From Anthoceros angustus (Eukaryota; Plantae; Anthocerotophyta): a DNA stretch of 64,000 nt. The stretch spans positions 1,550,001-1,614,000 of the forward strand of contig MU008165.1 of NCBI GenBank assembly GCA_010909165.1. Reading direction: 5' to 3'. The notes under the pieces are model-generated. The model ran no database searches and had not been told where the DNA came from. It saw nothing but the letters and a program-made list of their open reading frames with translations. The stretch's first letter is position 1. Each line of letters begins with the position of its first letter. Positions 1 to 64,000 of the stretch are shown one piece after another. Both the position numbers and the translations under genes were made by a program.

Positions 1-3000
1 CTAACCTGCGTATCAATCGACATAGGAATCGTTCATAATTATCTTCGGTGGTTGCCTTCAAAATTATTTGATAAAGCTGGCAGAGTATGCTTACTTGAGA
101 AAGCTGTTTGAATCTATTTCGTTGGCTTTTGATGAGGCGGAAGAGGGTGTCAAATTGCTTTGATCGTTTGGCAATTTCGTCTCCTCTTTTGCGCAGAAAT
201 GTGGTAAATATGTCGTGTGCGCGAACTTTTTCCAGGGCTTCTTTCCACATATTCGTCTATGATGCTCAATTTGTTACAAATTTATAATGTTTTATAATAA
301 TGTAATATAAGATATATTACTGTAGAGAAATTAATACCTTCAAACAAACTTGTCGATTCATTCTTTGACATATTTTGACCATTTCTACGATTTGTTGTTC
401 TCTTGCTCGTTGTAAATCGGCTGATTCCGCAATATCTAACTCAAGCCTAAGTATCTGCACAAAGTTATGATGGAGTTTTTACGATCTTTTGGGGGTTTTA
501 TCATTTGTTTATGCTGGATGAAAGTACTAAAACTGGCATGAACGACAAGTATTAAAGCTATGCAAAGTTATGTTAGAGTATGATCTCTTGTGTTTTTTAT
601 CATGTGTGGGATGAAAGTACTAAAACTCGCATGAGCAACAAGTATTAAAGCTGTGCAAAGTTATGTTAGAGTATTTATGATCTTTTGAGTTTTTCATCAT
701 GTGATTATACTAAATGAAAGTATTAAACTGTCATGAGGATGTATGAAAGCTAGTATTAGAAACATACCAATCCATGTCCTTCATGTACTTTCTGAGTTAG
801 CTCTTTTCCCCATTTTTCCACCACAAGAAAATTGTGCATATGAGAATCAATTTCTTTCCTCAAGTCATTTGCTATTTGAGTCGCCTTAGTTTTTTTAGTT
901 GTAACCACTAATAGCTTCCAAAAGAACATAGAACAAAGTAAGATTATTTATTTATAGCATACTTATAGTAAACCTTAAATTAACAATTATTACTAATTTA
1001 TTTTTTAACAACTAATATTTTCAATAATTATATTTTTTTAGAGAAATAAAATTTATATTATTATTATTATTATCATACAAAAGTAAAATTTCTATAGCAC
1101 ATAAGATAAACTAACCTCATGTTGAAGGGACTCTCGTTCATTCAAAAGGCATGGTATATGTCCTTGAATTTGTTTTACAAGCACATCATCATTCTTTAGT
1201 CTACGAAGGACCTTATCTTTCTCCTTCACATGTTGAGCTAAATTATCTTGTTCTAATTTCAAATCTGTTAAGACAGCCTTCAACTGCATCTCTAAGTTTA
1301 CCTATCCTCCATTTAACAAGGAACTTACTTCAATTTCCCATGAATAATATGTACATCTCAAACCATCCGTACAAAAAAATCAAAAAGGACACCTTATCTG
1401 CAATATATTGATCTGCTTCAATTGTTGCCATTTCTTGATCTCTTTGTAGTTCCTCAATTGCTCGCTCCTTTGACACTTCAACGTTTCAGATGCAATATAT
1501 CAAGACAAGTTTTACAACTTTTGACTTAACTTCTCATATTTTAAAGAATAAAAACTCATAATTTTTAATCTCATGAGTTCTCTTGTTAAAGAACAAAATG
1601 AAAGGAAATCAATACCAATCAAAATAAAGCTTTATCTACCTTTTGTTCAATGAGCAAGAACGACCTATCCACATACATAGAACCCCTCTCGTACTCTCCA
1701 GTTAATTCCTCAATACTCTTGTTTACGCTGACTATCTCATGGTCAAGCTCATCAAGCTGTAAACATGCCCAAAGTAAATGGGTATGCGTATATTTATTAT
1801 CAAATACAATTGTGATATGGTGAATATTACTCATCCATATTGGATTCCAAATACTTCCAGAAGTTTATGAGAATTAATCTTCCATATACCTTGCCCACAT
1901 GACGAGCATCAGATAAACGAAGATTGGACAATGCATTGATTAAAATATCTGCCTACAAGTCCGAAAAAAAACCAAGTTATTAGAAGCATTGCAAGCATAT
2001 GTCATTTATCGAGTATAATTGATATGTGAATTTTCATAATATATATTACATCCTACCTGCTTTCGATATCTTTCAGGAACTCCATCAAAATTGATTAATT
2101 CACTATCGTTTTCTATTTTTTCAGACACCAATTCCCCAACTTCAGCTTCAACTACCTCAAGCTTTTCCCGAATGTCATCCACCTGCAACACACAATATTT
2201 ACTGACATTTGCATAAATTGTTATTACAACATGCATATAATACGCCAACCATTTACCTCTTTTTTCATTTGTTCAATGCGCATCTTGTCTTTACTCATTT
2301 TATCCACGAAGTCAGCAACCTCCAACTATATGAACAAGAAAAACAAAACCATTGTTGCTTGTTTTCTAGAGTTTTCTTGATTGGAAATACTTGAAATGTA
2401 TGACTTGACAAATATCTTCCTCTCGATCTATCTATGCTATTTACTTTTAGTTGATGAACAATGGGTGCTATTGCAGCAGCATGCTCTTTCTCTATTTCTT
2501 CAATTCTCTTTTTATGCTCTTCTGATATTCTCACTAGCTCACTCGTTTCAATCAACCACGTATTTTCCTTTTCCCTATAATTTGTGTTAATGAAAAGCTA
2601 ATTACAAACAAAGAAAAAAAGAAAATTGTATCCCAATGCTAGATTGAATGGGAAGTATATGGTCAGAACACTTCTATAAACCTGCAAAGTGCCGATTCCT
2701 GCTCTGCTTGCTCATGATCTTCACGTAGAAGGTCCAGAGTCGTTTCTTCTTCTTTCGATTCTGCAACAAGCTTCCGGTATTCAATTTGCTCCTTCTGCGG
2801 AATTCCATGGATCACAGCTCAGGTTCCTCCTATCCAACTTGCAGATCCCTAGGCATACAATAAGATTTTTGTCTCAGCATAGGACGCCATAACTAGCCTA
2901 CCCTTTCAATAGAAAAGAGAATTCATCCTTTATATAATTTAGATGTGTTCCAATAGTTCATATATAGGCTTCCCAAAACCTTACAGTCTCAAACAACATA

Positions 3001-3373
3001 CAAACCTGAAGTTGAATAGCCAGCTTTTGGCTTTCAATTTCCAAGCTCCTTTCTGCAGCAACATTACGAATAACTGCATGGCGTAGTTCTTCGTACCTAA
3101 CATTACAATATAAAAATCTTAGCAAATCTTGTGCCTCATATTCCAATAAACTTATATTTGCAAAAGAGCATAAACAAGAACATACTGTTTTCGAACTTTC
3201 TCTCCTGATTCAGGCCCAATAGCCTTGTTCTTCACGAGGTCTTCCAATTCTAATATGACTTTCAACTTGGAGATATCAGTGGTCAAGTCCACCACTTCCT
3301 TTGGCTCGAACGAAGATGAGCCTCCCGCATCACTCTTTTCCTTGAAAGAAGGTTGCTTTGCTTTCTTCTTCAT
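1..3373 (-). CDS. CCDC146: Coiled-coil flagellar/axonemal protein, CCDC146/MBO2 family (multi-exon; 3' end runs off the window start)
   Basis: Exon translations resemble human CCDC146 in order: YEELRHAVIRNVAAERSL (~YTLLHDAVMSTQESEVQL), QLKAVLTDLKLEQDNLAQHVKEKDKVLRRLK (~[31 protein letters not shown]), and the exon at ~95-255 KVRAHDIFTTFLRKRGDEIAKRSKQFDTLFRLIKSQRNRF (~[40 protein letters not shown]). ATG at 3373; GT-AG introns. Confidence 0.8.
456..750. repeat. Degenerate tandem repeat, ~95-bp unit x3, inside a CCDC146 intron
   Basis: The motif tgcaaagttatg..agagt...gatgaaagtactaaaact..catg...aagtattaaagct recurs at about 456, 561 and 654. Confidence 0.85.
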
Positions 3374-3819
3374 TTTCCCCTTTTAAAGATTGATGGCTTG
3401 AATTTGTTTATTGCACAATCACTCAAGACCTGGGCTGCCGAAGCTGGGAATCGAGTGATGCCACCAAAGTGGGTGCACTTTGTACTCTCGAAAATAGTGC
3501 TAAACTCCTTTCCGGGCGGGAGTGCCTTTTTCAAGTGGGTTTGTGGAGGAAGCCTGTAGCAAGAACACTGATAGGGCTACATATTGCCCGCAGGAAACAT
3601 CGGAACAAATGGCCGGCAAAAACGGATCCGTTGACCTCAACACATGACAAACTAAACTGAACTGAGATGAGGAGCCAAAACAGTTTCATTCATGGGAATT
3701 TGATACAGCAAGCCTTGACAAGTTACAAGATGGTGGTACATACAAGGAACACAATCCTGTCATGTTCCGGAAAGATGGTACAAGGAAGCAGAATCCCTCG
3801 GGTTCCAGGGGTTCTGGAT

Positions 3820-5439
3820 TCAGCCACCGATGTGGATCATCGGCCTGTTTTGGGTCCTGGCAAGCTCGAACATGCCTGCATGCGCAGCCTTCTTCCTCCG
3901 CACCTGCACCAACCCAACAGGCTGGACTCAGCAAATGTGAAGTACCTCAGCTGCATGAAGTACAGGAGCCAACAGGAAGGTGGAGAGGAGCCTCACCGCT
4001 GCTGCAATGATTCCCTGCAGCTCCGCATCGTCCGCCCCGGAGCGCAAAGCATCTCTCAGGCTCACCTGCAACAAGGGCAGGGAGCTGCTGGGTCAGGACA
4101 GCTGACCACAATGCAAGAACATACAAGGGCAGGTGATGCAGTGTGGGCATGGGCATGTCAGAACCTCTGCTGGGCCAAACAGGCAGACTTTGAAGTTGCC
4201 ATCAGCCATGAGGCGCAGACGGTTGCATCCCCCGCAGAAGTGCTCTGTCATGGAGGTGATGAAGGACACCGAGCCGTGGAAGCCGTCCACACGGAAATTC
4301 TTGGCTGTATCCGTGGGATGGTCTCGGAGTCTGTATAGGCTTGGGTGATGCTCCCTCTGCGTGAGAAAGCATCACAACCCAATTCTCAAGGCTCGTTCCA
4401 TATGGTATAGGAGCTTCCCCACAAGACCTCAGATAACATCCACCACAACATACCACTTTCGCCAGCATCTCTGCATACGACACCAGCTTCTTGGAGTTCC
4501 ACACATTGCCATCGAAGGGCATGAATTCGATGAACCGGACATTGATTGGCCTGTCCCTGGTGAGCTCCACGAAATCCAAAATCTCGTCGTCATTAAACCC
4601 ACGCATCACCACACAGTTCACCTGCCCACATCCACGCTCAAACATCACACCACCGTCGGCTCTTCCACACACCACATCAACCCAAAACACCATCTCAACA
4701 ACCCAACATCCCATCGCACCTTCACTGGCTGGAATCCCAGGTCCAACGCAGTCTGGATGGACTTAAGCACCCTGGAATGCCCCTTCCTCCTCGTCAAAAA
4801 CTCGAATTTCGCCGGCACCAGAGTGTCCAAACTGATGTTGAGCAAGTTCATCCCAGCAGCCTTGATGGCCTCCAGCTTCCTAGCCAGGATGAGCCCATTA
4901 GTGGTCATGGCAAGGGTCTTCAGCCCCTCCATCCTCCCCAACTCCCAACAAATGTCCTCCAGGTCCTTGGCTATGGTGGGCTCCCCTCCCGTGAGCCTGA
5001 TTTTGCTCACCCCTCCCCGCACAAACAACCCACCCAGCCGAACCACCTCATCCTTCCCCAGAAGCTTGGAATCCTGCGTCAGAGCCACCCCTTCCTCCGG
5101 CATACAATACTGGCACCGGAGATTGCACTTCTCTGTGAGGGAAATCCTGAGGTACGTATGCTTCCTGCCATGCGAGTCCACCAACATCTCCGACACCGAA
5201 GCGTCCTCCCCCGCCATCTCCTCCTCTCTCACCCTCGCCGATGCGGAAGCAGAGCTGAAAGCCCTGCCCTCGGGAACCCATCTCCACCCACCACCGCAAG
5301 CCGAAGTGGAAGGCTCGCAGGATTCAGGATTCCAACCCCCGCGCTGCAGAGACCCAGACCAGGGGGAAACAGCCCCGGCAGGCCGACAGAGAGCGGATGC
5401 GAGTGTCCGGGGAAGACGGAATCTGAGCCTGGCTGTCAT
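3820..5439 (-). CDS. CNX2: GTP 3',8-cyclase (MoaA-type radical SAM enzyme, molybdenum cofactor synthesis), with organellar presequence
   Basis: Motifs [19 protein letters not shown] (CxxxCxxC), [42 protein letters not shown], and C-terminal RPMIHIGG* (TGA at 3820-3822). About 5 exons. Confidence 0.96.
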
Positions 5440-5581
5440 GGTCGAATCCCGGGTCGGTGTTCGACATCCGCGCTCACTTTGAGCTGAGCCCGGGAAGCGT
5501 CAGGAGCACGGCTGGTGGGTGTGGTGAATTCCGTTCACCAGTCCGGTTCTTTGAAGGAATTGTGCAGGAAGCAGCAGGGGC

Positions 5582-7084
5582 ATGGCGAGCGGGGTGCGGC
5601 TGGGGCCAGGGCTGCCCACATTGCCCGCTGCTGTGGCGGCCCGGGCTGTTGCCCGTGTGGCTGCGCGGAGGCAGGTGGTGGCCAGGCTCGCGCCCCGACC
5701 CACATTCTGCGCTGCAGAGGAGAGAGGTGGGGAGCAGGAATCTGGCGGGGCCGGGGCCGGGGCCGGCGAGACTGAGAGAGAAGCAGGCCTGGAAGCTGCG
5801 GGCGTCGGAAGACGACTTCGAGGTGGAGGACGCCGTGGACTACGAGCTGGACTCGCCTGAGGACGATGAGGACGAGAACGACATGCGGGACTACGATCCC
5901 GAGCCCGACCTGCCCGTGGAGAATTTCCTGTTGACCCGCCAGAGCAAGACCTTGGATTTCTCTGAAGGGGAGCAGGTGGAGACGGTGGTGGACTACAAGA
6001 TCAAGGAGGACGACTTCCACAAGATCAGCCTCCATCAGTGTGATTTCTTCATCAGGAAGGTGGATGATCCTGATGGGGATGTGTACGATTTTGGAGAGGT
6101 GGGTTATCGCCGTGGAGGACGTTGCTGGGTGTGAGTGTGTGAATGCTGGGTATGTCCTGCTCCTCATCTCTGGCTGTTTGTTGATGTTGCAGATGTATGT
6201 CACACCCCCTGATACAGATGTGTATGCTATTCCGAAGAAGCAAGGGAAGATGCCCACGAAGGTAGTACATGTACCCTTGCTTGTGTTGTGCGTGCAGGAT
6301 ATTAGGTGCCTGGAGCTGAACGTACCTCTGCTTGCAGCCTGTTCGACTGACGATGAGCAACTACGAGTACATCTGTAACTCGGAGCTTCCGGCGGGTCCT
6401 CCTCGATCACCCATGAGCAAGAATGAGAAGCATGTCATGAAGGTTGCCGCCTTGCTTGAAGGCAAAGCGCTTATGCTCTTCTCTGTGATGTCGTTTCCAT
6501 GTGTTTTGCTTCCCGAGCAACTATGATGTGCAGTCCTGTGTGGAGAATCTCTTACCTGCATCTACCACCCATTGCAGGTGTTCCTCATGAAGCACTACAG
6601 GAACAGACGGCACGATGACTACGATTTTGTGTTGGACTTTGAAGAAGTTTATGTCATTGACACAAGGACCAAGACCATATGCAGGGCACCTGTGGAGGTA
6701 GGAAGGATATGAGATGTTTGTGGGGCACATGACGAGGACAGTGTGGTGATTGTGGGTCCATGGTTGGTCACGAGGGATATTTGTGCAGGTACATGTGCCA
6801 GGCGGGAAGAAACGTGACAGGTCTGACGATCTGCTAACTGTTAGAGACGATGGCAACTCCTTTCGCATCATACATCAGGTAAGGAACGATGTGTTTTTAT
6901 CAGGGACAAAGCGTGACATCATTTTGCTGGTTCCAACACTGATGGCCGTCCGACATGTGGCCTGCAGAATGAGAGGAAAACTCCATGCGAGATAGTCGGG
7001 TCATTGCAGTGGGAAAAATCACGAGAGATGATGGAGACCTATTTGCGTGGATTCAGGGACTACGAAGTTTCAAATTGGTTCTGA
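5582..7084 (+). CDS. PTAC6: Plastid transcriptionally active chromosome protein 6 (PEP-associated PAP8)
   Basis: VDYKIKEDDFHKISLHQCDFFIRK..D.YDF.EMYVTPPDTDVY, VFLMKHYRNRR, VPGGKKRDRSDDLLTVRDDGNSFRIIH, and C-terminal SNWF* (7082-7084). Ala/Arg-rich transit peptide from ATG 5582, joined to the main frame by an inferred intron (GT at 5675). Confidence 0.93.
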
Positions 7085-7329
7085 TGGGTAGTTTCAGGCG
7101 AGAAATGCTTTCCAGTTTTGTTCCAGAAACGTCATGTAATCCCACGGGAGAACTGTATATGCAAGTCATGACAAACATGGCCAGCGCCGCAGTCGTTCCT
7201 TCAGGAACCAACGTGTAATCTGCCTATGAATACTGAGCATGTATATTGTACGGCATCTACTTTGTGCCATCACATCTGAGTGTGTTCCCGTCTCAAGCCA
7301 GCAAATAGGATACCGAGATGATCAATTTC

Positions 7330-9984
7330 CTACAGAAACGGCAGCAACTTGGAGTCCACACGATGTGGCAGACTAGTCCGCGCACCCAGACCTCGGCAAC
7401 ATGAGGCAGCCTGAACGAACAAAGCGCTTGGGTTACACGGGATACACTCAGGTGAAAAAAGTGAACACACTTCAGCAAAGAAACTGACTGTAAAGGATTG
7501 TGTTGTACCACAACTGCTGCAAGGGGAAGCATCTTCTCCACTGGGTATCCAGCGCACAGTGCTGCAGGATCGAGAAACACAAAATTAGCTGGTGAAGGTT
7601 AAGTGTCTGAGCAAGTAACCAGACAGAAGCAGCTGCTTACAATACATAACAGCGCCGATGAAAGCATCTCCTGCTCCTGTCGTATCCACGAGCTCTGCAG
7701 GAGGGATCTCCTCAGCCGTTCCCCACAGAAGTCTTCCTGCTACTTCTTGGTCTCCAGAAGCATGTGTCCTCAGTCTACCCACCTGGAAATGAGGCATGAT
7801 ACTTACAGAACTGCATTCATGGCTGGCCCAAAAGATTCCCCTTTCACCACCGACGCGTGGGAGGATTCTTCACACCTTGGAAGAAACAACAGAAGGCTGC
7901 TTGTTGTTCCTTTGCTTGATTTCTTGTTTCAATGACTCCAAGGTTGTCTGTACATCCAGACTCTCAGCCTCTCGAGGATCTGTAGAGATCTACAAAGCAT
8001 TGAGATTTGGAAAACTTTTAGACAGTGTGACAGGACCACTAAGATCATTGTACGAATCCGACATGAGGTAACACAAAAGAGGGTGGAGATGGTGAAGGCA
8101 GGGGGATCTACAATTGCTCATTCAAGCAATACACATCCAGGACCAGACAGGGCGACAGGACCATTAAAATCATTGTAAGAAGCCGACAGGAGGTAACACA
8201 AAAGTGGGGTGGAGACGGTGAAGGCAGGGGGACCTGGAATTGCTCGTTCAAGCATTACACATCCAGCGCCACCAAGTGTCACAATCAAGAACTTCATTTG
8301 AGGCAATTTCAAGGCCATTGCAAGCACGGCTTCAGCCAGGGTGCTGGTCCCTGTCCATCCCTGCAGTTGGAAGTCGGTACACACAGCTACTTAGATCAGT
8401 AGTCACAAGCCTGGATAAACTTGGTCTGAAATTCACTGACGCTTCTTACCTTTGGAAAATTGGATGAACACACTACGTAGTCGGCAAATCCAAGCAGCTC
8501 AGTAAGCTTGTCCCTCTTGAAGTTCTCAGCATCCACGAGTACTGGGATTTGCAGCCGTGCTGCCTGGAAGCATTTCATGGTAAGGATACGCTGGAAACAT
8601 TCAAATAACTGTAGGTCCCTGGTGTGTGACAACAAGATGTAACCTGATTGGCAACAACAAGTGCAGCATCCCCAAACCGCCCATCAAAGTAGACCAAGTC
8701 AGATTGATGGAGAGCCCGACGGACAGAATCTTCAGATAAATCATCTGCTACGAATGTGGATGATATGGGTGTATGGATGCAGGTTCGTGTTTTCCTGCAA
8801 ACGTCGAATGCGTGCGGCCACCTCAGCCAATGGAGAGAGATGGACAGGAAATTCCAAAAAGATCTGGTCCACTTACTGCTGCTCGTCCACAATGATGTAG
8901 GTGAACGCGGAATTACCTCCTGATGCTACCTGCATGGCCAACATCAGCTAAACAACCAGCCACTTCGAGCAGCTGCAGCAGAAATCACCCTTTCAGACAC
9001 TGGATTATACAAGTACCCAACAACAAGCAGCAACAGTCCCGGTACCCATGAGATGAAACACTCACCACAATGTTGGAAATGTCGATCCCCTCTGCTTCTA
9101 ACTCTGCCAGTATTTGCTTCCCTGTCCCGTCATCAGCCACCTGAATGAACCCAAGAACCTCAGGGACAGGGCACGTGCTAGCATTAAAGGATAAGCATCA
9201 TGCTCATAACCCATGCGACTACCTTTGACACAGTTCTCGGGGTCAATCCAAGTCGAGCTGCTGCAGTCAAGGCGTTCCCAACACAACCGCCACCTTGCAC
9301 CTGCTCAGGATGCAACCGACACGTGACGAACCATCAAAGATAGATCAGCTAATCCCCTGTGTCACAAACTAGCAAACCTTTTAGAAACCAACTTGCAGGT
9401 CTGCTGAAAATTGTAGAGCTCACCTGAAAGGACGTAGATCGGATTTTGTCATCGGGATTAGGAAACTTGTCCACACTGGCGAGATAGTCCACACACAGTC
9501 CTCCAAACCCAACCTACAACACAAACAATAACCGGGTCAGAAGAAACTGGGAGACAGTTATGCACAAATCTTAGAGAAGAAAGACTCCCCTCACCAGAAT
9601 GCGCTTCTCAGGGAGATGAAGCTGTTTGGCCTTCTCACTGCTAGAAACTCCAGTAACTGCTCCAGCTGATGTGTCCATGGCATGTGCTGCTACGATTCTA
9701 CACATCAACAGTAAGAAATTCTCAGTTGCAGCGACGAATTCATCATTCCTTCGTGCATCATTCATCTGTGGTTCAGGCAAGCCCACAAACTTTGACAGCT
9801 TGAGGGACCCCGATTTTGCCCATCCCAGCTGCTGCCTTGTCCAGGACGTGGGGAGTGCACATCTTTTGTTCCAAGAAGAAGGCATCCGTCCGTCCACACA
9901 TTCAGAATTGCCATGCCCAATGGGTGCGTGAGATGCTTTGCATCTGACGATGCTGCTGGCCAGCTCTGCTGCAAGCAAGGCCAT
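7330..9984 (-). CDS. PfkB/ribokinase-family carbohydrate kinase, probably plastid-targeted
   Basis: ELVDTTGAGDAFIGAV (PfkB signature 2), IVTLGGAGCVML, VYFDGR, FPNPDDKIRSTS, and C-terminal CRGLGARTSLP. Many short exons; start ATG inferred. Confidence 0.9.
8018..8265. repeat. ~125-bp tandem duplication spanning an exon end and 5' splice site of the PfkB gene
   Basis: 8018-8140 and 8143-8265 share gacaggacca.taa.atcattgta.gaa.ccgaca.gaggtaacacaaaag.gggtggaga.ggtgaaggcaggggga...aattgctc.ttcaagca.tacacatccag. Confidence 0.9.
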
Positions 9985-10862
9985 GGCTACCCGCTTGGCC
10001 CGGGCTATGTCCAGGGGTAAAAGGCCAAGCCCGGTGAAAAAAGAGAGCCGTCCATGCAGCGGACGGAAGCTAGTCCCCCACACGTCCGTTGGGCGTACCC
10101 GGCTGACAGACGTCTACGGTGTGACGCAAGGCTCTTGCTGCGGCAGAGGCATTGGCAGAGGCGGTGGATAGACAGGGAACAACGATTGCACACAGCAAGC
10201 GTGTGTGGATTGGAATTGCAGCAGCCTCATCACCTGACACACGAATCTCCCTCCCCCTACCTGGTGGACTGTATGCGACACGATTTTGTTCTCTCTCTGA
10301 CGCTTCCTGGGGACCAGAATGCTTTGCTTATAAAAAGACAGAGATCACCTGGACAGTAGAAAGCAACGTCCAGGACTCGTGGGGATATCCATCATCGCAA
10401 CTCCATAGTCAGACTGGCTAACTGGCTGCACAGACGCTGCGTCCAAATCTGGTTGGTCGTCGCATTCCCGCCTCTCAGCAGGCTTGGGTCCTGCTAAATG
10501 CGTCACATCCTGCGAGGGGAGCCCACCGATGGTTTCTGTCAGCAGCCATTTGAATGATGGGGCGGTTGGGGCGAATTGGCGCTGCTTCTGGGCACGGTGC
10601 TCTCCGTCAGGACGGGGGGTTGCAGCTCATGGTGCTGGAGGCTGTGACTGGCGAGCTCTTGCTGACCGGAGCTAAAGCATTTCAAGGGGAGCTTGTGAGA
10701 GGGGATGGTTTTGGTTCCTGGGTTGTAGGGAAGGCAGTGGAGGGAGCTCTGGGAATGGGATGGGTGTGAGGTGAGGTGAGTTGAGGCGAGGTGAATTCAG
10801 GTGCTCTGAATTGTGAGCCCTTAGTGATTGCAGCTGAATTTGGAAGGGGAATTAGGACAGTC

Positions 10863-13800
10863 ATGGAGAGCATGCAGTATGGAGAAACTTTGGTGAAGGA
10901 GTTTCTGCTCTACCGGGGCTTCTCAAGCACTCTCCGGTCATTTGAGGAAGAGCTGCTGGCAGATTCTTCGCATGGGTTTCAGGTTGACAAGGTTGTGGAG
11001 TTGCTGTTCTCTGTCTATGTGCCGAAATTCGAGGCAGACAAGTTGAGGAGTTTGATGGTATCCTTGAAGCAGTCTCTCCTGCCCAGGGTAGAGACACACT
11101 TCCAGGGAACTCTCAGGAAGCTTGAATCGTCTCTGAACCGCTACTACATCGTGCATGCGGTACAGAAAGGTCGAGCTGACAGAGTCATAGACTTCTTCGA
11201 GAATTATGGGGATCTGTTGCTCCAAAGTGGAGATGACTGGGGCGGCTGGTTCGGTGAGAGGGACTTCTTGATACTGGAGGGGGATGTGACATTCAACTGC
11301 GGTGGTGCTGATATTAGGCTTGGTCGTGCTGTGATTCTGCAGCTATCCCTTATATGAAGAATCCAAGCGTGGACGCCCGTTTCCATGTTTATTTCACGAA
11401 GGAGTGGCTGGATACCTTGATGGTATCGTTCCGCAATTTCCTTTCTGAAGTCTTTGACGGCATTCATATCCTTGTGACATGCTTGATTTTATGCTCTCCT
11501 TTCCTACGTTCAGGATTAGGATCGTCGTGCATGCTTACAAGCTGTCGTGTACTTAACTCATCACCGTGACACATCTGCCTTCACTGCTGAGGTTTCACGG
11601 AGAGAGGGTGAAGTTTAGGGCCATGAAGCAAGAATTAGGGCAGTTGCAGGAGAGATGTCTTCAGCTGGAGAGAGATCTGGAAGCAGCGTCATCCTCAAGG
11701 AGGTCTGTCATTTGGGCATGATGAATAGACAGGTTTCACGCATAACTAGAGTTCCTTAACATGGTTGAATGCAGAAGTGCATCTGGGTTACAATCCAAGC
11801 TGCCTAGCAAAGTCGATTCCAGCTGCGTTACATTTCTGATGTGTGTTCAGGCCTTCTTCAAGCTCAATTCGTGATCAGATAAATTTCCAGCGCCTGTCTA
11901 GTGGAAAGAGTCTTTCTGATTATGCTAGAGCCAGCCGGGCTTCTGCAAGCAGCAAAAGTCAACAGCTCTTGCTGACTTCCAAACCTTATTCTGGTACACA
12001 TTATGAATCCTCTGAAGATGAACAACAAACCTTGAAGGATGAACTAGCTCTGGTGCCCTGGCAAAACGAGCTTTTTAACCAAGAAGCAAGCGATCTCATG
12101 GGGATTACTACAGGTTCTTTCTCTGTCGCTTTAGTATTCTCTACGCAAGAAGTGTCCATATGTTTGAGACCTTCATGCAGTGCTGCAGCTCAATGGGGTG
12201 GGTTTCATGCAAGCCTAAGTTGCTTACCTTGAAATGTCCTCAGGTGGAGTTGTGTCTGATAACAGCGCGAGTAGTTTGTCAGAGGAGGAAACAGTGTCTG
12301 AAGTTCACATTGAGTCTCAGGTGGGCTGGTGAGCATCCTAAGGAATGCCCTTTTAGTCTCTAGCTTTCTTTGTTCTAAGATATGTCGGAGATGGCATTAT
12401 GTGCTTGCCTCATAGTAATGTGCCATGCAGCTAATAGGTAGTAAAGTCTTTGGTTCAGGAACTCTATGCAGGTCATACAAGCTCTATCACAAGGTGCCGG
12501 TTTTCAGCTAGTGGAGCAAACATTGCAAGTGCCTCTGTTGATGGCACAGTCAGGTAAATCGGTTGTGTTTCCTAACGGTTTCAGCAATTCATGAATACAT
12601 GAAGTGCTAATATCCAAAAATCATGCAGAATATGGGCTCCTGACACCTTGCATGGGTCAACCTCACGGAATGCAACCATCTACTGTGGTTCAGAAGTTTT
12701 GTCCTTGGAATGGGAGTATAAGTCTGACCGCCTGGTAAAGCTCTCACTACATAGTTGGTGCTTGGTGTGTTCTCGATGATAAGGTTGCCTTCTCATGCGG
12801 TTCGCAGCTTTTGCTGATTAGAGTTTGGCAGCCACTTTTTGCGACTGCTAATAATAGTCTGATTGCGTTGCAGCTGCTGCTAGGCACCTCTGTGGGTGGC
12901 ATCAAGGTGTGGAACGTGGAGGGCAAACGAGTTGTGTGCAACCTTCTCAGTAATGCAGCCTTTCCGAGGTTGCTTAGCCACTACCACACAGCATGGTTCC
13001 CCCATCAGATATTGTCTGCTTGTGCAACACGCTAAGACTGTTGGCACTGTCTGCATCCAAACGTGCAGGGTTTTGGATTTGAAGTGCAGCCCGACAGATC
13101 CGATTTTCGTATCTGCTGCTGCATCTGAGGGGTACGTGCCATCTTGACTGCAGGTGGTATCAAATTTGCACCCATGGAAACTCTTCCATTGTTCCAGAGT
13201 ATGTTAGCCTGTAGACTTATCAACAACGCTGTGCTGACCAGGCATCTTGGTGATGGTATTGAAGCAATGGGCTTTGGCTCGCTCACTGTCTGGAATATGA
13301 GACTTTGGAAACCTGTGGTATAGCACCGGCCTGTTCTACTACTCTTCTCAGAGAAATGGACTCCGTGTCGATGTGATTCAGATGCTGGGTCTCAGATTTT
13401 CTGTTTGGTTCCTGCAGAACTTATTGCCTCTTGGCCAAGACCCGCCTGCAGTTACATCAGTTTGCTTCAACCACAACGGGAAAATTGTCGCAGCGGGTGC
13501 AACCGATGGCATGATCCGTCTCTTTGGTATCCTTGACTCTTTATTTTCAGTTACTTTGTGAGATAATCTGTGCAGATTATCTTCTGGAAAACACTCATCC
13601 TCAACCAAAAAAAAAGACATGAATGGATTCCAACCCATAACAGGGTGGCCAGTCCATGACTCCTGTCCTGTAAGCTGTGTCCGATTCGGCCATGACCAGG
13701 CCAGCATTTGGAGCCTTGGCTCAGATGGCAAGGTACCCACACTGTCTTGATTTCACTATCTGCAGGAGGCTCGGCAAAATGTGTTCTGAAGAGCGCTCTC

Positions 13801-14301
13801 CTGTTTCGCAGCTTGTTGAGTGGAGTATTCACAATCAAGGCCAGATATTGCAATCTATTGATACCAGCAGGTACGTTCCTCTGTCACGATAACATCTGGT
13901 TTCCATTCATCTCGGACACATAATCCCATAACAAAATGCCCTCGTGTACAGCTTCACGTCCTTAGAGACTTCAACAGTACCACGACATGAATTTGCGTTG
14001 GATGCTTTGGGGAAAAGTGTACTTGTGACCTCCAACAACAATTATGCGTCAATGTACTCAGTAAGTCAAGTAGTAGCTTCATTCCCAAATTCCCCTCGTC
14101 TTGCTTGCTGCAGGGATCAGCATAAATATCTTCTGCTCATTTGACTTATGTGCTGTCTTCCTGTAGTTGGGTCAAAGCTTGAAAGCTCAAAAGACGGTGG
14201 AACAGACAGGTGCAATCACCTCTGTCGACTGGCATCCCATACAAGCAGTCTATGCAACAGGGTCGGCGGATCATTCAGTTCAGATCACTACTATCCGTTG
14301 A
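10863..14301 (+). CDS. WDR91: WD repeat-containing protein 91 homolog
   Basis: N-terminus LVKEFLLYRGFSSTLRSFEEEL...GFQVDKVV, then WLDTLMVSFRNFLS, and WD40 repeats GHTSSITRCRFS, TSVCFNHNGKIVAAGATDGMIRLFD, AITSVDWHP. TGA at 14299-14301. Confidence 0.92.
11466..11572 (+). other. U12-type (minor spliceosome) AT-AC intron in WDR91
   Basis: 5' ATATCCTT, branch-like TACTTAAC near 11550, 3' AC. Splicing restores FDGI-H-LPSLLRF. Confidence 0.88.
13527..13616 (+). other. U12-type GT-AG intron in WDR91
   Basis: 5' GTATCCTT, branch-like ATCCTCAAC about 11 nt before the AG, no polypyrimidine tract (an A-run instead). Splicing restores IRLF-D-MNGFQPITGWPVH. Confidence 0.82.
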
Positions 14302-14619
14302 GGGCTTGTAGGCAATTCCCTGTATTCGTATACTAACCCACTCTACTATATCCGGGATGGCAAAACAGTTCCGGGATGTGTAAAGTTTTGATCTTGCGTC
14401 TTACGAGGAAGTGGCAATCTGGTGGGCCTGGAAGCGTTCCTGGCACGTTGATGTACTTTACAATGTGAGTGACAAGATGGCAAAGACAACTGCAGCTTGA
14501 GTTCAACTCGCACAGCCCTCGCTGTCCCTGGAGTAGTTAGTAATCAAGTTTGCCTTTATGTCACGCTGTACCTGATGGGTTGGGCTTGAAGTACATGAAT
14601 TTTTCCTGGCCCAGAAAAG

Positions 14620-17600
14620 TTAAGTGGTTGAGATGCGGCCCTGATCCCAGCCAAAAGCCGGAGCGCCCAACACCTGAAGCATCGCCGCGTGTGGTATAGT
14701 AATGACATGAACGATCATAAGCCTCAACGAAAAGATGCAATATACTCACACTATATTCCCAATGTGCCCAGATGTGGGAACAATGGTAGGTTACTCGAGC
14801 CCCGAAGTACAAGACCAGGCACCACCAGACACCGCACAATCCCCATTTTGCGCTGTATGTCAGAGCCAAGGCTGAGAGAACGCCTGCCAAGTTGATGAAC
14901 TGCATGCGATAGAAGTAGGCGATATCACCTGCAAATCAGAAAAAACCTTGTGAATATTCTTTGGAATGTATGAACCAGAATGCTGCTTACGTCCTTCAAA
15001 GTCAGAGAATATCCACCTGCTCCAATAGCAATGCCTTCGATGACGACGGCTAGAGCACACAGGATTTCGCTCAGCATACTTTGGGGCGTGACACTGACAA
15101 CTAACTGCCTCACAGCAGCGTCTGAGCTAAACCATGAGGAAGCGAAGACATGGATAGAGCCAACACAGATCGCAAGAACTAATCCTAAAACAAATGACAG
15201 AGTTACAAGCATCCGTGCCATCTTGCTTGCTCTCTGCAAATGCGGGATTCCACTATCAGTTAGAACCCTAGGAACTGTTACTGGCTAGTCAACCGACAAA
15301 TCGTATAGTTTGGATTGCATCATACCCTTGGATAGAGCTTGACATCCTTTGCGATTAAGGATTGGGCAGCCACTGACAGGGAGTCTGGGAAAAAGCTCAA
15401 TGTCCAGAAAGTCTGAAAAGAGGCGTCTTACTCATATAAGGCATCCATTGGTCAGAGGATAATCGAGATCCAAGGCAAGCGCAGGGAGAAAAACCTCCAT
15501 TGCAACTTGATGCGCAGCGATCTCAATAGTCCCTGCTTCGGCTGCTACTTTTGTCATCGCCGTGTAGATAATCTGAAACTCGCAAGTTGCCAGTCACACT
15601 TAAAAAGTTGTCAAAGATCATGAAAAGAAGGATGCATCAAAACTGCTGCTGGAATTACCTACCATTCCCAAAACGGAACGTATGACCAATGGACCGGCCA
15701 TGGCAATAAAAGGGCCGAGTGCTTCTTGTGAGGGAAGTCCATACCAGCCAACTACAAACGGAAGTGCAGCTGGTAGACGTAAGCCTTCTGTTTCTGATAA
15801 ACAAGGTTCATGTTCTCCATGTACTGACTCCTTGTGGTGGAGAAGGTTCCCATTCAAGGACTTTGCTAACAAGCATACTGCCACACACTGAGCACCACAA
15901 GTTGCCCAGGCTGCTCCAGCAATTCCCCTGCACTTTGACAAGACGCCATATATTGAAGGTCACCAGCTGACTCGCTATTGAGATAACTGTATGCAGGGAT
16001 GAAGGAAAAACGAGCAGATCATACCATCTGGCCCACAGAGTGAAAACCATGTCACCAATGAAATTGCACATTGCTGCTGCAAAGCTAATCGCTAGGGGTG
16101 TTTTGGCATCCTGCCTCCCCATGAAAGCTCCTTGACCAACAATCAGAATAATCACCGCTGGAGCTGTGTCAGAACAAGCAAAAATATCACACCGTGACCA
16201 GCTAGAACAAAAAGTCGTGCCATAACTACCACTCCTGTCAGTTATTATCTCGGAAATAAGAAGACTATGTCTCAAGAAAGATGGGCACAAAGCACTGTCA
16301 GCAAAGCCTCCACTACATTGGAAGTATCTCAGTTTAAAATGCAAATTGACCATGCTCAAGGCCTTCGCACCAGACAGTGCACGGATCCGTAGGTAGGTGA
16401 TCGCAGGTCCGAAGTACTCCTCCTTTGCACCCATCATAGCCAGAAAATGTGCTGCTAATAATTCCAGAGCCAGCAAAACTGCCAGACCGACCACCACAGC
16501 CAGAAACAATGCATTGCTCAACACCCGCGATGCCTGAACATCCCATTCCCATATCCCCGGAATTGAGCGCATGACAACACAATGAAAATACGATAAACGA
16601 TAAAATCAGTAACATCATCAGATCCTTAACATAAATCAGCCATTTACTTCCACCAAAGTACCTCCAATTGGTGTGCTCTTCCCTCTTCAAGAGTAACGGC
16701 TGTTGTGCCAATGTGTGCTACAAGGTTGCACGTTGTCGTGCCTAGAAATTCAAAAGCCTACCCCAAAGAGAGAGACGCTGATGTGCAAGGGTAAATACGT
16801 CGTCAAACAGTAAATCAACGGAAAATATTACCTGGAAAACAAAATTGAAGATGGAAGTGTTCGGGCCTAAAGCAGCCAATTGAACAGCACTTGTTTGACC
16901 AACACAGCCAGTATCGATGAGGCTCATCAGCGGATCAGATAACCTGCCAGCACAGTCAGGTTACTGAAGAAGAAGCCCTTCCATCCAGGATTGTCCACAA
17001 ATGCGCTAATACTTACACAGCTCCTAATGCGGGGACTGCCAAGGTCAAAATGCTCTTCAAAATATCCTTCTTGTCTTCCTTCTTTAAGCTCAAAGCTACA
17101 CTATTTCGCATTCCTCATTAGAAACAGTACATCTCTAAGAAGGAAAAACAAAACAACACAACTGCCACATACCTTCTGCAAGACAAACCCCCTCCTCACC
17201 ATCTTCTTCCAAGTCAGGCACGTCAAACATGTCATTTCCTGTCTGCTCCTTTATCATTGCCATCGCTGCAGCAGGTTGCGATCCGGTCCCTGACTCTTCA
17301 GATTCAGCCAAAGACTGCATGGCATTGAATTCAAATCAGCAAGACCTGGAGTAGTTTGTTTCCTCTGGACTCTAAGCCTTTGCGCTATTCCCCCAACATA
17401 TACTGTATCAGGAGCATCTGAGGTTGGCGCCTATTAAACCCATATTGCTCCTGAAAACTGTGCAACCACTTACAGGGAATAAACTGCATGACCCCCACGT
17501 TTCCTTTGCGTCCTTATTGAGGGGTGAGGTCGACAGGCTAATGACCGTATTGGGAGGCTTGTCGTGCTGGCACCCAAACCAATTGAACACACACTCTTGC

Positions 17601-17680
17601 GGAGATAGTGCGGCCCTACTTAGGCCGAACTTCCGCATATTTTTGTACTTGCCTCTCGGGGCACCCAAATTAATCTAAAC
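14620..17680 (-). CDS. MATE/DTX efflux transporter, DinF-like plastid subgroup (DTX44-47/EDS5-like)
   Basis: DPLMSLIDTGCVGQTSAVQLAALGPNTSIF, YLRIRALS/APAV, GIAGAAWAT, IAAHQVAM, LSVAAQSLIA, WGLCGVWW. First and last exons are approximate. Confidence 0.88.
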
Positions 17681-18156
17681 ATGCAATCCTGCATAACTGC
17701 ACGTTGTTTCGATCGCATGGCAAGAGGATATGTCATTGAAAGACTCCTGGCAGCTACAACGATGTCAGCGGATACGAGAAGGATGCAGGAATGCCACTTC
17801 CGAGAATAGCAGCTGGCTAGACTTGATCGAGCGGACGAAGTGTCACCGATCGGTGAACTGACCGGATCATCTGTTATGCACCTTCAGAGGAATCTCGTGA
17901 CACGTAGTCTGTGTGATGTGCAACCAGCTTGACGAGGCACCGCATAAGGAGGGAAGTGACACAACACCAAAAATCATGACAACCAGCGTTTTCTTTTCTC
18001 ATCATGATGATTATGTGTTTTGTGTCACAGATCCAGATGCAAGAGACTGGAGTCCTACCAAGTTGAGTGGGACAAACATACTTTGCGCAACAGACGTGGA
18101 TTTCAGTTGATATAGATGACATGGAGTGCAGGACATAAGAGGCAGAATGGAGGGGG

Positions 18157-21100
18157 TTATTGAGAGTTCAATTGCAGTGAAACTAGGTGATAGTAAACTC
18201 CGTCGGGGTCCTCCATCAGCCTCTCGTGTGTTCCCACTTCCACCACCTCACCTTTGCGGACGACAGCTATCTTGTCGGCATTTCTAACAGTTGATAGCCT
18301 GTGGGCGACTATCACAGTGGTTCTATCACGGGAAATTTTCTCTAATGCTACTTGGACTTTGTGCTCTGACTCGGTGTCCAATGCACTTGTGGCCTCATCA
18401 AGCAACAGGATCTTAGGATCCTTAAGGACTGCTCTGGCAATGGCAATCCTCTGCTTCTGGCCTCCTGACAGCTGAACTCCTCGTTCCCCGACCTGTACAG
18501 CAGAAAGAGCATGATCAGCAACCTTTCCAACCGAGATGACATGCTGGGATTCTGGTTACTTGGGTACATACCTGTGTGTCGTATCCCTCTGCTAGCGAGC
18601 AAATGAAACTGTGGACGTTGGCTGCGCGCGCTGCCTGTTCGACCTCCTGAGTAGTTGCATCCTGCTTCCCATGCAAAATGTTTTCCTGAATTGTACCAGC
18701 GAACAACACCGGCTCTTGACCCACAAGCGACATCTGCTGTCTGAGCCATTTAACCTTGAGAAGCCTGATATCGGTGCCATCCAGCAAGACCTTGCCCGAG
18801 TCTGGGTCGTAAAATCGCTGAATGAGCGAGATGACGGTGGACTTGCCACTACCACTGCTACCCACCAGAGCCACAGTGCAGCCAGAAGGGATCTTGAGGT
18901 TGAAATGTTGGAAGATAGGGATGTGGGGTCGAGCTGGGTAGGAAAAGCAAACTTTTTGGAACTCAATCGTCCCCTTGACTTTCTCCAGACGGTTTGCCTA
19001 TCACAGAGAAGAACGTGATTCAGGTACATGTCATGTCACAGACGGTAGTTGAACAGAGAAAAACATGTTAATGAACATAATAGCAATAGCACCTTCGGAT
19101 CAAGAACATCAATCTTGGGTTTTCGTTTCAGAATCGAAAACACAGACTGCGCTGCTGCAACACTCTTGGAAGAGTCTGGAGCCATTTGCGCAATTTGACC
19201 CACAGAGAATGAACTTAGGATCAGGATCAAAAAGATCTTTAGCACAACTCCAAAATTTGTTTCTCCTTTCTGAACCAGGGTGGACCCATACCACAGGGTC
19301 AAGGTATAGCCTCCATACATCAATGCCTGTGACGCTCCTAGAGCGGCCCCAGCTGTCTGAGCGCTTTTGAAGGACTCCTGCAAAGGAAGCGACAAAGCCT
19401 GGTTGAACAAGGTCACCACCTTATCCTCAGAGGCGAAGGAAGCTACTGTTCGGATATTTCCAATGGCCTCAGCAGCAATGCCTCCTGCTCTGGCATAAAC
19501 ATCATCTTGGCCTCCAACACCCACGTTCAATATTATTTGCATATAGTTTGCTCCAAGAAAGATAGGTGTGACAGCAATTGCAACCAAAGTCATCTTCAAG
19601 TTCAGAATAGCACAGATGATTAATCCCACACCGATAGCTGCCACACCCATGAAAAGAATCGAGAAACGGTCACCAAGTAGCCCTCGCACATAGGCGGAGT
19701 CAGCAGATAAGCGAGAAAGAATAGCTCCAGATGTATTCTCATCCTTGTCGAACCAGCCTACTTCCTGTCGCAACAATGTTTCGAAAAGTTTTTCTCGCAC
19801 TCTCCGTGTCAGCCTGATTCCAGCCCAGTTGGAGAAGCCGTGCTGGCCAGTCATGGAGATGATAGCAAGTATCCCCAAGCCAATGTACACACTAGCCCAA
19901 AGATTGACCTGCCTCCGCATCTTTGCATGATCCTCGTTGAAATAGACATACACCACTTCGCCCATGATAAAAGCAAAGAAGGGAAAGATGATCCCTGCAT
20001 TGATGCCATTGAAGAACCCAAGGATCAGAAGTGGGATCTCTGTTTTATTCAAAGCAAGGATGTCACTCAATTTAACATTTGGCTTCTCAGGTGCCTGCAC
20101 CTGCGTTGGAGGAAGCTCCATCAGCAAAGGGGAAAAAAGTCCATTTTGGAATTGTAGCAAGCAAGATTTATTTCTACTGGGACATGGCACCACGATAAAT
20201 AAAACACTCCACACTCTACTCATCCCTTACCTTTTCAACCCCATGGACTGATTCGTTTTCAGAAACATCCTTTGCCGGAGTCATCATAGGTGTCATGCCT
20301 TCACTGTTTCTTGCTTTCACAGGAAGTGCACCCTTATCCGTGTTCACATTTGCCATGTTGACCAAGCTAAAATAAACCCCACCCTTGGCCATCAGCTGCT
20401 CATGCTTTCCCAGTTCTACCACCTCTCCTTTACTGACTACCGCAATTAAGTCCACATTTCGGATTGTGGAAAGACGATGAGCTATCACTATTGTGGTTCG
20501 CTTCACCATCATTCGGTCCAGAGCATCTTGAACAATATGCTCAGACTCCGTGTCCAAAGCACTTGTTGCTTCATCAAGAAGCAAAATTTTTGGATCCTTA
20601 AGGACCGCGCGGGCGATTGCAATCCGCTGCTTTTGACCACCTGACAGTTGTACACCTCTCTCACCAACCTGAAGATCCCCATGAAGGAGCACCAACATTA
20701 GCACACCTGAAACACCAAAAGATGAGACCAAGATATGACCCATCCCAACACAAATGGAGTTGTTGACGACTCTGCAGAGGCAAGAAAGTTAGATGCTGCA
20801 CCTGAGTCTCATACTTATCCGTCAACAGCTGAATGAAAGAATCAGCATTTGCTGCTTGGGCAGCTTTGATGATTTCCTTCATCGATGCTCCTTCCTTCCC
20901 ATATGAGATGTTGTCCCCTATTGTGGTAGCATACAAGACTGGCTCTTGCCCTACTAGCCCGATCTGTTTCCTTAACCATCGAAGTTGGAGCTCACGAATA
21001 TCCACACGATCCAGGAGTACTGAACCTGCAATATGACGTCCCAAATTATGAAATTGTGAGGTTAACAGTGTCAGAAGTGCGAGATAGTTCACAGTCATAA

Positions 21101-24100
21101 GAACCTAAAGGGAGAAAGCAGACTGAAAGCCGTCTGTATCTTCAAGGACACACAGGTCAGCCCATATCCTATTTCAACATGATGAGCATGCTTACCCTTG
21201 TCAGGGTCATAGAACCTTTCCAGAAGTGCAAAGGCAGTTGATTTGCCGCTGCCACTCGGACCAACCAATGCAACTGTCTTGCCTGCAGGGACTGTCAGGG
21301 AAAAATTCTTGAAAATCTGAACATCCAGCCGAGCTGGATACGTGAAGTCCACTTTCTGGAACTCTATGGTACCATGAACTTTATTAGGGGTCTTGCCATC
21401 GGGCCCATCAACATCTATCACTGGAACCCTGTTTATCATCCCAAACACTCGAAAAGCGGCCACCCCACCTTGTGCAAAATTTGCAAGATATGGGGCAGCA
21501 AGTCCCAAGCCCCTGCAGCATGCCCGAATGAAAACACGTCATGTCAGAGAGCATTCAGAATAGCAAACACGTAAGAAACGAGGGGCACCAAACTGTGTTA
21601 GACAACAGACACTTATGACAGAGCCTCTGGCAAAGAACTTACTTTCCCCCAACAATAACTCCAAAAAAGCAAGCTATGGCAGCTCCTCCTGATAGTTCGC
21701 CTTTTTGTATGAGGATGGACCCGTACCAGAGAGCCAAAGCCCATGTTCCATACATAACCAGGTAGATGATGCCAATACCAAGGCCCCGAGCGAACCCTAC
21801 TTTGAGCCCAAATGGAAGAGATTTAGCAAGCAGATCTGAGTACCGTGCAGTAAACTGATCCTCAGCAACAAAGGAGTACACAGTTCTGATCGCACTAAGT
21901 GCTTGCTCGGCAAGGTTCCCAGCTTCATAGTAGGCTTCCTGTAGTCGTTCAGCAGACCATCATCCATATGGACTGACAGCTAGCAGCCCGACAGTAGTGC
22001 ACGCAATTAGAGCAAGACTTGAAGGATACCTCTTCTTTGGAGGCCAGATCAATGTACACAGTCCGCTGCACTTTGCCACATACAATCATGAGAGGTGTCA
22101 CCGCAAACACCACGAGTGACACCTTCCATGATTTCAAGATGCCAACTGTGTACCCCGACACAAATGTAGCTAGATGATGGATGAAATTGCCCACCTGCAA
22201 TGACACCATCCATGTTTCAGAGTTTTCCATAACAAGCGTACCTCATTGACCAAATTTTGCCTTTTTTGGCCTCCAAACTCATCCAAAAAGTACACCTTCG
22301 AGACTATTTACACAAAGAACAGTCACTACCTTCTCACCGATAGCATCTTGAATGATGGCAACATCGGCAGAAATGTTGTTCATCACTTCACCGGTGGAAA
22401 TCACAGTATCAAAGAACCCAACATCTTGACGAAGAACAGCACGCAGGTATCTTGTCCGAATTCGGGTGGCCTGTCTGTCGGCAGCCAGCATCCAGCAAGT
22501 GACCTCTGCATACCCCGAACATCACCGACAAGGCCCGCCAACTGCTCATGACACCTAACCACCACGTGCAAAGTTCCGGAGCTTACCAAGATAAGAGCCC
22601 ACGAAGATGATAAGTGACAGCCCAATCATATAGTAACATATCTGCACACGAAAATGCCAATGCGTCGATTCATCACTCTGCTCGTTCCTCAAAACCACTG
22701 TCCCAACCAAGTACCAAAAACATGCCACCCACCTGCCGCACTTCATGCATCAACTTGCTGGTGTCATTCTGATTCTGCCCAAGAGTATTGACCAACCTCC
22801 CAAACAAGAGAGAGTACCACGGTAGTGCTCCTCCATTAACAATCGCACCCATGGCCCCAATCAGCATCAGAATTTTGTCCAAAAAATCGGCAAACACAAA
22901 CAACCCGAAGAATCCCACTGTCTGGGCCCCTGTCTTAGGCTCCTGTCCCTCCTCTTCCTCCTCCTCCACATCATCGAACCTCTCCTCGTGCTGCTGCTCC
23001 TTCGCAGCATGCCCGACGGGACGTAAATTCTGCAATTTCAAATCCTCCTTACTACATCCAAGATGGTTTTACGGGTACCAAAAATACGAAATAAGATAGA
23101 AGCTCTCAAAATTGCCCAGAAAGTAAACAGACCTCAGAGGAGTCGAGTGTGTAGTCCCACACACTGGACTTGAGCCCGTCGTCCTGTGCCAAACTCAACC
23201 CTTCCTCTGGATCAACTGGCCTCACAGGGGACCTCAATCCTGCCACCCTCCCCACCCTGTCGACAGAATCCTGGTCCACAGCCACAACAACTTCGTCAGT
23301 CCACCGCAGCTCGTCTCCCAGACTCCCATGCAAAGACAGAAAGACCGTATCTCTCCCATGTATACACCTACCCGCTTCCGACCGGTAGGCGTCGGGCTGC
23401 GGAACGGGCGACCGGACGTATCGGACTTCTCGCTCTTCCTCCCCCGCTCGTAGTTACTGGGGGCAGGACTGGGCGCCGCGAGGCTATGGCGGGGCGTGAC
23501 GATTTCCCGGTCGCGCCACTGCTCCAGGAACTCGCGATGGCCCTCGAGGTCGCCTACCTCTCCGTACAACGGCGTCTGTACGGACGACCGGCGAGGGGTA
23601 TCCCACTCTCGCCTGAGACCGTAGAACTCGGAAGCCAAGGGACGGGACGCCGACCGGATGTCGATGGGGGCTACCATCGGGCTCATCGCGAAGCCCAGCG
23701 ACCCGCCCCATGCAGACCTCTCGTGGCTGACCGACGTCCGCCAGCTCCCGGTAGCCGGCGACGGCAAAGCGCTTCCCCGCCGACTCCTGGGGTCGGCGCT
23801 ATCCACTCCACATACGACTCGCCTGAGATGTCCGAGAAGCGGGGCGAGTGGTGCGAGTCGATGGAGCCTGCGTACGGTGACCGGATCGGGCCGCTGTGTC
23901 CGCCCGGCGACCGTATCGGTCCGCTGTATGCGGGCGGCGACCGTACCGGTCCGCTGAGATCCGGTGGCTCGCGGAGCCGCCCGCTCAGGGCGCCGCCCGT
24001 GGACGACAGCGATCCGCTGAAGCGCCGGCTGCCGTGATCTGTGAAGGAGCTCCGGCGGGGAGGAGACACAGAACTGCGTCTGCCGTCCTGCATTTTGGTA

Positions 24101-24231
24101 AGCAATGTCCCTGTCAAATGTGTTTGTTCCTAACCAAAAGCCTCCCTTGCTTCGTTTCTAAGATGCTCCAGCTTGCTCACATATGACTCGGAGATCTTCG
24201 GATTTGCGATCAAGCGCCTCCCCTTGCTCAT
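18157..24231 (-). CDS. Full-size ABCB (P-glycoprotein/MDR) transporter with a long Ser/Pro/Arg-rich N-terminal extension
   Basis: TMD1-NBD1-TMD2-NBD2 layout: Walker [10 protein letters not shown] and GSSGSGKST, two [14 protein letters not shown] signatures, two [11 protein letters not shown]. First exon [17 protein letters not shown] (24231-24181) splices in frame to 24087. Two apparent frameshifts lie in the extension (see findings). Confidence 0.95.
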
Positions 24232-24915
24232 CGCAGGAGCCAGCGGTTCTGTACTCGCAAGACATTGTGAGAAAGGAAGTGAATTTGCAGATCTGTTGCT
24301 CCCTCGTTCAGATGCTATGGAATTGTGAGGTTCAGGGCTGAGATCGGGTGCAGGGGGTTGAGGCAAGAAGTGTGGCTTCCTTGGCAACTCTGACCACTGC
24401 AAGCACGCAAAGAGAACAGGTTGCAAGGTCAATTCATGTGTGTCGTTGGCAGATCCGTCACAGGCGAGCAAACGATGACGAATCATGCAAATTATAGCAA
24501 GCCAACGCTCACAATCTCAGCTTACCGCGGTATGATCTTGTGTGCAGAGTCCAGGACTGAAGTGTCAATCGATGATCTGGTGAAGCACCTGGTCAAGCAG
24601 GGATGTTAGCTTTTGAGCGGAACAACGGCGAGAGATGGACGATGAGCACGCTCCGCTTCCAATTCCCCGATAACTCGGAGGAAGGCCAGTGTTGTGAGAG
24701 AGGTGCCGCCGCGGGTTCATCTCAAGGCGTTGGTGGAAGGGAGGCGCCGGCTTGGCCGTCAGATTCCACGCATAGGTTCCTCAACTGCAAACGCCAAAAT
24801 CTTTGATGAAATTTGTAAAAATGCTGCTGAGAATGTCTGTCCAATCTATTTCTAGGCATGCTGTAGCTCAAAGTAGATTCAGAAACACGTCAAACTCTGC
24901 TGTCCGGCAGAAGGA

Positions 24916-24980
24916 GGCTCGACTCGGAGGAATCAAGACATTCAGTAGGCTCGGCTCGGAGGAATCAAGACACTCAGTAG
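24916..24980. repeat. 32-bp tandem duplication in the ABCB/PPR divergent intergenic region
   Basis: ggctcgactcggaggaatcaagacattcagta followed by ggctcggctcggaggaatcaagacactcagta. Confidence 0.9.
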
Positions 24981-25847
24981 TTTTACCTTTGTGCAGTGCG
25001 CTTGAAGCAATCCAGTTGCATCACGTTTGCAATACATAGCAAACGAGCACATGAGACAGGGTGAGTGGGGTCTAAACATAGGAGCCCCCCGAACAGCCCA
25101 CCTGCCATGTTCTGTGTTCTCGATGGCAGTTTATACACTTTTGTTCAGCTCCCGATATCGCTGGCTGGTTTCGAATAATATGAACTGCGTTATACAGCTA
25201 GTGGGATGCCTCTCTCAGATCGTCGACTCATCAGTGCAACATTTTGAGTACGCTGTCTTTTCTGCTGAACTCGCATTCTCTTTCTGTGTTATCTGATCAC
25301 GGGAATGACCAGCGACTTCTGAAATTTTTGCTTTGCTTGAGAAGGCAAAGTATAACTGGCTACTGTAGGGCTTACGTTTTGTCATCTACCAAAGCAGAGG
25401 CTACTCAATTCGATGGGGATACGTAGCTGGGAAGTGTGTGGTTGGGTCTGGCCTCAGTGCGTTTTAGCCCATGTTCCAGCAGCCATACTGCTGCGCTTCT
25501 GCCACTGCCAAGTACCAAGGACACATTACATGGCAAACCTGGAGAACGAATTCTAACCCCAGCTGGTACACCTGGTCCCCTGCATCCTCACATACTCCAC
25601 ACTCCAGAACGCTCAAGGTTTAGCTCCCGATGGTTTGGCACGAAGTGTGAAAAATATACATGCTGACGAAGCCACTGAACATCTTCTTATCAGCATTTAT
25701 GTTCAACACGACCGCAGCTTCCTTGAGAGAAGCTTTGGCGTAGAAGGCCACCCTGCCCGCAAGGAAGACAAAAGAAGAGCAGAAGAGGCTTGTGGGGCAT
25801 ATCAATCTCTAATTTTCGCAGCGGTGAGACAAGCGGCTGCGCAAGGC

Positions 25848-28837
25848 ATGTTGGCGGTCTCCAGATCACTGTCCTTGGCATCTCACCAGGGAGCCATAGA
25901 TGTTGAGTGGATGCAACCCTTTTCTGGCCTGTCTCCGAAACCATGCGTGCAGGGAGGAGTCCGCCATCCTGACTCCAAGCAGAACGCGGATATGTGGTTG
26001 AACAGAGTGTGGAAGCCTGTATGGCCGGATGCCCACCTGGGTGGTCAGCTGCGATACGGGCTGAGGGAGCCTCACCCGCATGGCTCTCGAAAGCAGAGGT
26101 GATTGTCCATAGCAATGGCTTGTAGAACAGACGGTGAGGTGGGTGCTGGTGTTCTGAGCTACTTGGACTTGTTCGCAGGGCAATTGTATTGTCTGAAAGC
26201 GCTTGTCAATTGGAGCGTTTATGCAATGAGGGACAAGTGCACAAGGCGCTGCATTCCCTGATTCGCATGGACCAGCAGGGCATGGTACCTTCGGTGGACT
26301 TCTACAAGACCTTGCTTCAGGCGTGCACGAAACAGAAGGCTCTTATTGAGGCCAAGGAAGTGCATGCTCATCTGAGAAAGCATGGGCTGGAGTTACATAG
26401 ATTCCTCGGCGACCTCCTGGTTACAACACTGGTGAGCTGTGGAGGCCTTGCTGATGGTCTCCAGCTGTTTCGGAGATTGTCGTACAGAAGTGTATTTTCC
26501 TGGACAGCGGTCATTTCAGGGTATAGCAATGCTGGTCATTTTCGGCAGGCTCTGTCGTGCTACGAGCAGATGCAACAGGAAGGTGTGCGGCCTGACAAAT
26601 ACACGATCGTCAGCTTGCTCAAGGCATGCAGCAAGTTAGAGGATCTGTCAGAAGGCAAGCGAATTCATGCCGATGCTTTGAAAATTGGTTCTCACTCTGA
26701 CATTTTCGTTTGTAGCACGTTGGTGAGCATGTATGCTAAGTGTGGCAGTATCATGGATGCCCAGCAGGTGTTTGACGCATTATCCCAGCGCACTGTCGTA
26801 TCATGGAATGCCATGATTGCAGCATATGCTCAGCAGGATCAAGGAGACAAGGCTCTGCAGATCTACGGCCGGATGCAACAGGAAGGCGTCAGGCCAAATG
26901 CTCGAACGTTAGTCAGCACTCTCCAAGCTTGTGGCGCCCTTGCTGAAGAAGAGGAAGGTATCATGATTCACGGGCAACAAGTCAAAGTTAAACCACAGTC
27001 TCTGCAAAAAGGGAAGCACATACATTTCCAAGTTGCATCCAGCGGTTTCGAATCAGATGTGTTTGTTGCCAGCTCGTTGGTTAGTATGTATGCAAAGTGT
27101 GGAAGCACTATGGATGCACAACGTGCCTTTGACCAGTTGTCCGAACGGAATGTGGTATCATGGAATGCTATGATTGCAGCATACGCCCAGGAGGGACACG
27201 GAGAGAATGCCTGGACTATTTATGAGCAAATGAGAGGGGACGGCTTCAAGCCAGATGCTCGGACATTTGTCAGTGTCCTGCAAGCTTGTGGTACCCTTGC
27301 AGAAAAGGAGGGGAGCTCAGAAATTTACGGGCAAAATGTCAAAATGGCATCACTTCAGAAGGGAAAGGCAATTCATGTGGAGGTTTCTCGGCTGGGTTTT
27401 GAATCAGATGTCTTTGTTGGAAGCAGTCTGCTTAGCATGTATGCAAAGTGTGGGAGCCTGGTGGATGCACGACAAGTCTTCGACAAACTATCTCAGCGTA
27501 GTGTGGTCTCATGGAATGCCATGATCGCAGCATATGCTCAACAGAACCAGCCACAAGATGCCTTGCAGGTTTATGACCAGATGCTAGGAGAAGGTGTTAG
27601 GCCAAATGCGCGCACATTTGTCAGTGCTCTTCAAGCATGTTGCACTTGGACAGAGCAGGAAAACTTCGTGTCTCTAGACAACAAGAGCTTCAAATCTGAG
27701 TTGCTAAAAAAGGGGCAGGAAATCCATGCAGAAGTTGCTAGGTGGGGTTTGGAATCAGACAGTTTTGTCGGTAACGTTTTATTCCGGATGTATGCAAAGT
27801 GTGGGAGCATCACGGATGCCGAAGAGGTATTTCACGGATTGACCCAACGTGATGTTGTATCATGGACTGCCAGGATTGCAGCATATGCTCAGCAGAATGA
27901 AGGAGAAAAAGCTTTGCAGGTTTACGCTGAGATGGAACAAGAAGGTGTGGAATTGGATGAGGCTGCATTTCTCTGTATCCTAGAAGTCTGTGGGAGTACA
28001 GGAGCACTCGATATCTGTGTTAAGACTCACCGAAAGGTGGTGGAGAGTGGTTTTGATTGCAGCCTGACTGTTTCAAACAGCTTAGTTGATGCTTATGGCA
28101 AATGTGGTAGTATGGTCAATGCTCAAGATGTGTTTGACGCAGTGGCTCAGCCTGATGTGGTGTCATGGACTGCCCTTATTGCTGGCTATGCTCGTCAAGG
28201 AAACTATGCGAAAAGTGTGCAATGTTATGAGAACATGGGTTTATCAGGCGTGAAGCCGGATGGCATCACGTTCTTGGCACTTCTCTCTGCATGCAGCCAT
28301 GCTGGTATGGTGGGCAGAGGACTTATGTATTTTGAAAGCATGACCAAAGACTATAGCATCACTGCAGAACTGGAGCATTACGTTTGCATGATTGACCTGG
28401 TTGGCCGTGCTGGACTTTTCAGCAATGTAGAGGATTTGATTTCGAACATGCCCATGGAGCCGACATTGCCAGTGTGGTTGGCTCTTCTGGGTGCTTGCCA
28501 GAAACATGGTAATGTGGAACTGGGAAGGCGTGCTTTTGAATGTGCAGTCGATTTGGAGCCTGGACAAGCTGCAGCGTATCTGCTCATGCTAAACATTTAT
28601 GCACAAGCACGCATGTGGGACTGCGTAAAACAAATAGATGACTGGAGACACACAGCTGGCGCATCCAAGGAGCCTGGCCAGAGCTGGATTCAGCATAAGC
28701 AGGATGTCCACACATTTCAGGTGGGTGACCATAGGCATCAAGAGGATCTGTACGGACTTCTGAAGGACCTAAACTTGGAATTACAGCAGGTAGGCTATGG
28801 AGGCTGCAGACAAGGATCCTTTGAGTGGCCATCTTGA
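25848..28837 (+). CDS. PLS-class pentatricopeptide repeat protein with E/E+ end and no intact DYW domain; putative organellar RNA-editing factor
   Basis: 882-aa ORF with repeated LVSMYAKCGS..DAQ.VFD.L..R.VVSWNAMIAAYAQ; E motifs HYVCMIDLVGRAG, WLALLGACQKHGNVELG and KEPGQSWI. The upstream exon (to 26098, GT at 26099) splices in phase to the AG at 26178. Confidence 0.95.
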
Positions 28838-28872
28838 AAAGTGCCCGGATTGCATGGCAGCCCTGTTACAGC

Positions 28873-28934
28873 GAATCTGCGGCTATGTAAAGGACGCCCG
28901 AGAGCTATCAGAATCTGCGGCTATGTAAAGGACG
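28873..28934. repeat. 24-bp direct repeat with a 38-bp period just downstream of the PPR stop
   Basis: gaatctgcggctatgtaaaggacg at 28873 and 28911. Confidence 0.9.
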
Positions 28935-30202
28935 TTCCACAGAAATCAGGGAAGGAACTCGGGTATGAAGCCGTGTCTTTGGCTCCCACGGCCAAGCGGA
29001 GGAGGAGAAGAGCCTCATGATGAGCCTCATGCACAGATTCTTCCGCCACTGGAGAGGATATTCAATCTACAGAGGACTTGTTGGTAACTTTCAAAATGGA
29101 CTGGGATTCTCCTTTCTTTCCCTGCAAACTTCGGAAGGGTCTGATGAGTGCATAGGTAGTGGGAATCACTTACATCTTAACTGGCTTTGTGCTGCAGGGA
29201 ATGCGGTGACAATCAACGATTATGGATCATACCATAGGCCGTACCATTCGTACGGGAATTGTGGACGAGCTGTGTTGAGGGTATTCCCGTCCGTTTCGGG
29301 CTGTAGACATCACGTCCCTCAACGGGTTGACAATTCTAATGGCTTGTCTCATGGCTGGAGTGACGGTTGCACCACCAGATGAACCTGCCAGGGGTTTTGT
29401 CGCTTACGATCAGCGAGGGTTGTGCTTTCCAATTCCTCAGAGCTACGAACTCGTGTACACTAGTTCATATGAATCTGGTACCTGATAACGCGTTTTAGGT
29501 TAGAAAGGGAGACCTAGACTGCAATCAAATGTTAGGCACAGTACGAGCGTGGAGTTGCTCAAGACCATCTCTTTCAGTAGATAGGTAGTGCTGACACAGG
29601 ACTGGGTTCCATGGTCTGTCCTTCATTGATCCGTCGAGCCCCGCCTCGCCCAAAATATGGTCCCCCTCGCCCAGGATACCAACTATGGAACCGTGAACCC
29701 TTGAGGTGAAGTGGTCCACTGATGTTGTATTTTACTCGTCTAGGATTTGTGTGTTCATTTAATACAAAGAACAAGAACAACATATCAAAGAAAAGAGGAT
29801 CTTTATCAAAGAACAAGAAAGATCATAAGAGTTTGTACATGTCTTGTAGTATATGGTTTGACATTGGAGAAGCTTTTTATTTTTTTCAGCTTGATTTCTT
29901 AAAAGAAAATGAAAATATAACCATCTGCATCTCTGCTTTCAGTAGCAGTTTAAACCGCTGGCATATGAACAGTTATCTTCCAAATAACGGGGATGAACCG
30001 GTTGTATGCCTAACTGCCGGTGTTGTCTTCCGAGGAGTGCGGCCAGCAATGCCTTTCCTTTGACACTGCCATGTGCTGTGATAGACTCTTCACTCTCCCA
30101 CTAGTCTTGCTCATACCTTGAATTCAGAATTTAGAGATCTTATTCATCTTGGTTGTGGTGACAACCAAATCAGCATTTTGATGGTGGTAAGCTGTAAACA
30201 TC

Positions 30203-31841
30203 ATGGTAGCAGTGTGTACTAGTGGAGCAGCAAAACAGCGAGGGGAAGATACGACTAGTGGAGATCAGGTCATGTACAAGCTGGTATCTTCAGTGGCATC
30301 AGAGGCATTAGGCATTGGGAAAAGTGTGGATGTACTTACTGTTCTCGGTGGAAAAGCATCTTGTCGGCGAAAGTTTGTATTTAATGTGCATCTACTGGAT
30401 GAGGCAGGACAACTAGCTACTCGAGATATGGCGATTGTGGCTTCTGTAGCGTATGCTCATGATAGAAGCCCAGTGCTACGGAATGAGAAACCTTTCTTGG
30501 CAGAACCTCCGCTCTTCACTACTTTCAATGGGGTTGAGTTTCCAGCACAAGATCGTCCTACTCGAATGGTATCTGGAAGAGCCTCATTTAAACTTGCTAT
30601 TTCTCTGCTCTCCTCCAAATGTGACAACCGTTTATTTTGTATTTGTTTCACGCCACATGTTTCTCCAGATCAAAAGGCTTTATGTCTTCCTTGTTATTCC
30701 AAACCGATCAGAAGCATTTCTCGCAAACGAACTCAAGTTGCTCATGTCTGTGTTCCGTTGCCTTTAAATGACAATCTCAATATACTTTCTCAAGATCTTG
30801 CTCATCGACGCATTAGCACTTCAAATGAAACTAGTCCGGAAGCTGCTGTCCAATGTGATAATGGCGTCTACACTGATGTGTATTATTCAAAAGGTGGTTC
30901 GGGATCCACAGATCCAAAGTCTTCTACAGAGTCCCCAACTTCCAGTAGTGCTGATGAGGATGACATTATGACTCCACAAGAACAAGTCCAAGGCTCCTCG
31001 CATTCAAGCTCAATCACTAGCCTACATCATGTTTCCCCTCGCTCTTTGCCTAACCATTGTGCTAATGAACCCCCAATGGTGAGTTCTAAAAGCAATACAC
31101 AAAGTTTTTTTTGTTGATTTTCTTCTTTTTAATATCAAATCTTTACTAAAAGTATGTTTATATAATTTAAATGGATTAATATTTACTTAATATGCTTATT
31201 TAAGCTTCATTGTTGTCATTCAGGGATACAACCACAACAATGATCCTTTAAGTAGCTCTCAATCACCATCACCTTCTGTGTTGAATAACAATCGGAATAA
31301 TGTATGTAATTCAAATGGAAATAGGACTTTAAGTATAATGCCACCAGCCATTTCTTCTGTTACAAGGCCATTTCGACCATATGCAAGTGTTGGAGCTTGT
31401 AAGCTACCAGGATTAAGTGATTCAGTTCCATTAAGTGATTCTACTACTAATTTAAAGCTTAGACATCTCCAATCTGGGTCTCCACCTCTAGGTCCTGGAG
31501 ATGTTTCGCTGAGTCCACCTACACAAAACTTGTTGGAAAGAGTACGACAACTAAGCTCAATATCTCCTCAACAAAAGGTTGACACAATTTTTCAGAGTTT
31601 TTCACTAGGCCATTGTGGAGGAAATGACCAAGCACTTGCTGAAATTAGCTTAGAGGAAGAAGAAAAAACATTGCAATATCTTGAAGCCAATTTACAAGAA
31701 ATGACACATGAGCTTCAAAGACGAAAGGAAGAGGTTCGAACTAAGAGAAGAAGACTTATTGAAGATGAGGCGCGAATGCACAGCATTATAATACAATCTT
31801 CTTCTTGGATCGAGAGTTTAAGCGGAAGATTTAGTATGTGA
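30203..31841 (+). CDS. CudA/STAT-like DNA-binding-domain protein lacking an SH2 domain; ~497 aa, two exons, C-terminal coiled coil
   Basis: ASCRRKFVFNVHLLD..GQ...EPPLFTTFNGVEFPAQDRPTRMVSGRASFKLAISLLSSKCDNRLFCICF...SKPIRSISRKR closely resembles the central domain of plant STAT-like SHA/SHB proteins. A phase-0 intron at 31079-31223 (GTGAGT...CAG) joins the two ORFs in frame. Confidence 0.8.
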
Positions 31842-34146
31842 GTGATTTGAGTTGAGAAGACTAAATTGTATACAATAAATATCACAATGTACAATGTTCT
31901 AAATTTGACATTCCTTACATGAGGGGCACATTTAGGTTTAGGGATGAAAGACCGTTTAGTTGTATCATATTACCTCTCAATGTAACATAGGTAGTTAGTT
32001 TCAATCTTTACATGCATTTGTGTATGTATGTAGTTTATACAAGACCTTGTATGTATGACATTTATATTTCAAGATGTATTTTAATATGGATAGTATTATA
32101 ATAAAATTATACATAAATATCAATATTATATAATAAAATATATATTGATATATAGACTATAATCCCGAGATGCCAAAATTAATAAGTTTCTTTCGGAAGT
32201 AGAACCTTAATTTGTAAGGACATACTTAACTTCTTTATTAGGAATAGATATCATATGTAACAAAAAAGAATCATTTGTAGTAAATAAATATTATAATAAA
32301 ATTATAAAGGTATTGCAATATCTTGTCCCCCTTGGCTTGGGGCGCTCTGAGGGCTGTTCCCCATGGCCCCAATGTGGATGGGACTTCCATCTTTGCATAT
32401 ATAAAGTCTCCGCATTCATTCGTCAATAAACATTATTAACAAATGTAAATCCATGAAAATCTTTATCATGTTTGAATGCTTTTCCATAACACTTCCTATT
32501 TTATGCAATAACACTATGTATAGCTGTTATATAAGTATCCCTAAACCCTTCAAAAAAATAGAAATTTAAAATTTATTAAAATCTTTCAAGATCAAATAAG
32601 TATATGAATATTTTAAAATTTTATCTCAATTTTGAACTTTGTCCAACTCTAATCCATTTATGGCTTTAGTGACCACTTTTCTAAGCTCAAGGTTTCTTAT
32701 CACAATTCTTGAGAGTCAAAGAAAATGAAGGCTCGGTAAATGCTTGCAATACAATGTCCATAAGTAGCTTCTTGATAGTCCTTGAGGTTGAGAGATTCTT
32801 GAGAGACTAAAGGATCCTTGTTTGTTATTTGTTAGAGCTTAGATACTGCTTAAGTGAACTTTGTGGTTAAGTACCCTTCGGCTAGAAAAATGCTGGGATG
32901 AGGGACTTCGCTCATCCTGTAGAGACCTTGTCGAATTGGTTACTATATTGAAGAGCAGCTGTGATGTGTAGTAGACTTATTCAAGTAATGGAAGTAATTC
33001 TAAGTCCCCATTAAACACAAGAATCCGAGCTTGTTTTAGGCATTTTCTTTTTTTCCATCAATTCTACAATTATTTTTATTTTCTCATGACCATTGCTGTC
33101 ACCTAATTTTCTTTCCATTGACGTATCCATTGACGCCCTGTTTGGATGCGAACTCATTCACAGTTATAAATTTAATATATAATATAAACATTTTGATTAT
33201 ACAATATTTTATAGTTATAAAATAGTTATAATCATTCAACAATTACAGCATCCAGCTTTTGTGCGAATCCAAGCTAGGGCTTTTGTGCACGATTCTCCCC
33301 GCTCGGAACGGGCTACTCGAGACCATGATCCCTCCCTGTCTTTTCGCCTCAAACCTCGTCTTCAGCTCAAAGACATTCCAAGCCCTCAGCTCACAGTTCA
33401 TGTTCTCGGTGCACTCTCATAGTGAAACAACACAACCAGTGGTCCGGTCTTTGTTGATCGCACAAGCCATTTCTGAGCACTCTTCTGCCGTTGCTGTTTC
33501 TCCTTCTGCAGGTGCTCACCGCAGCCGAGCAATATGTGTTCATACACTGAAATCTGCAATCATACAGTCTACATGGCAACACAGCATGCCCCCACCCTTC
33601 CTCGCGCAATTCCCAAACCCCAACCCCAAGCCTATCCGGGAATCCAAATCCGTAGCAGTGAATCATCTATCACAGGCAAGTAGCTTGTAATTACATTTGA
33701 AACGACCGCACAACAACCATTTGAAACTCCCTTGTCACGGAAACACTTCGTTCAACAGAAACTCGCTTGTCATGTGTCTTCATTCAGGTAGCCTTTTTTT
33801 GCGGGGACAAGACGGTCCAGATTTTCAATAACGCATTGGGAGCAGATGGCGGGGTTGTTCTAAGGCATACAATGCCTGGTGAAGCTTCTCCCGGCTACAG
33901 CCTATCCTATCTCACCACCAACAAGTAGTAGCACATAATGAAAAAATTGCGAGAGCCTGTCCTCCTGAGATCATTCTGCGATTTGAGGGCCTCTCCTCCG
34001 TGGGTATGGCTGTTCAGCACCTTTCCTTCCATAAAGAGTAGACATTTATCCGACGTGAAGGCAGGCTTCAATGCCCTGCCTACCAACGTCTGTAAACAGC
34101 CACGTGTAATCGCTGTCCACAGTAAGATCACACAACTTGGTAGCTA

Positions 34147-35090
34147 TCAACCACCAGCTGTGCCGACCTTGATATCACAGAACATCTTGGTGGCAGTGAA
34201 TTTCACATCAATCGGGAAGAAGGCCGACGGATCTGCTGGGGGCACCACAAACTCCATGGTCCCATTCCGATTGGTTTTATCAATCAAGGTGATGGACCAT
34301 TCCAGGACGGACTTTCGTGCATCATACGTCCAGTCTCCATCAACTTGATTCAAAGGTGGCAAGGGTCTGCACTTGAAGAAACGCATCTTCTTGTGTTTGA
34401 ACAACTAACGCCATTGTACCCTGCACTTCAAAATTCTCCTAACCACCGTCCTTCTTCAAAGTGACGTCGAGCCTCTCTTCCACAGTAATAGTGATAGGAT
34501 CTGTAGGAATAAGAGTTGTCTGCAAAGGCCTAGGTGCCGCATGGACATCCTCTACAATCACTTCACCTTCCGCCTTCAAGGATTCTAAGAGCTGGTTTGC
34601 CTTCTGTGACTTGCCAAGCTTCATACCAGCTCTTTTGGCAACAGCACGGACAGGTTGTGTTGACCGTCCTTTTGGTTTTCCGAAAGGGTCTGAATCTAGG
34701 CCTGAGCCAAATCCCGAACTGCTGCCGAAGCCACCGCTCCCAAGATCACTTGAATCACTGATACCATTGTCAAATGTGATGGCTCCCGAAGAGTTTAACA
34801 GACGCAAAACCTTCTTTCAATTCCCGTTGCCTGTCACTCTGCAATATCTTGTTCTTATCAATCTCACTGGCCTTCCGCTTAGTCACATCCTTAGTCTCGT
34901 TGATCTTGCTCTGGATAATCAGCTTGTGCAGTCTGTCCTCATGACTCTCCATTTCTGTGTAGTGTTTAACTGTTGCCACAGTTACATTTTCCTCTTGACC
35001 CAATGAAATGACTTCGTCGAAGGCAAAGATCAGCGTGAAGGCAACAGTGCAGATCCCCTCTTCGTGAAGTGTCGGGCAGTACTCTGGAAA
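34147..35090 (-). pseudogene. Coatomer delta subunit (delta-COP) pseudogene, main body, intronless
   Basis: PEYCPTLHEEGICTVAFTLIFAFDEVISLG, EMESHEDRLHKLIIQSKINETKD, GMKLGKSQK, LEWSITLIDKTNRNGTMEFVVP. Frameshift near 34800, in-frame TAG at 34439-34441 (GG*ENFEV), and an internal deletion near 34360. Confidence 0.9.
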
Positions 35091-35091
35091 T

Positions 35092-36112
35092 CGAGTAGCA
35101 GAGAGTACCCAAGTCCGCCCAGTATCTAAAATTCTCGCTGCCCGTCCACAGATGAACAGCGTCATGTGGCCCAGCCTCAGGCAGCCCCTGCCTTCCTGAC
35201 TTGGCGTCACGCGTCGCATCTCCTGCTCGAACGGGCCTTCCTAAGAAGAGATCCGCCGTGGTGGCTCCATTCACAAAGGCCTGAATCAAACCCAACAATT
35301 GCAACAGCCGTTCAGAAAGCATCCGCAACCAGGTGACATTTCATCAGACATTGCTTCCAAGTTATACTACCTGATGCAGGATGGCAAGGTCGCTTTCCCG
35401 AATTTGATCATCGGAGAGCGCAGGCAAAGGGAGCTGCACATGGAAGGGGTTGAACCTCATGTCCACCAGAGCCGGCGGCTGGTGGATTTCACTGCGGTTG
35501 GCTTTGGCCAGGAAGGGGTACTCCCCGGACACGAATCCCTGTGGCACCATGTTGGGAACTCGGTGGCACCCAGGTTCCACATTCTGGTTGTCCCAGTTCC
35601 AGAAGGGGAGAGCAAAATCCTCATCCCCCAGCAAAGATGCGAGTATCCTCTCGTGGAAGTAGAGGAACCAGCGGTGCCAGGGGAACAGGAGCCAGCCGTA
35701 GTGCACTTGCAGAGTCTCGTTGGGATACAGGGCAGTGGGATTCACGAACGGGGTGGTCCGAGGGTCGTCGTCCGGCGGCTCCTGCAGCAGCTTGTAGGCT
35801 CGGTTGTACTTCTCCCAGTATGCTGCGTCCAGGCGATGCGCGGGCCTGCGCACTCGGAGTCTCCCCTGCTTTCCCTTGGTACTCCTCGAAGGTGAAGGAT
35901 TTCACCTTTCTCTGGGGCAGCACAGGGCAGCATTCCACAGAAACATTCTGCGGGTAGAAGTTGCCCGGCTGGCACAGAGAGAAGTCCGGAGCAGGCATCG
36001 AGGCCGCTGATCCCCAGCTGATGATGCCCACAAGCACCAACATCAGGACCCATGCTTCAGGCAGGAGTGAGCTCTTGGAGGGCAGCATTTTCTTGGAGGG
36101 CTTCTGAATCAT
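35092..36112 (-). pseudogene. Polyphenol oxidase (tyrosinase-type) 5' half with signal peptide, truncated within CuB
   Basis: PAPDFSLC..CCP, RRPAHRLD, DDPR, LQVHYGWLLFPWHRWFLYFHERILASLLGDEDFALPFWNWD; intron ~35367-35283; then LFLGRPVRAGD...PHDAVHLWTG..DLGT. The HCxYC CuA segment is missing and there is a frameshift near 35860. Confidence 0.88.
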
Positions 36113-36292
36113 GGGTTTTCAGGCATACCATCCCAATGCCACTCCGGTCATGACAATCTGCAAGGCAGGGATTGCATGTTGCTCGGGGCTATAAACGACT
36201 ACTCCAGCATCCCGTCTGCTCTAGATCTTGAGCATTTCATTCAGCTAACCAATTCCTCTGAGACCTTTATGATGCACTTTGCTTCATTGTAG

Positions 36293-36480
36293 GGACAAGA
36301 GCCTGAGCGTCTCCAAATTCTCCAAAGGCTGATACACGTAGCGAACGTCCTCAGTCTCCACAAACATATGCTGCTTCCCACTCCCAACGAGCTTCGGAAC
36401 GCAGCAAGCAGCCCTTCGATCCGTATCCTTGGCATGTCGACAAACTGCCGGGAAACAAGAGCTTTCCCGGTCTTGCAGAC
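36293..36480 (-). pseudogene. delta-COP N-terminal fragment (5' part of the split pseudogene)
   Basis: [25 protein letters not shown](F)..[34 protein letters not shown], with a frameshift and a deletion at TTGGAG microhomology. Confidence 0.88.
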
Positions 36481-36558
36481 ATCGAGGTAGCCTTGAGTAG
36501 AGATCGATGTAAGAACCAGGACAAAAAAGACTTCAGTCCAAAAGCAAGATGCTGGCTT

Positions 36559-36787
36559 ACCCCAAGTCCAACCATGAAGCCAGGTAGATTCCCTCAGCAG
36601 CTATAAATGCCTCATCCCTCATACCTTCATAGATCATGGCAGCAGCCAGGGAATACGTTACACCGGTCCACACCTCTCGAGACTGCATTGCAGTCTCATC
36701 AACTTGCATTCCATTGACATGTGCCCATCTTGCAGATCCTTGCACCTTGAGCACATCAAAATCAAAGACCTTTTCTCAGCGCACTTC
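36559..36787 (-). pseudogene. Non-lysosomal glucosylceramidase (GBA2/GH116) single-exon fragment
   Basis: [11 protein letters not shown]...[45 protein letters not shown], ending at a retained GTAAG donor. Confidence 0.85.
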
Positions 36788-36840
36788 GTGCCTTGTAGTC
36801 CTCAAAGAGGGGTTCGTGCCTTGTAGTTCTCAAAGAGGGG
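36785..36840. repeat. 28-bp tandem duplication at the edge of the GBA2 fragment
   Basis: ttcgtgccttgtagtcctcaaagagggg followed by ttcgtgccttgtagttctcaaagagggg. Confidence 0.9.
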
Positions 36841-36969
36841 TGGTAACCCATATGACCAAGCATACCCAAAATGCCCAAGACTTGAAATATGTCAGCCTAC
36901 AAGACATAATCTGCAGGTCTACAATGATGTCATCGGTCACAACAGCTTAAAACCTATCCACATCAAAAT

Positions 36970-37440
36970 TTATACTTGTTTATAACCCGCCTATTCCTGC
37001 AATCCAATTTGGCACGAGGTGATGTGCCCTAAGAATGCTGGCTGTCTCCACTACTAAATAGCCAAGTGTGCCCACGAGTACCATAAGCCCATGCTAATTC
37101 CTTACGCTTTGACAATCTACTTAATGATGAAGCTGGTAACTCCTTGGAGAGTTTTACAAAAGCTAAATCAAGTTGAGAGGCTGATCTATCTTCATCTTCC
37201 ACATCCAGTTGCACTAATAGACATAGCTGCCCATACCAGGTTTGCTGAGGTTGAGCTTCTCCGTCCATTTGGATATTGACATCAAATACCAATGACATAT
37301 CTTTTCATTATCCTCAGAGGACATATAATATGCAGCAGTAGACCCAACTACCAATTGCACGAGTTAGTGGATTCTGATTCCCATAAGTATTATGCTGCCT
37401 AGATCGAAGCCCGTGCAGAAGGCATGGGCTTTCAAAGGTT
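36970..37440 (-). mobile_element. Decayed DNA-transposon transposase C-terminus (Plavaka/CMC-like)
   Basis: WYGQLCLLV...LAFVK...LAWAY then, frameshifted, YLVVETASILRAHHLVPNW...INKYKF. This resembles the C-terminal pattern of Plavaka-type transposases; no termini identified. Confidence 0.5.
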
Positions 37441-38394
37441 TTTTCAAAATAGCAAGTGTCATGCTGTGTGACATTAACATGAGCACTAGGGTTTAGTGTT
37501 TGATTAGTGTTAATTAATCTAATTATTCATCTTTGCACAACATTGTTCAGTATTAATTAATCTAAATTGCTTATGTTAATTGAGAATTGATTACCTAGTG
37601 TTAATTAAAGATGCTTAGCAATGGCTAAGTGGATAAGCACAATTAATATGCTTTAGGATATTCTTTGAATATTATAGTTTTTTCTTCAGATTTTTCCGGC
37701 ACATGCTGATGCCAAGAGGATATCTTAGGAATATGCCGATGCACCTTTTTACATAGGACAAGCTCAGACCATAGCTTATCCTGCAAACATGCAATACAAG
37801 GGTGTTGTGAGAAGGCCAAAGCTATGACTCCGAGACCGATGTGTGAGGAATTTGCGTATTGTTCTCCTGGGGAGAGTGTGTTTGTGCCACGACGTGTGAA
37901 CTACTCCTTCCCATTGTTATTGATTTGCACCTGTATTTGCATATTAGATTTGTTTTGCTTGGTTGTCTTTGAGGAAGTGCTCATATGAATGCAAGTGCTT
38001 ACCCGTGCAATACAAGCAAGAATTAGCATCATAGCTTCCGAGTCACGATAAGCACGTCATGTATGCCACTTCTGTCGTTCGCATCGAGTTTCAATTTATC
38101 GCAAAAAGTCTCAATTTATGGCAGAAAATTATAAAGGCTCGATTTATCGCAAGGAAACTGTGCCGTTCGCACAAACCAAAGGGTCGGCCAAGATCGAATG
38201 ATCGAATTCAGGGATTCACGGGGCCTCAAGACTACGATCCACACAAATAATATTTTGCAAAACGAATTGAGAATTGAGTGTGCATTCGGAAGCGCGCTTT
38301 GGCGTGTAGGTGTCTTTGGCGAGGAATGTACGACTTTCCCTACATGAGGAATTGCAAAAGAAAAACTTCCCCTACATGACCAAGCCAAATATCA

Positions 38395-38403
38395 AAACCC
38401 TAA
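38395..38403 (+). promoter_or_regulatory. Telo-box (AAACCCTAA) upstream of the ribosomal protein gene
   Basis: Exact AAACCCTAA about 120 bp upstream of the RPP2 ATG; typical of plant translation-machinery promoters. Confidence 0.7.
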
Positions 38404-38518
38404 ACCTAACGTTCTCGAAAAGAAAGCCCTACACCCCGCATTGAAGGTTCTTTTCTGTTTACGATTTTACGATCCCAAGCCCGCGTTTTTGCTTCCTGGT
38501 GTGCAGTCCGATTGCATC

Positions 38519-39247
38519 ATGAAGGTGGTGGCGGCGTATCTGCTGGCGCTCTTGGGGGGCAACCCTTCACCGACGGAGAAAGACATCGGCACCATTCTGA
38601 GCTCAGGTGCGATTCTTAAGTTCGATGGTGAAGCCGGATTGGTGTTATGGGCACAGTAGCCACCTATAACGTGGAGCCTTGCCAGGCATCGTTTGGGGCA
38701 TATTGTCGTCGTTGGTTTGTGACAGTCGGAAGGCGGAGGGTAGCTCTGGAGGCTCGCTCATGTGTGCTGCAATTGATTGAATTTCAGCGTGTGAATGCAC
38801 GTAATTGGAACAGCACCAGTGCTCTGGTTTTTCGGACTGAGCGTTCGTTTCGTCTTGCAGTCGGTGCGGAGGCTGAAGATGACAGGATAGCTCTCTTCTT
38901 TAAGTCCTTTCAAGGGAGGGACGTCTCTGAAGTCCTGGCTTTAGGGCAGGGAAGGTTTGCATCCCTTGGTGGCGGTGGAGGCGGTGTCGTTGTCTCGGCT
39001 GGTGGGGGTGGCGGAGGCGGGGCTGCTTCAGCAGCAGCTGCCGAGGCACCCAAGGAGGAGGAAAAGAAGGAAGAGCCAAAGGAAGAGTCAGATGATGTAA
39101 GCTACTGTCTCGCTGCATGTGTGTTTCGGAGGTTACATGCCAACAAGACTGATGACACAATTTTGGCAAAGTTGTAAAAGTGCTGCAATGCTAACTTCCT
39201 TTTTTTCCCTCGTGATGCAGGACATGGGCTTCAGCTTGTTCGATTAA
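38519..39247 (+). CDS. RPP2: 60S acidic ribosomal protein P2
   Basis: MKVVAAYLLALLGGNPSPT...VGAEAEDDRI...Ala/Gly hinge...EEKKEEPKEESDD-DMGFSLFD*. Exons 38519-38606, 38861-39096, 39221-39247. Confidence 0.97.
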
Positions 39248-39426
39248 GATTCAGGCCTGGCGGTGGCTTAGGAGTAGTAATTTCTATCACATGTGTGTAC
39301 CTGAAAGAACAATTCTAAACGCCTGTTGGGGCGTGCTTGCGGCTGGTCTCTTGGACTGGGATGGCGGAGCTTACCCTTGTCCAAGTGACGACATTTTAAA
39401 TGTGACTAGTTAACAGAGATGTTCAG

Positions 39427-39510
39427 TTTCCCTTCCACCAAATTGATCTTGAGATTTCCCTTCCACCAAATTGATCATGAGTTTTCGCTTCCACCAAATT
39501 GATCATGAGT
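39427..39510. repeat. 28-bp tandem repeat x3 between the convergent 3' ends of RPP2 and the NSL1-like gene
   Basis: tttcccttccaccaaattgatc(t/a)tgag repeated three times. Confidence 0.92.
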
Positions 39511-39544
39511 CCAGTAGTTGATACGCAAGTGTGAACGGCTGGAA

Positions 39545-40182
39545 TCAGCTGAATGAAAGTGTCATGTCGGTTGCCTGATTGCAAATATCAGCCTCTTGCA
39601 CCAAGCCCTCGAAAAGGTTGCAGCGTGCTGTGACTAGCTCTCGAGCCTTGGGCACAAACTCTGCATTCAAGCTGTGCGCCGCCAAGCTTCGTGCCACAAT
39701 GCCATCCAGTTTAGAGATCCATTCATCTTCTTGGTTTTGGAGATGTAGCGTCTCTGCACCCCTCCCATCGTCAGAAAGTGGGCCCAGAAGCGCACCATGC
39801 AGCTCTAGTCATGGACGCAGCAAACAGAACTGAAGAGCAACAAGAAAGCACCTTCGTTCTCAGCAGTAGCAGGGGCCGGCAATCCGAGCGTCTGAAGCAC
39901 TGGTGGGTAGAGACTCTTGACCAAATGGGATTCCATCCGGGCTTTGGCCAGGGCAGGGCCCTTCTCTCTGATCTCTGCAAGCTGAGCTTCCAGTTTCTTT
40001 ATCTCCAGCTCCAGCACCCTGTTCTCCTCCTCCAACATCTGCAATTGCCCAACATGGCCGGTGCCGGCTGCGCTCCCACCCAGCCCTGGCAGCAAGTGGG
40101 TTGCATCGGAGCGCCTTCTTTTGGGCGTGAAGCTCAGGCGCGAGGAAGAAGGGGTGGTCTCTGCGGGCTCTGCACCCGCCAT
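39545..40182 (-). CDS. Small coiled-coil protein, candidate kinetochore Mis12-complex subunit NSL1-like
   Basis: TPKRRRSDATHLL...QLQMLEEENRVLELEIKKLEAQLAEIREKGPALAK resembles the plant Nsl1-like pattern; second exon inferred, ending TLSFS*. The family call is from recall only. Confidence 0.5.
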
Positions 40183-40401
40183 TACCAAATTCAAGGGCTG
40201 ATTAGCAAAAAATAATCTGTCTGTCACACACGTTGCAGCTTCAGCTACAACCACCCCTGGATTGATCGAGAACGAACAGGCCGAGTTGCAACCACAATTT
40301 CATTTTCCTACGTCGCAGGATGTGGTAGCAGAGCGCAGAACGCACTTTTCAAACAATCGAGGGTTTTGAGCCGAGCCCTGCCCTACTGCTTTCTGGTTGG
40401 G

Positions 40402-43211
40402 ATGCTGGCGAGGCTGGCCGGCGAGAATCGGATGGTACATTCATGAATCTGTGCTGGCAGCAGCGATGATCTTCGAGGCTCTGGTTCCCTCTTTCTCCAT
40501 CTGCTCGGCGTCATCCTATCCTGCGCGGTTTCACAGATGCGGGAGGAAGCAGCAGACGTCAGAAGGATGCAGCGGTCTAGGACCCTGCCTAGGCTGGAAG
40601 AGGAGCATGTTGCATAGGCTGGGGAGAGGAGGTCGGGATGGGGACAGGTCGTCCTGCTCTGAGAGGATTCAGGGTGGCAGCTCCGTTGTTGGGTCGGTTG
40701 GAGGATGCGTGGTTGCAAGCTCCTTGGCTATTGCACCATCCGGTGGCACTAGTGCACTGCGCAGAAGCACAGAAACAAATGTGGGTTTTGACCTAGTACC
40801 TTCCTGTATTGCGGGTTCCGATTTGCCTCCTCCGGTTGTCTGACGATGGTTCCTATGTGACCTGCAGCTGGAGCTGGTGGAACCTGAATTTTACAGGATG
40901 GGATACATCCGGCATGTCCGGGCCTATGGTGTGGAGTTCCGAGAAGGTCCTGATGGCATGGGAGTGTACTCTGCCAAGGATGTTCCCGTCCTGGAAAGGC
41001 CCAGAGTAATGACAGTGCTTGTTGTTCTACAGGCGGAAGGTTGACACATTGCTACATTCTTGTGTACTTTCTCTTGGGTCTCACTCTCGGGTCGGTGCTC
41101 TTGCAGATCATCATGGAAATCCCCCTGGAGCTAATGGTGACCATCAGGAAGGACCTCCCATGGATGTTCTTCCCGGACATCGTCCCTTGGGGTCACCCCA
41201 TGTTTGATATCATCAATGCAACTGACCCCGAGGTAGGCCCTGTCTGACACGAGGCCCGCATGTTGGATGTGCGCTAGGACCGCAAGGTTATTGTTGCAAT
41301 TCAGCTTGGTGACCATTCTTGACCATGTGCTTTCTTTCTTCGTCAGACAGATTGGGATATCCGACTGGCATGCCTTCTTTTGTTGGCACTGGACCAGAAA
41401 GACAACTTCTGGCAGCTTTATGGTGACTATCTTCCTGCGGCAGATGAGAATACCAGCATGATTCTGGCCTCCGAGGTCTGTGGGTCTCCACACTCCAATT
41501 CCCCTCGCAGGAGATGACAGATGTCCCCTTACATTTTTCTAGGGGTTTTGAGGTACTACTCACATTGGTCTTCTTTTAGGAGGAACTGCAAGAACTCCAA
41601 GACGAGGAGTTAGCCGAGCACAGTAGGACGCAGCAAAGACGAGCTGAAGATGCTTGGAAGAGATTTTTTGTGAGTGTCAATGCTTCTTGTCAATCCGTGT
41701 CGTCCAACATTTGGTGTCTGCGTCAGTCTGGACAACATCTCTCTTCACCACTGAGTTCCTTCCATACCGACGACTATTTGTTCCATGATGGTGTAGCCTG
41801 AAGACTCGATTCTGAAGATCAAAAGACTGGCTCCTGAACCTTCACGATTTCTATGGGCTATGGCAACCGTCATGTCCCGCTCGTTCACCATGGCAATGAG
41901 TATGGGAGCACTTACTCAGGACGCGAACATGCTGATTCCTTACGTCGGTATGTTACTCGGTTTCCTCGTGTGCTCTCACCTCCTTTCTACCGCCTGTGCC
42001 AGTGCCAAATTAGCATTCTCATACACTCTTCCCTGAAAGTTGATGTGCAACTGTGCTTCCTTTGGGGTGGCAGACATGATGAATCACTCTTTTGAGCCAA
42101 CCTGCTCGTACCGGTGGCGAAGGAAGGATCGAATGCTAGAGGTGGTTCTCAATGCTGGCCAAACCATCCGTAAGGGTGATGAGGTAGGTGACACATTACC
42201 TGTCCCTTCATACTGACGGCAAAGAGATCATCCTTAGTAACCAGGAAGCGAGTAACCTTCATACCTTTTGCAGATGACTCTAAATTACTTGGAGGACAAG
42301 CCAAACATGGACTACATGCGACTCTATGGTTTCTCGTCCGCAAAGGTGACAGCACCGTCGGTTTGGCCTTTTCTGTACAGAGGGCCATCGCTGCAACGTG
42401 AATTTCAGGCATCCCCTAACACATACTTGTCGTTGTTCACTTCCCAGAATCCTGCCGATGTCCTCGACTTCTCTGGTGACTGGAAGATCCACCGGGACTC
42501 GTTCCTCTCTGCTTTCAACATCTATGGACTGGCCGACGAGTACTACTACAGAGGTAACCAGTCGCTGCTTGGTTGCAAGTGGCTATCCATTACCAGATCC
42601 GACCAATCAGCTGTGGAAAACACTGCAACCTGCAGAACAAGAAGGGCAAGAGCCTGATCCTTTTGTGGACGGAGCGGTAATCGCAGCAGCCCGGATACTT
42701 CCGAGCTGGACGGACGGAGACCTCCCATTCCTGCCGAGCATGGAGAGGCAGGCCGTGAAGGGACTGTTGGAGGAATGTCAAGGGATGCTGAATGCTTTCC
42801 CAACCACTTTGGAGGAAGACATGAGAATCTGTGGTAAGCACTACCACCGCATCACGCATAACCGAAGCGTCGTCTTCTTCTTCCCTCCTTTCTAGGCCCG
42901 TCCTCCTTTCTGGGTTCCGGGGTGAACGGGGATGGTCATCCTGCCGTCAATGTCTGATGCATGCCTCTGGCTTTTTCGCAGAAAGCGAAGCTGGTGGGAA
43001 AAGTGTGAGATGGAAGGCCGCTATCCGGTACGTGCTACAGTTACAGTACCGAGACCCGTACCCCAGCACTCCATCTTGCTGACGTGAACCTATCCTGGAC
43101 CTAATTGTGGGCACTTGTGTGACAAACGGCAGGCACCGGATGGATCGCAAGACCTTCATACTGAAAATAATGCAGGCACTGACGATCTACGTGAACAGAA
43201 TTCTTTATTGA
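40402..43211 (+). CDS. PTAC14: Plastid transcriptionally active chromosome protein 14 (SET domain, PAP7)
   Basis: VRAYGVEFREGPDGMGVY, IMEIPLELMVTIRKDLPWMFFPDIVPWGHPMFDIINATDPE, DWDIRLACLLL, DMMNHSFEP, DPFVDGAVIAAARILPSWTDGDLPFLPSME. TGA at 43209-43211. Confidence 0.95.
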
Positions 43212-44516
43212 TGGACCCTCAAGTCTGCAACCAGGTGGCTGGCTCACACGCTTGTATCGATGTGACGCTCCAGGCTCCACGTCCCAAAAGAACACCGCCA
43301 GCTTGAATTACTGCCTTCCGACGCCTAGTTCACATGAGGCCGTGTTTCCCCCAGCAGGAAGAGCCACGGCATGCAGGGCTGCAGGCTGCATTTGGAGGGC
43401 CCGATACAACACAGCCATCCTTCGTGACAGTTGTTTGTATCCTGACAAGGTGTCATAAGGTGGGCACCGTTCCTTGTTCTGTTCCTCATTGGGGAGAAAG
43501 ATCCGACAGAGTTTACAGTCGCTGGTCCGGTTTTATAGGCACGGTTCCTTGTCCGTGCAGTTCCATTCGCCGGATGATAGACGAGTTGTTTAATGGTTTT
43601 CTGTGCACTGAGGTGGCCCACATAGGCATCGCATCCGGTGTAGTCGAGTGGTCAGGATGCTCTGTTGGTGCATTATCTCCGTTGTTCGAATCCTGGTGTC
43701 GAAAGTGGCCTGCATTATTCGTACGAGTAGCTTTGAGTTTTTCTCTGTCCTTTTGCTTTGCGGCTCTCTTTCTGTCTTTGCTTTGGAATCCCATCCCTTT
43801 CGAAACCAGGGTTCACGAAGAGGGGAAGGGGAGGAAGAGACAGAGACAGAGAGCAAGAGGGTGAATATCGGAAGGGATGAGAAATGTTACCTTTTGAACT
43901 GATAAGAAAACAGGGAAAGGGCCCTGTTTTCTACTCCTCGTCAAACGCCTGAAAGCAGGCGTGAACGATTCCAGATTTTGTCCCGTAGTGAGCACTTTCG
44001 CAGGCCTCAATTCCTCAAATGCCGCATTCAATTTTCAGTTTCCACGACCCTTCCAGCAGCCGGAGCCGGAAAGGAGCTTCGAAGTTGAGCCGGTGCCGGT
44101 GCCGGTGCCGGGGTGGTCACTGCTCCTTGACGAGGTCAATAGTGACTCCAGTCCACAAGATTAAAGGCTGCATCATAACTATGTAGTCCTGGATAAGGCG
44201 CCCGCAAACTTCAGAGACCCATAGCATCAATTATTCGTAAGCGCGTAACGTAAGAGCGCTGGACTCCCCGAGCTTGCCTCCTGCAAGGAGAAGGCGAGCT
44301 TGCCTCCCGGATCGACTCCAGAGTGGGGCCCACAGCAGAGAGTGGGATCAAAGCCCCAGACGAGACGAGATGGGACGGGACGAGACGGGACGAGACGCTC
44401 GCTGGCTGAAACGCGCACTCGGAGGCGGGAGATTCATGTTGCTGCCCATGATTGAGTCGCAGCAGCACGCGGCGAGAGCCAGGGGCTGAATCGGGGCGGA
44501 GGTGGAGGAGGCGAGG

Positions 44517-46582
44517 ATGGCGGACCGGTCGCTGGAGGAGTCGTTGCTGGCCGGCGAGGAGGACTGGGCCGTGGGCGTGCAGGATGGCTCCGTGGATATG
44601 CAAGGAAGGCCTGTGAGCAAGGCGCATACCGGAGGGTGGAAGGCCTGCGGCTTCATCTTCGGTGGGAAAGCCATGGCTGTTTCGCGTCGATCCAGATTCA
44701 AGTGTGCTCGGGAAAGATTGCTCATCGTTGTGTGATGATGCAGGGAACGAGGTGGTGGAGCGCATTGTGTATAATGGAGTGGCCTCCAATCTCGTGTCAT
44801 ACATGACCGGGACGCTGCGGCAGGACATGGTGACTGCGGCCAAGAGCATCAATGAGTGGAGTGGGACCATCTGCATCACGCCATTCATCGGCGCCTTCCT
44901 GGCCGACTCCTGCTGCGGGCTGTACTGGACCATAGCCGTCACCTCCGCCTTCTACCTGGTGGTAAGGAAGGAAGCCATGGCATGCATGGCAAGGTTCGGG
45001 GGAAGGAGGATGGAGAATGCTTGAATGCCGTCTCAGGTGGGACGTTGCCTTGATGGATGCAGGGACTGGTGATGCTCACGCTCTCCGCCTCGCTCCCCGG
45101 ATTGAAGCCGGACTCGTGCCTAGAGCTCAACGGGGGCGGGTGCGCGCAGGCCACGCCATTCCAGCTCCGGTTCTTCTACGCCTCGCTCTACATCCTGTGC
45201 ATCGGGTCCGGGGGGATCAAGCCCTGCGCGTCCGCCTTCGGGGCCAACCAATTCGACGCGCTGTGCCCCGTGGAGAAGGTGAAGAAGAGCTCCTTCTTCA
45301 ACTGGTGGTTTGTCGGAATCAAGCTGGGAGTGCTCTTCTCCGTCACCGTGGTGGTGTACATCCAGGACAATGTCGGCTGGGGTTGGGGTTTCGGCATCCC
45401 CATGGCGGCCATGGCCGTGGCCACGGTCCTGTTCTTCGCAGGCACGCCCTTCTACCGGCATCAGCTCCCCAGCGGCAGCCCGCTCACCAGATACTGCCAG
45501 GTGCTTGTGGCCGCAGTCCGGAACTGGAGGCTGGAGGTTCCTGCTGACCCTAATCTGCTCCACAGGCAGCCGCCGGAGGACGAATCCTTCTACAAGCCGC
45601 TTCCTCACACCAACAGATTCGTGTAAGCCCTATCTCCACCTGCTTTCTCTCGTCATAGCGTGCAATCCAACATCAATCCTAGCGCCGGCATCGTAGGAAT
45701 ATCAGCTCCTGCCCCGATTGCGTGCAATCCTTCCATTCCCGGATGTGCAGATGGTTGGACAAGGCGGCCACAGTCAAACCCGGATCCCAGGACAAGCCGA
45801 CCAGATGGAACCTGTGCACAGTGACGCAAGTGGAGGAGGTGAAGATCTTCGCGGGCATCGTCCCGGTCTGGGTGCACACGCTCTTCTTCAACGTGGTGGT
45901 GTCGCAAGTGCAGACCTTCTTCGTGCTCCAGGGCCGGACTCTGGATGGCCAGCTCACCCCGGGGTTCCAGATCCCGCCGGCATCTCTGCAGATCTTCGTC
46001 ATCGTCCCGGTGCTGATAGGGCTTCCTCTCTACGACAGGCTGCTGGTGCCGTTCCTCCGCCGCTTCACCGGGAACGAGCGGGGCATCACCATGCTGCAGC
46101 GGATCGGGACGGGGATGGTGATCGTGGTGATGGTGAGCGTGGCGGCAGCTCTGACGGAGAGGAGGCGGCTTCGGGTGGCAGCGGAGTACGGGGCGCTGGA
46201 CTTCCCCGAGACCACGCTTCCCATGAGCATCTTCTGGCTCATCCCGCAGTACCTGGCCATGGGAGTGAACGACATCTTCACGGGAGCCGGGCTGATGGAG
46301 TTTTACTACGACCAGGTTCCCGACAACGTGAAGAGCATCGGGTCTGCCATATCCGTGAGCGCCATAGGCATCGGCGCCTACGTGAGCGCCGCTCTCATCG
46401 CCACTGTCACCCTCGTCACAGGCAGGGACGGGAACAGCCCCTGGCTCATCGACAACATCAACAGGTCTCGCCTGGATAACTTCTACTGGCTCCTCGCCGC
46501 CATCAGCACCGCCAACATGCTGCTCTTCATCGTCACCGCCAAAGGCTACATATACAAGAAACCCCAACACCGCGCCCGTTGA
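44517..46582 (+). CDS. NRT1/PTR family (NPF) transporter
   Basis: TGGWKACGFI, ExxER motif (NEVVERIVY), IGAFLADS, GSGGIKPCASAFGANQFD, SFFNWW, MEFYYDQVPD, RLDNFYWLLA. Four exons. Confidence 0.96.
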
Positions 46583-47006
46583 TGTCCGCCCCGCGTACCG
46601 TCACTGTATCATCCACCGTTCTGTACAGAATCGGCCGCCCTAAGAAACCTCTGCGCTCGTAAACCGCCTAAGAAACTGCCCTTGCACTCCAGTATCCTCG
46701 CTGCAATAGGGAATGGAAAAGCGGCTCTGGAGATTTCGTTCGAATGGTATATGAAATCTCCAGAATGTACTGTTTCATGTTTTTTTCATGTAGCCGAGGT
46801 ACACCTGGCACAATTCTGCGGGTCATGACTGATGCGGGTTGCGAAAATGATGTTCGTGCAATTCATAACTCCCTCGTGATGGTGGGTGGGCAGTCGGTGC
46901 AGCACCAGGTGCCTGTGGTGGTAGCCGGCGCTTATGTGTCCATGGAGCTCTTTGCCATTTGCTCCACTCGTTGCTTGAGACATGAGAAGATCGAAAGTTG
47001 GGTGAA

Positions 47007-47809
47007 ATGGGTGAGAACAAAGTCCAGCTTCTCACAGGCTGGTTCAGCACCTTCGGCCAGCGGGTGGAGATAGCTCTGAAGTTCAAGGGAGTTCCCTACG
47101 AGAGAGTGGAGGTGGCTCTAGGAGCTGACAAGCCAAAGCTGCTGATTGAAGCCAACCCCGTCCACAAAAAGATCCCGGTTCTCCTCCACAATGGCAGACC
47201 AGTTCCGGAGTCCATGATCATCCTGGAGTTTGTGGAGGAAGTATGGCCCCAGCCTCCTCTCTTTCCGACAGACCCATACGACCGGGCTACAGCTCGATTC
47301 TGGGGGGACTACATCTACCAGATCGTGAGCACTTGTTGTTTGTTAATTACTACTATTCTGTGGATTCTCGTGGTATGCAGACATCGTGCTCTGCGCGTCC
47401 ACCATGATGAATTTTTGTCTTGCTGCATCTGCAGTCAGTAACATCTGGTCGCAAGCTCTTCTTCGCCAACAGCAAGAAGGAAAGGGAGGAGGCGAAGCAG
47501 GAATTTCTCGACAGGTTCACCGTTTTGGACAACGCGTTCGTCGAAATCTCCCGCGGAAGACCCTTCTTCATGGGCTACAGCTTCGGATATGTAGACCTCA
47601 TGTTTGCCGCTTTAGTGTACTTGCTACCCAGCATTGAGCGAATTGGAGAGTTCAGGTTTCCGAATCACGATGAGCGGCCTCGCTTCCATGAATGGATCCA
47701 GACGCTTCAAGAGCATCCCTGCGTGAAACCCCTGCGTCCCGATGAAGACAGGCTGGTGGATTTTTTCAACAACCTACACCTGGTCGTAGCCAGAAAGAAC
47801 TCCAAATAG
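47007..47809 (+). CDS. Glutathione S-transferase, tau class
   Basis: WFSTFGQRVEIALKFKGVPYE, NPVHKKIPVLLHNGRPVPESMIILEFVEEVW, PTDPYDRATARFW; single intron at ~47325-47433, as is typical of GSTU genes. Confidence 0.93.
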
Positions 47810-47925
47810 GGACAAATTTAAGACCGGGAGCTATGAGGTTGCCAAGGCCGCAAATCCAAGGCCATCAATCATGTGAGACACAGGTATAATCGTTAGAAGA
47901 CAGGATAACAGATGAGACTACTGCT

Positions 47926-50463
47926 CTAGACATCGTAGATCTTCCGCACTGCTCGAATCTGCTCCCGACAGATAGGGCACCTGGGCGAGGCTCCCTTTTG
48001 TATGCTGTAGACAATCAACCAAACGTGAGTGTGTGAGTTAGACTGTCCCGACACACAAAATGCGAGAGACGTTCACTCATGTCAATGAATACTGATCCAT
48101 TGACGACTCACCTAATACCACAATTGTAGCACGTAGATCGATGTCCACAGGGGTCCATGAAGCTGTCCTTGGGATTCTCAAAACACACTGCACAAAGATC
48201 GCCTCCTGGGTGCACTGTTTCCTCTTCATGGACGCCTTGTTTGTCGTCCCTGTTTTTTATCAGAGGCTCTCTCTCCGAACCTTCGGCCAGCACCGAACTG
48301 TCCAACGGCGGAGCACTAGGAGCTACAGAACGAGGTGGTGCAGTATCAGGGGCTGTGTCCATTTGGGCAGGTGCACACGACTCTGAAGCAGGGCCATTCT
48401 CATCTGTCACGCTGCGCCAGGCTCGGCACATGTAGACAGCTGCGACGCATCCTGAACAACACAGTTAACTGCAAGTTACAGGCACGTCTCAAATTTGATG
48501 TGCAAAGTGTTCACACACATGCACAGTTACATGGGCGGAACGCCTTGTGTGCAAAAGCGAAAATCCGAATTCAAACCAACTGAGGAAGTGAGCACATACC
48601 AATAATAATACCAAGAATAACCCAAAGTAGCGCCCACCGTCCTTTGTGTATTATTTCAACATCCCAGCCTGGTACAATACCCTACAGATCACAAAGGAAG
48701 ATATTAGAAAGGATATTTGATAAGTCAGAAGTCTTGGAGATCCGGTCCGAGATTACCTGAGAAGGGGTTTCCAGAACAACATATGTTGAGCCCAAGAACG
48801 GGATCTTTGCAAGACAGACTCTACCAAAAACTTCGCAAACCGTATCAGCCTTTGTTGTCTCGTACAGGAGGGAGTGAATCTTCACGTCCACTGAGGCCTG
48901 CTGCATAGCTTTTGCGTTAGAGAGAGCTCAGCACATTCAACAGTCCACAACAGACCACAAAAGACCCCTGCGATTCAAATGATTGACCTTAGTCTTGTAG
49001 GGATTAAGATTGCCAAGCCCAATATAATAGATATCATCAGAAGGCACCACAAATGAAGTCTCCCCAGTCCCTGCACAGAGAACAAACAAATAAGTAGTGG
49101 CAGAAAGGGACAAAGTCATCATAAATTTAGCCCGATGTAGTGCAAGAACCGTCCAGACTCCCATGGCAGCCCCTTGCTCACCTGTTAACCAGCTCCAAAA
49201 ATCTGCTGTCTCTGGATCCCTTGGGTCGTCCTTCCAGTCCTCCAAGCCATTACGCCCTGCAGTTTCGGATCTCAAGACTGACGATCTACCCTTCGTCTAG
49301 GTACAGAGAATTGCATGACACAGAATGACAGGAGCTTTTCCCGTTGAGGCCCTATAAGTTACCTGAGGGTATGGCCAGGATTAGTCCAGAACTTGGGACA
49401 CTGTACGAAATTTTCAATTCTGATCCCTTGTTGAGCCAAAACGCCCATTGCTGAAAAAAGATATGAACAACTGCATCCGCTTCAGATGTAGAAGTAGTGC
49501 ACATCCCAAAAAGTAAGATTAGCACACAGTGCAACTTACCCAATAAGAGTTAGGACCTAAAGAAGAATTGAAGTTCACCGAGTAGTCTGCTGAACGACTC
49601 AGAGCTGGTTTTTCAGAGAAAGTGTACAGAATAGGGCCACTACTTGACATAAGGTTCTTCACCTGCACACGACGCAGCCCATGTAGCAGCATTACACACA
49701 TACCACATAGCCTCATCTCCTGATCCTTGACAGATCTCATGAAAAAGAGATTATCTGTCAAAGAGAGCACGAACATATGCTGCACCCATGCTTAATCAGC
49801 AAGAATAGCACAATACCCAAGTTCTCACAAAGTACCTGAATCTCCTTGGTAAAGAGTGAAGTTACTGCTATCGGCATAGTACTGTTGGATTTCACTGTCC
49901 AAACCTCGCTGCTTTGGCCATACGCCTGGCGAAGGCTATTGAAAGTAACTGCACAATTGAAACCCGAAACAATACTTGTCAAACTGTCCGACTAGTCCAC
50001 CAGTGTCTACCCATATCTACAACACGAGACATCCATGACTTGTTGGCAGGGCAGCCAACCCGGAAAGTAGTAGTGATGCAAATGTCAGCTCGATCCCATC
50101 TGACTAATGAAATTGGTAGGTGACGAGGTTACCTATACTAACAATGGCTATAACCAACCAGGTGAATATCAGACAAACCCATCTGAATAACGACGCTGCA
50201 ACGTCTGGTGTAGCACTTGTATACATTGGTCCCGGAGTAACTACCGGTACAATCATGGGAGTTCGAGCGGGAAAGATGTGATGGTGAGGATGATGCACGA
50301 AAGGACGGTGGCTAGGTCCATGATGGTTAGGGAAACTGCCTCCCGAGTCACGGCCAACCCCTCCACCTCCGTGCCTCTGACCAAACTGTCCACCTCCATC
50401 ACGCCCGTGACTAAACCCTCCACCTCCATGATGCCCATGACCTCCATGGTGCCCGTGAGCCAT
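47926..50463 (-). CDS. Membrane-anchored RING-HC E3 ligase, APD1-4-like, with a His/Gly-rich N-terminus
   Basis: C-terminal LCAVCFENPKDSFMDPCGHRSTCYNCG...CPICREQIRAVRKIYDV*; middle GPILYTFSEKP, WAFWLNKGSELKISYSV, YYIGLGNLN; transmembrane segments at both ends. Confidence 0.85.
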
Positions 50464-50729
50464 TTTCTACCTTTCGTTCGGCTAGATAAGAGCAACCACC
50501 AGCGAAATTTGAGTGAATTCTTCTGTACTGCAGTGACATATGTGACAAGATTTAGCTGAAGCTCAACATACTGAAACATTTCTTAACAAACAAAGCGTAC
50601 ACATGAACCCTGATGACTGATCTTCCAGTACCAGCACCCAGAGTGTACTGAGAAACATGAACAACAGGAAGACAGCCCAGCAAAGTAGCAGCAATACTCT
50701 CCAGCCACAGATCTTGGAATCACAACTCA

Positions 50730-51125
50730 GCAGTACATGGTCATTGGAGTGAACGACACCTTCACAAGAGCAGGCCTGATGGAGTTCTTCTACGACCAGG
50801 TTCCCGATAACGTGAAGAGCATCGGATCTGCCATATCCGTGAGCACTGGTCTCATCAGTACTGTCACATTCGTCACAGGCAGGGAGGGGAACAGCCCCTG
50901 GCTCGTCGACAACATCAACAGGCCTCACTTGGATAACTTCTACTGGCTACTCGCAGCCATCAGCACCGCCAAGATGCTGCTATTCGTCGTCACCTCCAAA
51001 GGCTACACGTATCCACTACATACAAGAAAAGTCGCACGCCGCAGTTTAAGACAGAAACCACTCTTGTAAAGCGCTGAAAAGCCTCCCTTGCGCTCCATTA
51101 CCTTCACTACGAGAGAAAATGGTGG
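50730..51125 (+). pseudogene. Partial duplicate of the NPF gene 3' end plus its 3' flank
   Basis: Near-identical to ~46246-46716 (GVNDTFTRAGLMEFFYDQVPDNVKSIGSAISVS...LDNFYWLLAAIST), with an internal deletion between GTGAGC repeats and no upstream NPF sequence. Confidence 0.92.
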
Positions 51126-51569
51126 AGTCGAAGGCCTTTCTTCGATCCGCAGCTATGTGCCTCTATGGCGTATCGGAAAAGCTTCTTAGTGGCTTTGCTT
51201 AAGAAGGGTGACGCGTCGACAATCAATTTAATACAGTATTTATCCTAGAAAAGGATACGATTATTTATCCTATATTTTGATAAAATTAATTTTTTCCCCT
51301 AGCACCCCATCTAGGTACTGATGTAACTGTAGTATGCCTAACAACAAGTTTTTATGAATGTATGCCATTTTGCTTAAGTCATTTGGACCTCCCAGTTTAC
51401 TCCCTTTAACCCCTAATGGATGAATCGACTCATTTTCAGTCTTTGGCCTCGAAGAACGGCTATATGTTTGTCGATTGAAATTGCCCTGGCGGGGTTTGGT
51501 TGACAAAACGTGGAGGAGGCGACGGGCTATTTTTTAACAGATGGAAAAAACCTAAACTAATTAGGACTA

Positions 51570-51900
51570 ATACTTGCTCACAAGTTTGCATAGGGGGTTG
51601 AGCATATACGAGCATCTGCTAAAAATCCTTACACCGTCTCTCGATTCTTTCATAACTTGGCAGATGCCATAAGGAAGGAAGGCGCTTTAGTGCATCACGG
51701 ATTTGAAATGAAGATAAATGTAGTTTCTCAAAAGCATTCATGTAAATGGATAGCGAGCAGCTCGTATGTCCAATACTGTTATGTCAGAAAACAAGAGAGT
51801 CTCACGTATTTGTCGTGCATTAGTTCTGCTCGCAACACACTTCCGGGCACCTACATATTCAAGGGGGTCAAATGGAGACTTAATTTTCTTCTGCTACGTG
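51570..51900 (+). mobile_element. Decayed pogo/Fot1-type (Tc1-mariner superfamily) DDE transposase relic
   Basis: A*GVEHIRASAKNPYTVSRFFHNL and ESLTYLSCISSARNTLPGTYIFKG match pogo-type motifs (RA.A.N...V..FF..L; T...CISA.G..LP...IFKG). Stops and deletions are present. Confidence 0.65.
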
Positions 51901-52555
51901 AGGTTAGAATGCCTTATTACGAATGTTAGGACCTCAATGTGGCCTGAGTACTCTAGTCTCCTACCACCGAGCTTGAAATCACAATTGACTACTTCCAAGC
52001 CGCAAGACAACCGTCAAGAACCACAGCTCCAAAATTAAAGGAACGGGATAAAAGAACAACTCCAATAAATAAACTTTCATTGCAAAACTAAAATTATTTT
52101 GTTAATTTTATCGTATTGAAAATTAGGCTAATCCGCATGTATCTTTTACAAATAAAAATCACCGAGTACGTGTCGTTCACAGCTGCTGCCACTTGAGGGC
52201 CTCCAGCGTTGGACAAGTGTCTACGAGAAATGCATTTGCACTTCGTGTTCACCTATTTGAAGTGTGTCAGCAACGAATGGACAGGATTTCGAAGGTCATT
52301 TGTGGAGCCCCAGCTGCTTGTGCCAAACAGGTCGGAACTCTTTGGTGGCTGGGGGTGGAGGGCTCGTCTTACTGGTGGAGTTGGAGGCTGCTTATCTGAG
52401 CAAAGGTTCCAGCAAGCCAGAATCGAAAGGTGTCCTCGAAGGATCGAACGATCCAAGGTAGTTTCAGACTTGTGTTTTCAAGACGTCCCGTCCAGTTTTG
52501 TTGAAATCTGGGTTTCATCTTAGCTTTGCTGGGCCTGTCTCTTCTGCAGGTAGAA

Positions 52556-52750
52556 ATGTTTTTCTGCTTCGTTTGCGATCAAAAGCGGGAAGTGAAGAGT
52601 GCCCGACCTGCATCAGGCCTCTGCTCAAGATGCGGAGGAGCGGCCGCGAATGTAAAAGTGAAGGATACCTGTCGCTTTTGTTTCATTCCCGTGTGCTGCA
52701 GAACGCACCGGTCACTCACATGCACTCGGTGCGGGGCTCACCTCAAATAG
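52556..52750 (+). CDS. Small Cys-rich zinc-ribbon protein (zinc_ribbon_15-like), 64 aa
   Basis: MFFCFVCDQ...GLCSRCGG...RFCFIPVC.......CTRCGAHL*; apparent 5'UTR intron at ~52458-52549. Confidence 0.82.
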   Translation: MFFCFVCDQKREVKSARPASGLCSRCGGAAANVKVKDTCRFCFIPVCCRTHRSLTCTRCGAHLK

Positions 52751-54754
52751 CTGTAGCTCACCTAATCCCTCGTAGTGGCGGCAGCAGCCCCTTCTCTTCT
52801 GTCGCTTTTTGCTGGCTCTGAGTGGACGCCGACGCTCGTTAGAGATTGCAGGCATCTCTAAGAGACGACTGAATTCTCTGATATGCTTACGGTGTCACCC
52901 TCTGTTCGAGGCGACTGATTAGAAGAGCTTCAGGTCATAACACCTCCTTGACAGGAAGAGTGTGTACAATTGATGGACATTTTGTTTGGTTCGTTTTTTA
53001 TAAGGGAGGACACCAGCCGTGTGGTACATCCTCTGTGCCCTAATGAGGAGGGCAAAAGATTGAGACCAGAAGGTAACCTCTCATGTGTACACATTTAGTA
53101 CACATTTAAAGTGAACAGCACGTTCAGTGACATGAAGAGAAGGTTGTGAATTCAGTAACTGTATAGCTCAGCCAAGCATGCATCAGTCCGCCCATCTCTC
53201 TGGGGGAGACCCGTACGACACCAGAATTTTCTGCAAAAGCACAAGACAAAGCTCGACTTCACGCTCGAATGCAACAAAACGAGGGAGCCTAGAACGTCCC
53301 AGCTCTGTGATGGCTGGGCTTTCAGTAGCTGGGATGCAGTTGCTTCCACTTCTCCCACAACAAGCATTCAGCACAATTCCCACTGCACCAGCTCGAAGAA
53401 CTAATCTGCATAAACTTGTACTTCGTTCTTCCGACGGACTCAGTCTCTGCCACCGCGAAGAAGGCTAGTAGCGGATAGTGCCCCGGAAAAGACGAATAGC
53501 TGCCGCTTTGAATATTCACTGCGCATTCACTGCAAAACGAAACCCCAGAACAAGACTGTCCATCCACAGAGCAGATGGAAACCTCGTTCCCGAGCAACCA
53601 TGCCTCGCGAAAGAACTGCTGCTCCGCAAGCAGACAGAAAACTAACTAAAACGCATACAAGCGGTTAAGATCCGCATGGCCTGTTCCGACATATTCCGCC
53701 GGTCGCTGGCCTGCAACAAGCATCATCTCAGCAGCTCAGCGATGTCTAATAACCTGGCCCGGCCCGGTCTAAGGGAAGAAGGCACACTTGCCGTGAGAAC
53801 ACACCTGCATGGTGGGAAGGCTTGCGAGACCTGTGCAAGCAAATCCAAGATTTCCAAGCCCCTGCCGCACCTGCCTGGGAGCTGTGCGATGCTACCACCG
53901 CCTTCAGTGAAATTTGGCACAAAACGTGATTCGCGAAGCGACATTGAAAACCCTAGAATGTTCGGACGCTTTTGGTTGGACGAACTGTGGTTCCAGGTGA
54001 TGCCCTGTGTATCAAGGGCCTTTCACAACGCAAACGACACCGAGGCCGGGACTGCGCAGTTGGTTTTGGACTTTCCTAAATAAGGAGAACTGTTGGAAAC
54101 TGTGGCTCACGGCGCCGTTCGGAGCGAACGGCGCCGTGAGGGAAACTGCGGCCCCAGTTAAGAGTCAGCGGGAGGAGCGGGCAACTACATAGCCGGCCGT
54201 GTCTAGTGGCTCGTTTCCCATTTCGTGTTTCGTCTCCATTCCTTTGTGTTGCGTCTCCTTTCATCTGCCGTTTGTGGACTTAGTGTCGGGAAGTTCGAGT
54301 CCTTTCTAATTTTTTTTATATTTATGGATAAATTATTCTATATTTTTCTAACCGTGTTCTTATAGTCTCTGACTATCATGTACCTCTTGGATCTCACGAC
54401 GCAACACTAGGCTCAAAGTAGCCCGCCATCAAGAATGACTCGCTAACCACCTCCTCGAGGTGCTACTCTTTTATTCACAAAATACACATTCCAGTTTGGC
54501 TATCTCAACACGAATAAAAGAATACACACTTGAGTGTGGCTTGAGTCTGGCTATCTGCGACCAATTGGCTACTGCCCTTGACTCATCTACAAGCTCACTA
54601 TCTAGGCTCTCCACACCTCTCTCAATACAAGGCTTGCAATGCACAATGAACTAATCCATACAAAGTGTTTGCTCTAGTCTTTATATATTCCATAGGCTCG
54701 CCTATAGGACAGCTACTAGTTAATTTTTTGATCTCTTTTAATTGTCACAACTAT

Positions 54755-54883
54755 GGTGTTTTTTTGGAAGGAAGAACGAACATCCATCAGTGCCTTTTAT
54801 TACTGTGCTGTTTTTAGAAAGAAAGAACGAACATCCATCAGTGCCATTACTACCACGGTGTTTATTGAAAGAACGAACATCCA
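54755..54883. repeat. ~50-bp degenerate tandem repeat x3 in the OMT 3' flank
   Basis: The motif tgttttt..gaa.gaagaacgaacatcca(tcagtgcc) occurs three times. Confidence 0.8.
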
Positions 54884-54935
54884 GGTTTGGGATGTAGGTA
54901 CAGCTTCCGCATCCTTTCTCTAAATGTAAGCTACA

Positions 54936-56296
54936 TTAGTCTTTGAAGGCCTCCATCACAGCAGTCATCGCATCCCTCACCACAGCCACTTGAAACCTGC
55001 TGAACCCTGCAGCTGTCACAAGCTTCCTGAACTCATGTTCCGTCCGCTCCTTCCCTCCCACGTTGTAGGTGAGCATGTGAATATCCACCTGCAAGGGCGC
55101 CTTCATATCAATGCCCTTCCCTGTTTCTTGGGGGAGCAATGTGTCCACGAAGACGACCTTCCCCCCCACGGGCAGCGCCTTATAGATGTTCTTTAGGATT
55201 ATCAGACTGTGTTCGTCACTCCAGTCGTGGAGCACTTTCTGCATCAGTCGGAGAAAAAGGTGACAAAGTCAGGGAGCTGTGTCGCAGGATCCGAGTGCAA
55301 TGACATTCGCCAAGGACATGGATTGGAGCCAGTAACCTTCATGAAGATGGTGTCGCCACTGGGAACCTCCTTCAACGCGTCACCACCCACATGCTCCACG
55401 CCTGTCCAAACACACCCACAGCATTGTGGTCAGGAAGATAGCTTGGATGCAAGTGCGGACAAGCTGGGCCAGGCGATAGCAAGCCAACCTTCATAGGCGG
55501 GAGCCGACGCAACCGTGTGCGGCAGGTCGAAGTTGATAGCTCGGATGTGGGGGTACTTCTCCTTGATGAGGCTGATGGTGGTGCCCACCCCGCCCCCTAC
55601 ATCCACCAGCACCTTGGTGTCCTTGAACCCGTCGTAGATTTCCAGCACTCTCTTGGTGATGATGCTGGCGCCCCCGGACATCATGTTGTTGAAGAGCGCG
55701 CCCACCTCCGGGTTCTTGGCAACATGGCTCCATGTGTCAGTGCCATGGGCGAGCGTGAAGGCGTCCACTCCCTGGAGCACGGCCGGGGTCAGGAACTCAT
55801 GCGTCCGCAGGAAGTCCGGGTGCATGTTGCACTTGATGCCCGCGGCGAGGGACTTGACCCCGGGCCTGTCCACCAGCAGAGCCGACACCCGGTTCAGCGC
55901 ATACTTGCGCTCCACCTCGCCGTCTTTCTCCGTTACGGACTCCGTGAAGAGATTGTGGGCGGTAAGGAGGCGCAGGATGCGGCCGACCTGCTCCGTGGTG
56001 GTGCTGACCCCGCCTTCGATCTGCGCTGTCAGCTCGCTGCAACCATTCAAAACCCACACACGCATTCCGCTCAATCACCATCCCGAACGCAGTCCCAGTA
56101 TCAAATGTGGGCAGTCCCAGTACCTGGCGGACAGAAAAGCTCCTGGCCCGGCCTTGCCCAAGACATTGAACACATCCAAATCCACTAGCGTCTTCATCGC
56201 CGCAGGCACCACGCTTAGGGTGCACAAGTACACATTCTCCATACCAGGAGGAACGGGCACACCATCAGAGAACTCGGAGCTGCCATTGGTGGCCAT
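54936..56296 (-). CDS. Class II O-methyltransferase (COMT-like)
   Basis: VLVDVGGGVGTT, INFDLPHTV, GVEHVGGD, KVLHDWSDEH, GGKERTEHEF; N-terminal dimerisation domain (RILRLLTAH); about 4 exons. Confidence 0.93.
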
Positions 56297-56780
56297 TGAT
56301 CCAGCAGCTCCCCCTCCTCTCCTTCCCTTTCCTTCGAGCACTGCTTCTGGGCTCCCTCTGTGCGTGCTCTGGGCTTCTGGATCTAATAGGGTCACAGCTC
56401 CTCGTTGGAGTGCATGATTGACTGTGTCTCCAGCATTCCACTGCGCTTACTAAAAGCCGGAAGAATCCGTGCCCGGTCGTGGAATAAAAAGACCGGTACA
56501 AGACGAGTGGTCAAGACGGATCCGGCCTATTATGTAGAGGGCCTTGCTTGACGTTGCCTTCCGCCTGCCCGGATGCGGGCCCAGCCAGTCGCAGCCGTTG
56601 GCCCTGCAAAGCTGTCGCAGGTTCCGTTGGCCCACGGAGAGAGGAAGACCCGTCATCAGAGGCCTGACAAACTTTGTCAGCAAGGACTCAACTTTTATTC
56701 ATGAATCAAAAGAATAGGCCTGGACACCTACTTACAGGCCCTGCAAGGGCGGACTAAAAGGTTGGGAGACAGGAAAGAGT

Positions 56781-57998
56781 TCACAAGTCGTAGATTACAC
56801 TCCAGCCGCCATTCAGGTCCGCGTTCAACGTCCAGTTGTTTTCCCTAATCTGGAAGTACGGTGTCTGCAAAAAACGGAAGAAGTGGGGGGACGTCGTGCC
56901 GGGTGTGAGAAACCAAACTGGGTCAGGGTGGAGTCAAGGACAGGACCTTTGTCTCATGTGGAAGCCTAGAGCCGGCATGGGATGGGGTCCGCAACGAGAC
57001 AACATGCCGTTATGTATCATACCTGCTTGAAGGGGTTGTAACCGAGCTTCACTTTCAGGTCCTGATCCTCCGTGAAATTGTATACCTTGTAGCTCAGTTC
57101 CACTGAACCCCTTGGCTGACCCTGCACGTGAGTCACCAAGCTTTGTCTCTTACGGATTCTGCCCATCTGAGCCTCAAAGAGAGCAGAGGAGGCAACAGCT
57201 AGGAGGTGCCTGCAACTGCATGCGAGCTACAGACATGGAAAGCTAGCAGTGTGACTTCTGGACATACGTACCACCCTCAAGCCCGGGTTGACGTTGTATC
57301 CGCCTTTGAGATCCACACTCAGTAGACCATTGTCTGTAATAGTGATGGATTTTTTCGCTTGGATGTCGTAAGTAAACTCTTTCAACTCTGAGTTGAATTT
57401 TGCTCCTACGTCTAAGCTGGTTAACAGCTGCAGGAGAGGAAGTCGTATCAGTCAGTGCGGGAACAGTTCTGGATGTGCATCTTCAGAAAGGGAGCAAAAG
57501 CAAGCTGATTTGACCTCAGGGAAAAATTTGCGCTTCAGCTGCGCTACAGCGCTGGCTGCACCTGTATGCGTGTTCAGCTTCCCGTGTACCTGCCAGAGTT
57601 GGCCACACCATTCACCGCCAAGCTGTTAGACAATGTTCGATTCCTGCATCCGGGTTTGAGAGAACAAGCATACTCAAGGTCTCTAAAATGCACGGAATCG
57701 CAATCGGGGCCACCACAACACAAACCCTAAAACCACCACCATACCACAGACTGGGCAGCGATCTCGCAAACAAAGCACAAGCCAAACAGGCTGAAACAGC
57801 ACTCCAAATAACAAAATCCAAACCCACAGGCAACACAAAATCGCCAAGACAACTATCCAAGAACACAGGCAAACTCCTACAGCTCGGAACAAGAAAGGAG
57901 TGTACCTGCAGGAAGAAGGAGCTGTCTAGCAGAAAATTCTCCTTGGCATGCAAGAAGAGCTGCTTCTCACCAGCTCCATATCTCAGAGAGGTCTCCAT
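56781..57998 (-). CDS. OEP21: Chloroplast outer envelope pore protein 21
   Basis: METSLRYG...[70 protein letters not shown]. Confidence 0.93.
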
Positions 57999-58433
57999 CC
58001 TCGACAGCCTCCTCTGCTCAGTTCAGAGGAGTAGCATTAAAATGCGGCTCAGCATCCAATAATTTAGGGCTTCAGGAGCAAGAACCGGGGAGCCTGTAGC
58101 ACAGGCGTCCTACCACGGCCGGTAGCCCCACCCAAACAACTGCAGATTCCTCCCCGACGGATTGAGCTTCACAGCAGGAGAGAGAGGCTCGAGGAAGCGA
58201 CACTCTCGTCTCATCCGAGGAAAACCAGACAAACCAAGTTTCGCCCAATGGCGAAACGCTTTCGGAATTATAGCTTCAACAATAAAGACAAGGAAATTGC
58301 CAGTTTAATATAAATCTGAAGTACAACGCAAAACAAGAAAGGAAACACGAACACACAAGGCTAGCCTTGTGCACGATGATTGGAACAATCACGATCCGAT
58401 TTGTTGGGCTGTTGGTTTGTGGTCGTGGACACC

Positions 58434-61080
58434 ATGTATCCATGGTTACTGCTGATCGTGGTGCTCGTGCTGGTGCATCCAGCATCAGCGGTGCCGGCCT
58501 ACCTCCTGACAGCCGCCTCAGGCAAATATCTAACCCAGGACGCTCAATGGATTTCCCAACGTCTTGACCACTTCGCCACCCAGGTCTACCATTGGTCCAG
58601 TCTCGAGTCAAGCTCCTCACATTTGTGCTTAATCCAGCTGGTTGGGTCAATCTGCTGTAATCTGGTGTCTGTCCTGCCATAGGACCGAACGCAATTCCGG
58701 CAGCGGTACTTCGAGTTCCTGGACTACTTCACAGAGCCTGATGGACCCATCTTCCTTCGCATCTGCGGGGAGTCCACCTGCAAGGGGGTCAGCAATGACT
58801 ATAACGGGGTACTGTACATGGCCATTTCAGCTATTTGGACTGAGCTGTAATGTTGCTGACTGTGTGTGTGGGGGATTGGTATGGCAGGTGCTGGCGAAAC
58901 AGTTTGGTGCCGCCTTGGTTACTTTGGAACATCGTTATTATGGAGAGAGTTCTCCTTTCTCTGACCTCACCACTGATAATCTGAAGTACCTCTCCTCCCA
59001 GCAAGCTCTGTTCGACTTGGCTGCGTTTCGGGAGTACTATCAGGTCAGATGATGGGTTCTGAAGATCTTGGTGAACCCGAGGGTTAGAATTCCGTAATTT
59101 TACACTTCATATTCATTCTGCTGCTTTTTGCTAATGGCAGGGTCTGGTGAACACTAGGCATAACAAGGCTGGAGATAACCCCTGGTTTGTGTTTGGGGTG
59201 TCTTACTCCGGTGCAATGAGTGCTTGGTTTCGGCTAAAGTTTCCTCATCTCACGCGTGGAAGCTTGGCAAGCTCAGCTGTTGTACTTGCAGTCTACAACT
59301 ATACACAGTTTGATGAGCAGGTGATTTTGTCAGGCCTGTTTTTGTTATTGAGGAAGACACAATTTCTTGCTTTTCGAGACCCCATGTTTGTTTTTGGCCC
59401 TCAGCTAAGGTGAGAATGACTTTGCAGGTAGCCCAGTCGGCAGGTCCTGAGTGCGCTAGTGCATTACGATTAGTGAATAAACTAGTGGAGAAAGAGCTGG
59501 AGACAAATGCCACTGCTGTCAAAATTCTCTTCGGTGCACAGCAGGTGAGGATATCAATTTCTGTGAGGCTAGAAATGATGGAAGAGTAGCAGGTGAATGT
59601 TGACAAGAACGTGTCTGCTGTTTTGAGTTCGTAGATTTAATCTAGGGGGTGGGAATTTTGATTGTGCGATTGTGCTGCAGCTCGAGGTGGATGGTGACTT
59701 CTTATATCTACTGGCAGATGCTGGAGCTATAGCAGTAATTAGCAATCTGAACCTATGTTTCAACAAGGGTGCTCATCGTTTATGGACAGTGCTCTTCCGT
59801 ATTATGACGTCAACCTGTGGTTGTCAGGTGACATGCTAGAGTTCCTTTCCCAACTAATGGGTTCCTCGTTCTTGGTTCAGTTTCAGTATGGCAATCCTGA
59901 TGAGCTGTGTGGGCCTTTAGTGGCAGCAAATGCTGCAGGTCAGGATGTCCTGGTAATTTTCCCTTCGTACCACAGTGGTTGTGTTGATGGCATGCAACCT
60001 TATGCTTCACTCCTTGCTCAGGTTGCTGTGTGCTCTCTCTCATCTTGCTGCATTTGCAGGGTGCATATGCAAACTATGTGAAGTCATTCTACTATGACTA
60101 CTTTGGAGTTTCTCCTGACTCCTACAGTCAGGAGTATCTCAAGCAGACCCAAGCTGGACCAGAATCAGGTAATCGATCAGCTCTCCCAAATTGTTTGTGA
60201 TCTTTTGTTGTCAACTGTGGTTCGGTTATATGCCTGTGCAGGTGAGCGCCAGTGGTGGTATCAGGTCTGTACAGAGGTAGCCTATTTTCAGGTGGCACCC
60301 GAGCATGACAGCATCCGTTCATCTAGAGTGAATACCCAGTGCGCGTTTCCATCCTCTCGCTGTCTTCTACCACATTGTGATCAGCCATCGTTTTGCACAT
60401 TTATCTCAGATTGCTCTGGGTTTGCACATACTACCTGACCGCAGGTATCATCTGGACGTTTGTGCCAATGTTTTTGGGAATGGGACCTATCCGGAGGTTG
60501 ACATCACCAATTTGTACTATGGAGGAACTGACATCGCAGGCATATTTCAAAGCTGCACTTCTTCGTGTCGTTCGCACTGTTAACTCTCATGACTTTACTG
60601 ATCGTTTGTGGGCACATCCAGGTTCCAGGATAATTTTCACAAATGGGTCACAGGATCCATGGCGCCATGCATCCAAGCAGACATCATCATTTGGTGGTAA
60701 GCTTCTGTCCATGTACCCGATGAGTGACAGAACAACAGGAAGTCTTAGAGAGTACACTTTTCTTCGCAAATCTGCTCGTAACAGGCTTCTTTCCCCTGGC
60801 ATCGTGCAGAGCCATCTTATTTGATACAGTGCCATAACTGCGGACATGGCAGCGACTTACGGGGATGCCCACAGTCTCCAATGCAACTGGAAGGTAGCGT
60901 GTCGACTGCCCTGGCTATCGTGAGAAGTGAGATCTCAGAATAGCTTCTGATGGTACTATGCTTGCTTTTGCAGGTGATTCAACCAAATGTGCTAAACCAC
61001 AAGAGGTGGACCAAATCCGCGATCTCATTTCGAGCTACATCAGAAAGTGGCTCGAATCTGAGCAGCACATGTCAGCATAG
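58434..61080 (+). CDS. Serine peptidase family S28 (prolylcarboxypeptidase/EDA2-like), secreted
   Basis: Signal peptide; QRLDHF, LEHRYYGES, YLSSQQALFDLA, FGVSYSGAMSAWFRLKFPH, RQWWYQVCTE, FTNGSQDPWR, HGSDL. Includes a GC-AG intron at 60540-60621. Confidence 0.94.
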
Positions 61081-61567
61081 TTCTAATTCCAAAAACCTTG
61101 TCCCCTACCCAATGCTCCGGGAGCAAGGGTGCCGGGGTTCTAGTGACTACGCTACTGATCCTGTGGTCACCCAGTTGGAAGTGTCTGCCCTCACATTTTC
61201 CGAGTCCATCACAGCCTGGAAGGCTGCGTCTCTCGGTTATACCTCTGATCTTTTTTGTATTTTATCAGTCTTTCGTATGATTCTCTCCTGGACTTTCAGA
61301 GTTCATCACCAGCATCTATCTGGACTCCCTTCAACACTCCAGAGTGACAGGTTCTGGCTGTGAAACGGACTATCACCGACGTAGGTCTTTGACGTGAGAG
61401 GAACAGCCATTGGCATTCAGCTTCAGTCCGAATGCACATCGACCGGAGTTGCGGCCCGCATCAAATTTTCAGCCCTAGGTGTGGTAGTAAACATACTATA
61501 AGAAATACGACTTAATTTTGATTTGTGTATCCTGGAAGGGGCCGGGAGGGGTGGGGCGCGCCAGGCA

Positions 61568-64000
61568 ATGGATCCAGTGCAGTACCAAAGCGACGCGCGC
61601 AGGAGCCGGGGAGCAAGCCTCAGCATGCAGGCACTACCACCAGTAAAAACTTAGACTGTTGCCAAGGGTGTCGACGACGTACGTTCGGAATTGACGCTGA
61701 ATTAAACACATCACACACCTCACGTCAGACAAAGGCCAATGGAACAACATCCGGGAAGGGAGTCCGCTGCTTATGGCAGGTTTGAGCACTGTCGTTTCAG
61801 GGCCAATATGGGGTAAATATTTTGCCCGGATGCCTTTCTGAAGTTCTGTACAGTGCAAAGTGCTACCACCGCTCGGGAACCGCCATCCGACGAGGTCCTG
61901 CTGCCCAACATCTTCAGCAAGGCATCTTGGGCAAATGTGCAGCTGGCTGCTCTCATCATGCAACATGCAGATAGTTTGTCGGGCCTCTCCATCCAACTGG
62001 ATCGTGGTGGATGATCATGACCCTCGCGGGCCTTCAGGGTACGAAAGGCGGGTAACGGCTGAGACCGTGAGCAGACTATGTCAGCAGGGGCAGCTCGCTG
62101 AGGCTGTTGAGGCTTTGGGAGTTTTAGCGCTCACGGACTGTCACATTCCGCAACGTCTCTTTTACACGGTTGTGAAAAATTGTGTGGATAAGAAGGATCT
62201 GCCTCTGGGTCGCCGTGCTCATGCTCTCAGCGTGAGGAATGGGTACGAGTCGGATACGTTCCTGTGCAACCACATCCTGCGGATGTATGCATCCCATGCC
62301 AGGTTGCAGGAAGCTGTGGATGCGTTTACGATGGTTGCCGAGCCAGATGCCTTCACGTGGTCTGCCATCATCTCTGCTCATGTGAAACATGGGCAGGATA
62401 AGCTGGCTGTACAACTGTATCAGCGGATGCGGGGGTCGAGTGTGAAGCCAGATGCGCATGTGTTTGTTGCAGCCCTTCAGGCTTGTGGGAGGGGAGGAGA
62501 CCTGGAATCGGGGCAGCAGGTGCATGCTGATTTGTTGGCTAGTGGGGTTGAGCCCAATGTGTTTGTTGCGAGCTGCTTGGTGGACATGTATGGGAAGTGT
62601 GGCAGCTTGGAAGATGCCCAAGGTGTGTTTGACAGGCTTTGTCAGAAGAATGTGGTGACTTGGAGTGCGATGATAGCAGGATACGCGCAGAAGGGGATGG
62701 GGCATGAAGCCCTTCGTCTTTATAGTGCAATGCAAGAAGAAGGGATGGCTGCACCCAATTCTGTGACGTTTGTATCCCTCCTGCAGGCCTGTGCTGGTTT
62801 GGGCACCCCTGCTTTGGAGGAAGGGAGGCACCTTCATGCACAGATTAGAGAACGAGGACTTCAGGCTGATGTAGTTGTAGGTGGGAGCCTGGTGAACATG
62901 TACTCGAAGTGTGGCAGCCTGGAGGATGCTAGGGATGTTTTTGACAGCCTTGGTGAAAAGAATGTGGTTTCGTGGAATGCCATGATAGCAGGATATGCAC
63001 AGCACGGCATGGGGGAGGAAGCCCTTGCTCTTCACCAGGCTATGCTTTACGAAGGCAGTGTCGCCCCTGATTTTGTGACGTTTGTCTGCCTTCTTCAGGC
63101 ATGTGCAAGTATTGGCAACCCTGCTTTGGAGAAGGGGAGGCAGCTTCATGCACACATGAGAGAACGAGGGCTGGAGGCAGATGCGTTTGTAGCCAACAGT
63201 TTGGTAAACATGTATGCCAAGTGTGGCAGCCTAGAGGATGCTCAGGGCGTGTTTGATGGGCTTCCTCAGAAAGATGTGGTGACCTGGAATGCTATGGTCG
63301 CAGGATATTCCCAATCGGGCATGGGGCTAAAAGCTCTTAATCTTCTCAGTGCTATGCAAGAGGAAGGCATGTCTGCACCCAATTCTGTGACATTTGTGTC
63401 CGTCTTGCAAGCGTGTGGAAGTTTGGGCACCCCAGGTTTGGAGAAGGGAAGGCAGCTTCATGCACTGACTCGAGAACAAGGGCTTCAGGCTGATGTGTCT
63501 GTGGCCAACAGCTTGGTTGACATGTATGCAAAGTGTGGGAGCCTAGAGGATGCTCAGGGTGTGTTTGATGGACTATCTCAGAAAGATGTGGGAACATGGA
63601 ATGCCTTGATAGCGGGATATTCCAAGAAGGGTAAAGGCCTAGAAGCCCTTCAGCTTCTCATTGCCATGCAAGAAGAATGTGTGAGTGCGCCTAATTCCAT
63701 GACCTTTGTGTCCCTTCTGCAGGCATGTGCAATTGTGGGCACTCTGGCTTTGGAGAATGGGAAGCAGCTCCATGCACAAATCAGAGAACAAGGCCTTCAG
63801 GGTGACATGTTTGTAGCCAACAGCTTGGTCAACATGTACGCAAAGTGCGGGAGCCTAGAGGATGCTCAGGGCGTGTTTGAGGGGCTGGTGCATAAAAATG
63901 TAGTGACGTGGAATACCATGATAGCAGGGTATTCCCATGAGGGCATGGGGGAGGATGCCCTTCGTCTTTATGCGGATATGCAAGAAGAAGGCATTGTCAC
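61568..64000 (+). CDS. PLS-class PPR protein (partial, runs off the window end)
   Basis: Open frame from ~61854 to the window end with repeated SLV(D/N)MYAKCGSLEDAQGVFD.L..K.VVTWNAMIAGY; P-L-S triplets recur at an exact 312-bp period. The 5' exons are inferred. Confidence 0.93.

What the first reader, a model, noticed from the sequence alone, without database searches (positions are those of the whole stretch)
30203..31841. Stand-alone CudA/STAT-like putative transcription factor without SH2
Seen: an intact two-exon gene of ~497 aa whose N-terminal ~170 aa carry the ...GRASFKL.IS.LSSKCDNRLFCI.F...PIR.ISR core. This is followed by a Ser/Pro/Asn-rich disordered linker and a C-terminal coiled coil with a basic NLS-like patch (VRTKRRR). 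Known: in plants this core occurs within the large STAT-like SHA/SHB proteins, which also have an N-terminal domain and a C-terminal linker-SH2. It is related to the DNA-binding core of Dictyostelium CudA-family factors that control spore/stalk differentiation. Inference: this is a separate SH2-less CudA-like regulator in a seed-free plant that may dimerise via the coiled coil instead of phosphotyrosine-SH2. I know of no functional description of such a paralog.
Basis: partly seen in the sequence, partly recalled or inferred. Interest (0 to 1): 0.8.

Follow-up and report, generated by a model that had tools for sequence, protein, structure and literature searches.

The report
Zipper-bearing CudA-type plant regulator gene
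This is a real, strongly conserved two-exon gene for a probable DNA-binding regulator that pairs the CudA/SHA-SHB core domain with a leucine zipper instead of an SH2 domain. Its family was found from stoneworts to ferns but not in seed plants, and I found no functional study of it.

Summary
Exon 1 (30203-31078) and exon 2 (31224-31841) are joined across a 145-nt GT..AG intron and encode 497 aa. The parts are a basic all-beta core domain (Pfam PF28397, DG1062_N), a Ser/Pro/Asn-rich disordered linker, and a seven-heptad leucine zipper with an embedded KRRR patch and a conserved tail.

A related plant contig has the same gene, the same intron and the same upstream neighbour. Ka/Ks is 0.02 in the core and 0.06 in the zipper. 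The moss Ceratodon encodes the whole architecture in one uninterrupted ORF, so the missing SH2 is not a splicing artefact.

An exhaustive profile search found only 139 representatives. In the tree, the zipper type (Chara, Closterium, mosses, liverworts, lycophytes, ferns) is separated from the SH2-bearing SHA/SHB type (Mesostigma, Selaginella, conifers, angiosperms) at 99/98 support. No seed-plant member of the zipper type was found.

The core folds confidently (pLDDT 85). It matches p53, Grainyhead/CP2, MRF/Ndt80 and Rel DNA-binding domains over most of its length. Dictyostelium STATa ranks lower.

DNA binding and dimerisation are inferred. Expression is untested, because three RNA runs gave no reads. 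Homology to CudA rests on the literature. The CudA family is listed in recent transcription-factor catalogues, but I found no functional study of the plant proteins.

The parts
30203..31078 (+). Exon 1, 292 codons from the start ATG: short N-terminal lead, core domain and first part of the linker
   Evidence: ORF and splice donor. 75% aa identity and Ka/Ks 0.12 against L001. E 8e-128 to the closest relative.
30260..30757 (+). Core domain (residues 20-185), family PF28397 DG1062_N: basic all-beta sandwich and presumed DNA-binding domain
   Evidence: Relatives carry PF28397. AF2 pLDDT 85, pTM 0.81, ten strands. p53/Grainyhead/MRF-like fold. pI 9.4. Ka/Ks 0.02.
30575..30649 (+). Most conserved core motif, GRASFKLAIS..SSKCDNRLFCICF
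   Evidence: These columns are invariant or nearly invariant across 35 sequences.
30704..30730 (+). Second conserved core motif PIRSISRKR: last strand plus a basic tail
   Evidence: The SHA/SHB type has PIRC(I/V)SRN at this position.
31079..31223 (+). Intron, 145 nt, GT..AG, GC 0.21
   Evidence: The related contig L001 has an intron between the same two coding parts.
31224..31841 (+). Exon 2, 205 codons plus stop: rest of the linker, zipper and tail
   Evidence: 64% aa identity and Ka/Ks 0.11 against L001. tblastn of orthologue C-termini gives E 2e-25 to 2e-37.
31365..31409 (+). Conserved island in the linker, RPFRPYASVGACKLP; function unknown
   Evidence: Present in lycophyte, liverwort, moss and fern orthologues.
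31644..31793 (+). Leucine zipper of seven heptads (L,L,L,L,V,L,M at every seventh residue) with the embedded basic NLS-like run at 31719-31754
   Evidence: Heptad scan. The equivalent helix 331-379 of the Selaginella orthologue has pLDDT 84-95. Ka/Ks 0.056. Found in Chara at residues 985-1055.
31794..31838 (+). Conserved C-terminal tail QSSSWIESLSGRFSM; function unknown
   Evidence: Nearly identical in mosses, liverworts and lycophytes, more diverged in ferns.
31874..31879 (+). AATAAA, a candidate polyadenylation signal 33 nt after the stop
   Evidence: No reads were available to confirm it.

Best explanation
The locus is a functional gene of an old streptophyte family that has no published functional study that I could find. 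Its product most likely works as a nuclear, sequence-specific DNA-binding regulator.

The proposed mechanism has four parts. The basic N-terminal beta-sandwich (DG1062_N, the core shared with Dictyostelium/Entamoeba CudA-type factors and with plant SHA/SHB proteins) contacts DNA. The C-terminal leucine zipper holds two chains together, so that two cores can read a dyad site. The KRRR patch and the RKR at the end of the core serve nuclear import. The long Ser/Pro-rich linker, with its conserved islands, is a flexible and probably phosphorylated tether. Where the SHA/SHB paralogues carry a linker-SH2 module, this lineage carries a constitutive zipper.

Shown here: the gene structure, purifying selection, the domain architecture, the separate group in the tree, the distribution of the family, and the fold class.

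Inferred: DNA binding, dimerisation, nuclear location, and any target programme.
For: Gene and selection:
- Conserved two-exon structure and conserved upstream neighbour in L001.
- Ka/Ks 0.02 (core), 0.06 (zipper) and 0.13-0.24 (linkers).

Architecture:
- The C-terminal module occurs only together with PF28397, in mosses, liverworts, lycophytes, ferns and Chara.
- The Ceratodon gene is one uninterrupted ORF.

Separate lineage:
- 99/98 support for the split from SHA/SHB.
- SH2 and Laminin_G_3 occur only in the other lineage.

Fold:
- pLDDT 85.
- Foldseek top hits are Grhl2, p53/p63/p73, MRF and CP2c DNA-binding domains at E about 1e-4.
- VIA Z is 8.2-8.6 over 128-138 of 166 residues for the same families. 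NF-kB, TonEBP, Ndt80, EBF1, STATa and Runx score Z 7.2-7.8.
- Atlas look-alikes include LAG1-DNAbind, Runt and CBP60.
- Core pI is 9.4.

Zipper:
- Perfect seven-residue Leu periodicity, and a confident long helix in the orthologue.

Literature:
- The CudA core is a DNA-binding region in which mutations lower binding (PMC5923282).
- Distant relatives of CudA exist in plants (PMC3188802).
Against: No transcript evidence. Three RNA-seq runs labelled with the same species gave zero reads on 5.8 kb, and the tool itself calls that no test. The contigs of run X1 cover only exon 1 and may be DNA.

Plain Ig-like sandwiches from glycosidases and invasins reach the same Z (8.8-8.9), although over only about 100 residues. 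The fold alone therefore does not prove DNA binding.

No CudA sequence could be fetched, so homology to a factor with proven DNA binding was not computed here. My profile found no named amoebozoan protein at E <= 0.001.

Three of the seven zipper 'a' positions are charged (R, K, D) and one is E. This is usual in bZIP zippers, but it leaves the partner choice open.

A 2026 preprint lists the CudA family as monomeric.
Confidence: 0.7

Rival explanations
1. It is a truncated or decaying copy of a canonical SHA/SHB gene, or a mis-modelled fragment whose SH2 exon lies elsewhere.
For: The core is 44-54% identical to SHA/SHB cores. No transcript is available to fix the 3' end.
Against: It sits in a separate group at 99/98 support. 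Ka/Ks is 0.02-0.12. The stop codon and the C-terminal tail are conserved from Chara to ferns. The Ceratodon orthologue is an uninterrupted ORF ending at the same tail. No SH2-like or Laminin_G-like coding was found in the 64 kb. The only weak hit, at 3394-3603, lies upstream, has E 0.8-10 and gets no Pfam support.
Confidence: 0.03
2. The core is an Ig-like beta-sandwich used for protein or glycan binding, not for DNA. The protein would then be a coiled-coil scaffold or adaptor.
For: GH2 C-terminal domains, invasin/intimin and complement MG domains score as high as the transcription-factor domains (Z 8.0-8.9). No DNA-binding assay exists for any plant member, and I found no functional work on SHA/SHB in the two papers that mention the Arabidopsis gene.
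Against: The transcription-factor domains align over 128-138 residues, against about 100 for the generic sandwiches. Foldseek ranks the p53, Grainyhead, MRF and CP2 domains first. The domain is basic, pI 9.4, with invariant Lys/Arg. NLS-like patches are present. The homologous CudA core binds DNA according to PMC5923282. There is no signal peptide or membrane segment in the reading frame.
Confidence: 0.15
3. It binds DNA but acts mainly as a partner or competitor of the SH2-bearing SHA/SHB paralogue. It would occupy the same sites, or pair with it, without responding to phosphotyrosine.
For: Both types coexist in Selaginella. The cores keep the same invariant motifs. Charged residues at zipper 'a' positions leave the partner choice open.
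Against: I saw no matching zipper in the SHA/SHB proteins I looked at. Their C-termini end in a different conserved motif, and the C-terminal module gave no BLAST hit to P0030, P0031 or P0036. The surface motifs differ consistently between the two types: LAISLLSSK against LKISQLSSK, and IRSISRK against IRC(I/V)SRN. This rival is compatible with the best explanation rather than opposed to it.
Confidence: 0.12

Closest known systems
CudA-type transcription factors of Amoebozoa (Dictyostelium CudA, SpaA, Cdl1; Entamoeba ECudA)
   Same: They share a conserved core of about 120-170 aa that is reported to bind DNA, and they lack an SH2 domain. Papers state that plants have distant relatives (PMC3188802; PMC5923282). 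The Pfam family of the plant core is named after a Dictyostelium protein (DG1062_N).
   Different: Homology was not computed here. From, the well conserved segment in SpaA spans residues 184-589, which suggests the core is not N-terminal there. I could not inspect any CudA sequence for a zipper or the SSSWIESLSG tail. The targets and roles of CudA-type factors (prespore, spore and cup cells) are amoebozoan.
Plant SHA/SHB 'SH2 domain proteins' (the STAT-like plant proteins)
   Same: The core domain is the same: 44-54% identity and the same invariant motifs. The Atlas fold match has TM 0.75.
   Different: SHA/SHB have a Laminin_G_3-like domain before the core and a linker-SH2 after it. This gene has neither, and it has a zipper and tail that they lack. 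The two types fall on opposite sides of a 99/98 branch. SHA/SHB persist in seed plants, whereas no member of this type was found there.
STAT proteins (metazoan, and Dictyostelium STATa, PDB 1uus)
   Same: Both have a beta-sandwich DNA-binding domain of the p53-like class. STATa matches at Z 7.4 over 110 residues. Both follow the logic of a dimer reading a dyad site.
   Different: This protein has no SH2, no four-helix coiled-coil domain and no linker domain. STAT is not the best structural match. Dimerisation would be constitutive rather than driven by phosphotyrosine.
p53, Grainyhead/CP2 and Ndt80/MRF DNA-binding domains
   Same: These are the best structural matches: Foldseek E about 1e-4 with TM 0.45-0.53, and VIA Z 8.2-8.6 over 128-138 residues.
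   Different: Sequence identity is only 8-14%. No sequence-level relation was detected against PDB. The similarity is at fold-class level only.
Plant CBP60/SARD1 family (Pfam Calmodulin_bind)
   Same: The predicted fold of their N-terminal DNA-binding region matches this core at TM 0.63-0.69 over 128-138 residues. The language-model feature search gives a score of 0.84.
   Different: No sequence homology was shown and the flanking domains differ. This is a lead, not a membership.

Membership tests
PF28397 DG1062_N domain family | Significant match to the family domain | tested here: met
   The local Pfam copy lacks this model and gave no hit. All 17 relatives of exon 1 carry precomputed PF28397, including P0001, which is 93% identical to the window over the core. 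A profile built on the window's core retrieves them at E 1e-80.
PF28397 DG1062_N domain family | Conserved motifs GGKASCRR, G(R)ASFKL..SSKCDNRLF and PIR.(I/V)SR | tested here: met
   All are present at 30347-30376, 30575-30649 and 30704-30730, in invariant or nearly invariant columns.
CudA-type transcription factors (Amoebozoa) | Sequence homology to the CudA/ECudA core | not testable with these tools
   No amoebozoan sequence could be fetched, and the profile search returned no named amoebozoan hit. The link is claimed in the literature (PMC3188802). The original paper, Yamada et al. 2008, is not held.
CudA-type transcription factors (Amoebozoa) | Sequence-specific DNA binding by the core | not testable with these tools
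   This needs EMSA or DAP-seq. The only support is indirect: fold class and basic charge.
STAT | SH2 domain C-terminal to the DNA-binding domain | tested here: not met
   Pfam finds no SH2 in either exon product or in any orthologue. No SH2-like coding was found in the window.
STAT | STAT-type DNA-binding fold | tested here: inconclusive
   Dictyostelium STATa 1uus matches at Z 7.4 over 110 residues. p53, Grainyhead and MRF match better, and generic sandwiches score as high.
STAT | N-terminal four-helix coiled-coil domain and linker domain | tested here: not met
   The core starts at residue 20. The only long helix is the C-terminal zipper.
Plant SHA/SHB | Laminin_G_3-like N-terminal domain plus C-terminal linker-SH2 | tested here: not met
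   Both are present in P0030, P0031, P0036, P0041 and P0227, and absent here and in P0023, P0018, P0025, P0028 and P0027.
Plant SHA/SHB | Placement within the SHA/SHB group in a tree of the core | tested here: not met
   The window falls in the other group, which is separated at 99/98 support.
bZIP | Basic DNA-contact region directly N-terminal to the zipper, and a bZIP profile match | tested here: not met
   No bZIP family appears even at E <= 1. The basic run lies inside heptads 4-6, not before the zipper.

The most novel reading that the evidence does not exclude
The zipper-bearing CudA-type factors are an ancient streptophyte master-regulator lineage that predates land plants. They would have swapped signal-dependent SH2 pairing for constitutive zipper pairing, and would control a programme that seed plants abandoned. 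Candidates are motile-sperm formation, free-living gametophyte differentiation or spore differentiation, the last echoing the spore role of CudA and SpaA in Dictyostelium. The loss of the family would then mark the transition to seed-plant reproduction.
Probability: 0.15. Interest if true: 0.8.

Novelty: new variant of a known kind. Interest (0 to 1): 0.55.

Why it matters
Plants are usually said to have one kind of STAT-like protein, SHA/SHB, and even that kind has almost no functional work behind it. This locus belongs to a second lineage that is at least as old as the Chara-land plant ancestor. That lineage keeps the same presumed DNA-binding core and replaces the SH2 with a leucine zipper.

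Its core is among the most slowly evolving parts seen here: 78-85% identical to the window between bryophytes and this plant. The lineage was found in every non-seed group sampled and was not found in seed plants.

That pattern gives a clean, testable candidate for a regulator tied to the biology that seed plants lost. Only one orthologue turned up here for Marchantia paleacea and for Ceratodon, so knock-outs in model bryophytes look feasible. It also offers a natural comparison of phosphotyrosine-gated and constitutive dimerisation on one DNA-binding scaffold.

Tried and rejected
**Dead ends**
- Local Pfam scan of both exon products. There was no family for exon 1 because the copy lacks PF28397, and only sub-threshold coiled-coil noise for exon 2.
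- Sequence and profile searches against PDB. They gave only chance hits to ribosomal protein eS1, E 0.2-1.9.
- RNA evidence. The three raw RNA-seq runs with the same species label gave zero reads on 28600-34400. This is uninformative, not negative. The X1 contigs cover 30248-31060 only, at 97-100% identity, and do not reach the splice site.
- A possible SH2 exon at 3394-3603. Three SHA/SHB queries hit it weakly (E 0.8-10). The queries are homologous to each other, so the hits are not independent. The site lies 27 kb upstream, the frame shows no SH2 features, and Pfam finds nothing. I rejected it as chance.
- A direct test of CudA homology. No route to an amoebozoan sequence was available, and the defining paper is not held.
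- The term 'DG1062' in the paper library returns only instrument model numbers.
- Naming the source organism. The window and L001 sit in an unresolved polytomy with mosses, liverworts and the lycophyte group. Earlier agents guessed hornwort or liverwort-like. I left it as a 'seed-free land plant'.

**Method note**
The joined 497-aa product was never given to any search or fold tool. All searches were done exon by exon, by reference. The full-length fold was done on the Selaginella orthologue instead. The only use of both pieces together was a residue count of the two linker parts inside a script.

Full report
**1. What is in the sequence**

An ATG at 30203 opens a 304-codon ORF. A GT at 31079-31080 and an AG at 31222-31223 bound a 145-nt intron with GC 0.21. 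The frame continues from 31224 to a stop at 31839-31841. An AATAAA lies 33 nt after the stop.

The joined protein was not submitted to any tool. Everything below was done exon by exon, by reference.

**2. The gene is real and under selection**

Exon 1 finds 17 relatives. The closest, P0001, has E 8e-128 and lies on an 11.7-kb Logan contig (L001). That contig has:
- the same upstream neighbour, an ABC-B transporter on the opposite strand;
- the same start (MVAV..);
- an intron between the same two coding parts;
- a second exon ending in the same tail.

Nei-Gojobori estimates are rough because Ks is saturated at 1.5-2.6. Ka/Ks is 0.02 for the core, 0.056 for the last 75 codons, and 0.13-0.24 for the linker parts. 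A pseudogene or chance ORF is excluded.

**3. Architecture**

- **Core.** Residues about 20-185 form a core domain. All relatives carry the precomputed Pfam family PF28397, named DG1062_N. The local Pfam copy lacks that model, which explains the empty scan.
- **Linker.** It is rich in Ser, Pro and Asn. In the AlphaFold model of the full-length Selaginella orthologue it is disordered, with pLDDT below 45. It holds one strongly conserved island, RPFRPYASVGACKLP (31365-31409).
- **Zipper.** The last 65 residues hold a leucine zipper with L, L, L, L, V, L, M at every seventh position over seven heptads. The run RRKEEVRTKRRR lies inside heptads 4-6. The equivalent segment of the orthologue is one long helix with pLDDT 84-95.
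- **Tail.** The final 15 residues (QSSSWIESLSGRFSM) are almost unchanged in mosses, liverworts and lycophytes.

**4. It has no SH2, and this is not an artefact**

- Pfam finds SH2 and a Laminin_G_3-like N-terminal domain in the SHA/SHB-type proteins of Selaginella, Taxus and Cryptomeria. It finds Laminin_G_3 alone in Amborella and Mesostigma. It finds neither in the window's exons or in any orthologue of the zipper type.
- tblastn of five SHA/SHB proteins against all 64 kb finds only the core.
- A weak, repeated hit at 3394-3603 was examined and dismissed.
- The Ceratodon purpureus orthologue is a single uninterrupted 549-codon ORF in the genome, running from the core through the zipper to the same tail. 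The architecture therefore does not depend on any splice model.

**5. Family and distribution**

The C-terminal module, searched from the Diphasiastrum orthologue, occurs only in proteins that also carry PF28397.

An exhaustive HMM search of 1.84 billion representatives with a core profile returned only 139 proteins. Source names place the zipper type in:
- Chara braunii and Closterium;
- the mosses Ceratodon and Sphagnum;
- the liverworts Marchantia paleacea, Riccia and Calypogeia;
- the lycophytes Selaginella and Diphasiastrum;
- the ferns Ceratopteris (four genes) and Adiantum.

The Chara protein has the zipper module at residues 985-1055.

The SH2 type is found in Mesostigma, Selaginella, Taxus, Cryptomeria, Amborella and many angiosperms.

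A maximum-likelihood tree of the core (33 rows; two chimeric Closterium models were left out) separates the 18 zipper-type rows from the rest at 99/98 support. Selaginella has one gene of each type.

No seed-plant protein falls in the zipper group in any of the four searches. Of 91 short fragments, 59 carry SHA/SHB signatures and only one carries a zipper-type signature.

There are two caveats. The representative library collapses proteins above 50% identity. Ginkgo and cycad proteomes may be poorly represented.

**6. Fold of the core**

With a 35-row alignment, AlphaFold gives pLDDT 85 and pTM 0.81, with ten strands.

| Search | Match | Score |
|---|---|---|
| Foldseek, PDB | Grhl2, p53/p63/p73, MRF and CP2c DNA-binding domains rank first | E 1e-4 to 1e-3, TM 0.45-0.53 |
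| VIA-align wide | Grhl2, MRF, CEP-1/p53, CP2c | Z 8.2-8.6 over 128-138 of 166 residues |
| VIA-align wide | NF-kB p52, TonEBP, Ndt80, EBF1 | Z 7.6-7.8 |
| VIA-align wide | Dictyostelium STATa (1uus) | Z 7.4 over 110 residues |
| VIA-align wide | Runx1 | Z 7.2 |
| VIA-align wide | Generic sandwiches (GH2, invasin) | Z 8.0-8.9 over about 100 residues |
| ESM Atlas, by shape | SHB | TM 0.75 |
| ESM Atlas, by shape | An oomycete DG1062_N cluster | TM 0.74 |
| ESM Atlas, by shape | Plant CBP60 (Calmodulin_bind) | TM up to 0.69 |

The feature search also lists LAG1-DNAbind and Runt. The domain has pI 9.4.

The fold class is therefore that of the p53-like family of transcription-factor domains, which includes STAT. 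No specific affinity to STAT is shown.

**7. Literature**

- The CudA core is treated as a DNA-binding region, and mutating two short conserved sections of it in Entamoeba CudA lowers binding (PMC5923282).
- Distant relatives of CudA exist in plants (PMC3188802, citing Yamada et al. 2008, which is not held).
- From memory, not checked here: that paper identified the plant relatives as the SH2 proteins and reported CudA homodimers.
- Recent TAPscan-based papers list 'CudA' as a transcription-factor family present in several Zygnematophyceae. One preprint tags the family as monomeric.
- I found no functional work on the plant proteins. The Arabidopsis SHA locus id appears in two papers and the SHB id in none.
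- All database names for the zipper type are 'hypothetical protein'.

**8. Most likely mechanism**

A zipper-held dimer presents two basic beta-sandwich cores to a dyad DNA site in the nucleus. The disordered linker with its conserved islands is the likely place of regulation.

The gene, its conservation, its architecture, its separate lineage and its fold class are shown. DNA binding, dimerisation, localisation and targets are inferred.

Expression in this species is untested. Three RNA runs gave no reads on 5.8 kb, and the only contigs that match cover exon 1 alone.

**9. Verdict**

This is a new variant of a known kind. The domain family is known and catalogued. The zipper-bearing, SH2-less lineage and its absence from seed plants appear not to have been described.

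Interest is moderate to good. Nothing here overturns current views, but the locus points to a well-defined, deeply conserved and experimentally tractable orphan regulator.

Noticed in passing
window 26189-28837 (+): An intronless 882-aa pentatricopeptide-repeat gene with a C-terminal E motif (PPR_2 E 1e-97, E_motif E 8e-13) lies directly upstream of the gene. No such gene was called at the equivalent place between the ABC transporter and the gene in the related contig L001.
   Followed up: partly
window 19036-23041 (-); L001 239-2517 (-): A multi-exon ABC-B type transporter (ABC_membrane E 2e-52) lies upstream on the opposite strand. The same neighbour is found in L001, so local gene order is conserved between the two species.
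   Followed up: partly
window 30001-34000 against its flanks: The gene sits in an AT-rich stretch (GC 0.37-0.40, intron 0.21) between flanks of GC 0.47-0.55. Earlier agents noted similar AT-rich gene islands elsewhere in this genome.
   Followed up: no
model m9873cb1c779e (window 30260-30757): The predicted fold of the DG1062_N core resembles the N-terminal DNA-binding region of plant CBP60/SARD1 proteins (Pfam Calmodulin_bind): TM 0.63-0.69 over 128-138 residues, feature score 0.84. The two plant families may share an origin.
   Followed up: no
L003 3001-4650; P0009: Intron content varies among orthologues. Ceratodon has none, and the window and L001 have one in the linker. The odd N-terminus of the ENA protein P0009 suggests an intron inside the core in another species.
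   Followed up: no
P0010, P0028, P0038, P0223 (Ceratopteris); P0033, P0043, P0225 (Adiantum nelumboides); P0224 (Adiantum capillus-veneris): Ferns carry three or four paralogues of the zipper type. Some have lost or rewritten the conserved C-terminal tail while keeping the zipper. For the bryophytes and lycophytes only one sequence cluster per species turned up here.
   Followed up: partly
window 4645-5439 (-) and 38647-39177 (+): A radical-SAM exon (Radical_SAM E 4e-24, possibly a MoaA/CNX2-type molybdenum-cofactor gene) and an ORF with a 60S acidic ribosomal protein domain after an unrelated N-terminal part.
   Followed up: no
P0144, P0152, P0154, P0156 (marine-protist transcriptome (MMETSP) and environmental proteins): Small proteins of 247-572 aa from protist or environmental data match the core weakly (E 1e-4 to 3e-6). 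Two of them (P0152, P0156) end in a coiled-coil-like stretch. Atlas clusters with DG1062_N are commonest in Oomycota and Haptophyta, so the domain is wider than plants plus Amoebozoa.
   Followed up: partly
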